Source: Escherichia coli | Lineage (GTDB): Bacteria; Pseudomonadota; Gammaproteobacteria; Enterobacterales; Enterobacteriaceae | Length of the DNA: 64,000 bases | Direction: 5' to 3' (one strand) | NCBI RefSeq assembly: GCF_029227855.1 | Contig: NZ_CP074356.1 | In this document: piece by piece, positions 1 through 64,000 of the stretch | Layout of the letters: every line of letters begins with the position of its first letter | Position numbering within the stretch: the stretch's first letter is position 1 | Notes under the pieces: generated by a model | The model's input: the letters and a program-made list of their open reading frames with translations, nothing else | Database searches by the model: none | What the model was told of the DNA's origin: nothing | Translations under genes and position numbers: made by a program

Positions 1-1739
1 TCGTTGTACTTCTGCTGTTTCTCGCGGCGACGTTCGGTTTCGCCAATCGCTTTCGCCATTGACGGGGTGATCTTATCGCCGTAGAGAATCGCTTTACCGT
101 TAACGTTACGCGCCGCACGACCAATAGTCTGGATCAACGAACGTTCAGAACGCAGGAAGCCTTCTTTGTCGGCGTCGAGGATCGCCACCAGCGACACTTC
201 TGGCATATCCAGACCTTCGCGCAGTAAGTTGATCCCCACCAGCACGTCGAACTCGCCCAGACGCAAGTCGCGGATAATCTCCATACGCTCGACGGTGTCG
301 ATATCGGAGTGAAGATAACGCACGCGCTCGCCGTGTTCTTCGAGATATTCCGTGAGATCTTCCGCCATTCGCTTGGTCAGAGTTGTAACCAGTACGCGTT
401 CGTTAATTGCCGCTCGCTGACGAATCTCCGAAAGAAGATCATCAACCTGTGTCGCCACTGGCCGCACTTCGATAATCGGATCAAGCAATCCGGTTGGACG
501 CACCACCTGATCCACCACATCGCCGCCCGATTTTTCCAGCTCGTAATTACCCGGCGTCGCCGAAACATAGATGGTTTGCGGCGCTAATGCTTCGAACTCT
601 TCAAACTTCAGCGGACGGTTATCCAGCGCTGATGGCAGGCGGAAGCCGTACTCCACCAGCGTCTCTTTACGCGCCCGGTCACCGCGATACATGCCGCCAA
701 TTTGCGGAATGGTGACGTGTGATTCATCGACCACCAGCAGCCCATCGGCAGGCAGGTAATCAAACAGCGTCGGCGGTGGCTCACCCGGTCCACGACCGGA
801 GAGGAAGCGCGAGTAGTTCTCAATCCCGGAACAGTAGCCCAGCTCGTTCATCATCTCCAGATCAAACTGGGTACGCTGGGTCAGCCGCTGCTCTTCAAGC
901 AACTTGTTGTTCTCCAACAGCACTTTGCGTCTGGCGGCCAGTTCTTCTTTGATCTCTTCCATCGCCTGTACGATGCGCTCGCGCGGCGTGACGTAGTGCG
1001 TTTTCGGGTAGATGGTAAAACGTGGAATAGTGGAAACAATCTGCCCGGTGAGCGGGTCAAATAACGACAATCGTTCCACTTCCTCGTCAAACAGCTCCAC
1101 GCGAAGTGCAATGTCATCCGATTCTGCTGGGAAGATATCAATCACCTCACCACGAACGCGGAAAGTACCACGCTGGAATGCCTGATCATTACGAGCGTAT
1201 TGCAGCTCCGCCAGTCGGCGCAGAATCGCGCGCTGATCGATAATCATACCGACCGTGAGATGGAGCATCATCTTGAGATATAAATCAGGATCGCCCAGAC
1301 CATAAATCGCGGAAACAGAGGCCACTACAACCACATCACGCCGCTCCAGCATCGCTTTGGTGGCGGATAAACGCATCTGCTCAATATGTTCGTTAACCGA
1401 GGCATCTTTCTCAATGAAGGTGTCGGAACTCGGTACATAGGCTTCCGGCTGATAGTAGTCGTAGTAGGAGACGAAATATTCCACCGCGTTTTCCGGGAAG
1501 AACTCTTTCATTTCGCCATACAACTGGGCCGCCAGCGTTTTGTTGGGCGCAAGTACCATGGTAGGGCGCTGAAGATCAGCAATGACATTGGCAATGGTGA
1601 AGGTTTTCCCGGAGCCAGTCACGCCAAGTAACGTCTGATGCGCCAGGCCATCTTCCAGCCCCTCTTCGAGACGTCGAATCGCCTCTGGCTGATCGCCAGA
1701 AGGTTTAAAAGCGGAATTCAGTTTGAACGGTTTACTCAT
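1..1739 (-). CDS. uvrB: Excinuclease ABC subunit B (UvrB), partial; 3' end runs off the window start
   Basis: Minus-strand reading frame from the ATG (complement at 1737-1739) begins [21 protein letters not shown] and continues uninterrupted to position 1, where it reads ...[12 protein letters not shown]; matches remembered UvrB. Not in the ORF track because no stop lies in the window. Confidence 0.95.
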
Positions 1740-1815
1740 GAGTCGCTACCTGAAGGAGTTGGGCGGGCAGGTATGTAATTTTACTCGTCGTACTTAATTA
1801 TGCCAACAAATTATA

Positions 1816-1831
1816 CTGGATAAAAAAACAG
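1816..1831. promoter_or_regulatory. LexA (SOS) box in the uvrB promoter region
   Basis: Sequence ctggataaaaaaacag has the CTG-N10-CAG form of a LexA operator and lies about 90 bp upstream of the uvrB start. Confidence 0.75.
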
Positions 1832-2317
1832 TTCCTCACCATAATATTTCTGTTACAGCGTAAACTCCGCTGTCAATCATGAGCAAAATTTACTCTGTGG
1901 CGAGATAAAACTCCGGCCTTACCGGGTTATCCCCAAAGCAACGGCTTTTTTAACATTTGTCAAGATGAGTGATGACAGTTTTATGGCAAGAGATGCCTCT
2001 TCAGTGACTGCCATTGCAATTATCTAACCAGTTAAAAAATAAAAGATATTTCTTTGAGCCGTCTTTAACGCCAATTCGCGTGCAAGCCGCGTATTCTCTC
2101 GCTTGCCTCGTGTTTTCTAACTCTAATACACATGGTTATCCACAGGAATAGTGGATAACTGTCTGCAGCCCCTATCCCCCGCCGCCTGGGCAATTCCCAC
2201 ATTCATCGCATGATGCGGAAGTAAAATTTTTTTCGTGATTATTTTAGAATTTAATTGGTTAAATTGCAGTCAATCGAAGACGCGATCTCGCTCGCAATTT
2301 AACCAAATACAGGATGG

Positions 2318-2995
2318 CTACAACAAGGCAAGGTTTATGTACTTTCCGGTTGCCGCATTTTCTGGATTTTCTGCAAGCCAGGGGATCTCTCCCAGCAGCG
2401 GCGCGGGAATCATGCGGGTGAGCGTGGTCATATATTCAGCGTGACGTTTTCCCGGAGGCGTGACATCATTCGCCACCCAACCCGCCAGAGTCAGCCCGGC
2501 GTGTTGTATTGCCTGTGCCGTCAACATCGCGTGATTAATACAGCCGAGTTTCACACCAACTACCAGTATCACCGGCAGTTGTTCCTGTGTTACCCAATCT
2601 GCAAAAGTGAAAGTGTCAGAAAGCGGCGTAAACCAGCCGCCAGCACCTTCCACTAACACCCAGTCAGCCTGTTGTTCAAGCGCGCGTAATCCGGCGCTCA
2701 TTACCAATGATTCTATCGGCCTGCCCTCTTGTGCGCTGATGATGTGCGGCGAAGTGGGTTCTGCGAAGGTGTAAGGATTTACCGTTGCGTAATCCAGCTG
2801 CAGGCTGCTGTTGCGCTGTAACGCCAGCGCGTCACTATTACGTAAGCCTTCCGGGGTCTTTTCGCTGCCAGAGGCGACCGGTTTATAACCTGCCGTCCGA
2901 TAACCTGCTGCCTTCGCGGCTTGTAAAAGTGCACAACTGGCGACAGTTTTCCCCACTTCGGTATCCGTTCCGGTGACAAAATAACGTTTACTCAC
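2318..2995 (-). CDS. bioD: Dethiobiotin synthetase (BioD)
   Basis: ORF-track protein ...[27 protein letters not shown]... matches BioD; start placed at the GTG (2993-2995) giving MSKRYF, since the ORF track begins two codons earlier at a TTG. Confidence 0.93.
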
Positions 2996-3743
2996 GAGCA
3001 ATTACTCCCAAAAAAAGATGATACGTCAGAGGATATCGCCCCTGTTGTTGCGGCCAGGCCAGTTGCAATCGCTGCAACTGCGAACGCGTTAATATTCGTG
3101 GGTCGCGCCCTTTATGAATATGCGTGGCACCGATGCCTTTCAGCGAACGCATGGCACTGAGCGCATCAGCAAACCACAGCGTGATGGGCTGAATATGATG
3201 TTGATAATGCACGCCGTTCAGCGACTGTTCGATTTCATCTGGCGGTAAAAAGCGATTAGCATGCGGGCGCTCGTCCACCGCCTGCCACGCCTGATGTAAT
3301 TCAGGGAGCGATCCCTGCGCCAGCGTGGTAAACGCGACCACGCCTCCGGGGCGCACCACCCTGTATAGCTCGCGGAGTGCCGTGGATAAATTACCGCACC
3401 ACTGCACCGCGAGATTGCTCCATGCAAGATCGAACGTCGCAGTCGCTAACGGCAGGGATTCGATATCTCCCGCCAGATAATGGTCTGCGGCATCTTTATG
3501 GCGGGCTTGCGCAAGCATTGGCGGCGAGAGATCTAACGCCGTCACCTGCGCGTGACGTTCCCGCCAGTGGCGGCTCATCCAGCCAGGTCCACAACCCGCG
3601 TCCAGTACGTGGGTGTATTTACGCTGTGGAAGCATTGCCAGTAAGACGTCAGCACTCTGGCGCTGTAACTCTGCGTGTTGCTCATAGTGCGCGGCTGCCC
3701 GACCAAATGCCGCTGCAATGGCTTGTTTATTAACCGTTGCCAT
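2988..3743 (-). CDS. bioC: Malonyl-ACP O-methyltransferase (BioC)
   Basis: Translation from the internal Met reads [28 protein letters not shown]..., a SAM-methyltransferase matching BioC; start trimmed from ORF-track 3782 to 3743; overlaps bioD start and bioF stop as in the bio operon. Confidence 0.9.
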
Positions 3744-4884
3744 GCAGCACCTCCAGCAGACGGTCGATATCCTGCATTTCATGCGCGGCGGTTAGTGTTA
3801 AGCGCAGTCGCGCAGTACCAGCAGGTACGGTTGGCGGGCGAATCGCCGTGACCCAGCAGCCTTGCTGGCGCAGTTTTTCTGCCAGTTGTAACGCACGGCT
3901 GTTATCACCAACAATCAATGGCTGGATGGCGCTGCATGAATCAGCAAGCGTAAACGGTAAATCCTGTACTCCGGCACGAAAACGCGTAATGAGTGCCGCC
4001 AGTTTTTCGCGCCGTGCATCACCCTCATCACTGCGAATGACCGCCAGCGATGCACGTAATGCCTGCGCCTGAGCGGGCGGCATACTGGTGCTGTAGATAA
4101 GATGGCGGGCGAATTGCAGCAGATAATCCGCCACCGTATTGGAGCAAAGCACCGCAGCCCCGCTGACGCCAAATCCTTTGCCAAAAGTCACCACCAGCAA
4201 TTCTGGTTTTACCTTTTGCAACCAGCAGGTGCCGCGCCCCTGCTCCCCGATAACGCCCGTGCCGTGGGCATCATCGACCATCAACCAGCCATTGTGCTGT
4301 TGCGTTACCTGCTGGATTTCCGCCAGTGGCGCACTATCGCCGTCCATGCTGAACACGCCTTCTGTCACCACCAGTTGCTGCCCCGGACAGGGGGAAGCAA
4401 GCAGTCGCGCCAGATGAGTAACATCGTTATGAACAAAACGGCGAAGCTGCGCCGGGCTTAAACTGGCAGCTTCCAGCAATGAGGCGTGACTCAGCCGATC
4501 GGCAACAATACGGTCCTCTTTCGCCGTCATCGCGGTAATAACTGCCTGGTTAGCGGCAAAACCAGAGATAAACAGCAGTGCCCGCGAATAGCCCAGCCAC
4601 TCGGCCAGTTCTTCTTCCAGCGCCTGATGCGCCACGCTATAACCGCTGACGTGACCGGAACCGCCGCTACCGACGCCAAATTGCTCCGCACTCTGCTTCC
4701 AGGCACGGATAATTTGCGGATGATGGCTTAAACCTAAATAATCGTTACTGGAAAAGTTCAGATACTGGCGATCGTCCGCCACCAGCCAGCGTCCGGCCCC
4801 TTGCGCCACTGGATAACGGCGACGCAGGGCATCGGCAGCACGCCGCGCATCGAGCGCCGCGTTGATTTTATCCTGCCAGCTCAT
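3730..4884 (-). CDS. bioF: 8-amino-7-oxononanoate synthase (BioF)
   Basis: 384 aa [55 protein letters not shown]..., PLP-dependent acyltransferase matching BioF. Confidence 0.95.
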
Positions 4885-5921
4885 AGCGCTGCCGCGTTGT
4901 AATATTCGTCAGTGTCCGGGGTCATCAGTGCCTGCTCCAGACGCTGCTGTTGTTCGTTATCCCCTGCCAGCACGGCAGTTTGCTGCGGATTTAGCCCCAG
5001 TTTGCGGAACAGTTGCAGGTCTTTATCTTCTTCCGGATTCGGCGTGGTTAGCAGTTTGCAACCGTAGAAAATCGAGTTAGCCCCGGCCATAAAGCACATC
5101 GCCTGAGTCTGTTCATTCATCTGCTCGCGTCCGGCAGAAAGGCGCACGTATGAGGTCGGCATCATGATCCGCGCTACGGCAATGGTGCGAATAAAATCAA
5201 AGGCATCGACATCATCGTTATCCGCCAGCGGTGTGCCTTTCACCTTCACCAGCATGTTGATTGGCACGCTTTCCGGCGGCGTCGGCAGGTTTGCCAGTTG
5301 CAGTAATAATCCGGCGCGATCTTTCACCGTTTCGCCTAAGCCCACAATGCCACCTGAGCAGACTTTGATCCCGGCATCGCGCACTTTTTCCAGCGTATCA
5401 AGGCGTTCCTGATAAGTGCGTGTGGTGATGATATTGCCGTAAAACTCCGGCGAGGTGTCGAGGTTGTGGTTGTAGTAATCCAGCCCGGCGTTCGCAAGGC
5501 GCTGCGCCTGAGATTCACTCAACGTACCCAGCGTCATACACGCCTCCAGCCCCATCGCTTTTACTCCCTGCACCATTTGTTCCAGGTAGGGCATATCGCG
5601 TTCGTGGGGATTCTTCCACGCCGCGCCCATGCAGAAGCGCGTCGATCCTGCCGCTTTCGCTTTGCGCGCCGACTCCAGCACCTGTTCAACTTCCATCAAC
5701 CGCTCGGCTTCCAGCCCGGTTTTGTAGCGCGAGCTTTGCGGGCAGTATTTGCAATCTTCCGGACAAGCTCCGGTCTTAATTGACAGCAAAGTGCTGACCT
5801 GCACCTGACGTGGATCGAAATGCTGACGATGCACCTGCTGCGCTTCAAACAGCAGATCCAGCAACGGTTTTTCAAATAATTCTGTGACTTGCGACAATGT
5901 CCAGCGTGGGCGGTGAGCCAT
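4881..5921 (-). CDS. bioB: Biotin synthase (BioB), radical SAM
   Basis: 346 aa [67 protein letters not shown]... with the CxxxCxxC radical-SAM motif; matches BioB. Confidence 0.96.
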
Positions 5922-5964
5922 GGGGCTTCTCCAAAACGTGTTTTTTGTTGTTAATTCGGTGTAG

Positions 5965-6004
5965 ACTCGTAAACCTAAATCTTTTCAATTTGGTTTACAA
6001 GTCG
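5965..6004. promoter_or_regulatory. bio operator (BirA binding site) in the divergent bioA/bioBFCD promoter
   Basis: Imperfect palindrome cgtaaacctaaatcttttcaatttggtttacaag (TGTAAACC ... GGTTTACA half-sites) sits between the divergent bioB and bioA starts. Confidence 0.8.
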
Positions 6005-6007
6005 ATT

Positions 6008-7297
6008 ATGACAACGGACGATCTTGCCTTTGACCAACGCCATATCTGGCACCCATACACATCCATGACCTCCCCGCTACCGGTTTATCCGGTGGCGAGC
6101 GCCGAAGGTTGCGAGCTAATTTTGTCTGACGGCAGACGCCTGGTTGACGGTATGTCGTCCTGGTGGGCGGCGATCCACGGCTACAATCACCCGCAGCTTA
6201 ATGCGGCGATGAAGTCGCAAATTGATGCCATGTCGCATGTGATGTTTGGTGGTATCACTCATGCGCCAGCCATTGAGCTGTGCCGCAAACTGGTGGCGAT
6301 GACGCCGCAACCGCTGGAATGCGTTTTTCTCGCGGACTCCGGTTCCGTAGCGGTGGAAGTGGCGATGAAAATGGCGTTGCAGTACTGGCAGGCCAAAGGC
6401 GAAGCGCGCCAGCGTTTTCTGACCTTCCGCAATGGTTATCATGGCGATACCTTTGGCGCGATGTCTGTGTGCGATCCGGACAACTCGATGCACAGCCTGT
6501 GGAAAGGCTATCTGCCAGAAAACTTGTTTGCTCCCGCCCCGCAAAGCCGCATGGATGGTGAATGGGATGAACGCGATATGGTGGGCTTTGCCCGCCTGAT
6601 GGCGGCACATCGTCATGAAATCGCCGCCGTGATCATTGAACCGATTGTCCAGGGCGCAGGCGGGATGCGCATCTACCATCCGGAATGGTTAAAACGAATC
6701 CGCAAAATGTGCGATCGCGAAGGTATCTTGCTGATTGCTGACGAGATCGCCACCGGATTTGGTCGTACCGGCAAACTGTTTGCCTGTGAACATGCAGATA
6801 TCGCGCCGGACATTTTGTGCCTCGGTAAAGCCTTAACCGGCGGTACAATGACCCTTTCCGCCACACTCACCACGCGCGAGGTTGCGGAAACCATCAGCAA
6901 CGGCGAAGCCGGTTGCTTTATGCATGGGCCAACTTTTATGGGCAATCCGCTGGCCTGCGCAGCAGCAAACGCCAGCCTGGCGATTCTCGAATCTGGCGAC
7001 TGGCAGCATCAGGTGGCGGCTATTGAAGGGCAGCTACGCGAGCAACTTGCCCCCGCCTGTGACGCCGAAATGGTTGCCGATGTGCGCGTACTGGGGGCAA
7101 TCGGCGTGGTCGAAACCACTCGTCCGGTGAATATGGCGGCGCTGCAAAAATTCTTTGTCGAACAGGGGGTATGGATCCGGCCTTTTGGCAAACTGATTTA
7201 CCTGATGCCGCCCTATATTATTCTCCCGCAACAGTTGCAGCGTCTGACCGCAGCGGTTAATCGTGCGGTGCAGGATGAAACATTTTTTTGCCAATAA
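6008..7297 (+). CDS. bioA: Adenosylmethionine-8-amino-7-oxononanoate aminotransferase (BioA)
   Basis: ORF-track frame 5897..7297 contains [34 protein letters not shown]... from the ATG at 6008; the upstream 37 codons overlap the operator and bioB and are treated as a spurious extension. Confidence 0.95.
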
Positions 7298-7355
7298 CGG
7301 GAAGTCAGCGTGAGGGTTTCTGGCTACACTTTCTGCAAACTAGAAAGGAGGGTTC

Positions 7356-7832
7356 ATGAAACTCATCAGTAATGATCTGCGCGATGGCGATAAGCTGCCG
7401 CATCGTCATGTCTTTAACGGCATGGGTTACGATGGCGATAATATTTCACCGCATCTGGCGTGGGATGATGTTCCTGTGGGAACGAAAAGTTTTGTTGTCA
7501 CCTGCTACGACCCGGATGCGCCAACTGGCTCCGGCTGGTGGCACTGGGTAGTTGTTAATTTACCCGCGGATACCCGCGTATTACCGCAAGGGTTTGGCTC
7601 TGGTCTGGTAGCAATGCCAGACGGCGTTTTGCAGACGCGTACCGACTTTGGTAAAACCGGGTACGATGGTGCAGCGCCGCCGAAAGGCGAAACCCATCGC
7701 TACATTTTTACCGTTCACGCGCTGGATGTAGAACGTATTGATGTCGATGAAGGTGCCAGCGGCGCGATGGTCGGGTTTAACGTCCATTTCCATTCTCTGG
7801 CAAGCGCCTCGATTACTGCGATGTTTAGTTAA
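7356..7832 (+). CDS. ybhB: PEBP/YbhB-family protein (kinase-inhibitor homologue)
   Basis: 158 aa ORF MKLISNDLRDGDKLPHRHVFNGMGYDGDNISPHLAWDD... matches YbhB. Confidence 0.92.
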   Translation: MKLISNDLRDGDKLPHRHVFNGMGYDGDNISPHLAWDDVPVGTKSFVVTCYDPDAPTGSGWWHWVVVNLPADTRVLPQGFGSGLVAMPDGVLQTRTDFGKTGYDGAAPPKGETHRYIFTVHALDVERIDVDEGASGAMVGFNVHFHSLASASITAMFS

Positions 7833-7983
7833 TCACTCTGCCAGATGGCGCTATGCCATCTGGTATCACTTAAAGGTATTAAAAACAACTTTTTGTCTTT
7901 TTACCTTCCCGTTTCGCTCAAGTTAGTATAAAAAAGCAGGCTTCAACGGATTCATTTTTCTATTTCATAGCCCGGAGCAACCT

Positions 7984-9267
7984 GTGAACACATTTTCAGT
8001 TTCCCGTCTGGCGCTGGCATTGGCTTTTGGCGTGACGCTGACCGCCTGTAGCTCAACACCGCCCGATCAACGTCCTTCTGATCAAACCGCGCCTGGTACC
8101 TCTTCTCGCCCGATTCTGTCGGCAAAAGAAGCGCAGAATTTCGATGCTCAACACTATTTTGCATCCCTGACACTAGGTGCGGCAGCGTGGAATCCTTCCC
8201 CGATTACCCTGCCTGCGCAACCTGACTTTGTTGTCGGCCCGGCGGGTACTCAAGGTGTAACGCATACCACGATTCAGGCGGCGGTAGATGCGGCAATTAT
8301 CAAGCGCACCAACAAGCGCCAGTATATTGCCGTGATGCCTGGTGAGTATCAGGGAACGGTGTATGTCCCTGCCGCTCCGGGTGGAATTACTCTGTACGGT
8401 ACAGGTGAAAAACCGATTGATGTGAAGATTGGGCTTTCCCTTGATGGTGGCATGAGCCCTGCCGACTGGCGTCACGACGTCAACCCGCGCGGCAAATATA
8501 TGCCAGGTAAACCGGCGTGGTATATGTACGATAGCTGCCAGAGCAAACGCAGCGACAGTATCGGCGTTCTCTGCTCTGCGGTCTTCTGGTCACAAAACAA
8601 TGGCCTGCAACTGCAAAACCTGACCATCGAAAACACGCTGGGCGATAGCGTAGATGCGGGTAACCATCCGGCGGTGGCACTGCGTACTGATGGTGACCAG
8701 GTACAGATTAACAACGTTAACATTCTCGGTCGTCAGAACACCTTCTTTGTCACCAACAGCGGTGTGCAGAACCGTCTGGAAACGAATCGTCAGCCGCGTA
8801 CTCTGGTGACCAACAGTTACATTGAAGGGGATGTGGATATCGTTTCTGGTCGCGGCGCAGTGGTGTTCGATAATACCGAATTCCGCGTGGTGAACTCACG
8901 TACTCAGCAAGAAGCGTATGTGTTTGCACCGGCTACGCTGTCTAACATCTATTACGGTTTCCTCGCCGTAAACAGCCGTTTCAATGCTTCCGGTGATGGC
9001 GTGGCGCAACTGGGTCGCTCGCTGGATGTTGATGCCAATACCAACGGTCAGGTGGTGATCCGTGATAGCGCCATCAACGAAGGTTTTAACACGGCTAAAC
9101 CGTGGGCCGATGCGGTGATTTCCAATCGTCCGTTTGCGGGTAATACTGGCAACGTTGATGATAACGACGAAGTACAGCGTAATCTGAATGACACTAACTA
9201 CAACCGCATGTGGGAATACAATAACCGCGGCGTGGGTAGCAAAGTGGTTGCAGAGGCGAAGAAGTAA
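7984..9267 (+). CDS. ybhC: Outer-membrane lipoprotein YbhC (pectinesterase-like fold)
   Basis: 427 aa ORF with lipoprotein signal peptide ...LALAFGVTLTAC-SSTPPDQ; GTG start; matches YbhC. Confidence 0.9.
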   Translation: MNTFSVSRLALALAFGVTLTACSSTPPDQRPSDQTAPGTSSRPILSAKEAQNFDAQHYFASLTLGAAAWNPSPITLPAQPDFVVGPAGTQGVTHTTIQAAVDAAIIKRTNKRQYIAVMPGEYQGTVYVPAAPGGITLYGTGEKPIDVKIGLSLDGGMSPADWRHDVNPRGKYMPGKPAWYMYDSCQSKRSDSIGVLCSAVFWSQNNGLQLQNLTIENTLGDSVDAGNHPAVALRTDGDQVQINNVNILGRQNTFFVTNSGVQNRLETNRQPRTLVTNSYIEGDVDIVSGRGAVVFDNTEFRVVNSRTQQEAYVFAPATLSNIYYGFLAVNSRFNASGDGVAQLGRSLDVDANTNGQVVIRDSAINEGFNTAKPWADAVISNRPFAGNTGNVDDNDEVQRNLNDTNYNRMWEYNNRGVGSKVVAEAKK

Positions 9268-9273
9268 AAAAGA

Positions 9274-9338
9274 AAACCCGATAGTCTGAACCATCGGGTT
9301 AATGAAACAGGGCGCTATATTTCATAGCGCCTTTTTTT
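9274..9338. terminator. Pair of convergent intrinsic terminators between ybhC and ybhJ
   Basis: Hairpin aacccgat-N11-atcgggtt preceded by an A-run (terminator read on the minus strand) and hairpin ggcgctat-N5-atagcgcc followed by ttttttt (read on the plus strand). Confidence 0.7.
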
Positions 9339-11598
9339 ACATCTGACGGTTTTTATTGAAATTAATCAAACTACCCGCCTTGATAATCTCGCGCTCTTCA
9401 GCAGTCAGACTTTCCATATAGAGCGTAATCTCTGTTACCGGCGCATCTTCATGGATCACATAACCTTTAAACGTCGTACCCGGATTATCCAGCGCCGCTT
9501 TAATGCCAGGGATGTAAATGTAATCCCCCACTTCAAACGTTGGTGCTTCCGCCATTTGCAGCGGTAACATCCCCCAGTTGATGACGTTAGAACGGTAGCG
9601 TTTAGTCGCGTATTCCTCGGCAATATTCGCCAGACCGCCAATCACACGCTGGCAGCTCGCCGCCTGCTCACGCGCAGAACCATCGCCTGGTTTCACCGCA
9701 TAGACCATGCTGCCAATTTCAGTTTGCAGCGGATCAATATGCTCCTGACCAGCAATCTGCTTAATGCGCGCAAACACCTCTGTCAGCTCGCTGACATTCC
9801 CCGCCAGACGCTGATTTTCCAGCTCGGCAGTCGCTTTACTTCTGCCAACATAACCTGGATCGCGGCGTGACAGGGTAAACTCCGCCAGACCAATCGGATT
9901 TGAACGATAAGAAGATGTTTCACCGGAAGGAATCAGTTCGTCGGTGGTGGTGACTTCGTCGAGGATCTTCGAGCACACTTTGAGGACGATATTGTCAGTC
10001 AGCGCACCCAATTCCGGCCAGTCTTTAATGTTCGGTCCGTAAATCAGCGGTTGCTGGGTCGCCCCTTTCACAAAGCCCTGATAAACACGGTTTTTATACG
10101 GCGTTACATCGAAGGCGTACTCCGGCACGTTGTCCCAGCAATCGAGTTCGCTGGCAGAAGTTAAATAGCCACCGTTTGCCGCAGTCGCAGCGATAGAACG
10201 AGCGTCCATCAACGCCACCGCTGACATCTGCCCATTAGCTGGCTTAGAGCCTTCGCGGTTCGGGAAGTTACGCGTAGTGTGGCGAATACTTAAACCGTTG
10301 TTGATTGGCGTATCGCCCGCGCCAAAGCATGGGCCGCAGAACGCGGTTCTGATGATTGCGCCTGCGCCAATCAAATCTGCTACCACACCTTTTTTGGCGA
10401 GATCCATAAACACCGGCTGTGATGACGGGTAAACCGCCAGCGAGAAGGTGTCATTGCCACAGGATTGACCGCGCAGTGCATTCGCCGCCGCGATGACGTT
10501 TTCGTAGTTACCGCCAGAACAGCCCGCGATAATCCCCTGCTGCACTTTCAGGCGACCATTTTCCACTTTATCCAGCAGCGAGAGTTTGGCTTTACCGTGC
10601 GCCACGCGTTCGGACTCAATTTCAATCTCACGCAGAATGTCGGTCAGGTTCTGGTTCAGTGTGTCGATTTCATACACGTTGCTCGGGTGGAACGGCAGCG
10701 CAATCATTGGTTTGATAGCGCTTAAATCAACGCTGATGCAGCCATCGTAGTACGCCATCGGTTGAGGGTTAAGCTGGCAGTAATCCTGGCCGCGACCGTG
10801 CAGCGCCAGCCAGTTATGGACTTCTTCATCGGTTTGCCAGACAGAACTTAAACAGGTCGTTTCAGTGGTCATAACGTCAACGCTGTTACGGAAATCGGTA
10901 GAGAGCGCAGCAACACCGGGACCTACGAATTCCATCACTTTGTTTTTGACGTAGCCGTTTTTGAACACCGCGCCGATAATCGCCAGCGCCACATCCTGCG
11001 GACCCACATACGGAGCAGGTTTTCCGGTCAGATGCACCGCAACCACGTCCGGATAGTCGATATCCCATGTGTCATTAAGCAGTTGTTTTACCAGCTCGCC
11101 GCCGCCCTCACCGACTGCCATTGTCCCTAATGCACCGTAACGGGTGTGGCTGTCTGACCCGAGGATCATTTTGCCGCCGCCTGCCATCATTTCACGCATA
11201 TATTGATGGATAACCGCAATATGCGGAGGCACAAAAATACCGCCATAACGCTGCGCTGCCGATAAGCCAAAAATATGGTCATCACCGTTAATGGTGCCGC
11301 CGACGGCGCAGAGTGAGTTATGGCAGTTGGTCAGCACATACGGCAGCGGGAAACGTTCCATACCCGACGCTTTAGCGGTCTGTACAATACCAACAAAGGT
11401 AATATCGTGAGAGGCTAATGAATCAAACTTAATTTTAAGTTTATCCATATTTCCGGACGTATTATGAGAAGAGAGAATAGACCAGGCAATAGTGCCTTTT
11501 TTTGCTTCTTCTTTTTTAATTTCGCCGGTGAAATGTTCTTCGGCAATTATTTCGTTATTACTGGCGAGAAACACGCCTTTTTCAGATAACTTGATCAT
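9337..11598 (-). CDS. ybhJ: Aconitase-family hydratase YbhJ
   Basis: Long minus ORF (761 aa in track) with aconitase-family sequence; start moved to the ATG giving [10 protein letters not shown]..., which has a GGAG ribosome-binding site 6 nt upstream; the track start is an upstream GTG. Confidence 0.88.
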
Positions 11599-11652
11599 CA
11601 AATGCTCCAGATATCTGCGCACCGAGAAGTGCGCAGAAAGATAATAAATGGA

Positions 11653-11779
11653 TATACTCTAAATAATTCGAGTTGCAGGAAGGCGACAATCGAGTGAATC
11701 CCCAGGAGCTTACATAAGTAAGTGACTGGGGTGAGCGAACGCAGACGCAGCACATGCAACTTGAAGTATGACGAGTATA
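11653..11779. repeat. ERIC (IRU) enterobacterial repetitive intergenic consensus element, 127 bp
   Basis: Contains the two classic ERIC core sequences gtgaatccccaggagcttacat and aagtaagtgactggggtgagcg with flanking inverted ends (agttgcagg ... tgcaactt); sits between the ybhI stop and the ybhJ start. Confidence 0.9.
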
Positions 11780-11780
11780 T

Positions 11781-13214
11781 TTACAGCATGTTCCAGCCGA
11801 TCAGCATATTCCACCACCACACGCCAAGGGTGATATGCACCAGGAAGGTTAATATCGTCAGTACCGCACCGACCAACCACCAGGATTTAATATCGTTATA
11901 ACCCACGCCAAAGATGACCGGACCTGCCGCGCCGCCATAGTGAGTAACCATGCCGCCATAGGAGTTGGAGAACAACAGTGCCAGCGCGGTTAACATTAAC
12001 GGTGCGCCGGAGACGTTCGCCAGCATGGCAAATACCGGTAACATGGCAACGATATAGGCACTACCGGAAGCGAAGAAATAACGCACGATAATGCTGAGGA
12101 AAATAATAACGAAGAAAGCAACGTTACCGTGACCATCAAATGCCAGGTTATTTTTAAAGACTTCAGCTAACCATTCGAAGAATTTAACTTTCGATAATAA
12201 GGAGCTTAAGCCGATAATACCGCCGTACCAGATTAAGGTATTCCAGCCGCCTTTATTTTTAACCACGTCTTCCCAGGTAACGATACCCAGCAGCAGCATA
12301 GTCGCCATAACAACGATTGCCACGGTGGATTCATCAACCCCCAGTGACTTACTGAAAATCCAGCCCAGCAGCGCCAGCACGAAGACACCGAGCAGCATTT
12401 TTTCGCGGATTTTCATCGGTCCCAGTTCGGCAAGGCCCGCTTTGGCGATGGTTTTGTTATCCACCTTCTTAATTTCTGGCGGATACATGGTGTAAATCAC
12501 CAGCGGGGTGACCAGCAGCATAATGATACCCGGCAATCCGGCTGCCAGCGCCCATCCACCCCAGCTAATTTGCAGGTGCAGAATGTCGTTGATCATTTTC
12601 AGCGCCAGAATGTTCCCCGCCATTGCGGTAAAGAACATATAGCTGGTGGTTTTGGTGACCATGTAAATGGACATCATCAGGTAATGTCCGACACGACGCG
12701 GACTTTTTTCCGGTTCTGACCCCAAAGCCACCGCCACGCTGTTGATGATCGGTAACACAATGCCGCCCGCACGCGCGGTGTTAGACGGTGTTGCCGGAGC
12801 CAGTACCAGATCGAGGAATACCGTAACGTAACCCAGACCCAGCGTGGTGTTACCGATTTTACCAATCAGCAGATAGGCAATACGTTTACCTAAGCCGGTG
12901 GTCACAAATGCGGCGCTTAAGGTAAACGCGGAGAACACCAGCCAGGTGGTACCTGAAGAGTAACCGCTTAATACGGCGGTGGTCTTAAACGCACCGTCGG
13001 ATAAGTTACCGACCACCACCATGGAGGCAGCAACGGCAATTAACAGTACGACAGGTTCCGGGAAAGGCTTGATAACCAGCCCCACAATGGCCGCCAGGTA
13101 AATACCAAAAAGCACCCACGCCAGTTCGCTTAATCCTGCCGGAGCTGGCATAAAGCCAATAATACATGGGATCGCTAATATCAGAATTAGCTTCCATAAC
13201 GATTTTTTATTCAT
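11781..13214 (-). CDS. ybhI: DASS-family anion transporter YbhI (putative di/tricarboxylate carrier)
   Basis: 477 aa hydrophobic ORF MNKKSLWKLILILAIPCIIGFMPAPAGL... matching YbhI. Confidence 0.92.
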   Translation of the reverse strand: MNKKSLWKLILILAIPCIIGFMPAPAGLSELAWVLFGIYLAAIVGLVIKPFPEPVVLLIAVAASMVVVGNLSDGAFKTTAVLSGYSSGTTWLVFSAFTLSAAFVTTGLGKRIAYLLIGKIGNTTLGLGYVTVFLDLVLAPATPSNTARAGGIVLPIINSVAVALGSEPEKSPRRVGHYLMMSIYMVTKTTSYMFFTAMAGNILALKMINDILHLQISWGGWALAAGLPGIIMLLVTPLVIYTMYPPEIKKVDNKTIAKAGLAELGPMKIREKMLLGVFVLALLGWIFSKSLGVDESTVAIVVMATMLLLGIVTWEDVVKNKGGWNTLIWYGGIIGLSSLLSKVKFFEWLAEVFKNNLAFDGHGNVAFFVIIFLSIIVRYFFASGSAYIVAMLPVFAMLANVSGAPLMLTALALLFSNSYGGMVTHYGGAAGPVIFGVGYNDIKSWWLVGAVLTILTFLVHITLGVWWWNMLIGWNML

Positions 13215-13289
13215 TTAAAATCCTGTTCTTTCTGTATGACTCATACAGAAGTCCTTTATTGATTGTCCTTATCCTGACAACGAATTTTT

Positions 13290-14342
13290 TCAGGGAAGAA
13301 AAACTTCACCGGAAAATATTTTTCTGGTTGTCCGAATAACAGATGCGCGTAACGTCGTGGCATCCTGACCTTCATTACTTAAATGAACGTCGAGCGCACC
13401 ACTGGGGTGTTCAATATTGATATTGCCGTATCCTATAGAAGAGACGATTTGTCGGGTGACGGTGCCTTCCAATGCACAACTACTGGAAATGGCAATAGCA
13501 CCGGTTATCGCCAGCGCGCGATGGCAAGAATGCGGCATAAAATAACGCACATTAATTGCTCCGCCTTTCTGCGCTGGAGAAATAAGCACAGGTTTAGGGA
13601 TAACCATATTACTGACATCGCCTAAGCCCATTGCTTTACCCGCTTGTAGACGGATAGATTCAATGCGAGCTAATAATGCTTTGTCGGCATCCAGTTCCGT
13701 CGGTAATTCATAGCCTGTTTTTCCCAGATATTCAGCAGGAATAATGACAACTGGCATCGCCATATCGATACAGGTCACCGGGACATCGTCAAAATAATCA
13801 ATCTGATTATCCGTCGGGAAGACTTTTCCGGTTTTGGTTCCGGCGGCATTCAGGAAAGTGAGCGCAACCGGTGCGGCAGTACCCGGTACGCCGTCAATTC
13901 TGGCGCTACCCTCGTACTCGACAACACCATTTGGCGTTTGCACATCAGCTTCGATGAACGTACCCGTATTGACGTTGCGGATACGTACGCGGGTAACTGG
14001 CGAAGTCGCTGCAATCAAACCATTTTCAATGGCGAATGCCCCAACGCCAGACAGCATATTGCCGCAGTTAGGCGTGGTATCGACACGTTGCTCATGGACG
14101 ATAACTTGAGCAAACAGATAATCGACATCAGCACGCGGATCGCTGGAACGGCTAATAATGGCGACTTTACTGGTCAGCGGATTACCGCCGCCAATACCGT
14201 CAATTTCCAGATCGTTACCGGAACCCATAATTGCCATCAATATTTTATCGCGCTGCGTTTGATCTTCGGGTAGATGTTCCGCTAACAGGAACGCGCCCCT
14301 CGAGGTTCCACCTCGCATCATCACGCAGGGTATTTTTTTCAT
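13290..14342 (-). CDS. ybhH: PrpF/AcnD-accessory-family isomerase YbhH
   Basis: 350 aa ORF MKKIPCVMMRGGTSRGAFLLAEHLPEDQTQRDKILMAIMGSGNDLEIDGIGGGNPLTSKVAIISRS... typical of the PrpF family. Confidence 0.9.
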   Translation of the reverse strand: MKKIPCVMMRGGTSRGAFLLAEHLPEDQTQRDKILMAIMGSGNDLEIDGIGGGNPLTSKVAIISRSSDPRADVDYLFAQVIVHEQRVDTTPNCGNMLSGVGAFAIENGLIAATSPVTRVRIRNVNTGTFIEADVQTPNGVVEYEGSARIDGVPGTAAPVALTFLNAAGTKTGKVFPTDNQIDYFDDVPVTCIDMAMPVVIIPAEYLGKTGYELPTELDADKALLARIESIRLQAGKAMGLGDVSNMVIPKPVLISPAQKGGAINVRYFMPHSCHRALAITGAIAISSSCALEGTVTRQIVSSIGYGNINIEHPSGALDVHLSNEGQDATTLRASVIRTTRKIFSGEVFLP

Positions 14343-14525
14343 AATAATGCCCTCAATTTAAAAACATAACTTATTGCGATATGGTTACATTAAGGGCAAA
14401 GCATCTCTAATGACTTTAGCTCAACGATTAATAACATTTTTTCATTAATTTAAGTTAGCTAAATGCAGTTAGAATTTTTAACGGCCAGTCACCCAAAATC
14501 GACGCTTCCATTTTCCGGAGTAATA

Positions 14526-15479
14526 ATGAAGCATGAATTATCAAGTATGAAGGCATTTGTCATACTGGCAGAGTCCAGTTCATTTAACAATGCCGCTAAA
14601 TTACTCAATATTACGCAACCTGCATTAACGCGAAGAATAAAAAAGATGGAGGAAGATTTACATATCCAACTATTTGAGCGTACAACTCGCAAGGTTACGT
14701 TAACAAAAGCAGGAAAAAGATTGCTCCCGGAGGCGCGGGAATTAATAAAGAAATTCGATGAAACGCTTTTTAATATTCGTGATATGAATGCTTATCATCG
14801 TGGTATGGTGACATTAGCGTGTATTCCGACCGCAGTATTTTATTTTTTACCGCTGGCAATCGGTAAATTTAATGAGCTTTATCCCAATATTAAAGTGCGG
14901 ATTCTGGAACAAGGTACGAATAATTGCATGGAATCGGTGCTGTGTAACGAATCAGACTTTGGCATAAACATGAACAACGTCACAAATTCATCCATCGATT
15001 TTACCCCACTGGTCAACGAGCCGTTCGTGCTGGCCTGTCGGCGTGACCATCCATTGGCCAAAAAGCAGCTTGTAGAATGGCAGGAGTTAGTGGGTTACAA
15101 AATGATTGGCGTACGCTCCTCCAGCGGCAACCGACTGTTGATAGAACAACAGCTAGCCGACAAGCCCTGGAAGCTGGACTGGTTTTACGAAGTGCGTCAT
15201 CTTTCGACGTCATTAGGACTGGTGGAGGCAGGACTGGGGATTTCGGCGCTTCCTGGTCTGGCAATGCCCCATGCGCCCTATTCTTCGATTATTGGTATCC
15301 CACTGGTGGAACCGGTTATACGTCGGACATTGGGGATTATTCGCCGCAAAGATGCCGTGCTTTCTCCGGCAGCTGAACGCTTTTTTGCCTTGCTGATTAA
15401 TTTGTGGACTGACGATAAAGACAATTTGTGGACCAATATCGTCGAACGCCAGAGACATGCGTTACAGGAGATAGGTTAA
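14526..15479 (+). CDS. ybhD: LysR-family transcriptional regulator YbhD
   Basis: Frame contains MKHELSSMKAFVILAESSSFNNAAKLLNITQPALTRRIKKMEEDL (helix-turn-helix) from the ATG at 14526; divergent from ybhH; the ORF-track upstream extension is rejected. Confidence 0.88.
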   Translation: MKHELSSMKAFVILAESSSFNNAAKLLNITQPALTRRIKKMEEDLHIQLFERTTRKVTLTKAGKRLLPEARELIKKFDETLFNIRDMNAYHRGMVTLACIPTAVFYFLPLAIGKFNELYPNIKVRILEQGTNNCMESVLCNESDFGINMNNVTNSSIDFTPLVNEPFVLACRRDHPLAKKQLVEWQELVGYKMIGVRSSSGNRLLIEQQLADKPWKLDWFYEVRHLSTSLGLVEAGLGISALPGLAMPHAPYSSIIGIPLVEPVIRRTLGIIRRKDAVLSPAAERFFALLINLWTDDKDNLWTNIVERQRHALQEIG

Positions 15480-15519
15480 TACACCGGCGCAGAAGAGACT
15501 GCGCCGGGTAAATCAGCGG

Positions 15520-16551
<1,032 letters not shown>

Positions 16552-16669
16552 CTAAAATTAGTCGCTTTTGGCGGTGAATGCTGAATTAAAACGCAGAATT
16601 TTGTCCGATAGTGGTATCGGTGTACCATTCGCGCAGAAGAAAATTCTTAACCTTAATCTGGAATACGCC

Positions 16670-17488
16670 ATGACCACACGCGTGATTGCTCTCGACTTAG
16701 ACGGCACCTTATTGACCCCGAAAAAGACCTTGCTTCCATCATCGATAGAAGCCCTGGCCCGCGCTCGCGAAGCAGGCTATCAATTAATCATCGTCACAGG
16801 TCGCCATCACGTCGCTATTCATCCTTTTTATCAGGCGCTGGCGCTGGATACACCTGCTATTTGCTGTAATGGCACCTATTTGTATGATTATCATGCAAAA
16901 ACAGTGCTGGAAGCGGACCCAATGCCCGTTAATAAAGCCCTGCAACTCATTGAGATGCTGAATGAACACCACATTCACGGTCTGATGTATGTCGATGATG
17001 CAATGGTCTATGAGCACCCGACCGGGCATGTCATTCGCACGTCTAACTGGGCGCAAACCCTGCCGCCGGAACAGCGTCCGACTTTCACACAAGTCGCTTC
17101 TCTGGCTGAAACGGCGCAACAAGTTAACGCCGTATGGAAGTTCGCCCTGACGCACGATGACCTGCCGCAATTGCAGCATTTTGGTAAGCATGTCGAACAT
17201 GAACTGGGACTTGAGTGTGAATGGTCCTGGCACGATCAGGTTGATATTGCACGCGGCGGCAACAGCAAAGGTAAACGTTTGACGAAATGGGTTGAGGCAC
17301 AAGGTTGGTCGATGGAAAACGTCGTGGCATTCGGCGATAACTTTAATGATATCAGTATGCTGGAAGCCGCTGGTACAGGCGTGGCGATGGGCAACGCCGA
17401 TGACGCGGTAAAAGCGCGCGCCAACATTGTGATTGGTGATAACACTACCGACAGCATTGCCCAGTTCATTTATAGCCACCTGATTTAA
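16670..17488 (+). CDS. ybhA: HAD-family phosphatase YbhA (pyridoxal phosphate phosphatase)
   Basis: From the ATG at 16670: MTTRVIALDLDGTLLTPKK... with the HAD DxDGT motif; the ORF-track upstream extension is rejected. Confidence 0.9.
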   Translation: MTTRVIALDLDGTLLTPKKTLLPSSIEALARAREAGYQLIIVTGRHHVAIHPFYQALALDTPAICCNGTYLYDYHAKTVLEADPMPVNKALQLIEMLNEHHIHGLMYVDDAMVYEHPTGHVIRTSNWAQTLPPEQRPTFTQVASLAETAQQVNAVWKFALTHDDLPQLQHFGKHVEHELGLECEWSWHDQVDIARGGNSKGKRLTKWVEAQGWSMENVVAFGDNFNDISMLEAAGTGVAMGNADDAVKARANIVIGDNTTDSIAQFIYSHLI

Positions 17489-18547
17489 TCAGGCGGTTAT
17501 CGACACACTTTTAATTTGCGCGTACAGCCACAGGCCTGGTTTGATCGCCAGTTCATCCCTGGCCCACGGGCTGATACGCGCCCACAGCGTTTTACCGCCG
17601 ACTTCCAGCTCCACTTCCACCTGGCCGTTGTCGTCATAACTATTAACAACTTTTGCCCGCAATACGTTACGAATGCTGGTTTGCTGCGGCGGTTGTAAAA
17701 CCAGCGAGACATCGGAAGCCTGAATGCGGATGCGTAGTGCAGCTTGCAGCGGTTCGTCCAGCTTATTGACCCACAAATGCTGATCGCCCAGCGCCAGCGC
17801 GGTCATCGCGTAATGCGGATGATGCTCAAGCACCGTCACTTTCAGAATGCTACTTTGTTGCTCTTTCGGCAGCCACGGATTCATCACGCTACTGCCCCAC
17901 ACTTCCTCCAGCGCGCCAAAGGCTTTCACCTGACCGTTTTCCAGTACCATCACTCTGTCTGCCAGATGGAGGATCTCATCCAGCGAATGGCTGACATACA
18001 ACATCGGAATGTTGATTTCCCGTGTCAGCCGTTGCAGATAAGGCAACAGTTCGCGTTTACGCGGAATATCCAGTGACGCCAGCGGTTCATCCAGCAACAG
18101 CAATTCCGGTGCTGTCAGCAAAGCCCGACCAATCGCCACGCGCTGTTTTTCGCCTCCGGACAGGCTGCCTGGTAAACGGTCAAGCAACGGTTCAATGCCT
18201 AAAAGCGCCACCAGCTTATCGAACTGATCGACCATACTTTTCGACATGCCGTAGCGCAGATTGCCACGCACTTTGTAATGCGGGAACAGCCGCGCATCCT
18301 GAAAAACATAGCCAACGCGACGCTTTTCCGGCGTCAGGCAGATACCTTTTTCGGCATCATTTAGTACCCGCCCATTGAGGACAATCCGCCCTTTTTGCGG
18401 ACGCGTCAGTCCACTGATGGCGTTAATCAGCGAAGTTTTTCCGGCACCGGAGACGCCAAAGATAGCAGTGATGCCATTGGCGGGCAGCGTTTCATTAATG
18501 GTCAGGCAATGGTTGCCCAACGTCTGGGAAAAATTCAGTTCCAGCAT
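17489..18547 (-). CDS. modC: Molybdate ABC transporter ATPase ModC
   Basis: 352 aa ORF with Walker [10 protein letters not shown] and ABC signature LSGGEKQR plus a C-terminal Mop-type domain; matches ModC. Confidence 0.95.
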
Positions 18548-18549
18548 GA

Positions 18550-19239
18550 TTAGCGCCCCGCCCGTTCACGGCTGATTCTGGCCAGCCATTCTGAAATCAA
18601 CAGGGAGATCATCGCCAGCGCAATAGAAATAATGCACAGTCTCGCCGCGCCACTTTCCCCGCCGGGGGTCTGGATCAGGGTATACATGGCAGAAGGAATG
18701 GTTCGCGTTTCACCAGGAATGTTCGACACAAAGGTGATGGTTGCACCAAACTCACCGAGAGAACGAGCAAAAGCCAGTACCGTACCAACAATAATGCCCG
18801 GTAAGGTCAGCGGTAACGTGATAGTAAAGAAAACGCGCCAGCGCCCGGCACCCAGTGTTCTTGCGGCCTGTTCCAGTTTGACATCAACCCCTTCCAGCGC
18901 CAGACGAATTGCCCGCACCATCAGCGGAAACGACATGACGGCGGCAGCGAGAACCGCGCCGCGCCAGCTAAAGGCGAAGGTAATGCCAAACCAGTCATAC
19001 AGACGTTCACCGATAAATCCGCGCCGTCCCATCGAAACTAATAATAAGTAACCGACGACCACGGGCGGTAACACCAGCGGTAGATGCAGTACGCTGTCGA
19101 GCAGAGCTTTGCCCGGAAACGTGCAACGCACCAGTAACCAGGCAAAAAAGATCCCAAACGGCAGGCTAAACAGCACAGCCAGGGAAGAAACTTTCAGGCT
19201 TAATAAAACTGCCTGCCATTCTGGATCGGTCAGTATCAT
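18550..19239 (-). CDS. modB: Molybdate ABC transporter permease ModB
   Basis: 229 aa hydrophobic [42 protein letters not shown]...; operon position between modA and modC. Confidence 0.95.
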
Positions 19240-20012
19240 TACTTGGTTGTAAATCCGTAACGTTTAAAGATTTCCGCAGCCTGCGGCCCTTTCAAATAAT
19301 CATAAAATGCTTTCACCGTCGCATTGTTATGCCCTTCCACAACAGCAACCGGATATTCCACTTTTTTATGCGAATCTTCCGGGAAGGTGGCAACCACTTT
19401 TACCCCTTTGCTGGCAACTGCGTCAGAACCGTAAACAATACCCAGCGGCGCTTCATTGCGTTCGACCAACGCCAGCGCGCCACGAACATCTTCCGCCGGA
19501 GCCAGTTTCGGGGAGAGCGTATCCCATGCGCCCAGTTTTTGCAGTGCTTCTTTTGCATAAATGCCAGCGGGAACATGTTCCGGATCGCCAACCGCCAGAC
19601 GACCGCCATTCAGCAGCGAAGTCCAGTTGGTTTTGCTGTCGATGGTGAAATCTTTCTGCTCGCTGGCTTTCGGTGCTACAACGACCAGGCTATTGCCGAG
19701 CAGTGTCTGACGCGTAGCTGTATCGATCGCTTTTTTATCAACCGCATAATCCATCCATTTCTGATCGGCAGAAATAAACAGATCCGCAGGGGCTCCCGCT
19801 TCAATCTGACGGGCGAGAGTAGATGACGAAGCGAAAGAAGAAACCACATCCACGCCTTTCTCTTTTTTATACTGCGTAGCAATGTCCTGCATTGCGTTAG
19901 TCAGTGATGCGGCGGCGAACACCGTGATTTTCCCTTCATCTGCCAGTGCATTGCCAGCAACAGCGAAAGAGAGTGCCGCCCCGGCAAACAAGTTCAACCA
20001 TTTACGAGCCAT
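19239..20012 (-). CDS. modA: Periplasmic molybdate-binding protein ModA
   Basis: 257 aa ORF with signal peptide MARKWLNLFAGAALSFAVAGNALA; matches ModA. Confidence 0.95.
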   Translation of the reverse strand: MARKWLNLFAGAALSFAVAGNALADEGKITVFAAASLTNAMQDIATQYKKEKGVDVVSSFASSSTLARQIEAGAPADLFISADQKWMDYAVDKKAIDTATRQTLLGNSLVVVAPKASEQKDFTIDSKTNWTSLLNGGRLAVGDPEHVPAGIYAKEALQKLGAWDTLSPKLAPAEDVRGALALVERNEAPLGIVYGSDAVASKGVKVVATFPEDSHKKVEYPVAVVEGHNNATVKAFYDYLKGPQAAEIFKRYGFTTK

Positions 20013-20031
20013 TGGTAACCCCTTAATCTAA

Positions 20032-20055
20032 CGTTATGTAGGCGTCAATATAACG
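20032..20055. promoter_or_regulatory. ModE operator at the modABC promoter
   Basis: Inverted repeat cgttatgtaggcgtcaatataacg (CGTTAT-N12-ATAACG) lies 20 bp upstream of the modA start codon, where the ModE site is expected. Confidence 0.8.
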
Positions 20056-20178
20056 GCAAGTTCGGAATTTTCCCAGCAGTTATTGCTAACCTTTGTGAGG
20101 TAGATGAGAAAAAATATCGGCAGGAAAAGCAGGAAGTTGAGAAAAAGAAAATGCCCGACTAAGCGGGCATTCAGGGAA

Positions 20179-20346
<168 letters not shown>

Positions 20347-20456
20347 TCATGAGACTATTCTAACCGCTAAGCACAGAAAAGCACTCCCCTTTTGTGCGGT
20401 CAGCTTTGCGTGGCGTTCGTTTTCCGTCACAATAAGACTTTTGCCAGGATATTGTT

Positions 20457-21245
20457 ATGCAGGCCGAAATCCTTCTCACCCTTAAGCTCCAACAAAAATT
20501 ATTCGCCGACCCGCGCCGCATTTCGCTACTAAAACACATTGCGCTTTCCGGTTCCATTAGCCAGGGAGCGAAAGATGCCGGTATCAGCTATAAAAGCGCC
20601 TGGGATGCCATTAACGAAATGAATCAGTTAAGTGAGCATATTCTGGTCGAGCGCGCAACAGGCGGTAAAGGTGGCGGCGGCGCAGTACTGACCCGCTATG
20701 GTCAGCGACTGATTCAGCTCTATGACTTACTGGCGCAAATCCAGCAAAAAGCCTTTGATGTGTTAAGTGACGATGACGCCCTGCCACTGAACAGCCTGCT
20801 GGCCGCGATCTCACGTTTTTCACTGCAAACCAGCGCCCGTAACCAGTGGTTCGGTACCATCACCGCCCGCGATCATGATGACGTTCAACAGCATGTTGAT
20901 GTCTTACTGGCTGATGGAAAAACACGCCTGAAAGTCGCAATTACCGCACAAAGCGGCGCGCGTCTGGGGCTGGATGAAGGCAAAGAAGTGTTGATATTGC
21001 TAAAAGCGCCGTGGGTAGGCATTACTCAGGACGAAGCTGTCGCACAAAACGCCGACAACCAATTACCGGGTATTATTAGTCATATTGAGCGCGGCGCAGA
21101 GCAGTGCGAAGTATTAATGGCGCTACCCGACGGGCAAACACTGTGCGCCACAGTGCCGGTAAATGAAGCGACTTCTCTTCAGCAAGGACAGAATGTCACG
21201 GCCTACTTTAATGCCGACAGCGTGATTATCGCCACGCTGTGCTAA
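20457..21245 (+). CDS. modE: Molybdate-responsive transcriptional regulator ModE
   Basis: 262 aa ORF MQAEILLTLKLQQKLFADPRRISLLKHIALSGSISQGAKDAGISYKSAWDAINEMN... matches ModE. Confidence 0.95.
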   Translation: MQAEILLTLKLQQKLFADPRRISLLKHIALSGSISQGAKDAGISYKSAWDAINEMNQLSEHILVERATGGKGGGGAVLTRYGQRLIQLYDLLAQIQQKAFDVLSDDDALPLNSLLAAISRFSLQTSARNQWFGTITARDHDDVQQHVDVLLADGKTRLKVAITAQSGARLGLDEGKEVLILLKAPWVGITQDEAVAQNADNQLPGIISHIERGAEQCEVLMALPDGQTLCATVPVNEATSLQQGQNVTAYFNADSVIIATLC

Positions 21246-21312
21246 GCGTGTTGACAATTTGTTATGAAACACGTATCCCTGTCAGTAATCTCTGCAAAAA
21301 ATGGGATATAAA

Positions 21313-22785
21313 ATGTCATCGTTGCAAATTTTGCAAGGCACGTTTCGTCTTAGCGACACAAAAACACTGCAATTGCCTCAGCTAACGTTAAACGCGGGTG
21401 ATAGTTGGGCGTTTGTCGGTTCGAATGGAAGCGGCAAGTCAGCGCTGGCCCGCGCGCTGGCGGGGGAACTTCCGCTTTTGAAAGGTGAACGGCAAAGCCA
21501 GTTTTCCCACATCACTCGTCTCTCCTTCGAGCAATTGCAAAAGCTCGTCAGCGACGAATGGCAGCGGAATAACACCGATATGCTCGGCCCTGGCGAAGAT
21601 GACACCGGGCGTACCACGGCTGAAATCATTCAGGATGAAGTAAAGGATACTCCGCGTTGCATGCAACTGGCGCAGCAGTTCGGTATTACCGCCCTCCTCG
21701 ACCGACGCTTTAAATACCTTTCCACTGGCGAGACGCGAAAAACCCTGCTGTGTCAGGCGCTGATGTCGGAGCCTGACTTGTTGATCCTTGATGAACCGTT
21801 CGATGGCCTGGATGTTGCCTCACGTCAGCAGCTGGCTGAGCTACTCGCCTCGTTACATCAGTCCGGTATTACTCTGGTACTGGTGCTCAATCGCTTCGAT
21901 GAGATCCCAGAATTTGTCCAGTTTGCTGGCGTGCTGGCGGATTGTACGTTAGCGGAAACTGGCGCTAAAGAGGAACTGCTCCAGCAAGCACTCGTCGCGC
22001 AACTGGCGCATAGCGAACAGCTTGAAGGTGTACAATTGCCGGAGCCGGATGAACCTTCAGCACGTCACGCCTTACCCGCCAACGAACCGCGCATTGTGCT
22101 GAGCAATGGCGTGGTTTCTTATAACGATCGCCCCATTCTTAATAACCTTAGCTGGCAGGTGAATCCAGGCGAGCACTGGCAAATTGTCGGGCCAAATGGC
22201 GCGGGAAAATCGACGTTATTAAGCCTGATTACTGGCGATCATCCGCAAGGTTACAGCAACGATTTGACGCTTTTCGGCCGACGTCGCGGCAGCGGCGAAA
22301 CCATCTGGGACATCAAAAAGCATATCGGTTACGTCAGCAGTAGTTTGCATCTGGATTACCGGGTCAGCACTACTGTGCGTAATGTGATTCTTTCTGGCTA
22401 TTTTGATTCGATTGGCATTTATCAGGCCGTTTCGGATCGCCAGCAAAAACTGGTGCAGCAGTGGCTGGATATTCTCGGCATTGATAAACGCACGGCTGAC
22501 GCTCCTTTCCATAGTCTTTCCTGGGGACAGCAGCGTCTGGCGCTGATCGTCCGTGCACTGGTGAAACATCCGACGTTGCTTATTCTCGATGAACCACTAC
22601 AGGGGCTTGATCCGCTCAATCGCCAGCTTATCCGCCGTTTTGTTGATGTGCTGATTAGCGAAGGTGAAACGCAATTGTTGTTTGTTTCGCACCACGCTGA
22701 AGATGCGCCTTCCTGTATTACCCATCGTCTTGAGTTCGTGCCGGACGGTGACTTTTATCGCTATGCGCTGACAAAAATAAACTGA
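21313..22785 (+). CDS. modF: ABC-type ATPase ModF (two nucleotide-binding domains)
   Basis: Frame contains MSSLQILQGTFRLSDTKTLQLPQLTLNAGDSWAFVGSNGSGKSALARALAGELP... and a second Walker A GPNGAGKST; start trimmed to the ATG at 21313. Confidence 0.92.
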   Translation: MSSLQILQGTFRLSDTKTLQLPQLTLNAGDSWAFVGSNGSGKSALARALAGELPLLKGERQSQFSHITRLSFEQLQKLVSDEWQRNNTDMLGPGEDDTGRTTAEIIQDEVKDTPRCMQLAQQFGITALLDRRFKYLSTGETRKTLLCQALMSEPDLLILDEPFDGLDVASRQQLAELLASLHQSGITLVLVLNRFDEIPEFVQFAGVLADCTLAETGAKEELLQQALVAQLAHSEQLEGVQLPEPDEPSARHALPANEPRIVLSNGVVSYNDRPILNNLSWQVNPGEHWQIVGPNGAGKSTLLSLITGDHPQGYSNDLTLFGRRRGSGETIWDIKKHIGYVSSSLHLDYRVSTTVRNVILSGYFDSIGIYQAVSDRQQKLVQQWLDILGIDKRTADAPFHSLSWGQQRLALIVRALVKHPTLLILDEPLQGLDPLNRQLIRRFVDVLISEGETQLLFVSHHAEDAPSCITHRLEFVPDGDFYRYALTKIN

Positions 22786-22939
22786 GTCGGTAATGCTGAC
22801 TGTACCGGAGGCGGCCTAAGCGCCCTCTCCGGCCTAAAGTCCGACGCATCCAGGCATGAAACCGCGACTTTTTTCAGATAAAAAGCGCAATCATTCATAA
22901 ACCCTCTGTTTTATAATCACTTAATCGCGCATAAAAAAC

Positions 22940-23045
22940 GGCTAAATTCTTGTGTAAACGATTCCACTAATTTATTCCATGTCACACTTTTCGCATCTTT
23001 GTTATGCTATGGTTATTTCATACCATAAGCCTAATGGAGCGAATT
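22940..23045 (+). promoter_or_regulatory. gal operon promoter region (P1/P2) with GalR operator OE and CRP site
   Basis: gtgtaaacgattccac (OE, 22952-22967), then taatttattccatgtcacacttttcg (CRP site) and tatgctatggttatttcatacc (-10 region) directly upstream of galE; matches the remembered gal control region. Confidence 0.85.
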
Positions 23046-24062
23046 ATGAGAGTTCTGGTTACCGGTGGTAGCGGTTACATTGGAAGTCATACCTGTGTGC
23101 AATTACTGCAAAACGGTCATGATGTCATCATTCTTGATAACCTCTGTAACAGTAAGCGCAGCGTACTGCCCGTTATCGAGCGTTTAGGCGGCAAACATCC
23201 AACGTTTGTTGAAGGCGATATCCGTAACGAAGCGTTGATGACCGAGATCCTGCACGATCACGCTATCGACACCGTGATCCACTTCGCCGGGCTGAAAGCC
23301 GTTGGCGAATCGGTACAAAAACCGCTGGAATATTACGACAACAATGTTAACGGCACCCTGCGCCTGATTAGCGCCATGCGCGCCGCGAACGTCAAAAACT
23401 TTATCTTTAGCTCCTCCGCCACCGTTTATGGCGATCAGCCCAAAATTCCATACGTTGAAAGCTTCCCGACCGGCACACCGCAAAGCCCTTACGGCAAAAG
23501 CAAACTGATGGTTGAACAGATCCTCACCGATCTGCAAAAAGCCCAGCCGGACTGGAGCATTGCCCTGCTGCGCTACTTCAACCCGGTTGGCGCGCATCCG
23601 TCGGGCGATATGGGCGAAGATCCGCAAGGCATTCCGAATAACCTGATGCCATACATCGCCCAGGTTGCTGTAGGCCGTCGCGACTCGCTGGCGATTTTTG
23701 GTAACGATTATCCGACTGAAGACGGTACTGGTGTACGCGATTACATCCACGTAATGGATCTGGCCGACGGTCACGTCGTGGCGATGGAAAAACTGGCGAA
23801 CAAGCCCGGCGTACACATCTACAACCTCGGCGCTGGCGTAGGCAGCAGCGTGCTGGACGTGGTTAATGCCTTCAGCAAAGCCTGCGGCAAACCGGTTAAC
23901 TATCATTTTGCACCGCGTCGCGAGGGCGACCTTCCGGCCTACTGGGCGGACGCCAGCAAAGCCGACCGTGAACTGAACTGGCGCGTGACGCGCACACTCG
24001 ATGAAATGGCGCAGGACACCTGGCACTGGCAGTCACGCCATCCACAGGGATATCCCGATTAA
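23046..24062 (+). CDS. galE: UDP-glucose 4-epimerase GalE
   Basis: From the ATG at 23046: MRVLVTGGSGYIGSHTCVQLLQNGHDVIILDN... (Rossmann GxxGxxG); the internal GalR operator OI gtggtagcggttacat lies at 23065-23080. Confidence 0.97.
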   Translation: MRVLVTGGSGYIGSHTCVQLLQNGHDVIILDNLCNSKRSVLPVIERLGGKHPTFVEGDIRNEALMTEILHDHAIDTVIHFAGLKAVGESVQKPLEYYDNNVNGTLRLISAMRAANVKNFIFSSSATVYGDQPKIPYVESFPTGTPQSPYGKSKLMVEQILTDLQKAQPDWSIALLRYFNPVGAHPSGDMGEDPQGIPNNLMPYIAQVAVGRRDSLAIFGNDYPTEDGTGVRDYIHVMDLADGHVVAMEKLANKPGVHIYNLGAGVGSSVLDVVNAFSKACGKPVNYHFAPRREGDLPAYWADASKADRELNWRVTRTLDEMAQDTWHWQSRHPQGYPD

Positions 24063-24071
24063 GGAACGACC

Positions 24072-25118
24072 ATGACGCAATTTAATCCCGTTGATCATCC
24101 ACATCGCCGCTATAACCCGCTCACCGGGCAATGGATTCTGGTTTCACCGCACCGCGCTAAGCGCCCCTGGCAGGGGGCGCAGGAAACGCCAGCCAAACAG
24201 GTGTTACCTGCGCACGATCCAGATTGCTTCCTCTGCGCAGGTAATGTGCGGGTGACAGGCGATAAAAACCCCGATTACACCGGGACTTACGTTTTCACTA
24301 ATGACTTTGCGGCCTTGATGTCTGACACGCCAGATGCGCCAGAAAGCAACGATCCGCTGATGCGTTGCCAGAGCGCGCGCGGTACCAGCCGGGTGATCTG
24401 CTTTTCACCGGATCACAGTAAAACGTTGCCAGAACTCAGCGTTGCGGCATTGACGGAAATCGTCAAAACCTGGCAGGAGCAAACCGCAGAACTGGGGAAA
24501 ACATACCCATGGGTGCAGGTCTTTGAAAACAAAGGTGCGGCGATGGGCTGCTCTAACCCGCATCCGCACGGACAGATTTGGGCAAATAGCTTCCTGCCTA
24601 ACGAAGCTGAGCGTGAAGACCGCCTGCAAAAAGAATATTTTGCCGAACAGAAATCACCAATGCTGGTGGATTATGTTCAGCGCGAGCTGGCAGACGGTAG
24701 CCGTACCGTTGTCGAAACCGAACACTGGTTAGCCGTTGTGCCTTACTGGGCTGCCTGGCCGTTCGAAACGCTACTGCTGCCCAAAGCCCACGTTTTGCGG
24801 ATCACCGATTTGACCGACGCCCAGCGCAGCGATTTGGCGCTGGCGTTGAAAAAGCTGACCAGTCGTTATGACAACCTCTTCCAGTGCTCCTTCCCCTACT
24901 CTATGGGCTGGCACGGCGCGCCATTTAATGGCGAAGAGAATCAACACTGGCAGCTGCACGCGCACTTTTATCCGCCTCTGTTGCGCTCCGCCACCGTACG
25001 TAAATTTATGGTTGGTTATGAAATGCTGGCAGAGACCCAGCGAGACCTGACCGCAGAACAGGCAGCAGAGCGTTTGCGCGCAGTCAGCGATATCCATTTT
25101 CGCGAATCCGGAGTGTAA
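24072..25118 (+). CDS. galT: Galactose-1-phosphate uridylyltransferase GalT
   Basis: 348 aa [38 protein letters not shown]... with the HPH motif; matches GalT. Confidence 0.97.
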
Positions 25119-25121
25119 GAA

Positions 25122-26270
25122 ATGAGTCTGAAAGAAAAAACACAATCTCTGTTTGCCAACGCATTTGGCTACCCTGCCACTCACACCATTCAGGCGCCTG
25201 GCCGCGTGAATTTGATTGGTGAACACACCGACTACAACGACGGTTTCGTTCTGCCCTGCGCGATTGATTATCAAACCGTGATCAGTTGTGCACCACGCGA
25301 TGACCGTAAAGTTCGCGTGATGGCAGCCGATTATGAAAATCAGCTCGACGAGTTTTCCCTCGATGCGCCCATTGTCGCACATGAAAGCTATCAGTGGGCT
25401 AACTACGTTCGTGGCGTGGTGAAACATCTGCAACTGCGTAACAACAGCTTCGGCGGCGTGGACATGGTGATCAGCGGCAATGTTCCGCAGGGTGCCGGGT
25501 TAAGTTCTTCCGCTTCACTGGAAGTCGCGGTCGGAACCGTATTGCAGCAGCTTTATCATTTGCCGCTGGACGGCGCACAAATCGCGCTTAACGGTCAGGA
25601 AGCAGAAAACCAGTTTGTTGGCTGTAACTGCGGGATCATGGATCAGCTAATTTCCGCACTCGGCAAGAAAGATCATGCCTTGCTGATTGACTGCCGCTCA
25701 CTGGGGACTAAAGCAGTCTCCATGCCGAAAGGTGTGGCTGTCGTCATCATTAACAGTAACTTCAAACGTACCCTGGTTGGCAGCGAATACAACACCCGTC
25801 GTGAACAGTGCGAAACCGGTGCGCGTTTCTTCCAGCAGCCAGCGCTGCGCGATGTCACCATTGAAGAGTTCAACGCTGTTGCGCATGAACTGGACCCAAT
25901 CGTGGCGAAACGCGTGCGTCATATCCTGACTGAAAACGCCCGCACCGTTGAAGCTGCCAGCGCGCTGGAGCAAGGCGACCTGAAACGTATGGGCGAGTTG
26001 ATGGCGGAGTCTCATGCCTCTATGCGCGATGATTTCGAAATCACCGTGCCGCAAATTGACACTCTGGTAGAAATCGTCAAAGCTGTGATTGGTGACAAAG
26101 GTGGCGTACGCATGACCGGCGGCGGATTTGGCGGCTGTATCGTCGCGCTGATCCCGGAAGAGCTGGTGCCTGCCGTACAGCAAGCTGTCGCTGAACAATA
26201 TGAAGCAAAAACAGGTATTAAAGAGACTTTTTACGTTTGTAAACCATCACAAGGAGCAGGACAGTGCTGA
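25122..26270 (+). CDS. galK: Galactokinase GalK
   Basis: 382 aa [52 protein letters not shown]... GHMP kinase; matches GalK. Confidence 0.97.
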
Positions 26271-27304
26271 ACGAAACTCCCGCACTGGCACCCGATGGTC
26301 AGCCGTACCGACTGTTAACTTTGCGTAACAACGCAGGGATGGTAGTCACGCTGATGGACTGGGGTGCGACTTTACTTTCAGCCCGTATTCCGCTTTCCGA
26401 TGGCAGCGTCCGCGAGGCGCTGCTCGGCTGTGCCAGCCCGGAATGCTATCAGGATCAGGCCGCGTTTCTGGGGGCCTCTATTGGTCGTTATGCCAACCGT
26501 ATCGCCAATAGCCGTTATACCTTTGACGGTGAAACCGTGACGCTTTCGCCAAGTCAGGGCGTTAACCAGCTGCACGGCGGCCCGGAAGGGTTCGACAAAC
26601 GTCGCTGGCAGATTGTGAACCAGAACGATCGTCAGGTACTGTTTGCCCTGAGTTCAGATGATGGCGATCAGGGCTTCCCGGGTAATCTCGGTGCGACGGT
26701 GCAATATCGTCTGACCGACGATAACCGTATCTCCATTACTTATCGCGCCACAGTTGATAAACCTTGCCCGGTGAATATGACTAATCACGTCTATTTCAAT
26801 CTTGACGGCGAGCAGTCTGACGTGCGCAATCACAAGTTGCAGATTCTGGCGGACGAATATCTGCCGGTTGATGAAGGCGGCATTCCGCTCGACGGCCTGA
26901 AATCTGTCGCCGGAACGTCTTTTGATTTCCGCAGCGCCAAAATCATCGCCAGTGAGTTTCTTGCCGACGACGATCAGCGCAAAGTGAAAGGTTACGATCA
27001 CGCATTCTTGTTACAGGCCAAAGGCGATGGCAAGAAAGTGGCGGCGCATGTCTGGTCAGCAGATGAAAAATTGCAGCTGAAGGTCTACACCACCGCTCCG
27101 GCTCTGCAATTCTACTCCGGCAACTTCCTCGGCGGCACACCTTCGCGGGGAACCGAACCTTACGCCGACTGGCATGGGCTGGCTCTGGAAAGCGAGTTTC
27201 TGCCGGACAGCCCGAACCACCCTGAATGGCCGCAACCGGACTGCTTCCTGCGTCCTGGCGAAGAGTATTCCAGCCTGACGGAATATCAGTTTATTGCTGA
27301 GTAA
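26264..27304 (+). CDS. galM: Aldose 1-epimerase (galactose mutarotase) GalM
   Basis: 346 aa [46 protein letters not shown]...; matches GalM. Confidence 0.96.
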
Positions 27305-27308
27305 TGTT

Positions 27309-27338
27309 AAGCCCTCGTCATGAGGGCTTTATCTTCAT
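27309..27338 (+). terminator. Intrinsic terminator after galM
   Basis: GC hairpin gccctc-gtcat-gagggc followed by tttatcttc immediately after the galM stop. Confidence 0.75.
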
Positions 27339-27506
27339 ATTGTTCAAATCACCAGCGAACACCGACATATTTGCAACTCAATATTCACAACAACCTTACA
27401 CTGCGACACTATTTTCGCTATGGTTATGCGTAAGCATTGCTGTTGCTTCGTCACGGCAATATAATGAGAATTATTATCATTAAAAGATGATTTGAGGAGT
27501 AAGTAT

Positions 27507-28259
27507 ATGGCTGTAACTAAGCTGGTTCTGGTTCGTCATGGCGAAAGTCAGTGGAACAAAGAAAACCGTTTCACCGGTTGGTACGACGTGGATCTGTCTG
27601 AGAAAGGCGTAAGCGAAGCAAAAGCAGCAGGTAAGCTGCTGAAAGAGGAAGGTTACAGCTTTGACTTTGCTTACACCTCTGTGCTGAAACGCGCTATTCA
27701 TACCCTGTGGAATGTGCTGGACGAACTGGATCAGGCATGGCTGCCCGTTGAGAAATCCTGGAAACTGAACGAACGTCACTACGGTGCGTTGCAGGGTCTG
27801 AACAAAGCGGAAACCGCTGAAAAGTATGGCGACGAGCAGGTGAAACAATGGCGTCGTGGTTTTGCGGTGACTCCGCCGGAACTGACTAAAGATGATGAGC
27901 GTTATCCGGGTCACGATCCCCGTTACGCGAAACTGAGCGAGAAAGAACTGCCGCTAACGGAAAGCCTGGCGCTGACCATTGACCGCGTGATCCCTTACTG
28001 GAATGAAACTATTCTACCGCGTATGAAGAGCGGTGAGCGCGTCATCATCGCTGCACACGGTAACTCGTTACGTGCGCTGGTGAAATATCTTGATAACATG
28101 AGCGAAGAAGAGATTCTTGAGCTGAATATCCCGACTGGCGTGCCGCTGGTTTATGAGTTTGACGAGAACTTCAAACCGCTGAAACGCTATTATCTGGGTA
28201 ATGCTGACGAGATCGCGGCGAAAGCAGCGGCCGTTGCAAACCAGGGTAAAGCGAAGTAA
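27507..28259 (+). CDS. gpmA: 2,3-bisphosphoglycerate-dependent phosphoglycerate mutase GpmA
   Basis: From the ATG at 27507 with GAGGAG ribosome-binding site: [34 protein letters not shown]... (RHGE motif); a Fur-box-like AT-rich palindrome (aatgagaattattatcatt) lies about 30 bp upstream. Confidence 0.96.
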
Positions 28260-28284
28260 ACGTCATTCGTTTAAAAAATAAATA

Positions 28285-28310
28285 TCCTCCGGCATAGCCG
28301 GAGGTTTTTC
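28285..28310 (+). terminator. Intrinsic terminator after gpmA
   Basis: Hairpin tcctccggc-ata-gccggagg followed by ttttt. Confidence 0.8.
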
Positions 28311-28324
28311 AAATGCGCCTATAA

Positions 28325-29025
28325 GGCTCTCTTACCAGCCGCGCCCTAACAGGCGCACACGATCTGACATTTGCATCCAACTTCGTTACTTACGGCCCGT
28401 AAACGGGCTGCCCGGATAGGGAATCGATAACTGCTCTCCCATTTTATCCTCTTCAAGCTGGTGCTTTATGTAATCCTGTATCTTCGCCGTGTTCTTACCC
28501 ACTGTATCGACGTAGTACCCTCTGCACCAGAACTCCCTGTTCCTGTATTTGAATTTCAAATCACCAAACTGCTCGTAAAGCATCAGACTGCTTTTCCCTT
28601 TCAGATATCCCATAAACCCGGATACGCTCATTTTGGGCGGGATCTCCACAAGCATATGGATATGATCTGCACAGCATTCAGCTTCCAGAATCCGTACGCT
28701 TTTCCACTCACACAGCTTTCTCAAAATACTGCCTATTGCTCTACGCTTCTCTCTGTAGAACACCTGTCTTCGGTATTTTGGCGCAAAAACTATGTGATAT
28801 TTACAGTTCCATCGGGTGTGCGCTAAGCTCTTTTCGTTCCCCATTGGGACCCCCTTTTGATTTCTTGTTTGACACTTGCAGTTGCCAGACCGCAAAGTGT
28901 TTTAACAAATCAAAAGGGGTTTTAATAACTGGCTCAAAGCTGAAAGCTTTCCGGAACCCCCAGCCTAGCTGGGGGTTTTCTGTGCACAATGAGAAAGCCG
29001 ACTGCAAGTGAGTCGGCTTTTTTGT
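28325..29025 (-). mobile_element. IS200-family insertion sequence (IS200/IS605 group); ends approximate
   Basis: Contains a Y1 HuH transposase gene; on the transposase-upstream side there are two strong hairpins characteristic of the IS200 left end (aacccccagc-ctag-gctgggggtt at about 28951-28975 and aagccgactgc-aagt-gagtcggctt plus T-run at about 28994-29025); about 700 bp total, the expected IS200 size. Confidence 0.75.
28386..28844 (-). CDS. tnpA: IS200-type transposase TnpA (Y1 HuH transposase, 152 aa)
   Basis: MGNEKSLAHTRWNCKYHIVFAPKYRRQVFYREKRRAIGSILRKLCEWKSVRILEAECCADHIHMLVEIPPK... with the HxH motif (HIHML) and catalytic-Tyr region; start trimmed from the ORF track to the internal Met. 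Confidence 0.9.
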   Translation of the reverse strand: MGNEKSLAHTRWNCKYHIVFAPKYRRQVFYREKRRAIGSILRKLCEWKSVRILEAECCADHIHMLVEIPPKMSVSGFMGYLKGKSSLMLYEQFGDLKFKYRNREFWCRGYYVDTVGKNTAKIQDYIKHQLEEDKMGEQLSIPYPGSPFTGRK

Positions 29026-29052
29026 TTGTCGTTGCTAACAATGGAGCACATT

Positions 29053-29130
29053 GCCTGATGCGACGCTGCGCGTCTTGTCAGGGCTACGGTGATTCATCGG
29101 ATACGCCACTCTGACGGCGCATCCGACAAT
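29053..29130. repeat. REP (palindromic unit) elements, probable BIME, downstream of aroG
   Basis: gcctgatgcgacgctgcgcgtcttgtcagggctac matches the REP consensus form; a second inverted REP-like unit (ggatacgccactctgacggcgcatccg) follows. Confidence 0.75.
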
Positions 29131-29136
29131 TAAACC

Positions 29137-30189
29137 TTACCCGCGACGCGCTTTTACTGCATTCGCCAGTTGACGTAACAGAGCATCGGTATCTTCCCAG
29201 CCGATGCAGGCATCAGTGATGCTCTTGCCATAGGCCAGCGGTTCCCCACTCTCGAGGCTCTGATTGCCTTCCACCAGATGGCTTTCCACCATCACGCCAA
29301 TAATGGCCTTTTCGCCACCGGCAATCTGCTGGCAAACGTCAGCACAAACATCCATCTGCTTTTTAAATTGTTTTGACGAGTTAGCATGGCTGAAATCGAT
29401 CATCACCTGTGCTGGCAGGCCTGCTTTGTTCAGCCCTTCTTTCACTTCAGCAACGTGCTTCGCGCTGTAGTTAGGCTCTTTACCGCCGCGCAGAATGATA
29501 TGGCAATCGCCGTTACCGCTGGTATTCACAATCGCCGAATGCCCCCATTTCGTTACGGACAGGAAGCAGTGCGGCGCACCGGCGGCATTAATGGCATCGA
29601 TAGCCACTTTAATCGTACCATCAGTGCCATTTTTGAAGCCTACCGGGCAAGAAAGCCCTGATGCCAGTTCGCGGTGCACCTGCGATTCCGTAGTACGTGC
29701 GCCAATTGCGCCCCAGCTCATCAGGTCAGCGAGATACTGCGGGGTGATCATATCGAGAAATTCACCCGCTGCTGGCAAACCGCTGTCGTTAATATCAAGC
29801 AGCAATTTACGGGCAATACGCAGACCGTCGTTGATCTGGAAGCTGTTATCCATATGCGGATCATTAATCAGCCCTTTCCAGCCCACAGTGGTACGCGGCT
29901 TTTCAAAATAGACGCGCATCACGATTTCCAGCTCATCTTGCAGCTCTTCACGCAGCGTCAGCAAGCGAGTGGCATACTCTTTAGCCGCGACAGGATCATG
30001 AATTGAGCACGGACCAATCACCACCAACAGGCGATCATCATTACCTTTCAGGATCTTATGGATCTCTTTTCGGGCATGGGCGACCGTATTCGCGGCATTT
30101 TCAGTAGCGGGGAATTTTTCCAGCAATGCGACAGGAGGAAGTAACTCTTTGATTTCTTTGATGCGTAAATCGTCGTTCTGATAATTCAT
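29137..30189 (-). CDS. aroG: DAHP synthase, Phe-sensitive (AroG)
   Basis: 350 aa ORF MNYQNDDLRIKEIKELLPPVALLEKFPATENAANTVAHARK...; matches AroG. Confidence 0.96.
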   Translation of the reverse strand: MNYQNDDLRIKEIKELLPPVALLEKFPATENAANTVAHARKEIHKILKGNDDRLLVVIGPCSIHDPVAAKEYATRLLTLREELQDELEIVMRVYFEKPRTTVGWKGLINDPHMDNSFQINDGLRIARKLLLDINDSGLPAAGEFLDMITPQYLADLMSWGAIGARTTESQVHRELASGLSCPVGFKNGTDGTIKVAIDAINAAGAPHCFLSVTKWGHSAIVNTSGNGDCHIILRGGKEPNYSAKHVAEVKEGLNKAGLPAQVMIDFSHANSSKQFKKQMDVCADVCQQIAGGEKAIIGVMVESHLVEGNQSLESGEPLAYGKSITDACIGWEDTDALLRQLANAVKARRG

Positions 30190-30504
30190 GTCTGTTCCAG
30201 TGTTGCCATACTTATCTTAGTGAATGCAATACTTCCAATCTATATCTTCCGTCAGAATGTGTAAACGGGGTTTTACACTATGAACGGATTAATCCTGGAA
30301 TTAGCAAGAAAAACGCCAGATTGTCGCGAAAAACGAGATCTCTCCTACAATTTCTAACTGTAACTCCTTTGTTTGTTAATTATTTCAAGATTCTCTGCTG
30401 GATATCTTTGCCTGGCTGAAATCTTAAACCATTGCCTTATATTCACCTGCAAATGCACTGTTGGAAGAGGTTATCCGACATAACGACCATAACAGGAGCA
30501 TCCT

Positions 30505-30885
30505 ATGAAAATGACAAAACTGGCCACACTATTTTTGACTGCCACTCTAAGCCTTGCCAGCGGTGCCACACTGGCTGCCGATAGCGGAGCGCAAAGCAAT
30601 AACGGCCAGGCAAACGCCGCAGCTGATGCGGGCCAGGTAGCCCCTGATGCCCGTGAAAATGTCGCGCCAAATAACGTCGACAATAACGGGGTAAATACCG
30701 GCTCTGGCGGCACAATGCTGCATCCGGATGGTTCTTCAATGAACAATGACGGCATGACCAAAGATGAAGAGCACAAGAACACCATGTGCAAAGATGGTCG
30801 CTGCCCGGATATCAATAAAAAAGTCCAAACCGGTGATGGCATCAACAATGATGTCGATACCAAAACCGACGGTACCACGCAGTAA
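30505..30885 (+). CDS. ybgS: Secreted protein YbgS
   Basis: 126 aa ORF with signal peptide [24 protein letters not shown]; low-complexity Asn/Gly/Asp-rich mature part; matches YbgS. Confidence 0.88.
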
Positions 30886-30998
30886 CCCTGCGAAATAGCC
30901 AATAATGGGAGAGCGGAGTCTCTCCCTTTTAATTTTTCCCTTCTAAAAGCAGTATGATGTCATAAAGTTAAGTGAGAATAATTAAGGGATGACTCGTC

Positions 30999-31940
30999 AT
31001 GGCGCACTCACACTCACACACTTCCTCACACCTGCCAGAAGATAATAATGCTCGTCGCTTGTTGTATGCTTTCGGCGTGACTGCCGGGTTTATGCTCGTA
31101 GAAGTCATTGGTGGTTTTCTTTCCGGTTCTCTGGCATTGCTGGCCGATGCGGGTCATATGTTGACCGATACTGCCGCCCTGCTTTTTGCCCTACTCGCAG
31201 TGCAATTTTCCCGTCGTCCTCCCACCATTCGCCACACTTTCGGTTGGCTAAGATTGACCACGCTCGCGGCGTTTGTGAATGCCATCGCCCTGGTGGTGAT
31301 TACTATTTTGATTGTCTGGGAGGCGATAGAACGCTTCCGCACTCCGCGTCCGGTCGAGGGCGGCATGATGATGGCAATTGCCGTGGCTGGGCTGCTGGCA
31401 AATATACTTTCTTTCTGGTTACTTCATCACGGCAGCGAAGAGAAAAACCTCAACGTGCGAGCAGCGGCACTGCATGTCCTCGGGGACCTGCTGGGTTCGG
31501 TTGGGGCTATTATTGCCGCGTTGATTATTATCTGGACCGGCTGGACACCTGCTGATCCCATTCTCTCAATACTGGTGTCGCTTCTGGTTCTGCGTAGCGC
31601 GTGGCGACTGTTGAAAGATAGCGTGAATGAATTACTTGAAGGTGCACCGGTATCGCTGGATATCGCCGAACTGAAGCGTCGTATGTGCCGGGAAATCCCG
31701 GAAGTCCGCAATGTGCACCATGTACATGTATGGATGGTAGGCGAGAAGCCGGTGATGACGCTGCATGTGCAGGTGATCCCGCCACACGATCACGATGCCT
31801 TGTTAGATCAGATCCAACACTACCTGATGGATCACTATCAGATTGAGCACGCCACTATTCAAATGGAATATCAACCTTGTCATGGGCCAGACTGCCACCT
31901 GAATGAAGGGGGGTCTGGCCATTCACATCATCACCATTAA
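30999..31940 (+). CDS. zitB: Zinc efflux CDF transporter ZitB
   Basis: 313 aa [42 protein letters not shown]... with His-rich termini; matches ZitB. Confidence 0.95.
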
Positions 31941-32656
31941 TGGGACAGCGCGCGTGAACCTCTTTCGCGTGCGCTGTTGATCCACATCCGGCTGCCGTTG
32001 AGGGCAATAAAGGTCAGGATGATGTACTCCAGAGACATGGCGTAAACGCCCTGAAGTGCAAAAATAACGACGCTAATCACGTTAATAATCACCCACAACA
32101 GCCAGTTTTCCACATACTTACGCGTCATCAGAATCATTGCCACGATAGATAACACCATCATGCAGGAATCCCAGAACGGGAAAGCGTCCGGTTGCAGTTC
32201 AGGCATCACAACCTGTAATCCTAATGCTTGCATGATCATGACTGCCACGCGGGTCAAAAATGCAAACACCGGATTGATAAATACCGTCATCAGACCAATC
32301 GAAACAACGCAAACCGCCAACCAGCTTAGCGCCTTCGGCAATGGCAACCAGCGAATTTTCAACTCCGCCTCGTTCTGACTGGTTTGTCGCGACCACGCAT
32401 ACCAACCGTAAATATTCGCGGCAAAGAAAAACACCTGTAATAGCAGGCTGGCATACAGCTGAATCTGAAAGAAAATAATGCCAAACAAGGTGACGTTGAT
32501 CAGGCCAAAGAAGTAGTTGCTGATCTTCTCCAGACTGGCAAGGCCAATACACAGCAACCCGGCGATCGTGCCTACCGCTTCGATCCATGAGAGATCATAA
32601 CCGCCTGCTCCTATTGGTATATGTACCAGGATATTCTGCACACTAAAAAAATCCAT
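31937..32656 (-). CDS. pnuC: Nicotinamide riboside transporter PnuC
   Basis: 239 aa hydrophobic [40 protein letters not shown]...; convergent 4-bp overlap with the zitB stop. Confidence 0.95.
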
Positions 32657-32693
32657 CTTTCCCCCAAAGCGTAACGTTACGCCTTATTATTCG

Positions 32694-33737
32694 TTATCCA
32701 CGTAGTGTAGCCGCAAAATCCAGCATACGATTGAGCGGCACCAGCGCCCTCTCTCGCAGCCTTTCATCAACATGAACCTCGTGATTGCTTCCTTCCTGTT
32801 CTAATGCCTCTGCGATGGCCTGAAGGCCATTCATGGCCATCCACGGACAATGCGCGCAGCTGCGGCAGGTTGCACCCTCACCTGCGGTTGGTGCTTCCAG
32901 TAACTCTTTATCTGGCACCGCCTGCTGCATTTTGTAGAAAATACCCCGATCGGTTGCCACAATAAGCCTCTGATGTGGCAATGTTTTCGCAGCAGCGATC
33001 AGTTGACTGGTGGAACCGACCGCATCCGCCATATCGACAATAGCTTGTGGTGATTCTGGATGCACCAGTATGGCAGCATCCGGGTATTCTTCTTGCAAGC
33101 GGGTTAACGCCTGAGTCTTAAATTCATCATGCACAATGCAGGCACCCTGCCAGCATAAAATGTCTGCGCCCGTCTGTTTTTGCACGTAACGCCCCAGATG
33201 TTTGTCGGGTGCCCAGATGATTTTTTCACCCAAACTATCCAGATGATCAATAAGTTCGACGGCAATGCTTGAAGTTACCACCCAATCTGCCCGCGCTTTT
33301 ACCGCAGCAGAAGTGTTGGCGTAGACGACGACAGTATGATCGGGATGGGCATCGCAAAATGCGTTAAATTCTTCAACAGGGCAGCCGAGATCCAGTGAAC
33401 ATTCAGCCTGAAGTGTCGGCATCAGAATTGTTTTTTCCGGACTGAGAATTTTGGCGGTTTCTCCCATAAATCTCACCCCAGCGACTAACAACGTAGAAGC
33501 GGGATGCTTTGCACCGAAGCGCGCCATTTCCAGAGAATCAGAAATACAGCCACCGGTTTCTTCTGCCAGTTGTTGAATTTCGGGATCGGTATAGTAATGG
33601 GCAACCATCACCGCATTACGTTCTTTTAGCAGACGTTTTATCTTCTCGCGGTAATACGCTTTTTCATCAATGCTTAACGGCGTCGGCTTCGGGGGGAAAG
33701 GATAAATCGCCGTGTCTGGATCAAACATCACGCTCAT
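32694..33737 (-). CDS. nadA: Quinolinate synthase NadA
   Basis: 347 aa [58 protein letters not shown]...; matches NadA. Confidence 0.96.
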
Positions 33738-34169
33738 CTTACCATCTCGTTTTACAGGCTTAACGTTAAAACCGACATGAGCGTAATATTCGCTGTTATC
33801 GGTGTAATTTGTTTTATATGCTAAACAAGATAGTCGAATGGTGGGGAAAAGTCACTCGAATTACGTATGAGATGCCGAATGCCACACTTTGCGTCTTATT
33901 TCTCCGACGTAAAGTTGTTTACGCAGCAAACGCGGAGTATGTCATCTGGGTTAAGAATTGAAATTGAGAGATGCCTGAATAGCAAAAAAGCGCCTTTAGG
34001 GCGCTTTTTTACATTGGTGGGTCGTGCAGGATGACTCGCTTCGCTCGCCCTACGGGCCGTCGCCGCGAGCGGCTCCGTTATTTCGCTGCGCTCAACTCGA
34101 ACCTGCTGCAGGTTCGAATCTTTGAGTATCGCAGATAGTAAAAAAGCGCCTTTAGGGCGCTTTTTTACA

Positions 34170-34245
34170 TTGGTGGGTCGTGCAGGATTCGAACCTGCGA
34201 CCAATTGATTAAAAGTCAACTGCTCTACCAACTGAGCTAACGACC
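34170..34245 (-). tRNA. lysQ: tRNA-Lys (anticodon UUU)
   Basis: Reverse complement is GGGTCGTTAGCTCAGTTGGTAGAGCAGTTGACTTTTAATCAATTGGTCGCAGGTTCGAATCCTGCACGACCCACCA; gene name by position in the K-12 order. Confidence 0.93.
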
Positions 34246-34278
34246 CCTTGCGGGATTATGCTGCTTTAATCATTCAGG

Positions 34279-34354
34279 ATGGTGGGTCGTGCAGGATTCG
34301 AACCTGCGACCAATTGATTAAAAGTCAACTGCTCTACCAACTGAGCTAACGACC
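34279..34354 (-). tRNA. lysZ: tRNA-Lys (UUU)
   Basis: Identical 76-nt tRNA-Lys sequence on the minus strand. Confidence 0.93.
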
Positions 34355-34500
34355 CATACGGGTGTTACCTGAAAGATTTCTACTCGGAACCAATCTTTAA
34401 AATTGGTGGGTCGTGCAGGATGACTCGCTTCGCTCGCCCTACGGGCCGTTGCTGGCGCAACGTTATCCTTCACGCTTAACATCTGAGTTTGATGTTAAAA

Positions 34501-34576
34501 TTGGTGGGTCGTGCAGGATTCGAACCTGCGACCAATTGATTAAAAGTCAACTGCTCTACCAACTGAGCTAACGACC
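34501..34576 (-). tRNA. lysY: tRNA-Lys (UUU)
   Basis: Identical 76-nt tRNA-Lys sequence on the minus strand. Confidence 0.93.
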
Positions 34577-34579
34577 CGA

Positions 34580-34655
34580 GTGGTGGGTGATGACGGGATC
34601 GAACCGCCGACCCCCTCCTTGTAAGGGAGGTGCTCTCCCAGCTGAGCTAATCACC
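34580..34655 (-). tRNA. valZ: tRNA-Val (anticodon UAC)
   Basis: Reverse complement is GGGTGATTAGCTCAGCTGGGAGAGCACCTCCCTTACAAGGAGGGGGTCGGCGGTTCGATCCCGTCATCACCCACCA. Confidence 0.93.
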
Positions 34656-34706
34656 CGATACTGCGCTGGATACTACAAACTACTTCCACCGAACCCACCG
34701 TAATTA

Positions 34707-34782
34707 GTGGTGGGTCGTGCAGGATTCGAACCTGCGACCAATTGATTAAAAGTCAACTGCTCTACCAACTGAGCTAACGACC
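34707..34782 (-). tRNA. lysW: tRNA-Lys (UUU)
   Basis: Identical 76-nt tRNA-Lys sequence on the minus strand. Confidence 0.93.
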
Positions 34783-34784
34783 CG

Positions 34785-34860
34785 GTGGTGGGTGATGACG
34801 GGATCGAACCGCCGACCCCCTCCTTGTAAGGGAGGTGCTCTCCCAGCTGAGCTAATCACC
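34785..34860 (-). tRNA. valT: tRNA-Val (UAC)
   Basis: Identical 76-nt tRNA-Val sequence on the minus strand. Confidence 0.93.
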
Positions 34861-34995
34861 CGATACTACGCTGGATACTACAACTAACTAGGTTAGTGGT
34901 GGGTCGTGCAGGATGACTCGACTTCGTCTCGCCCTTCGGGCCGTTGCTGACGCAACGTTATCCTTCACGTTTTACTACCGCTTCCACCTTAGCGA

Positions 34996-35071
34996 TTGGT
35001 GGGTCGTGCAGGATTCGAACCTGCGACCAATTGATTAAAAGTCAACTGCTCTACCAACTGAGCTAACGACC
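34996..35071 (-). tRNA. lysT: tRNA-Lys (UUU), first gene of the operon
   Basis: Identical 76-nt tRNA-Lys sequence on the minus strand. Confidence 0.93.
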
Positions 35072-35236
35072 CACTTTTTCGTTGCTTTCGGTTTGTTTGA
35101 TATCCCGTGGCAACGGCGGCATATATTACTGATTTCAGACTTGAGCGCAACAAAAATTTCGATGTAGATCACTCAACTGCTTATGATTCGCACGACACGA
35201 CCAGAAATAATGCGACTTCTGGTCGTGTGTTATGCA

Positions 35237-36028
35237 TTACATCGCGTTCAGACGTTTTTGTGCCTGTTTAGCGCCATCAGTACCAGGGTATTTACTGATA
35301 ACCTGCTGGTATACGGCTTTCGCTTTTGCGGTGTCACCTTTGTCCTGCATGATGACGCCGACTTTAAACATCGCATCTGCAGCCTTTGGTGACTTCGGAT
35401 AGTTTTTTACTACCGAAGCAAAATAGTACGCCGCATCATCTTTTTTACCCTTGTTGTAGTTTAACTGACCCAGCCAATAATTGGCGTTTGGCAGGTAAGT
35501 TGAATCAGGGTAATTTTTGATGAAATTCTGAAATGCCACCATTGCGTCATCCTGGCGGGATTTATCCTGCACCAGCGCAATTGCTGCATTGTAATCCGTG
35601 TTTGCATCGCCGCTTTTCACCGGCGCGCCAGCATTCGCAGTACCAGCATCAGCTGTCGGCGTCGTTGATGCCGCCGCACCGCTTTGATCACCGCTGGTTG
35701 ATTGCGCCGCTGCACCACCGCTGCTGAGGCTGTCGATCTGCAACAGGATCTGCTTTTGCCGCTCCACGACCTGATTCAGTTGATACTGATTTTCCTGAAT
35801 CTGGCCACGCAGGGAATCAATATCGGATTGATTATCAGAGAGTTGTTGCTGGAGTTGGGTTAAAAGCTGGCTGTGAGCATTTGAAATACGCTCAAGTTGA
35901 GTGACGCGGTCTTCGACCGAGCCTGAGCCGACACTACTGATTGGTGCCTGAGCAAAAGCGGCCCAGGGGGCCGCTATACCAACCAGTAACGACAGACTCA
36001 ATAGTTGATGTCTGAAGTTACTGCTCAT
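35237..36028 (-). CDS. cpoB: Cell-division coordinator CpoB (YbgF), periplasmic TPR protein
   Basis: 263 aa ORF with signal peptide MSSNFRHQLLSLSLLVGIAAPWAAFA and a coiled-coil/TPR C-terminus; matches CpoB. Confidence 0.95.
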   Translation of the reverse strand: MSSNFRHQLLSLSLLVGIAAPWAAFAQAPISSVGSGSVEDRVTQLERISNAHSQLLTQLQQQLSDNQSDIDSLRGQIQENQYQLNQVVERQKQILLQIDSLSSGGAAAQSTSGDQSGAAASTTPTADAGTANAGAPVKSGDANTDYNAAIALVQDKSRQDDAMVAFQNFIKNYPDSTYLPNANYWLGQLNYNKGKKDDAAYYFASVVKNYPKSPKAADAMFKVGVIMQDKGDTAKAKAVYQQVISKYPGTDGAKQAQKRLNAM

Positions 36029-36037
36029 GCAATTCTC

Positions 36038-36583
<546 letters not shown>

Positions 36584-36593
36584 TTAATTATTA

Positions 36594-37886
36594 TCACAGA
36601 TACGGCGACCAGGCAGGGAATTTGACCTGTCCATCAGTTGCCGGAAGACGCGCTTTGAAACGCCCATCTGTAGAAACCAAATTCAGCACGGATCCCATCC
36701 CCTGAGAAGAGCTGTAGATTACCATAGTGCCGTTAGGTGCCAGACTTGGCGTTTCATCCAGGAACGTGGACGACAGAACTTGTACGCCTCCCGTTGCCAG
36801 ATCTTGTTTGGCAATGTGCTGCTGCCCACCATTGGAGCTGACCATTACCATAAATTTACCGTCGCTGCTGACATCCGCATCCTGGTTCTGCGAACCTTCC
36901 CAGGTAATACGTTGTGGCGCACCGCCGTTGATATTCACTTTATAAACCTGTGGACGACCGGCCTGGTCAGAAGTAAATGCCAGGTTCTGGCTGTCCGGGA
37001 ACCAGGTCGGTTCGGTATTGTTACTGCGACCATCCGTCACCTGGCGGATCTGACCAGAAGCCAAATCCATTACGTACAGGTTCAGACTACCGGTTTTCGA
37101 CAAGGCGAATGCCAGTTTGCTGCCGTCTGGCGAGAATGCAGGTGCACCGTTGTGACGCGGGAATGAAGCCACCTGACGTACAGCGCCATTTGCCAGCGTT
37201 TGGATGACCAGCGCGGAACGACCGCTTTCGAAGGTCACATAAGCCAGTTTAGAACCGTCTGGTGACCACGCCGGAGACATCAGCGGCTGCGGTGAACGGT
37301 GAACGACAAACTGGTTGTAACCGTCATAGTCAGATACGCGCAGTTCATACGGGAACTGACCGCCGTTGGTCTGAACAACGTAGGCAATACGGGTACGGAA
37401 CGCACCTTTAATGCCGGTCAGTTTTTCAAACACTTCATCACTGGCGGTATGACCAGCATAACGCAGCCACTGCTTGTTCACTTTGTACGAGTTCTGAGCA
37501 AGTACAGTACCCGGTGCGCCGCCAGTGTCAACAAGTTGATAAGCAACATTGTAAGAACCATCCGGATTCGGAGTGACCTGACCGACAACTACAGCGTCAA
37601 TGCCCAGTGCGGACCATGCAGCTGGTTGTACTTCCTGCGCACTACCCGGCTGCTGTGGCAGACGAGCGCGATCTAACGGATTAAATTTACCGCTGTTACG
37701 CAAGTCAGCAGCAACGATGCCGCCAATATCTTCAGGTGCCGCACCAGGACCCGCCCACTGGAAAGGAACAACACCAATAGGACGACCGGAATCTACACCG
37801 CTGTCGATCACAATGCGGACTTCAGCATGCAGAACTGATGCCCACAGTATGAGAAAACCAAATGCTACTCGTAATGCCTGCTTCAT
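36594..37886 (-). CDS. tolB: Tol-Pal system periplasmic protein TolB
   Basis: [21 protein letters not shown] signal peptide followed by a beta-propeller domain; start taken at the second Met of the ORF-track protein. Confidence 0.95.
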
Positions 37887-38018
37887 CATATCTCCCTTAT
37901 CTGGACCGATGGCCCACGATAATTTAGCAGAATGTTAACAAACTAAAATACACAAAACTACCAGAACCCCGTGGCAACCGGTGCCTGATGTTGACCGTCG
38001 GAACAGTCAACATCGCGA

Positions 38019-39329
38019 TTACGGTTTGAAGTCCAATGGCGCGTTTTTGAACACTTCATATACTGCCTGGCTTGGTGGTTTCGGGATCTTCGCAAGTTTA
38101 GCTGCTGCCAACGCAGCCTGACAAAGTGCGGGATCGCCACCTTCAGGTTTGATATCCAGTAACATACCATCGGGTGCCAGTTTTATGCGCAGCGTACAGG
38201 TTTTGCCTGCATAGGACGATGCGTCATAGAACTTACTTTCGATAGCAGATTTAATCTGCCCGGCATAGTTATTGATATCGGCCCCTGATGCGCCATTGTT
38301 TTTAGTATTACCACTCCCGGCAGGCGAAGCATTGTTCCCTTTCGCCCCTCCCCCCGTTTTCGGTGCATTCTTACCAGAGCTTAGCTCACCGAAAATATCA
38401 TCTGCCTCTGCGGCAGCTTTTGCTGCAGCGGCTTTTTCAGCTGCTGCTTTTGCAGCTGCTGCTTTTGCAGCTGCCGCTTTTTTGTCTGCGGCGGCTTTTT
38501 CTGCCGCTGCTTTCTTATCAGCTGCTGCCTTTTCAGCAGCTGCCTTTTCAGCAGCTGCCTTTTCAGCAGCCGCTTTTTCTGCTGCTTTTTTGTCGGCTGC
38601 AGCTTTCTCTGCTGCCACTTTCTTATCAGCTGCAGCCTTTTCAGCAGCCGCTTTCTTCTCAGCTTCTGCCTTGGCTTTTTCAGCAGCTTCAGTTGCCGCT
38701 TTCTTTCTTGCTTCAGCTGCAGCTGCTTCTGCCGCTTCCGCTTTCTTCTTCAGTGCCGCAGCGGCTGCCTCGGCTTTTTTCTGCGCTTCGGCTGCGGCTT
38801 TGGCGGCTTCTGCTTCTGCTTTTTTCTTCGCGTCTGCAGCCGCTTTCTTCGCAGCTTCTTCCGCAGCTTTAGCATCCGCTTCAGCCTTCGCTTTAGCATC
38901 TTCCGCCGCTTTCGCTGCCGCTTCTTCCGCTTGCTTCTGCTTTAACTCGGCCTGTTTTGCGGCTTCTTCAGCCTGCTTTTTCTGTTCCTGAGCAGCTAAC
39001 CGCTCTTTCTCAAGTTGCTTCAGGCGTTCCTGTTCAGCCGCTTGTTTCTCACGCAGTTCTTCAGCAGCCTGCTGTTCCTTCATCTTGCGCTGCTCATCAG
39101 AACGCTTCGCGCTTGATTCCTGGCTTTGCATGCGTTTGTACTGCTCAACTACCGCACCTGAATCAACCATGACAGCGTCGATGGATGAACCACCGCCGCC
39201 TCCGGCTGAAGCTTCTATATTCTCATCGAACGAACTCCAGATCAGCGCCGCAAATAAGATGACATGCAGCACTGCTGAAATAATTATCGCCCGCTTGAGC
39301 TTGTCGTTTTGTTCGGTTGCCTTTGACAC
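38019..39329 (-). CDS. tolA: Tol-Pal system protein TolA
   Basis: 436 aa ORF MSKATEQNDKLKRAIIISAVLHVILFAALIW... with a long Ala/Lys/Glu-rich helical domain II and a conserved C-terminal domain; matches TolA. Confidence 0.95.
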   Translation of the reverse strand: MSKATEQNDKLKRAIIISAVLHVILFAALIWSSFDENIEASAGGGGGSSIDAVMVDSGAVVEQYKRMQSQESSAKRSDEQRKMKEQQAAEELREKQAAEQERLKQLEKERLAAQEQKKQAEEAAKQAELKQKQAEEAAAKAAEDAKAKAEADAKAAEEAAKKAAADAKKKAEAEAAKAAAEAQKKAEAAAAALKKKAEAAEAAAAEARKKAATEAAEKAKAEAEKKAAAEKAAADKKVAAEKAAADKKAAEKAAAEKAAAEKAAAEKAAADKKAAAEKAAADKKAAAAKAAAAKAAAEKAAAAKAAAEADDIFGELSSGKNAPKTGGGAKGNNASPAGSGNTKNNGASGADINNYAGQIKSAIESKFYDASSYAGKTCTLRIKLAPDGMLLDIKPEGGDPALCQAALAAAKLAKIPKPPSQAVYEVFKNAPLDFKP

Positions 39330-39393
39330 TCTCGGTTTCCAAAAACTGTTCGCCTGTTACCCGCTCTCTTTCAAGCAAGGGAAACGCAGATGT

Positions 39394-39822
39394 TTAGATA
39401 GGCTGCGTCATTAAACCAACCGATTTCACACCCGCACTATGTAACAAGTTCAGTGCTTTAATTATTTCATCGTAAGGCACATCTTTTGCGCCACCGATCA
39501 GAAAGACCGTTTTCGGGTTGGCCTTGAAACGGCTGGACACTTCCGCCACCACCTGCTCTGGTGGTAAACGCTCCAGGCGATCTTTCTCAACCACCACGGT
39601 GTACTGACCAATACCAGACACTTCAACAATCACTGGCGGATTATCGTTACTGCTAACCGCCTGTGATTCAGTAGCGTCTGGCAGATCGACCTCCACGCTC
39701 TGGGTGATGATGGGCGCTGTCGCCATAAAGATCAGCAACAGCACCAGCAGTACGTCCAGCAACGGTACAATGTTGATTTCGGACTTGAGATCGCGACGAC
39801 CTCGTCCACGCGCTCTGGCCAT
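39394..39822 (-). CDS. tolR: Tol-Pal system protein TolR
   Basis: 142 aa ORF MARARGRGRRDLKSEINIVPLLDVLLVLLLIFMATAPIITQ...; matches TolR. Confidence 0.96.
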   Translation of the reverse strand: MARARGRGRRDLKSEINIVPLLDVLLVLLLIFMATAPIITQSVEVDLPDATESQAVSSNDNPPVIVEVSGIGQYTVVVEKDRLERLPPEQVVAEVSSRFKANPKTVFLIGGAKDVPYDEIIKALNLLHSAGVKSVGLMTQPI

Positions 39823-39825
39823 GGC

Positions 39826-40919
<1,094 letters not shown>

Positions 40920-41068
40920 TTTACATCCCGGTAATGCAACAAAAGTTAGAGCTTTTAAACGCTGCTACTATACGCGCGCGATTGAGGTTTGGGAATGAGG
41001 GCAAGTTAAGGGAGCGTAAAAATTTATGGGCCTGGAGCGGCCCATAATTTTTTAAAGAGAATTCTGAT

Positions 41069-41362
41069 TTAAAAGAAGAAGAAAATCAGCCCGACAATGA
41101 GAACAATATCAGCAAGCAATGGGCAAAAAATCCCTTGCCAAAGAACCTTCTGCGGACGAAAGCCCACGCCGTGAATCACACCAGCACAGACGGCCCACAT
41201 CAGCAATAAACCATGCCAGATTTCCAGTTCACTGGTCTTCGCGGCGAAACGTGATGGGTCCCAAAACATACATCCGGCTAACAGAAGCGCCATCACGAAG
41301 GAAAGCGCCCGCAGGGGGCGCTTGTCCATTACCGCATACAAGGTTGCGATAATCTTACTCAT
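41069..41362 (-). CDS. ybgE: Inner-membrane protein YbgE (cyd operon)
   Basis: 97 aa hydrophobic ORF MSKIIATLYAVMDKRPLRALSFVMALLLAGCMFW... Confidence 0.9.
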   Translation of the reverse strand: MSKIIATLYAVMDKRPLRALSFVMALLLAGCMFWDPSRFAAKTSELEIWHGLLLMWAVCAGVIHGVGFRPQKVLWQGIFCPLLADIVLIVGLIFFFF

Positions 41363-41475
41363 CAGATGTCTTCTTGACCGGCTTTGCCTGATTCGACGTG
41401 CTCAAGCGCCAGCGCGGTGATTACCCCAAACGAACAGGCAAGAAGCGTTCCCAGAATCCATGCGAAATACCACAT
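41362..41475 (-). CDS. cydX: CydX (YbgT), 37 aa subunit of cytochrome bd-I oxidase
   Basis: My own translation of the minus strand gives MWYFAWILGTLLACSFGVITALALEHVESGKAGQEDI; stop overlaps the ybgE start (ATGA); below the ORF-track size floor. Confidence 0.9.
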   Translation of the reverse strand: MWYFAWILGTLLACSFGVITALALEHVESGKAGQEDI

Positions 41476-41489
41476 TTTTAGCTCCTTAC

Positions 41490-42629
41490 TTAGTACAGAG
41501 AGTGGGTGTTACGTTCAATATCTTCTTTGGTGATACGACCGAACATTTTCCAGTAACACCAGGCGGTGTAGAGCAGAATGATCGGTACCAGAACCACCGC
41601 AACCCAGGTCATGACGTTAAGCGTCAGCTGGCTGGAAGTTGCATCCCACATTGTCAGACTTGCGTTCATCATGGTGCTGGACGGCATCACAAACGGGAAC
41701 ATTGCGATACCGGCAGTCAGGATGATGCAGGCCAGCGTCAGGGAGGAGAACACAAACGCCCACGCGGCTTTATCCATACGTGCAGTCAGGATGGTCAGCA
41801 GCGGCAGAACCACACCCAGTGCCGGAATAGCCCACAGAATTGGCGTGTTGTTGAAGTTTACCAGCCATGCGCCAGCTTCACGAACCACTTCTTTATTCAG
41901 TGGGTTAGAGGCTGCGTAATGGTCCATTGTCGATTTCACGACATAACCATCGATACCGTACATCACCCATACGCCAGCCAGTGCGAAACAGACCAGTGTC
42001 ACCAGTGCCGCCACCTGAGCCGTTGCACGGGTACGCAGGTGCAGTTCGCCCACGGTACGCATTTGCAGATAGGTTGCGCCCTGAGTAATGATCATCCCTA
42101 CGCTCACCACGCCTGCCAGCAGGCCGAACGGGTTAAGCAGCTGGAAGAAGTTACCGGTGTAGTACAGACGCAGATATTCATCAACGTTGAACGGTACGCC
42201 CTGCAACAGGTTACCGAACGCTACACCAATCACCAGCGGCGGAACGAAGCTACCAATGAAGATGCCCCAGTCCCACATGTTACGCCAGCGGGTTTCTTCA
42301 ATCTTGGAGCGGTAGTCAAAACCGACCGGACGGAAGAACAAAGACGCCAGCACGAGGATCATCGCCACATAGAAGCCGGAGAACGCAGCGGCATAGACCA
42401 TCGGCCAGGCAGCAAAGAGTGCGCCGCCTGCGGTGATCAGCCAAACCTGGTTACCGTCCCAGTGTGGTGCAATGGAGTTAATCATAATTCGACGCTCGGT
42501 GTCGTTACGACCGAGGAAACGGGTGAGCATGCCCACCCCCATGTCGAAACCGTCAGTGACTGCAAAACCAATCAGCAGAACGCCAACCAGCAGCCACCAG
42601 ATAAAACGCAATACTTCATAATCGATCAT
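41490..42629 (-). CDS. cydB: Cytochrome bd-I ubiquinol oxidase subunit II (CydB)
   Basis: 379 aa ORF MIDYEVLRFIWWLLVGVLLIGFAVTDGFDMGVGMLTRFLG...; matches CydB. Confidence 0.96.
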   Translation of the reverse strand: MIDYEVLRFIWWLLVGVLLIGFAVTDGFDMGVGMLTRFLGRNDTERRIMINSIAPHWDGNQVWLITAGGALFAAWPMVYAAAFSGFYVAMILVLASLFFRPVGFDYRSKIEETRWRNMWDWGIFIGSFVPPLVIGVAFGNLLQGVPFNVDEYLRLYYTGNFFQLLNPFGLLAGVVSVGMIITQGATYLQMRTVGELHLRTRATAQVAALVTLVCFALAGVWVMYGIDGYVVKSTMDHYAASNPLNKEVVREAGAWLVNFNNTPILWAIPALGVVLPLLTILTARMDKAAWAFVFSSLTLACIILTAGIAMFPFVMPSSTMMNASLTMWDATSSQLTLNVMTWVAVVLVPIILLYTAWCYWKMFGRITKEDIERNTHSLY

Positions 42630-42644
42630 TTGACGACTCCTGTC

Positions 42645-44213
42645 TTAGCGTGCCGGCTGAGTAGTCGTGGAAGACTGCTCAAAGTGATAGCGACCGGTTT
42701 TCAGGCTGCTTGGGCCGAGGCGTGCAAACTTGAACATTAAGAACAATTCTGCCACCAGGAACAGGGTATACAGGCCGCAAATCAGCACCATTGAGAAGAT
42801 GAGATCGCCTGCGGTCAGTGACGAGTTCGCCACAGCTGTCGGCAGCACTTCACCGATAGCCCACGGTTGGCGGCCATATTCAGCCACAAACCAGCCCGCT
42901 TCTACAGCAATCCACGGCAGCGGAATACCGTACAGCGCGGCGCGCAGCAGCCATTTTTTCTCGCCAATGCGGTTGCGGATGACACTCCAGAAAGAGAGCG
43001 CGATGATTGCCAGCAGTAGGAAGCCACACGCCACCATGATACGGAACGCGAAGTACAGCGGCGCTACACGCGGAATGGAGTCTTTGGTTGCCTGTTGAAT
43101 CTGCGCTTCAGTCGCATCAGCCACGTTTGGCGTATAGCGTTTCAGCAGCAGACCGTAACCGAGGTCTTTCTTCATGCTATTGAACTGGTCACGAACCGCC
43201 TGGTCGGTAGAACCAGAACGCAGTTGCTCGAGCAGAGAGTACGCCTTCATCCCGTTACGAATGCGTTCTTCATGCTGCACCATCAGTTCTTTCAGGCCGA
43301 TAACTGGAGTATCCACGGAACGCGTTGCAATGATGCCCAGCGCGTAAGGGATCTGGATCGCAAATTTGTTCGTCTCCTCTTCCTGATCAGGAATGCCGAA
43401 CAGAGTAAAGGCAGCAGGCGCAGGTTGCGTTTCCCACTCGGCTTCAATAGCAGCCAGTTTGGTTTTCTGCACGTCGCCCATTTCGTAACCAGATTCATCA
43501 CCCAGAACAATAACAGACAGAACGGCAGCCATACCGAAGCTGGCAGCGATAGCAAAGGAGCGTTTAGCGAAGGCGAAGTCACGACCTTTCAGCATATACC
43601 ATGCGCTGATACCGAGGATGAACATCGCGCCAGTCACATAACCAGACGCTACAGTGTGAACGAATTTCACCTGAGCAACCGGGTTAAGCACCAGCTCGGA
43701 GAAGCTCACCATCTCCATACGCATAGTTTCAAAGTTGAAATCGGACGCGATTGGGTTTTGCATCCAGCCGTTCGCAACCAGAATCCACAGTGCGGACAGG
43801 TTTGAACCGAGCGCCACCAGCCAGGTGACACACATATGCTGAACTTTACCCAGACGATCCCAACCGAAGAAGAACAGACCTACAAAGGTGGATTCGAGGA
43901 AGAAGGCCATCAGACCTTCGATTGCCAGCGGCGCACCGAAGATATCCCCTACATAGTGGGAATAGTAAGACCAGTTAGTCCCGAACTGGAACTCCATGGT
44001 CAGACCGGTAGCCACACCCAGAGCGAAGTTGATACCAAACAACTTGCCCCAGAACTTGGTCATATCTTTATAAATCTGTTTGCCGGAAAGGACGTAGACC
44101 GTTTCCATAATGGCCAGCAGGAACGCCATACCGAGCGTCAGTGGCACAAAAAGGAAGTGGTACATCGCGGTCAAGGCAAACTGTAAGCGCGACAGTTCGA
44201 CTATATCTAACAT
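42645..44213 (-). CDS. cydA: Cytochrome bd-I ubiquinol oxidase subunit I (CydA)
   Basis: [41 protein letters not shown]... (start taken at the second Met of the ORF-track protein); matches CydA. Confidence 0.96.
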
Positions 44214-44550
44214 CATGACTCCTTGCTCATCGCATGAAGACTCCGAGAGTGAACCCCGTTAGAAAGGGTCACACGCATGCCCCAATACAAAATTATTTGC
44301 TCGCCTCTATCGTTGCCATTTCATCAAAAGAGGAAAAGACAATGATAAAAAAGTTACAAATATGTTAATGAATAAACCAAATTGATCCCGTAATTATATT
44401 ACGCCGCAAAATCCTTACAATAAACATGTTTTTATTGAGCAAATTTGCATTTTTCGACAGTGATCAATTTATAGCGAAATTGTCACGATCTCACCAATTT
44501 GATCTACGACAATTTATCGTGTTTTGCAGATTTTTTTCAAGAATTAAAAA

Positions 44551-44564
44551 TTGATTTATATCAA
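44551..44564. promoter_or_regulatory. FNR-type box (TTGAT-N4-ATCAA) in the cydAB upstream regulatory region
   Basis: Perfect match ttgatttatatcaa about 340 bp upstream of the cydA start, within a long AT-rich leader; cydAB is a known FNR/ArcA-controlled operon. Confidence 0.65.
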
Positions 44565-45018
44565 AACCAACCAAATATGTTAATTGTGTATAAACCATAG
44601 ATCATTGGTGATTTTATTGTTAATTTATTGTGAAATATTTATGCAACACAATTATTACAATGAAAAGGTATAGATAAAAAACCAGTGTTTTATTTAACAG
44701 AACCGCCTTATCCACTTTTTATAATACCAATTGATTAGATTAGCCAATTTGTTGCTATTTTACATAACATATTTTTATCAAAGTTAATTGATTGTTGCGT
44801 TTATGAGCACCGGCCGTAAGCCCGTTATGTTATTGTTTCATTAGTAATAATCACTTAAATGTATCGATGAAACAGGTATGACTTAGCGGGAGTGATTGTT
44901 TCTGAGTGAACAGAGACCACTTTCGCCTGATAAATGAAAAATGAGCGATTTTTGCAAGTTAGTTTTTCTATAGCCGAGTACGCTCAGCGCCTCGCTTGAT
45001 TACAATGAGGTTGCTGCT

Positions 45019-45963
45019 ATGAGTCCTGATAATATCAGTTCTGCTGTCAATCGCTTCTCAGGTTGGCCATCTAATGATCCTCTAAAAACAGATAAAGAAT
45101 CAATGACATCACCCATGACTGTGCAGGTAATAAAGATGATTGCCGCCATCCTTGACCCACATCGGATAGTCGTTGGAATCGATACACTTTATACAACGCA
45201 GCGCGAAACATTTACCTCAGAGAGTCAACAGCTCATTGAATCAGCATTGCAAACACTTCATGTGATGAATTTAAATAACCTGGAAACAAATCTCGATGAG
45301 GAAGGTCACTATCTGGCTTTTGGATATAACGTTGACACTCCTGACAGAATAACCGTTTCTGCTTATAATGAAAAAAAGCCTGGCTGCTATGGCCAATGTC
45401 TTTTAATACAGGATGACGAAACAGACTTATTTAACCTGATAAAAGTTAAAATTTTTGAAGCCAGGCATAATTATGTCGCTCAATTGATGAGCGATCCGGA
45501 ATTTATGTTCAAATTTAGTTATAGCGCTCAACAAAATAGATTAGAACCTCATCTTCTGGTTCCCACTTATTTCCCTCTAAAAACAAACGAACCGGTTACG
45601 CAAGAGGATGTACTGTTACTTTATCGTTTCTTTAAAATGGATGGTGATTTTAATATATTAACATCAGATGAATACATGAGTATCATGACACCTCTAATGA
45701 AGTGTGAGCGTAGCATCCACGACCACAACAGGTATGTGACGGGCAAAGATACCCTTCTTCTGGACTATCCTCCTTCTGGTAACCAGATATATTTCCATAT
45801 TTTTCCTGACGAATCAGCAACACTAGTCCTTTATTTTTCAAACAATGACATTGAATGTTTCGTCTTTGAAAGAGATATTCCGAGCCAGTATCGCTTTTTC
45901 AAAATGTTTACCAATCTGGCACTGGTTATTGATCAGTTAACCGATGCCAATCAAATACTTTAA
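45019..45963 (+). CDS. Hypothetical protein, 314 aa, AT-rich accessory gene; no family recognised
   Basis: A long open frame in DNA that is markedly AT-rich (where chance ORFs of this length are unlikely); polar Ser/Thr/Pro-rich N-terminus (MSPDNISSAVNRFSGWPSNDPLKTDKESMTSP), no signal peptide or transmembrane segment evident. Confidence 0.6.
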   Translation: MSPDNISSAVNRFSGWPSNDPLKTDKESMTSPMTVQVIKMIAAILDPHRIVVGIDTLYTTQRETFTSESQQLIESALQTLHVMNLNNLETNLDEEGHYLAFGYNVDTPDRITVSAYNEKKPGCYGQCLLIQDDETDLFNLIKVKIFEARHNYVAQLMSDPEFMFKFSYSAQQNRLEPHLLVPTYFPLKTNEPVTQEDVLLLYRFFKMDGDFNILTSDEYMSIMTPLMKCERSIHDHNRYVTGKDTLLLDYPPSGNQIYFHIFPDESATLVLYFSNNDIECFVFERDIPSQYRFFKMFTNLALVIDQLTDANQIL

Positions 45964-46043
45964 TTTTTATATATTCCCTGTGGCAAATATTGCTAAACAA
46001 TGCCCGGGGATTAATTTTTATTACTCACGGAAAGATTTAAATA

Positions 46044-46466
46044 ATGATCCCATCTCAAATCTCTTTCAACACCCTTCCTGTCAATGCAACATACGCTTCA
46101 GAGACAACAGTTGACACACAAAAATTCTCTGACATCCTCTACTCAGCGGGGTGTTCCCTAAAGGATCTGGCTTATTTGAGCAGATGTCTGGCATCAATAC
46201 ATCCGACTATCGCCAAAAACATTTATGAAACAGAAAATCTCAGCGATCAAAAATTACTACATATTGATTGCCGTAGTACAAATGAAATCAAGATAAATAT
46301 CTTTTTTGGTCGACAACGAGAAGGATTAATTGAAATTAGTTCTGACACAGTCATTTTTTCGATACTGTCTTCATTGATTGACTCCACCATTTCTAAATTT
46401 CAACACCAAAACCCCGTTAACGGTTCTGTAAATCCTGACCTATTGTATGAGGATTATACTGATTAA
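46044..46466 (+). CDS. Hypothetical protein, 140 aa, AT-rich accessory gene; no family recognised
   Basis: ORF 81 bp downstream of the previous gene on the same strand; predominantly acidic, Ser/Thr-rich N-terminus (MIPSQISFNTLPVNATYASETTVDTQKF). Confidence 0.5.
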   Translation: MIPSQISFNTLPVNATYASETTVDTQKFSDILYSAGCSLKDLAYLSRCLASIHPTIAKNIYETENLSDQKLLHIDCRSTNEIKINIFFGRQREGLIEISSDTVIFSILSSLIDSTISKFQHQNPVNGSVNPDLLYEDYTD

Positions 46467-47013
46467 ATCCCTCCTGTCGCGAAAAATGGCCTGCGTTATT
46501 GCCAGACGTAATAAAACTTTTGATTAACGTTTCTCGTACTGGTAGCACCCTCATGTACTTTTCTTTTTTACGAAAAATCAAAAGAGCTAACAAAGGTCAT
46601 AATTCGCATGAATCATTAATTATTTGTTATTTTCAACATTATTTTTACATTAAGCAGAGATGAATTGCAGTGAAATTCGACTTAACTTTTATGAAATGCA
46701 TTTACTCATGGCTAAAGCCACGTCACAAAAATGCAAATTAGAAGTTGATCACAATTATCTCAATACATCAAATCAAGTTAATTTTAAAAATTTAACATTC
46801 ATGACATCAGTTGACATAACACACTGAATTAAAATGAGAATTTGAAAACACACTTTAAACAATCATTTCCCGAAAGACATTTTGAAAATAGATCAATTGC
46901 AACATTACGGTCAGATAAAGACACTCCTGTGATATTAAACCTGTGCCGTTATGAACGGCCATAAATACGACGTGTGTAACTTATTTTACTCTCTGTCTTA
47001 CAAAGGATTACCC

Positions 47014-47463
47014 ATGAAGAAAGCAACACTTGTGATTGGCGTTATTGGCGCGGACTGCCATGCAGTAGGCAATAAAGTTCTGGACCGCGTTTTTAGCAAC
47101 CATGGCTTCAGAGTCATTAATCTGGGCGTAATGGTCAGCCAGGACGAATATATTGATGCTGCCATTGAAACTGGTGCTGACGCGATTGTCGTCTCCTCTA
47201 TCTATGGGCATGGCGATATCGACTGTCTGGACATGCGCGAACGCTGCATCGAGCGTGGACTGGGGGACATCCTGCTCTATGTGGGCGGTAACCTGGTGGT
47301 CGGAAAACATGACTTCGCTGACGTGGAAACCAAATTCAAAGAGATGGGATTTGATCGCGTCTTTGCCCCAAGTCATGACTTAGAAGATGTTTGTCAGCTG
47401 ATGGCCCACGATATCAACCAACGTCATGACGTTGATACTCGTATTCTTGAAGAGGCAATCTGA
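47014..47463 (+). CDS. Glutamate mutase S (sigma) component, B12-binding subunit (methylaspartate mutase small subunit)
   Basis: From the ATG at 47014 (AAGGAT ribosome-binding site): [62 protein letters not shown]...; the DxHxxG cobalamin-binding motif (DCHAVG) and strong similarity to clostridial GlmS/MutS as I remember it. The ORF-track upstream extension is rejected. Confidence 0.88.
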
Positions 47464-48851
47464 TGCAAATCGTCTCTGTCGATATTGGATCGACGTGGAC
47501 CAAAGCAGCCCTCTTCGCCCGGGAGGGGGACGCGTTAACGTTGGTTAACCACGTACTGACCCCAACCACCCCCCATCATCTGGCGAAGGGGTTTTTCTCC
47601 AGTCTGAACCTGGTGTTAAACGTAGATGATGCCCTCCCCCTGTTTAACAGCGGTGAGGTTGCATTGAAGTATTCCTCCTCTGCCAAAGGTGGGCTGGCGG
47701 TTGCCGCAATGGGATTGGTGCCTTCTATCACCCTGGAAACCGCGAAAGTAACCGCTCACTCTGCGGGGGCTAAAATTGCGCAATATTACGCCTACAAGCT
47801 GAACCGCCGTGATATCCAGGCACTGGAAGAAACGCAGCCCGATATTCTCTTGTTCACCGGCGGCACCGACGGCGGAGAAGAAAGCTACGGCCTGAATAAC
47901 GCCCGTGTGCTGGCAGAATCCAAACTCGACTGCGCCATTATTTATGCCGGAAACCGGGATATTCAGGACAAGGTGCAGGAGATCCTAGGGCATAAAGACC
48001 TGACCATCGTCGACAACGTTCTGCCCGATCTTGACCATCCGAACCCTTTAGCTGCACGCCAGGCTATCTGCGACATATTCCTTAAACGCATCGTTAAAGG
48101 GAAAGGGCTGGATGTCGTTGTTGATAAAACAGGCGAAGAACCAATGCCGACACCGTGGACAGTCTTTGAACTGGTTAAGGCAATCAGTAATGTCGATCAC
48201 AGCTGGAAAGAGTTCATGCTGATCGACATGGGCGGCGCAACCACCGATGTCTATTCCGCCTGTGCCAACACGCTCTCGCCCGACACCGTTTTACACGGCG
48301 TACCGGAACCCTTCGTGAAACGGACGGTGGAAGGCGATCTGGGAATGCGCGTCTCGGCAATGGTGGTTGGTGAAAGTGCGAAAGAGTTAGTCAATGTGAA
48401 TTTTGCTCAGCAACCCGCACAGCTGGACGCTTTTTATCATTACCTCCGTCATCTAGTCGCTCATCCCGACTACTTACCCGCGAATTCAGAAGAAAAATAT
48501 TTCGATACCGTCCTGGCCGGACTGTGTGTGGGTTATGCCACCGAAAGACATGCGGGCACCAAAAAAGAGGTCTGCACCTGCGTCGGCAATGTCGATTTAC
48601 AGATGGGACGTGACCTGACAACCGTGCGTAAAGTCGTCGGATCCGGCGGATGGCTCTCGCGTGCCAGTCAGTTCGATATGCATCACTGGTTGAAATACCG
48701 CAAGTTAAACGACGACGGTAAACGCATTCTCTTACCGACCGAATTTGAATATTACCGCGATTCCCGGGGGCTATTACCATTGCTGGCAAACGTCGCCAGA
48801 GTCGATCCGCTGGCCGCCGCGCGCACCAGTATTCAATGCTTAACCCTATAA
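47463..48851 (+). CDS. Glutamate mutase L component (MutL/GlmL-like accessory/reactivating protein)
   Basis: 462 aa [39 protein letters not shown]... (actin-like ATPase N-terminus); start overlaps the stop of the preceding gene (TGATG); position between the S and E subunits as in clostridial operons. Confidence 0.8.
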   Translation: MQIVSVDIGSTWTKAALFAREGDALTLVNHVLTPTTPHHLAKGFFSSLNLVLNVDDALPLFNSGEVALKYSSSAKGGLAVAAMGLVPSITLETAKVTAHSAGAKIAQYYAYKLNRRDIQALEETQPDILLFTGGTDGGEESYGLNNARVLAESKLDCAIIYAGNRDIQDKVQEILGHKDLTIVDNVLPDLDHPNPLAARQAICDIFLKRIVKGKGLDVVVDKTGEEPMPTPWTVFELVKAISNVDHSWKEFMLIDMGGATTDVYSACANTLSPDTVLHGVPEPFVKRTVEGDLGMRVSAMVVGESAKELVNVNFAQQPAQLDAFYHYLRHLVAHPDYLPANSEEKYFDTVLAGLCVGYATERHAGTKKEVCTCVGNVDLQMGRDLTTVRKVVGSGGWLSRASQFDMHHWLKYRKLNDDGKRILLPTEFEYYRDSRGLLPLLANVARVDPLAAARTSIQCLTL

Positions 48852-48869
48852 CAATTAAGGCTGCAATCA

Positions 48870-50315
48870 ATGGAACTTCGAAATAAGAAATTAACCCATG
48901 ACGAATTCATGACCGAGCGGCAACAGGTACTGAAAACCTGGGAAACCGGCAAGGATGTTGAAAACTTTGAAGATGGCGTTAAATACCAACAAACCATTCC
49001 TGAGCATAAACGCTTCTCTCTTGCGCTGTTGAAAGCAGACAAGGAAGGTAAAACCCTTAGCCAACCGCGCGCAGGTGTGGCGCTGATGGACGAACACATC
49101 GAACTACTGAAAACACTACAAGAAGAGTGCGATCTGCTGCCGAGCACTATCGATGCATATACCCGTCTGAATCGGTACGAAGAAGCGGCTGTAGGGATTA
49201 AAAAATCCATCGAAGCCGGAACCTCTAAACTGAACGGTTTGCCGGTAGTTAACCATGGCGTCGCAGCTTGCCGTCGCCTCACCGAAACCCTGCAAAAACC
49301 GCTACAGATCCGCCACGGCACGCCAGATGCGCGTCTGCTGGCTGAAATCTCGATGTCCAGCGGCTTTACCAGTTACGAAGGCGGCGGCATTTCCTACAAC
49401 ATTCCGTATGCCAAACGCGTAACGCTGGAAAAATCGATCCGCGACTGGCAGTACTGCGACCGTTTAATGGGGATGTATGAAGAACACGGGATCCGCATCA
49501 ACCGCGAACCGTTTGGCCCACTAACAGGTACGCTGATCCCGCCGTTTATCTCGCACTCTATCGCGATAATCGAAGGCTTGCTGGCGCTGGAACAGGGTGT
49601 GAAATCTATCACCGTTGGTTATGGACAGGTCGGCAGCCTGACGCAGGATGTTGCGGCGATCCAGTCTCTGCGTGAACTTGCACACGAATATTTTCAGAGC
49701 TATGGCTATACCGACTATGAATTAAGTACCGTGTTTCACCAGTGGATGGGCGGCTTTCCGGAAGACGAATCGAAAGCGTTCGCTATTATCTCCTGGGGCG
49801 CAGCCGTCGCGGGGATGTCTGGTGCCACCAAAGTCATCACCAAAAGCCCGCACGAAGCCTGGGGTATCCCGACTGCCGCTGCCAACATTCAGGGGCTGAA
49901 AGCCTCCCGCCAGATGCTCAACATGGTCAACGAGCAGAAATTCCCGCCGTGCCCTGCGGTTGAACTGGAAATTGAACTGATTAAGAGCGAGGTTCGCGCG
50001 GTACTGAATAAAGTGTTCGAACTGGGTAATGGTGATATTGCGCGCGGTACGGTGCTGGCATTTGAAGCGGGCGTACTGGATGTGCCGTTTGCGCCAGCCG
50101 CCTGCAACGCGGGCAAAATTCTTCCGGTCCGTGACAACACCGGCGCGATACGCGTACTGGAAGCCGGAGCCGTTCCATTGCCAAAAGATATTCTCGACCT
50201 CCACCACGATTACGTTGCTGAACGCGCACGCTTTGAAGGACGCCAACCGACATTCCAGATGGTTGTAGATGACATCAATGCTGTATCCCACAGTAAATTA
50301 ATAGGAAGACCATAA
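48870..50315 (+). CDS. Glutamate mutase E (epsilon) catalytic subunit (methylaspartate mutase large subunit)
   Basis: 481 aa ORF MELRNKKLTHDEFMTERQQVLKTWETGKDVENFEDGVKYQQTIPEHKRFSLALLKADKEGKTLSQPRAGVALMDEHIELLKTLQ... matching remembered GlmE/MutE. Confidence 0.88.
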   Translation: MELRNKKLTHDEFMTERQQVLKTWETGKDVENFEDGVKYQQTIPEHKRFSLALLKADKEGKTLSQPRAGVALMDEHIELLKTLQEECDLLPSTIDAYTRLNRYEEAAVGIKKSIEAGTSKLNGLPVVNHGVAACRRLTETLQKPLQIRHGTPDARLLAEISMSSGFTSYEGGGISYNIPYAKRVTLEKSIRDWQYCDRLMGMYEEHGIRINREPFGPLTGTLIPPFISHSIAIIEGLLALEQGVKSITVGYGQVGSLTQDVAAIQSLRELAHEYFQSYGYTDYELSTVFHQWMGGFPEDESKAFAIISWGAAVAGMSGATKVITKSPHEAWGIPTAAANIQGLKASRQMLNMVNEQKFPPCPAVELEIELIKSEVRAVLNKVFELGNGDIARGTVLAFEAGVLDVPFAPAACNAGKILPVRDNTGAIRVLEAGAVPLPKDILDLHHDYVAERARFEGRQPTFQMVVDDINAVSHSKLIGRP

Positions 50316-51556
50316 TGAAAATAAAACAGGCCCTTTTTACCGCTGGCTACTCCTCATTCTATTTCGATGACCAGCAGGCGATAAAAAACGGAGCGGGTCA
50401 CGACGGTTTTTTTTATACCGGGGAGCCAGTAACACAGGGGTTTAACGCCGTACGTCAGGCCGGGGAGTGCGTATCGGTACAGTTGATTCTGGAAAACGGC
50501 GCGGTCGCCGTAGGTGACTGTGCTGCCGTACAGTATTCCGGGGCAGGCGGTCGCGATCCACTGTTCCTCGCGGAGCACTTTATTCCGTTCCTCAACGACC
50601 ATATCAAGCCATTACTGGTAGGCCGCGATGTGGATGTTTTCCTGCCGAATGCCCGTTTCTTCGACAAATTGCGTATTGACGGCAACTTGCTGCATACCGC
50701 CGTGCGCTACGGATTATCACAGGCTCTGCTTGATGCTACCGCGCTGGCAACCGGCCGTCTGAAAACTGAAGTGATCTGTGATGAATGGCAGTTGCCACGC
50801 GTGGCGGAATCCATTCCATTATTTGGTCAGAGCGGGGACGATCGATATATCGCCGTCGATAAGATGATCCTTAAGGGCATCGACGTGCTGCCCCATGCGC
50901 TGATTAATAACGTCGAAGAGAAGCTGGGCTTTAAAGGTGAAAAACTGCGCGAATATGTCCGCTGGTTGTCGGATCGCATTCTGAGCAAGCGCACCAGCGC
51001 ACGCTACCACCCAATCCTGCACATCGATGTATACGGCACTATCGGTCTGATCTTCGATATGGATCCGCTTCGCTGTGCGCAATACATCGCCAGCCTGGAA
51101 AAAGAAGCGCAAGGCCTGCCGCTCTACATTGAAGGGCCGGTCGATGCCGGTAACAAGCCCGATCAAATTCGCCTGCTGACCGCGATTACCAAAGAGCTGA
51201 CGCGCCTCGGTTCCGGCGTGAAACTAGTGGCCGATGAATGGTGTAACACCTACCAGGATATTGTTGATTTCACAGATGCCGCCAGTTGCCACATGGTGCA
51301 AATCAAAACCCCGGATCTGGGCAGTATTCACAACATCGTCGATGCAGTTCTTTATTGCAACAGCCACAGCATGGAAGCGTACCAGGGCGGCACCTGCAAT
51401 GAAACTGATGTCAGTGCCCGCACCTGTGTCCACGTCGCCCTTGCCGCTCGCCCCATGCGTATGCTGGTAAAACCAGGGATGGGCTTTGACGAAGGCCTCG
51501 ATATCGTCTTCAACGAAATGAATCGTACTATCGCGCTGTTGCAGGCTAAGGATTAA
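50315..51556 (+). CDS. 3-methylaspartate ammonia-lyase (methylaspartase; enolase superfamily)
   Basis: 413 aa ORF MKIKQALFTAGYSSFYFDDQQAIKNGAGHDGFFYTGEPVTQGFNAVRQAGECVSVQLILENG... with conserved blocks (CAAVQYSGAGGRDPLFLA, QSGDDRY, LPHALINNVEEKLG, HMVQIKTPDLG, AKPGMG) shared with the clostridial enzyme; start overlaps the preceding stop. Confidence 0.9.
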   Translation: MKIKQALFTAGYSSFYFDDQQAIKNGAGHDGFFYTGEPVTQGFNAVRQAGECVSVQLILENGAVAVGDCAAVQYSGAGGRDPLFLAEHFIPFLNDHIKPLLVGRDVDVFLPNARFFDKLRIDGNLLHTAVRYGLSQALLDATALATGRLKTEVICDEWQLPRVAESIPLFGQSGDDRYIAVDKMILKGIDVLPHALINNVEEKLGFKGEKLREYVRWLSDRILSKRTSARYHPILHIDVYGTIGLIFDMDPLRCAQYIASLEKEAQGLPLYIEGPVDAGNKPDQIRLLTAITKELTRLGSGVKLVADEWCNTYQDIVDFTDAASCHMVQIKTPDLGSIHNIVDAVLYCNSHSMEAYQGGTCNETDVSARTCVHVALAARPMRMLVKPGMGFDEGLDIVFNEMNRTIALLQAKD

Positions 51557-51559
51557 CAA

Positions 51560-52930
51560 ATGGCTCGTTCTTTTAAAGTCTTATCGCCAACGGCAATCCT
51601 CGGGTATGGATTCCCGGAAGAGAGCTTCCGCAAAGCGATGGCAGAATCGCCCGATCTGATCGCCGTTGATGCAGGCTCTTCCGATCCTGGCCCCCACTAC
51701 CTCGGGGCGGGCAAACCGTTTACCGATCGCGCAGGGGTCAAGCGCGATCTGCGCTATATGATCACCGCAGGCGTGCAAAATAATATACCGGTGGTGATCG
51801 GAACGGCCGGCGGTTCTGGTGCCGCTCCACACCTGGAGTGGTGCCGAGAAATAATTCATGAGATTGCCCGGGAAGAGCACCTCTCGTTCTCGATGGCGTT
51901 GATCCCGGCAGACGTTGACAAAGCCATCGTCCACCAGGCGCTGGATAACGGCAAAATCACGGCGCTGGAGTTTGTCCCGCCGTTAACCCACGACGCGATT
52001 GACGAAAGTACGTATATCGTTGCGCAAATGGGCATCGAACCCTTCCAGCGGGCGCTGAAAGAAGGCGCGCAAGTGGTGCCGGGCGGGCGCGCTTACGACC
52101 CGGCCTGCTTTGCTGCGCTTCCGATCATGCAAGGCTTTGATGAAGGTCTGGCGCTTCATTGTGGGAAAATCCTTGAATGCGCGGCAATCGCCGCAACGCC
52201 CGGCTCAGGCTCTGACTGTGCGATGGGCATCATTGATGACAACGGCTTTACGCTGAAGACATTTAATCCGAAGCGTAAATTTACCGAAACGTCAGCAGCT
52301 GCACACACACTGTATGAGAAATCCGATCCCTACTTCCTGCCTGGACCTGGCGGCGTGTTGAACCTGAAAGGCTGCACATTTAAAGCGGTCAATGACAGCG
52401 AAGTGTACGTCAGCGGTTCTAAGCATGAAGAAACGCCGTATTCCCTGAAACTGGAAGGTGCGCGACGGGTGGGCTTCCGCTGTCTGACCATCGCAGGAAC
52501 GCGCGACCCGATCATGATCGCCGGGATCGATAAAATCATCGATGAAGTCAAAACCAGCGTTTCGCGTAACCTGTCGCTCGACGATGACAGCATTCACATC
52601 AATTTCCACCTGTACGGCAAAAACGGGGTGATGGGCGACCATGAACCGATGCAAACTGCCGGGCATGAGCTGGGGATTGTCCTAGATGTAGTTGCGCCGA
52701 CCCAGGAAATTGCCAACAGCGTTTGCTCGCTGGTGCGCTCTACTATGCTGCACTACGGCTATGAAAACCGCATCGCTACCGCAGGCAACCTGGCGTTCCC
52801 GTTCTCCCCTTCTGATATCCAGGGCGGGCCGGTATACGAATTTTCCATATATCACCTGATTGAAGCCAACGACGCTCTGCGTTTTGATTTCCATATTGAA
52901 CAGGTGACGCCAGAAGGAGTTCAGGCATGA
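51560..52930 (+). CDS. Conserved hypothetical protein, 456 aa (possibly DUF1446/AtuA-like; assignment from memory, unverified)
   Basis: ORF MARSFKVLSPTAILGYGFPEESFRKAMAESPDLIAVDAGSSDPGPHYLGAGKPF... begins 4 bp after the methylaspartase stop; no catalytic motif I can name. Confidence 0.6.
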   Translation: MARSFKVLSPTAILGYGFPEESFRKAMAESPDLIAVDAGSSDPGPHYLGAGKPFTDRAGVKRDLRYMITAGVQNNIPVVIGTAGGSGAAPHLEWCREIIHEIAREEHLSFSMALIPADVDKAIVHQALDNGKITALEFVPPLTHDAIDESTYIVAQMGIEPFQRALKEGAQVVPGGRAYDPACFAALPIMQGFDEGLALHCGKILECAAIAATPGSGSDCAMGIIDDNGFTLKTFNPKRKFTETSAAAHTLYEKSDPYFLPGPGGVLNLKGCTFKAVNDSEVYVSGSKHEETPYSLKLEGARRVGFRCLTIAGTRDPIMIAGIDKIIDEVKTSVSRNLSLDDDSIHINFHLYGKNGVMGDHEPMQTAGHELGIVLDVVAPTQEIANSVCSLVRSTMLHYGYENRIATAGNLAFPFSPSDIQGGPVYEFSIYHLIEANDALRFDFHIEQVTPEGVQA

Positions 52931-53244
52931 AACAGTCAATTGTCTCACTGGCGCAAGTCATTCGTTCGAAAAATGCCGGACCTTACGAACTGGTTTTAGA
53001 TATTTTATTTAAAACGAAAGAAAACTATGAGCGAGTTAAATCATCAGGGCAATTAACCCCAGAACTGATTGCGCGCTTATATCATGTTGAACCTGACTTT
53101 ATTCACCGTATTGTCTGGTTTGATCCTTCTAACGCAGTAAAAATCGTCATGCCACGAGATATTATCTCCGGGAATGTAGGTGACAATGATGTCTATGGTG
53201 CACAGCAACATGCACCTTTATTAAATATGAGTTTCGATTTGTAA
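52927..53244 (+). CDS. Conserved hypothetical protein, 105 aa (possibly DUF4387-like partner of the preceding gene; unverified)
   Basis: ORF MKQSIVSLAQVIRSKNAGPYELVLDILFKTKENYERVKSSGQLTPELIARLYH...; start codon overlaps the stop of the upstream gene (ATGA), implying translational coupling. Confidence 0.55.
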   Translation: MKQSIVSLAQVIRSKNAGPYELVLDILFKTKENYERVKSSGQLTPELIARLYHVEPDFIHRIVWFDPSNAVKIVMPRDIISGNVGDNDVYGAQQHAPLLNMSFDL

Positions 53245-53404
53245 AAATCCGAATACTTTTAGCCAACTGACATCCCGTCACTTATTGCAGTTCAACACTT
53301 CAGCTATTTGTAAGGTTGTAATAGCAGGTAGATGCCTGAATCTCTATTCAGGCATCTACTTCTCCTGATTCTGATTTATCGCCGTGCACCTGATGGAGGA
53401 AAAA

Positions 53405-54685
53405 ATGAAGAAAATAAGTTTAACCACGATGATTCTTTTGGCGCTGGTACTTGGAATGATTATCGGCGTAGTGCTCAATAACACTGCTTCACCGGAAACC
53501 GCAAAACTCTATGCGCAAGAAATATCGATATTCACGACGATTTTCTTACGACTGATAAAAATGATTATCGCTCCGTTAGTGGTCTCTACCCTGGTGGTAG
53601 GTATAGCTAAAATGGGCGATGCCAAAGCCCTTGGTCGTATTTTTTCTAAAACACTCTTTTTATTTATTTGCGCCTCATTGCTGTCAATTGCCTTAGGCTT
53701 GATAACAGTAAATTTCTTCATGCCAGGCACAGGAATTAATTTTGTTGCACACGGAGCCGAAACCACCGGAGTGGTCGCGTCAGAACCCTTTACGCTAAAA
53801 GTATTTATTTCGCATGCTTTCCCCACCAGCATTGTCGATGCCATGGCGCACAATGAAATTTTGCAAATCGTGGTGTTCTCAATTTTCCTCGGCTGTAGCC
53901 TGACGGCGATTGGCGAGAAAGGCAGCGCCATCGTTCACGCCTTAGATTCGCTGGCACATGCCATGTTAAAGCTCACTGGCTACGTCATGCTCTTCGCTCC
54001 CCTGACCGTATTCGCTGCTATTTCAGCATTGATTGCTGAACGAGGACTGGCAGTTATGGTGAGCGCCGGGATCTTTATGGGTGAATTTTATTTCACCATG
54101 TTATTACTTTGGGTGCTGCTTATCGGTCTGGCCATCGTTTATGTTGGCCCCTGCATCAGACGCCTGACCCGCGCCCTTTCGGAACCCGCCCTGCTGGCAT
54201 TTACCACATCCAGTTCTGAAGCGGCTTTTCCGGGAACGCTTGAAAAACTGGAGCAATTTGGCGTTTCCCCAAAAATTGCCAGTTTTGTCTTACCCATTGG
54301 CTACTCATTTAATCTCGTTGGATCAATGGCCTACTGCTCCTTCGCCACAGTTTTCATCGCCCAGGCCTGCAATATCCATTTATCCATCGGTGAGCAAATC
54401 ACCATGCTGTTGATCCTGATGTTGACCTCGAAAGGAATGGCTGGCGTACCACGCGCCTCAATGGTGGTTATCGCCGCCACGCTCAACCAGTTCAATATTC
54501 CGGAAGCGGGGCTGATCTTGCTGATGGGCGTTGATCCGTTCCTTGATATGGGGCGTTCAGCGACAAACGTCATGAGCAACGCAATGGGCGCTGCGATGGT
54601 GAGTCGGTGGGAAGGCGAACATTTCGGCGAGGGCTGTCGGGGTAAAGCATTAAAACCCAATGAATCGAACGTTGCTCTGCCCTGA
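53405..54685 (+). CDS. Dicarboxylate/amino acid:cation symporter (DAACS family; GltP/DctA-like)
   Basis: From the ATG at 53405 (GGAGGA ribosome-binding site): MKKISLTTMILLALVLGMIIGVVLN... multi-pass membrane protein with DAACS-type layout; substrate not inferable from sequence alone. Confidence 0.8.
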   Translation: MKKISLTTMILLALVLGMIIGVVLNNTASPETAKLYAQEISIFTTIFLRLIKMIIAPLVVSTLVVGIAKMGDAKALGRIFSKTLFLFICASLLSIALGLITVNFFMPGTGINFVAHGAETTGVVASEPFTLKVFISHAFPTSIVDAMAHNEILQIVVFSIFLGCSLTAIGEKGSAIVHALDSLAHAMLKLTGYVMLFAPLTVFAAISALIAERGLAVMVSAGIFMGEFYFTMLLLWVLLIGLAIVYVGPCIRRLTRALSEPALLAFTTSSSEAAFPGTLEKLEQFGVSPKIASFVLPIGYSFNLVGSMAYCSFATVFIAQACNIHLSIGEQITMLLILMLTSKGMAGVPRASMVVIAATLNQFNIPEAGLILLMGVDPFLDMGRSATNVMSNAMGAAMVSRWEGEHFGEGCRGKALKPNESNVALP

Positions 54686-54792
54686 GGGGGATCTTAAGCA
54701 ATCAGAAGCCAATGACTACGCATTTTTATAAGCCGGATCATGAAGTTAGACGGCAATTAAGTAAAACTAACGTTTAAGGTGAAAAGTGAAAT

Positions 54793-56445
54793 ATGTCCAA
54801 ACCATTTATCTGGCAAGAACCGTTTCTACAAAATAAAGACGGTACAGAATATACATTAATTAGCGATCAACATATTACAGTAACGGAATTAGACGGCGAA
54901 GAAGTAATAAAAATCGCTCCTGAAGCATTAACGCTGCTTGCCCGGCAGGCATTTTATGAAGCCTCTTTTTTCTTACGTTCCGCTCATTTGCAACAGGTCG
55001 CCAGCATTCTTAACGATCCGCAGGCCAGTAGTAATGATAAATACGTTGCGTTGCAGTTATTACGTAATGCTGAAGTCTCAGCAAAAGGGGTATTACCCAA
55101 CTGTCAGGATACCGGCACCGCAACTATTGTTGCCAGTAAAGGGCAACAGATATGGACGGGAGGTAACGACGCTGAAGCCTTAAGCAAAGGCATTTACACC
55201 ACTTTTCAGGAAAATAATCTGCGCTTTTCACAAAATGCGCCACTGGATATGTTTACCGAAGTCAATACGCAAACCAATCTCCCGGCGCAGATTGATATCA
55301 GCGCCGTCGCTGGTGATGAGTACCATTTTCTCTGTATTAATAAAGGGGGCGGCTCTGCCAATAAAGCCGCGCTTTATCAGGAAACCAAATCCCTATTGCA
55401 ACCAGAAAAACTGACCGCATTTTTAATCGAAAAAATGAAATCGCTGGGCACCGCTGCCTGCCCGCCTTACCACATCGCCTTTGTCGTCGGAGGACTTTCA
55501 GCCGATCAAACCTTAAAAGTTGCCAAGCTGGCCTCAACGAAATATTACGACAATTTGCCCACCAGCGGAAACGAGCAAGGACAAGCATTCCGTGATATTG
55601 AGCTGGAAAAAGTATTGCTCGAGGCCAGTCAGCAATTTGGTATTGGTGCGCAATTTGGGGGTAAATATTTCGCTCATGATATTCGCGTCATTCGTCTGCC
55701 GCGTCACGGTGGCTCTTGCCCGATAGCTATGGCGCTCTCCTGTTCTGCGGATCGCAATATCAAAGCAAAAATTAACAAGCACGGTATCTGGCTGGAAAAA
55801 CTCGAACACAATCCGGGGCAATATATTCCAGCCTCACTGCGGGAAGAAAATCACGCGCAACATGTACAGCTGGATCTAAACCGTCCGTTGCGTGACGTGA
55901 TGCAGGATCTCGCCAGATTACCGGTAGGCACCCGCGTGTCGTTAAGTGGTCCCATCGTAGTGGCGCGCGATATCGCCCACGCCAAAATAAAAGCGCGGCT
56001 GGATAGCGGCGAACCGATGCCGGATTACCTGAAGCATCATATTGTCTATTACGCTGGCCCGGCGAAAACACCGGAGAACATGGCCTGCGGTTCACTGGGT
56101 CCAACCACGGGCGGTCGAATGGACGGTTATGTCGATACCTTCCAGGCGGTTGGCGGCAGTCTGGTGATGTTATCGAAAGGTCACCGCAGCCAGCAGGTCA
56201 CCGATGCCTGTCACAAACATGGCGGCTTCAATCTGGGAAGTATTGGCGGTGCAGCTGCGTTACTGGCGCAAGAATATGTCAAAAGTCTGCGTTGCCTGGA
56301 ATACCCGGAGCTGGGTATGGAAGCGGTGTGGATGATGGAAGTGGAAAATCTGCCCGCATTCATCCTGGTAGATGATAAAGGCAATAATTTCTTTAGTCAG
56401 TTTGAGCAGCAACACCGCTGCGCCAGTTGCCCTGCGGGACATTAA
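54793..56445 (+). CDS. fumD: Class I (Fe-S) fumarate hydratase paralogue; probable mesaconase/fumarase
   Basis: 550 aa [65 protein letters not shown]... collinear with remembered FumA/FumB (e.g. [41 protein letters not shown] blocks). The symbol is from my recollection of a described O157:H7 paralogue. Confidence 0.85.
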
Positions 56446-56454
56446 GGAAAATGA

Positions 56455-57057
56455 ATGGAAGCGCGAATTTCAACTGAACGGCATGTGCAGCGCCAGCAGA
56501 AATTGAAGGAACAGGTCGATACGCGCATCGCGGCGGCGATAGAGAAAAAAGGGATTTTGATTGTTTTCACCGGCAATGGCAAAGGGAAATCCACTGCCGC
56601 GTTTGGTACTGTGACGCGCGCGGTGGGTCATGGCAAAACGGTGGGGGTTGCGCAGTACATCAAGGGGCAATGGGACAACGGCGAATACAACCTTCTCCAG
56701 CCGCTGGGGGTTGAGTTTCATATTATGGGAACCGGTTTTACCTGGGAGACACAGAACCGGCAAGCGGATATCGACGCGGCGAAAGAGGTCTGGTCGGAAA
56801 GCAAACGGATGCTGGCTGACAAGCGTTACGACTTAGTGGTGCTTGATGAGCTGACCTATATGCTGGCTTACCATTATCTGGATACCGAAGAAGTGATCGC
56901 TTCTCTGCAAAACCGCCCGGCACAACAAAGTGTCATTGTCACCGGACGCGGTTGCCACAGTCAGATATTAAAAATGGCGGATACGGTCAGCGAAATCCGC
57001 CCCGTCAAACATGCTTTTGATAACGGCATTCAGGCGCAGCCGGGTATCGACTGGTAA
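56455..57057 (+). CDS. Cob(I)alamin adenosyltransferase paralogue (CobA/BtuR family)
   Basis: 200 aa ORF with P-loop GNGKGKSTAAFG and blocks shared with E. coli BtuR (RAVGHGK, TGFTWETQNR, LDELTYM, GRGCH, ADTVSE, RPVKHAF). Confidence 0.85.
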   Translation: MEARISTERHVQRQQKLKEQVDTRIAAAIEKKGILIVFTGNGKGKSTAAFGTVTRAVGHGKTVGVAQYIKGQWDNGEYNLLQPLGVEFHIMGTGFTWETQNRQADIDAAKEVWSESKRMLADKRYDLVVLDELTYMLAYHYLDTEEVIASLQNRPAQQSVIVTGRGCHSQILKMADTVSEIRPVKHAFDNGIQAQPGIDW

Positions 57058-57090
57058 TAACTGCGCCTGGCATCCCGCCAGGCGCAGGTT

Positions 57091-57996
57091 TTACATCTCC
57101 TGCGGTACAACCGATTTCGCCAGCAACCATTCACGAAATTGCTGCAAGTGCGGTGAGTCAGACTTCTCTTCCTGCCACGTCATAATAAAACGATTACCGG
57201 TACGAATAGGCACATCACAGGGGATCACCATATCGCCACTATCCAAATCATGTTGAATAGCGAAACGTGGTAACAGCGCCACGCCGAGATTAGAGCGCAC
57301 GGCGGCAATCAGCATTGAAAGCAAATCGAAACGTGGTCCGTTGTTGACCAGTGGACTGCTAACGCCAGATAAAGCAAACCACTCTTCCCAGCCAGTAATA
57401 CGGGTGCTTTGATGCAGAAGTGGTAACTCAGTAAGCAGTTCTGCCACTGACAGTTTTTGATCGGACATTGCAAGCAAACTGCCGCTGCATACCGGCAAAA
57501 TCTCCTCATCAAAGAGATATTCTACTTCCGCCCAGGGCGCGCAAAAATTTTCGCGCATAATGACAGCATCGTACTCCCGATTAAGAAAATCGCCGTTATT
57601 AGCTAAAGAGTGAATATTAACAATAATATCGGGATGTAACTTTGTGAATTCATGTAAATTTGGGATTAACCAGTGGGTACTAAACGTAGGATTCACGGCA
57701 AGTTCAATAACCTGAACCGTAGGCTGCCAGGTCATAATAGTATTGGTATCGCGTTCCAGCTTATTTAATGTTTCTTTTACTATCCCCAGGTAATACTTCC
57801 CTGCATCATTAAGAAAAATACGTTTTTTAGAGTGTGAAAATAACGGAGTATGTAAAAATTCCTCCAGCGCACTCACTTGTCTGAATACAGCACTTTGGGT
57901 TAACGCTAACTCCTCTGCCGCTCTGGTATAACTTTCATAACGTGCGACGACCTCAAAAGTCACCAGCAGCTCCGTTTTAGGTATTTTTCCTCGCAT
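57091..57996 (-). CDS. LysR-family transcriptional regulator
   Basis: Minus ORF with N-terminal helix-turn-helix (LVTFEVVARYESYTRAAEELALTQSAVFRQVSALEEFL) and a LysR substrate-binding domain; start assigned to the Met of MRGKIPKTELL (the ORF track begins 10 codons upstream); start uncertain. Confidence 0.8.
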   Translation of the reverse strand: MRGKIPKTELLVTFEVVARYESYTRAAEELALTQSAVFRQVSALEEFLHTPLFSHSKKRIFLNDAGKYYLGIVKETLNKLERDTNTIMTWQPTVQVIELAVNPTFSTHWLIPNLHEFTKLHPDIIVNIHSLANNGDFLNREYDAVIMRENFCAPWAEVEYLFDEEILPVCSGSLLAMSDQKLSVAELLTELPLLHQSTRITGWEEWFALSGVSSPLVNNGPRFDLLSMLIAAVRSNLGVALLPRFAIQHDLDSGDMVIPCDVPIRTGNRFIMTWQEEKSDSPHLQQFREWLLAKSVVPQEM

Positions 57997-58209
57997 AATT
58001 CCGTCCGTGAAAAAATAACAATTCAAAAATTATTTTATAAAAAACAGTAGCACTAATGAATATCATAATTCAAATAAACAAACCAGTCAGCTATATGTCT
58101 AACCAGGAAAATAAAGTGACAATAATCCTAAAACAGGAATTTCACCTCAGTTATCCGCATGCAATACTTTAAAGCTATTATTGCAAGAATATTATTCATA
58201 TACATGAAT

Positions 58210-58334
58210 ATACTCTAAATAAGTCAAGTTGCAGGAAGGGAACAAATAATGAATTTCCAGAAGCTTACATAAGTAAGTGACCTGAGTGAGCGAACATCGA
58301 TGCAGCACATGCAACTTGAATTATGACAAGTATA
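58210..58334. repeat. Diverged ERIC (IRU) element
   Basis: tatactctaaataagtcaagttgcaggaagg ... agcttacataagtaagtgacctgagtgagcgaac ... gcagcacatgcaacttgaattatgacaagtata aligns along its length with the ERIC copy at 11653-11779, with substitutions. Confidence 0.8.
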
Positions 58335-58585
58335 CAATGATAAATTTATATACCCTATGTTATATATTATCTATGTCCGGTTAAATTGAATGAGTCATGG
58401 CCTTAAAAGACTTCACAAAAGATAATTCCTCTTTAACAATAAGCCAGATTTACCACTTGTAAAACTTGCTATCGCCACATACACTACGCGCGTTTTCTTT
58501 CCCTTTTGCTGGCTGCTGACCGGAAAGACAAAATTACCCTCGCAATACAGGGGGTTGTTTAACGTCTATATTTCAGGACAGCGTT

Positions 58586-59983
58586 ATGCATCATCTTTCA
58601 AGGCTTGATAAAGCCTTTCTGCGCAAAGGGATCCAACTTTCCCGCGCCAACAATATTGTTTCATTATCTCGTCCATCAGGTGCCAGTGCCCGCGTACTGC
58701 TGCCGGACGAACTGCCGCTGGAAGAAAAAGCAGTAACACAACTGCTTGATTTTGCAGAAGTGAAGCTACCAGACCACCCAGGTTATGTGCGCCAGACGTG
58801 CGCGACGCCAGATTTTCATCCCGGCAATGGCGTCCCCGTTGGCGCGGTGGTGGCCTCAACGCCGGATTTAGTCATTCCCGCCGCCATCGGCACCGATATT
58901 TCTTGTGGCATGCGGCTGCTGACGACCGGATTAACACTTGAGCAAGCCGAAGCGCATAAAGACATCATCGCTCAGCGGTTAACGCAAGTGCTGCTGCAAA
59001 ATGAGCGCGATGTTCCGTTATCCGCACAGGCGTTCACTGCGCTTTTTGATGGCGGACCGGCAGATTGCGTGTCGACCTTGCCATCAGCAGGTCTCTGGAC
59101 ACGCACGAATATCCCCCGAATGGTACAAGAGATTGACTGCTGCATTGGGCTTAACGAGCATAACAGTCATTCGCGTTATGCCCCACCCGCCCTGCTGGCA
59201 ACGGACCGCGCATTACTCCGCGATCCTTGTCTGGGTACGCCGGGTTCAGGTAATCATTTTATTGAACTTCAGGTCGTTGATAGCGTGGTTGATCGCCATG
59301 TAGCCTGGCAACAAGGGCTGAAAACAGGCGATATTGTGGTGATGATCCACAGTGGATCGCGAGATGTTGGCTTTTACGTCGGAAGACGCTGGATGGATCG
59401 CGCCCGTGCTGAATGGCCCACCGGACATAAACATCCACAAAGCGGGTTATATGGTCTGGCAGGCGGACTGGCGGAGGAATATCTACAAGCGATAGGAATG
59501 GCTGCGCGTTACGCGTGGTTAAATCGCGTCACAATTGCCGAAATGGTGCGCGTATGTCTCGCCAATCTCTTTCATCAGGACAATTCGCATCTGGTGGTGG
59601 ATGTGCCGCATAACATCATCCTTCGCGAGCATGAAATGAATATTCATCGCAAAGGTGCAACACCGGCACGAGTGGGCGATCTGGCATTAATCCCCGGTTC
59701 AATGGGCGATTATTCGTGGCTTGCAGTCGGTTGCGGCAACCCGGAGTGGCTGTGGTCATGCAGTCACGGAGCAGGACGCAGCCAGCGTCGACAGGCCATG
59801 CGCTCAAGCGCGACTGAAGAGTCAACGCTGCCGTGGCAATGCGTCACATTGCGTGAAGAACGACGTCTTGAAGAAGCGCCAGCGGCTTATAAAGATATTG
59901 GTCCGGTTATCGAAGCCCAACAAGAAGCCGGATTAATTCAACCAGCGGTCAGATTTCGACCGTGGTTAACGTTTAAGGGGTAA
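58586..59983 (+). CDS. RtcB-family protein (RNA 3'-phosphate ligase paralogue), 465 aa
   Basis: ORF with RtcB-like blocks: TPDFHPGNGVPVG, GTDISCGM, GSGNHFIEL, HSGSRDVG, HNIILREHE, SCSHGAGR. No rtcA, rtcR or prfH-like gene adjacent. Confidence 0.8.
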   Translation: MHHLSRLDKAFLRKGIQLSRANNIVSLSRPSGASARVLLPDELPLEEKAVTQLLDFAEVKLPDHPGYVRQTCATPDFHPGNGVPVGAVVASTPDLVIPAAIGTDISCGMRLLTTGLTLEQAEAHKDIIAQRLTQVLLQNERDVPLSAQAFTALFDGGPADCVSTLPSAGLWTRTNIPRMVQEIDCCIGLNEHNSHSRYAPPALLATDRALLRDPCLGTPGSGNHFIELQVVDSVVDRHVAWQQGLKTGDIVVMIHSGSRDVGFYVGRRWMDRARAEWPTGHKHPQSGLYGLAGGLAEEYLQAIGMAARYAWLNRVTIAEMVRVCLANLFHQDNSHLVVDVPHNIILREHEMNIHRKGATPARVGDLALIPGSMGDYSWLAVGCGNPEWLWSCSHGAGRSQRRQAMRSSATEESTLPWQCVTLREERRLEEAPAAYKDIGPVIEAQQEAGLIQPAVRFRPWLTFKG

Positions 59984-60127
59984 CTGAAATGATAAATGGC
60001 CTGCGGTTCTCACGCAGGTCAAATCTGGTATCTGCGTAAGCTAACAAACTTGTTTATCAACAATCTCAGGCCATCCGAAGATGGCCTGAAATTATTGCCC
60101 CCCTTAGATACACTTTTAGCGCAATAA

Positions 60128-62761
60128 TCAGCCAAGGCGGTAGCTAAATGTCCGTGACTGCCCCGGTAAAAATGCCCCCAGTTCCTTTAAATTATCTCTT
60201 TCCGCTGTGCTGATGCTTTCATCCATCATCGTTTGCGTACATGAAATCACCTCACGACTGAACGCGACAGTTGCCTCACAGGTTGTCGATTCTGCCGGAT
60301 TAAACAGTCGCAATACCACTTCTTGCCGGTCTTCCGCTTTTTTAAGAGCGCTAATCAGGCATCCCACAGGGGGCATTTTCAGCAAGCTATAGCTTTCCGG
60401 CACATTGAATCCGGCTTTATTTAACTTCATCGCATCCCACGGGATTTTGTTGTAACACTGTACTGGCGTCAGCCATGCACGCGCCTGCTGGGCTACACCG
60501 GCGGTCGAAGGCGTACCTGTATAACTAAATAAGCTCAGACGGCAGCTAAAGGAGCCACGTAATTGTGAATCGGGCACCGGCATTTTTATACCCGAAGGAC
60601 GTCCAGGCCTTAAAAGCAGATCTTCTTTCCCCAGTAAGCCCACGCCACGCAGCAACGTAATGGCAAAGGTTTTCTTCTCTTCACCGATGACTTCGAATTC
60701 ACGTAGCCCTTCGCTAAAGACAGCCAGACCGTTACGCCCTTCCTGTAAGGCAGCATAGTTGAGCATATTCCATACCGGAACAGGCGCTTCTTTCCAGCCT
60801 TCTTGTTGCCAGACATCCATCGCACTGTCGCTCACCGGGCGCGTTAGCGAACCAAACTGGGTATCGGCCAGAACATTGTCGGTGTTGAAAGGTGTAGGGA
60901 CCAGGACGCGAAGGCGATGATCGTCAGCCTGGTTATCAAGGTTGATAACCACATCAATGCGCCTGCTGTTATCACTCAGAGTGACAACCAACTCCACCCC
61001 TACTCTACCCGTGCATTGCCGTGCGCTGCGTTCTTGTAGATTACGCGGCACCGCCATGTCATAGCGGATAACAGCCCTGCTCTGCCAGGCCTCATGAATA
61101 ATCTCGCATTGCGGTTTCGCATTCGCCGAAGTAATTACCCACTCTTCTTTTGCAGGTGAATAGTCATATTCATCACCATCATCAGAGCTTTCTTCAATTT
61201 GCAATACCCGGTCATAGCGCACACCGCTGTCTTTATCTACCAGTTGTAGCGTTCCATCCTCATTGAGCGCAATTTGCCAGAAAGCATTTTCCAGTATCCC
61301 TTCAGCGTCACTTTTTGCCGCAATCACGTTGCCAGGCTGATTCGTTTCGATATAAAGCGTGCGATAGCCCATAGAAGGGACAATCTGGTTGATCTGAATA
61401 TCAAACTCCATAAAGGGATCGTAATTACCGTAATGAACGATTTGCCGATCGATTAGGCCAGGATCGATCTCACGGGCATGGCGAATAAAATACGGTACAG
61501 GCTGACCGCGATCGTCCCGCAAATTAAACTGGCTAGCGCGCAGCCGCACAGTGGTGTTGATCACTTCTTCCCGCGGCCAGGGCATCAGGTTAAACAGCAC
61601 AAGTTTGTCGGCATCACTCTGTGGCATGTTATCGGCAATTTTGCGCATGTAGAAACGAATCAGATTATCCGCCATGTCTTCAGCCAGTTCGAAGCGGGCG
61701 ACGATTTCGCGATGAACTTTGTCACTGCAACAACAACCGATACTGTCGTGGGCATGATTTTTTAAGATCTCTTTCCACATTTTCTCCAGCAAGCCGTGGT
61801 GGTATTCAAAACCTAAAGTCCAGGCCAGTGTTGCCAGCGGTTCCAGCAGATTAACAATCTTATTTTCAATACGCGCGTGGGCAATTTTGATATCCATGCG
61901 CGTGGAACCGATGGTGCGATGCACGCGCATATATTTGCCATCGATAAATTCACCTTTCAGAGTCGCCAGATTATCTCGCTGCGCTTCAATCTGCTCGAAT
62001 ACCTCTTCAAAGCGGCTCATCACAAACTTTCGTTGAGGATAAATTTCGCGAAGTTTCTCCATCACTTCGAAGATATTTTGCTGCAATGGCATCTGATCAT
62101 GACCATTCGGCAATAAAATTTCTTTGGTTACTGACGCTTTTTCCAGCACGTCAAAATAACTGTCGAGACGTTTGCGTAATCCGTCTTCGTCGGCAGGTAA
62201 GTACTTACCGATGGCGTAGCCCAGCGGCAGCACCTGCGCCGTCACTTCGCTACCATCACTGCTTTGCCACAAAAACTCGGTTTTATCAGTACCGTGGCGC
62301 TCAGAACATCCGCGCCAGAACATGGTGCGGGTAATGCCAAATCCATTGTAAATATGCGGCAGTTGCTCGGACATGCCAAAGGAATCTGGTAAATAACCTA
62401 TTTTCATCGGCTCGCCAAACGCGAGGCAGTCACGCATTCCGTACATCAGATTACGGACGATGGATTCCGCAGAAACAATCGTGGTATCGGTCTGGGTATA
62501 CCAGGGGCCGATAATCAACTTACCGGCTTCTACCAGTTTCTTCACGCGCTCTTTGTTTTCCGGTTTCACCGCGAAATAATCTTCGAGGATCGCCGTTTGC
62601 CCGTCGAGTACGTAATATTTGTATTCGTTGTCCTGTTCCAGTCGGCGCAGGATCTCTTCCATATTATTGACCAGCAGAATGCGTGACTCTTCGGTGGTGA
62701 AATACCACTCCCGATCCCAGTGCATATGCGGGGTGATGTGAACGCGAGATACCGCTTTCAT
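60128..62761 (-). CDS. mngB: Alpha-mannosidase MngB (mannosylglycerate hydrolase; GH38)
   Basis: 877 aa [47 protein letters not shown]... matching MngB. Confidence 0.95.
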
Positions 62762-62778
62762 CGTCGTTTCCTTTTTGT

Positions 62779-64000
62779 TTATGGCATTACGCCATCAGTC
62801 AGATAGTTGCCATGCTTAACCGCGTAACGCCGCCAGATCAGGAGAATTGCAGTCGAGATTGCAGCCCCCACCAATGCCGCACCAAACCAGCCAATTGCCG
62901 CCATAACACCGCCCGCGCCATTATCATGAAGTAAAAAGAGCGAGAAAATGCCGGCACCGGGTGTCGAAAGGCCGATATTCATCGCGCCGACAATAGCGCC
63001 CGTTACCATAGAGCCCAGCACAAACGAACCAATAACCCGCAGCGGATCTTCAATCGCCATCGGGATCGCCCCTTCGGTAATACCTGCCAGCCCTAACAGC
63101 CAGGTGGATTTCCCGGTCTCAATTTCAAACTCTTTAAACAGGCGCGGTGCGAGCATCGTGGAAGCGGTTACGGTAAATGCCGAAACCATTTTGACGGAGG
63201 CGAAAATGGCATACGGGCCGTAAACGCCGTTCGCCATTGCGCCCAGGCAGAATGCATAAGCGGCTTTGTTCACTGGCCCTCCAAGGTCAAAGGAACACAT
63301 AAAACCGAGAATGGCACCCAGCAACAGCGCGTTACTTCCTGACAGACCGTTCAGCCAGGCGGTAAGCGAGTTATTGATCCAGGCGACAGGTTCCCCCACC
63401 ACAAACAGCATCAGACTGCCCGCTCCCAACGTACCGAGCACCGGGTAGAGATAAAAAGTCAGGAATCCATTGAATTTACTGCTAAGACGTAAGTGATTTT
63501 TCACCCAGCGCATCAGATAACCGGCTATCAATCCGCCAACGACCGCGCCGAGAAACCCGGAACCGATCATGTTGGCGGCAAGTCCAGCCGCAAAGCCCGG
63601 CGCTAACGCCGGTTTATCTGCCAGCGAATAGGCGGTATAGGCTGCCAGCACCGGCACCATCAAAATCCCGAGCATCCCGCCGCCCAGTTTGCGGTACATC
63701 CACAACCAGGAGTTTTCTTCATTAAATAGATCTTGTAGCCCGAAGATTTGCGACAGTAATACCGCAACCGCCAGCACCGTACCCCCCGCGACAATCAACG
63801 GCACGGCGAAAGAGATCCCGCTTAACAGCGCCTGTTTCAGCTCCGTTTTGACGCTTTTCGCCGGTTGCGTATCTTGCTGTACGGTACGCGTCTCACCGCT
63901 ACGCTCGAGGGTCAGTGCTTGTTGGATCAACGCTTCAGCATGGCGAATCGGCTCGGCAACAGGCACTGAAAGCGCGGGAATGCCGTTAAAACGCTCACTC
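62779..64000 (-). CDS. mngA: PTS 2-O-alpha-mannosyl-D-glycerate transporter MngA (EIIABC), partial; 5' end beyond the window
   Basis: Minus-strand frame is open from the window end (reads ...[27 protein letters not shown]...) to the stop at 62779; the C-terminal part is a hydrophobic fructose-type EIIC domain. The ORF-track start at 63966 is an internal GTG. Confidence 0.9.

Follow-up and report, generated by a model that had tools for sequence, protein, structure and literature searches.

The orphan rtcB gene found at positions 58586–59983 (plus strand) of a 64,000-nt stretch of Escherichia coli DNA (the window) is preceded by a structured 5′ leader RNA of ~95 nt (58493–58588, plus strand) that ends at the rtcB AUG. 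This leader is a conserved structured RNA of a putatively cis-regulatory type, positioned upstream of one gene family, and nothing else at the locus is as informative. It has not been described previously and makes a candidate for a new RNA family, absent from Rfam. The gene itself is real and intact and represents a third type of RtcB ligase in E. coli. The whole reading developed below, in which an active ligase of this third paralogue would be made from its own promoter with the leader as a translational gate, has in our opinion somewhat better than even chances of being correct.

Among bacterial RtcB ligases, the only triggers known to us are those of the RtcR/σ54-controlled rtcBA operon and of the RtcB2–PrfH module. 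The locus shows a third, widespread RtcB clade that lacks both a protein partner and a protein regulator; in place of the latter, it carries an mRNA leader whose helices are supported by covariation and whose loop is invariant. The leader is conserved across many proteobacteria and probably governs the timing of ligase synthesis. It is a compact and experimentally tractable handle through which the inducing signal might be found, and with it the physiological damage repaired by the enzyme.

The predicted promoter is of the σ70 type (58457–58485, plus strand) and consists of the −35 element TTGTAA (58457–58462), a 17-nt spacer, and the −10 element TACACT (58480–58485) followed by a GC-rich discriminator, ACGCGCG; the transcript start is predicted at ~58490–58493. 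An equivalent −35/−10 pair sits 7–14 nt upstream of the first leader helix, P1, in nearly all lineages examined. The earlier note on this DNA had missed both the promoter and the conserved leader immediately upstream of the ATG. The leader is the sole match of our covariance model (R3) in the window (33.8 bits, E = 6e-5), and homologous leaders are present at 78 of 80 genome loci. At its 5′ end, the P1 hairpin (58496–58528) pairs UCUUUCC (58496–58502) with GGAAAGA (58522–58528) around a 19-nt loop that contains the element GCUGCUG (58512–58518), of which CUGCUG is invariant in all aligned leaders. The next domain (58526–58567) contains P3, closed by AGAC (58526–58529) with GUCU (58564–58567), and the terminal hairpin P2 (58537–58552), formed by CCCU (58537–58540) and AGGG (58549–58552). 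The last segment (58568–58588) comprises a U-rich linker, the Shine–Dalgarno (SD) sequence AGGA (58575–58578), the tail CAGGACAGC (58574–58582), and the start codon AUG (58586–58588); its sequence can pair with both the GCUGGCUGCUG loop and the 3′ strand of P1. All these elements lie on the plus strand.

The covariance model was built in three rounds, seeded by a structure drawn by hand on two Xenorhabdus sequences. Because helix spacing varies, the raw leaders did not yield a consensus structure with MAFFT and RNAalifold. RNAalifold also recovers P1, P3, and P2. In ~0.8 Mb of sequence searched on both strands, the model yields one match per locus, always abutting the rtcB start, and true matches score at least 23 bits versus at most 16 bits for noise. 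The E. coli leader is a modest member at 33.8 bits and scores only 16.5 bits by a model built without Escherichia-like sequences. In the alignment, 88.9% of cells are paired versus 46–55% in slid controls and 61% in shuffles, a figure that is inflated by the alignment being model-fitted; in the same model-fitted alignment, compensatory changes occur at all 20 modelled pairs of P1, P3, and P2, and the covariation score is 0.72 versus 0.12–0.22 in controls. All six modelled pairs of P1 have compensatory changes (e.g., CCUUCCU/AGGAAGG, CCCUCU/GGAGGG, GCGCGC/GCGCGC), P3 covaries as AGAC/GUCU, GGUAC/GUACC, GACAUG/CAUGUC, and AAACA/UGUUU, and the P2 sequences are wholly different from lineage to lineage. 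Where dS is 1.06, the leader is 87% conserved, against ~50% identity of the upstream DNA. The leader thus exists and is conserved, with three covarying helices and the invariant GCUGCUG in the P1 loop.

The model has no match upstream of rtcBA at the K-12 rtc locus or of rtcB2–prfH. Rfam 15 gives zero matches at E ≤ 1 in 57900–60200, and none at the leader in five diverse loci; searches of the literature brought up nothing relevant on an “RtcB3” of E. coli or on riboswitches or motifs associated with rtcB. Metagenomes were scanned with the pattern TTCCTGN{3,10}GCTGCTGCAGGAA, and none of the 80 matches listed encodes an RtcB of the orphan type. The leader-model scores of these matches (25–33 bits) are a product of the pattern preselection, so the P1-plus-loop motif alone is not specific.

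The architecture of the leader suggests a translational gate. The orphan rtcB mRNA would be transcribed from its own σ70-type promoter and would begin with the structured leader, in which the 5′ hairpin P1 would be the first structure to fold during transcription. When synthesis has reached the 3′ part, the P1 loop with its GCUGCUG and the purine strand of the hairpin could re-pair with the U-rich/SD/AGC segment just before the AUG and bury the ribosome-binding site (RBS). Stabilising P1, or removing, cleaving, or occupying the GCUGCUG strand, would then switch RtcB synthesis on. The most likely role of the ligase, made on demand, would be to mend tRNA, rRNA, or mRNA that ribotoxins have cut, and the leader would in that case fill the regulatory place that RtcR/σ54 has at canonical rtcBA.

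Predicted folding agrees with this scheme. The loop–tail duplex has a mean energy of −11.1 kcal/mol versus −5.9 kcal/mol with shuffled tails and is better than these in 78 of 79 leaders. P1 has a mean predicted probability of 0.52 when the transcript stops after P3 and of 0.00 in 50 of 50 full leaders, where ~8 tail nucleotides pair with the loop; these thermodynamic predictions ignore pseudoknots, kinetics, and proteins. The predicted pairing of the RBS region is conserved. The occluding pairing does not covary, the column counts equalling those of shuffles in two registers and in an alternative helix with the 3′ strand of P1 (the loop is invariant), and native loop and tail pair only 0.9 kcal/mol better than swapped partners; for both reasons, we keep the RBS pairing as an inference. 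In Burkholderia and Comamonas, which have no recognisable SD, a simple SD-masking picture may not apply.

Other roles of the leader have to be weighed against the translational gate. A metabolite or ion riboswitch or a thermosensor, in which P1 is favoured over the RBS-occluding fold by temperature or by a ligand (for instance, GTP, Mn2+, a 2′,3′-cyclic nucleotide, or an RNA fragment that base-pairs with the loop), would account for two mutually exclusive conserved folds beside the RBS, an invariant sequence core, and the occurrence of the element in widely different lineages with no protein partner. RBS-masking riboregulators, such as riboswitch expression platforms and RNA thermometers, likewise are 5′ leaders with mutually exclusive folds beside the RBS, but here an Rfam match is absent, and a ligand or peptide sensor is not evident. 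Since the conserved core is a small, 7-nt loop element, the internal-loop and junction nucleotides are not conserved, unlike usual ligand pockets, P2 is fully variable, and the gene context names no ligand, such a sensor seems unlikely. It is less likely still that the leader merely stabilises the mRNA or sets a fixed level of translation without switching, its 5′-terminal hairpin protecting against 5′-end-dependent decay. P1 is indeed predicted to lie no more than a few nucleotides from the transcript start, and the RBS pairing lacks covariation; however, a protective hairpin needs no invariant loop sequence, nor does it need a complementary AGC tail and a P3/P2 domain conserved across two bacterial classes. 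That the upstream sequence acts as a DNA operator for an unlinked repressor, or as code for a leader peptide, is very improbable. The P1 sequence forms an inverted repeat that follows closely on the −10 element, but the helices keep complementarity across taxa while their sequences change, which indicates a constraint at the RNA level rather than a protein operator. In Xenorhabdus and Gilliamella, an (A/G)UG-CUG-CUG ORF of 23–24 codons ends at a UAG beside the SD; however, ORFs of at least 8 codons occur in only 36 of 79 leaders (12 start with ATG), each of the three frames is represented among those covering the motif, Burkholderia lacks a start codon at this place, and the leader peptide was rejected on these grounds. 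armZ/PA5471, a drug-inducible RtcB-family gene according to a PGAP note, is controlled through its own leader by means of a leader peptide. The orphan gene shares with it the family and the presence of a leader, but the armZ leader peptide is not conserved here.

The most far-reaching alternative is that the leader is a sensor of RNA damage: a sequence-specific endoribonuclease, for which a GCU-specific toxin of the MqsR type or a HEPN-type RNase are candidates, would cut the exposed GCUGCUG loop and unmask the RBS, and RtcB would re-seal the leader and reset the system. The gene has no linked protein regulator, and the sole invariant element is a single-stranded loop with two GCU sites. Metal-independent RNase toxins generally leave cyclic-phosphate and 5′-OH ends, which RtcB accepts as substrates. 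MqsR cleaves single-stranded GCU (PMC4905990). The loop consensus of IRE1 is CNGNNGN, which CUGCUGN fits, and RtcB ligates IRE1 products in metazoa (PMC9472280). The XBP1/HAC1 stem-loops cut by IRE1 are likewise mRNA stem-loops with a conserved loop of the CNG-NNG type and a functional tie to RtcB; they have 7-nt loops in two hairpins flanking an intron, whereas the leader has a single hairpin with a loop of 12–19 nt, and this is a resemblance only, cleavage of the leader being hypothetical. Bacteria, as far as we know, have no IRE1. The support for a damage sensor is purely circumstantial: a nuclease gene co-occurring with the locus was not found, and the invariance of GCUGCUG is equally explained by pairing with the RBS region or by protein binding. 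We therefore regard it as a long shot. If true, it would be a bacterial counterpart of the IRE1–XBP1–RtcB cleavage/ligation switch, with the ligase made only upon such cuts and its synthesis shut off by the re-ligated leader, and it would lead straight to the nuclease and the substrates with which the orphan clade naturally deals.

As the earlier note had proposed, the ORF encodes a 465-aa RtcB-like protein, a stand-alone long-form RNA ligase of the RtcB family, and its ATG is the most upstream start possible in frame; the Pfam RtcB profile (PF01139) matches residues 63–465 over model positions 7–426 (E = 1.1e-94), i.e., over the full length of the family. The window is 100% identical to E. 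coli JNEC-KY178, in whose annotation the gene appears as “RtcB family protein”. A shorter annotated form of the orphan RtcB, of 398 aa, exists as well. By alignment, the catalytic residues are D76, D104, C107, N223, H224, F225, E227, H255, H342, H394, and K464, and D104/C107, N223/H224, H255, H342, H394, and K464 fall on metal, GTP, and guanylyl-His positions (HMMER versus P. horikoshii RtcB; BLASTP versus K-12 RtcB). The two-metal site of the P. horikoshii enzyme consists of D95, C98, H203, H234, and H329; D104, C107, H224, H255, and H342 align with this Asp/Cys pair and three His. In the same enzyme, H404 (H337 in E. coli) forms RtcB–GMP, with N202, F204, E206, and K480 contacting GTP. H394 of the orphan protein is the nucleophile His, lies within SCSHGAGR, and aligns with E. 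coli H337 in the BLASTP comparison. The metal-binding, GTP-binding, and nucleophile-His residues, including N223, F225, E227, and K464, show no variation among 20 members of the clade with 58–86% identity. An AF2 model of the protein has a pLDDT of 88 and, by Foldseek, a TM score of 0.82 to 4dwq_A (RtcB–GMP/Mn2+) and 8odo_A, which are the P. horikoshii and human RtcB. The dN/dS of the gene is 0.08–0.16, with synonymous sites saturated (dS 1.06). Enzymatic activity is predicted from these features: the product would be an active GTP/Mn2+-dependent RNA ligase joining a 3′-phosphate (or 2′,3′-cyclic phosphate) to a 5′-OH.

The proposal that the gene is a paralogue rather than canonical rtcB also holds, as the protein is 30% identical to K-12 RtcB (RtcB1) and 28% to RtcB2 (379 aa) and stays below both NCBIfam cut-offs. 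It scores 203.3 bits with the RtcB1 equivalog model NF007153 (cut-off 407), and its gene neighbours LysR and mngB without linkage to rtcA/rtcR; with TIGR03073 (release_rtcB), it scores 167.4 bits (cut-off 271.8), and prfH is not nearby. Family and fold are common to RtcB1 and the orphan protein, D75/C78, N167/H168, H185, H281, and H337 of K-12 corresponding to D104/C107, N223/H224, H255, H342, and H394, and the chemistry is expected to be alike. RtcB1 is found in 89% of E. coli genomes, the orphan gene in 5%. The canonical rtcBA operon is controlled by RtcR/σ54; RtcB1 thus depends on a σ54/CARF activator, while the orphan has a predicted σ70-like promoter and the RNA leader instead. At 408 aa, K-12 RtcB is shorter than the 465-aa protein, so the latter was correctly called longer than canonical, and the extra length is that of the archaeal/eukaryal-type long form. 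Archaeal and human RtcB (P. horikoshii PH1602, human RTCB) are similar in length to the orphan, match it structurally over the full length, and share with it a helical segment absent from the shorter RtcB1; however, identity is only 23–27%, the bacterial clade is distinguished by a conserved N-terminus of its own, and archease or tRNA-ligase-complex partners were not seen near the orphan gene when neighbours at 84 loci were clustered. The RtcB2–PrfH module repairs 16S rRNA after colicin E3 (PMC9223846, PMC9304027). RtcB2 is likewise an accessory RtcB paralogue of E. coli, dedicated to ribotoxin damage, and shows that RtcB paralogues can be substrate-specialised, but the orphan has no prfH partner, and the chromosomal sites differ.

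A decaying relic or a moved copy of canonical rtcB, both raised in the earlier note, might be suspected because the gene is accessory, some genomes keep only remnants of it (see below), and the 398-aa form is known. The first of these would have been marked by loss of catalytic residues, but every one is intact and invariant in the 20 clade members, so that refutation fails; 30% identity to RtcB1 speaks against a displaced strain copy, and the low dN/dS and the confident AF2 model argue in the same direction. Both possibilities were rejected, are already refuted for the allele in the window, and may be given next to no weight.

The gene is flanked by a divergent LysR gene (57091–57996, minus strand) and convergent mngB (60128–62761, minus strand), and, in agreement with its description as encoded alone, rtcA, rtcR, and prfH are absent within 20 kb. 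The LysR–rtcB spacer is AT-rich as reported (560 bp, GC 0.30–0.37). The ERIC element placed there corresponds to a dispersed repeat (58215–58345) with 2–11 copies (median 6, 80–90% identity) in 5425 of 5426 E. coli genomes, whose sequence reads as an ERIC/IRU element. The orphan rtcB is accessory, being present in 289 of 5426 genomes (~5%), and ~400 genomes retain no more than remnants of 41–57 bp. Its context in other strains bears out the doubt about its membership of the metabolic island: a module (58478–59978, plus strand) is 95.9% identical by blastn to strains carrying the gene between the hut operon and sucD, and the flanking sequences are unrelated between the window and these strains. 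Since the gene adjoins the hut operon and sucD elsewhere, the module is separate from the methylaspartate island, which clarifies its status as an independent accessory module in the sucD–cydA hotspot, repeatedly lost.

The orphan RtcB falls within a clade of stand-alone ligases from Beta- and Gammaproteobacteria; a tblastn search gave 288 positive loci. Clustering of all ORFs within 4 kb at 84 loci gave no shared partner gene, and the clade is monocistronic and partner-less throughout both classes. A Tpt1/KptA gene follows rtcB in Chitinivorax only. The tigecycline-induced rtcB of A. baumannii has a co-induced downstream gene, AB57_3343 (PMC7652931), and its organisation thus differs from that of the stand-alone gene described here.

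Taken by itself, the rtcB gene of the window (58586–59983, +) is an uncharacterised paralogue of an ordinary kind; it is the conserved leader of its mRNA that gives the locus its value, and this leader is worth attention because it makes the inducer of a bacterial RtcB directly testable. When the upstream DNA of otherwise unrelated loci was compared, a conserved block was found directly 5′ of the ATG. An element of about 95 nt with an invariant CUGCUG is present in 78 of the 80 genome loci and is absent, among these, upstream of rtcB in a Peptococcaceae MAG. The leader reaches 130–150 nt in Comamonadaceae and Rubrivivax-type genomes, where the long forms (Variovorax, Acidovorax, Delftia, and Rubrivivax/Roseateles-type; loci L024, L029, L031, L034, L041, L074, L079, L026, L032, L066, L080, and L083) carry one or two extra GC-rich hairpins between the third helix, P3, and the CAGCAGC/AUG tail. 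In Snodgrassella gandavensis (locus L081, 230–6347), the leader and the first rtcB codons (230–323 onward) lie about 4.7 kb from the remaining gene (5148–6347), and the intervening DNA carries two large ORFs of 509 aa (+) and 719 aa (−); this rtcB has probably been split by an insertion.

Covariance models were built in three rounds, starting from a hand-drawn structure. Under the final model, each locus yields exactly one match, whose end invariably falls at the rtcB start; true matches score 23–87 bits and the best unrelated one 16 bits (about 0.8 Mb, both strands). The window match (58493–58588) scores 33.8 bits (E 6e-5); a model built without Escherichia-like sequences has its best local match at the same place, but at only 16.5 bits. 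No match was obtained at K-12 rtcBA–rtcR, at rtcB2–prfH (the PrfH-linked paralogue), or in a strain that lost the gene. Against Rfam 15, neither the window's leader nor those of five diverse loci gave a match, and no description of such a leader was found in the literature. The leader is a new candidate cis-regulatory RNA.

In nearly all lineages, the first helix is preceded at a distance of 7–14 nt by a sigma70-like −35/−10 pair, after which comes a GC-rich discriminator; for the window, the sequence pattern predicts TTGTAA (58457–58462) and TACACT (58480–58485) on the + strand. Given this promoter-like pair so close to the first helix, the mRNA is predicted to begin with the leader itself. 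A GC-rich stretch links the −10 to the first helix in most lineages (ACGCGCG at 58486–58492 in the window; CCGCGC, GCGCGCC); it is similar to the discriminator found at stringently controlled promoters.

The three helices differ outright in sequence among lineages. P1, the 5′ hairpin, encloses the GCUGCUG loop with a pyrimidine/purine helix that reads UCUUUCC/GGAAAGA in E. coli, CCUUCCU/AGGAAGG in Burkholderia, CCCUCU/GGAGGG in Uliginosibacterium, and GCGCGC/GCGCGC in a Xanthomonadaceae MAG; P2 is a terminal hairpin of fully variable sequence, and P3 occurs as AGAC/GUCU, GGUAC/GUACC, GACAUG/CAUGUC, or AAACA/UGUUU. In a 61-sequence alignment, which was itself fitted to the model and so favours pairing, standard pairs occupy 88.9% of cells, against 46–55% with the partners slid and 61% after shuffling. 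Each of the 20 pairs in this alignment has changes on both sides, and the covariation score is 0.72 (0.12–0.20 slid, 0.22 shuffled). RNAalifold, run alone, recovered the same three helices. Two Escherichia-group alleles with synonymous sites at saturation (dS 1.06) share 87% identity in the leader, while farther upstream identity is about 50%.

A leader peptide is unlikely, as an ORF of at least 8 codons exists in under half of the leaders and the ORFs covering the motif fall in all three frames. In Xenorhabdus and Gilliamella, CUGCUG follows directly on an (A/G)UG that opens an ORF of 23–24 codons ending at a UAG beside the Shine–Dalgarno (SD) sequence (L072, L085, L086, L092, and L042–L059); it is not conserved outside these two genera.

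Both the GCUGCUG loop and the 3′ strand of P1 have their complement in the segment just preceding the AUG, which comprises a U-rich stretch, the SD (in leaders that have one), and a conserved AGC/CAGCAG. The mean energy of the loop–tail duplex is −11.1 kcal/mol (−5.9 with shuffled tails), and 78 of 79 leaders do better than the shuffle mean, the lone exception being traced to a misplaced start codon. When the E. coli leader is folded to minimum energy, 58507–58522 pairs with the SD and AUG. For 71 full leaders, partition-function folding puts the probability of P1 near zero in every case, with about 8 tail nucleotides paired with the loop, while in RNAs ending after P3 it averages 0.52 and reaches 0.98. 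Thus, in the complete leader of every lineage, the covariation-backed P1 is predicted to be displaced by a fold that would hide the start site, and this is the arrangement expected of a switch. It is conservation and energy that argue for the pairing occluding the ribosome-binding site, since column counts in both registers and for an alternative helix reveal no covariation, and swapping loop and tail partners between lineages costs only 0.9 kcal/mol. The candidate leader would take the functional place that RtcR/sigma54 holds for rtcBA.

As to the signal, the leader may be a ligand or temperature switch, may mediate autoregulation by RtcB, or may play a plain stabilising and tuning role. It would be a bolder proposal, and an improbable one, that the leader is a damage-sensing, self-resetting element. 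The invariant loop holds two GCU sites, and the toxin MqsR is reported to be specific for GCU in single-stranded RNA (PMC4905990); CUGCUGN fits the loop consensus CNGNNGN of IRE1 substrates, whose cleavage products are joined by RtcB in metazoa (PMC9472280). Both likenesses, however, are resemblances and not evidence.

ArmZ, too, belongs to the RtcB family, and its expression is under leader control. The PGAP note of a truncated rtcB2 pseudogene beside prfH (L010, 3051–3605; L009, 2468–3203) bears the description of P. aeruginosa PA5471/armZ, “drug-inducible mexXY expression”.

The 465-aa product, whose ATG has no other possible start between it and the in-frame stop upstream, is an RtcB family member by every sequence and fold criterion tested. 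The Pfam RtcB match spans residues 63–465 (E 1e-94), and an AlphaFold2 model (pLDDT 88, pTM 0.90) superposes on RtcB–GMP/Mn2+ (4dwq) and human RTCB with a TM of 0.82. In alignments of the kind proposed by the earlier note, D104/C107, N223/H224, H255, H342, H394, and K464 fall on the metal-binding, GTP-binding, and guanylyl-histidine positions, and all are invariant in 20 clade members (58–86% identity). The protein belongs to neither characterised E. coli RtcB subfamily: it stays below the NCBIfam cut-offs for the canonical equivalog (203 bits vs. 407) and for the PrfH-linked type (167 vs. 271.8), with 30% identity to K-12 RtcB and 28% to intact E. coli RtcB2 (379 aa). It is indeed longer than the canonical 408-aa enzyme, as noted earlier; the closest solved structures are long forms (Thermus TTHA1785, P. 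horikoshii RtcB, human RTCB), and the “extra length” is ordinary archaeal/eukaryal-type architecture. With dN/dS at 0.08–0.16 against three Escherichia-group alleles, the invariant residues, low identity, subfamily scores, and model therefore rule out both a relic and a moved copy of canonical rtcB. The same chemistry as that of RtcB1 (the canonical enzyme) and RtcB2 is expected, likely with the same role in repairing ribotoxin cuts, but the protein differs from them in length class, absence of partner genes, and regulation.

The gene is encoded alone, as the earlier note had it, with no rtcA, rtcR, or prfH within 20 kb. The 3.2-kb region is 100% identical to E. coli JNEC-KY178, whose annotation calls the gene “RtcB family protein”. 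The local order runs cydABX, two hypothetical genes, the methylaspartate/glutamate-mutase cluster (glmS-glmL-glmE, methylaspartate ammonia-lyase, AtuA-like, DUF4387, dicarboxylate symporter, class I fumarate hydratase, and cobO), LysR (−), RtcB (+), mngB-mngA (−), mngR, and sucDCBA. The LysR–RtcB spacer is AT-rich (GC 0.30–0.37) and does hold a dispersed repeat of 131 bp (58215–58345; 2–11 copies per E. coli genome, median six), presumably the ERIC/IRU-like element noticed earlier; it falls outside the conserved rtcB module.

That module was delimited by comparing strains. Of 5426 complete E. coli genomes, 289 carry the gene and 4850 carry canonical rtcB, and in other strains a ~95.9%-identical allele lies between a hut operon and sucD, with the mng operon absent. 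The block common to both contexts, 58478–59978, reaches from the −10 region to five bases short of the stop codon's end, and the DNA on either side is unrelated. Some 400 further E. coli genomes lacking this rtcB keep only 41–57-bp remnants of its 3′ part beside the sucD terminator (locus L003, 5947–6042), matching window 59938–59978 and 59710–59766; these are traces of repeated deletion of an ancestral gene. The gene is thus a long-standing resident of the sucD–cydA interval, a multi-cassette hotspot, and its doubtful island membership is settled in favour of independence from the methylaspartate island. In E. coli E20 (L002, 502–8243), the hut operon separates the LysR gene from rtcB, which abuts sucD.

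Outside Escherichia, the nearest relatives are 55–67% identical and occur in Burkholderia, Cupriavidus, Variovorax, Comamonas, Acidovorax, Delftia, Janthinobacterium, Chromobacterium, and Chitinimonas, as well as in Snodgrassella, Gilliamella, Xenorhabdus, Pectobacterium, Enterobacillus, Pseudomonas, Thiothrix, and others. Their gene neighbourhoods all differ, and clustering of all ORFs within 4 kb yielded no neighbour family shared by the 84 loci; the whole clade is therefore orphan. In Chitinivorax sp. B, and in this lineage only, a Tpt1/KptA RNA 2′-phosphotransferase gene (PF01885; L007, 7477–8049) lies 3′ of rtcB on the same strand.

In the convergent rtcB/mngB gap, two hairpins occur at 60000–60018 and ~60065–60095 (CCTGCGGTTCTCACGCAGG and AGGCCATCCGAAGATGGCCT); both are without a clear T-run on the + strand, and a consensus terminator for rtcB was not called. 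Elsewhere in the window, Rfam matches at gathering score, all on the − strand, are the STnc490 sRNA (28854–28977), seven tRNA genes interleaved with RtT elements (34015–35072), and the CpoB/ybgF thermometer (35999–36137).
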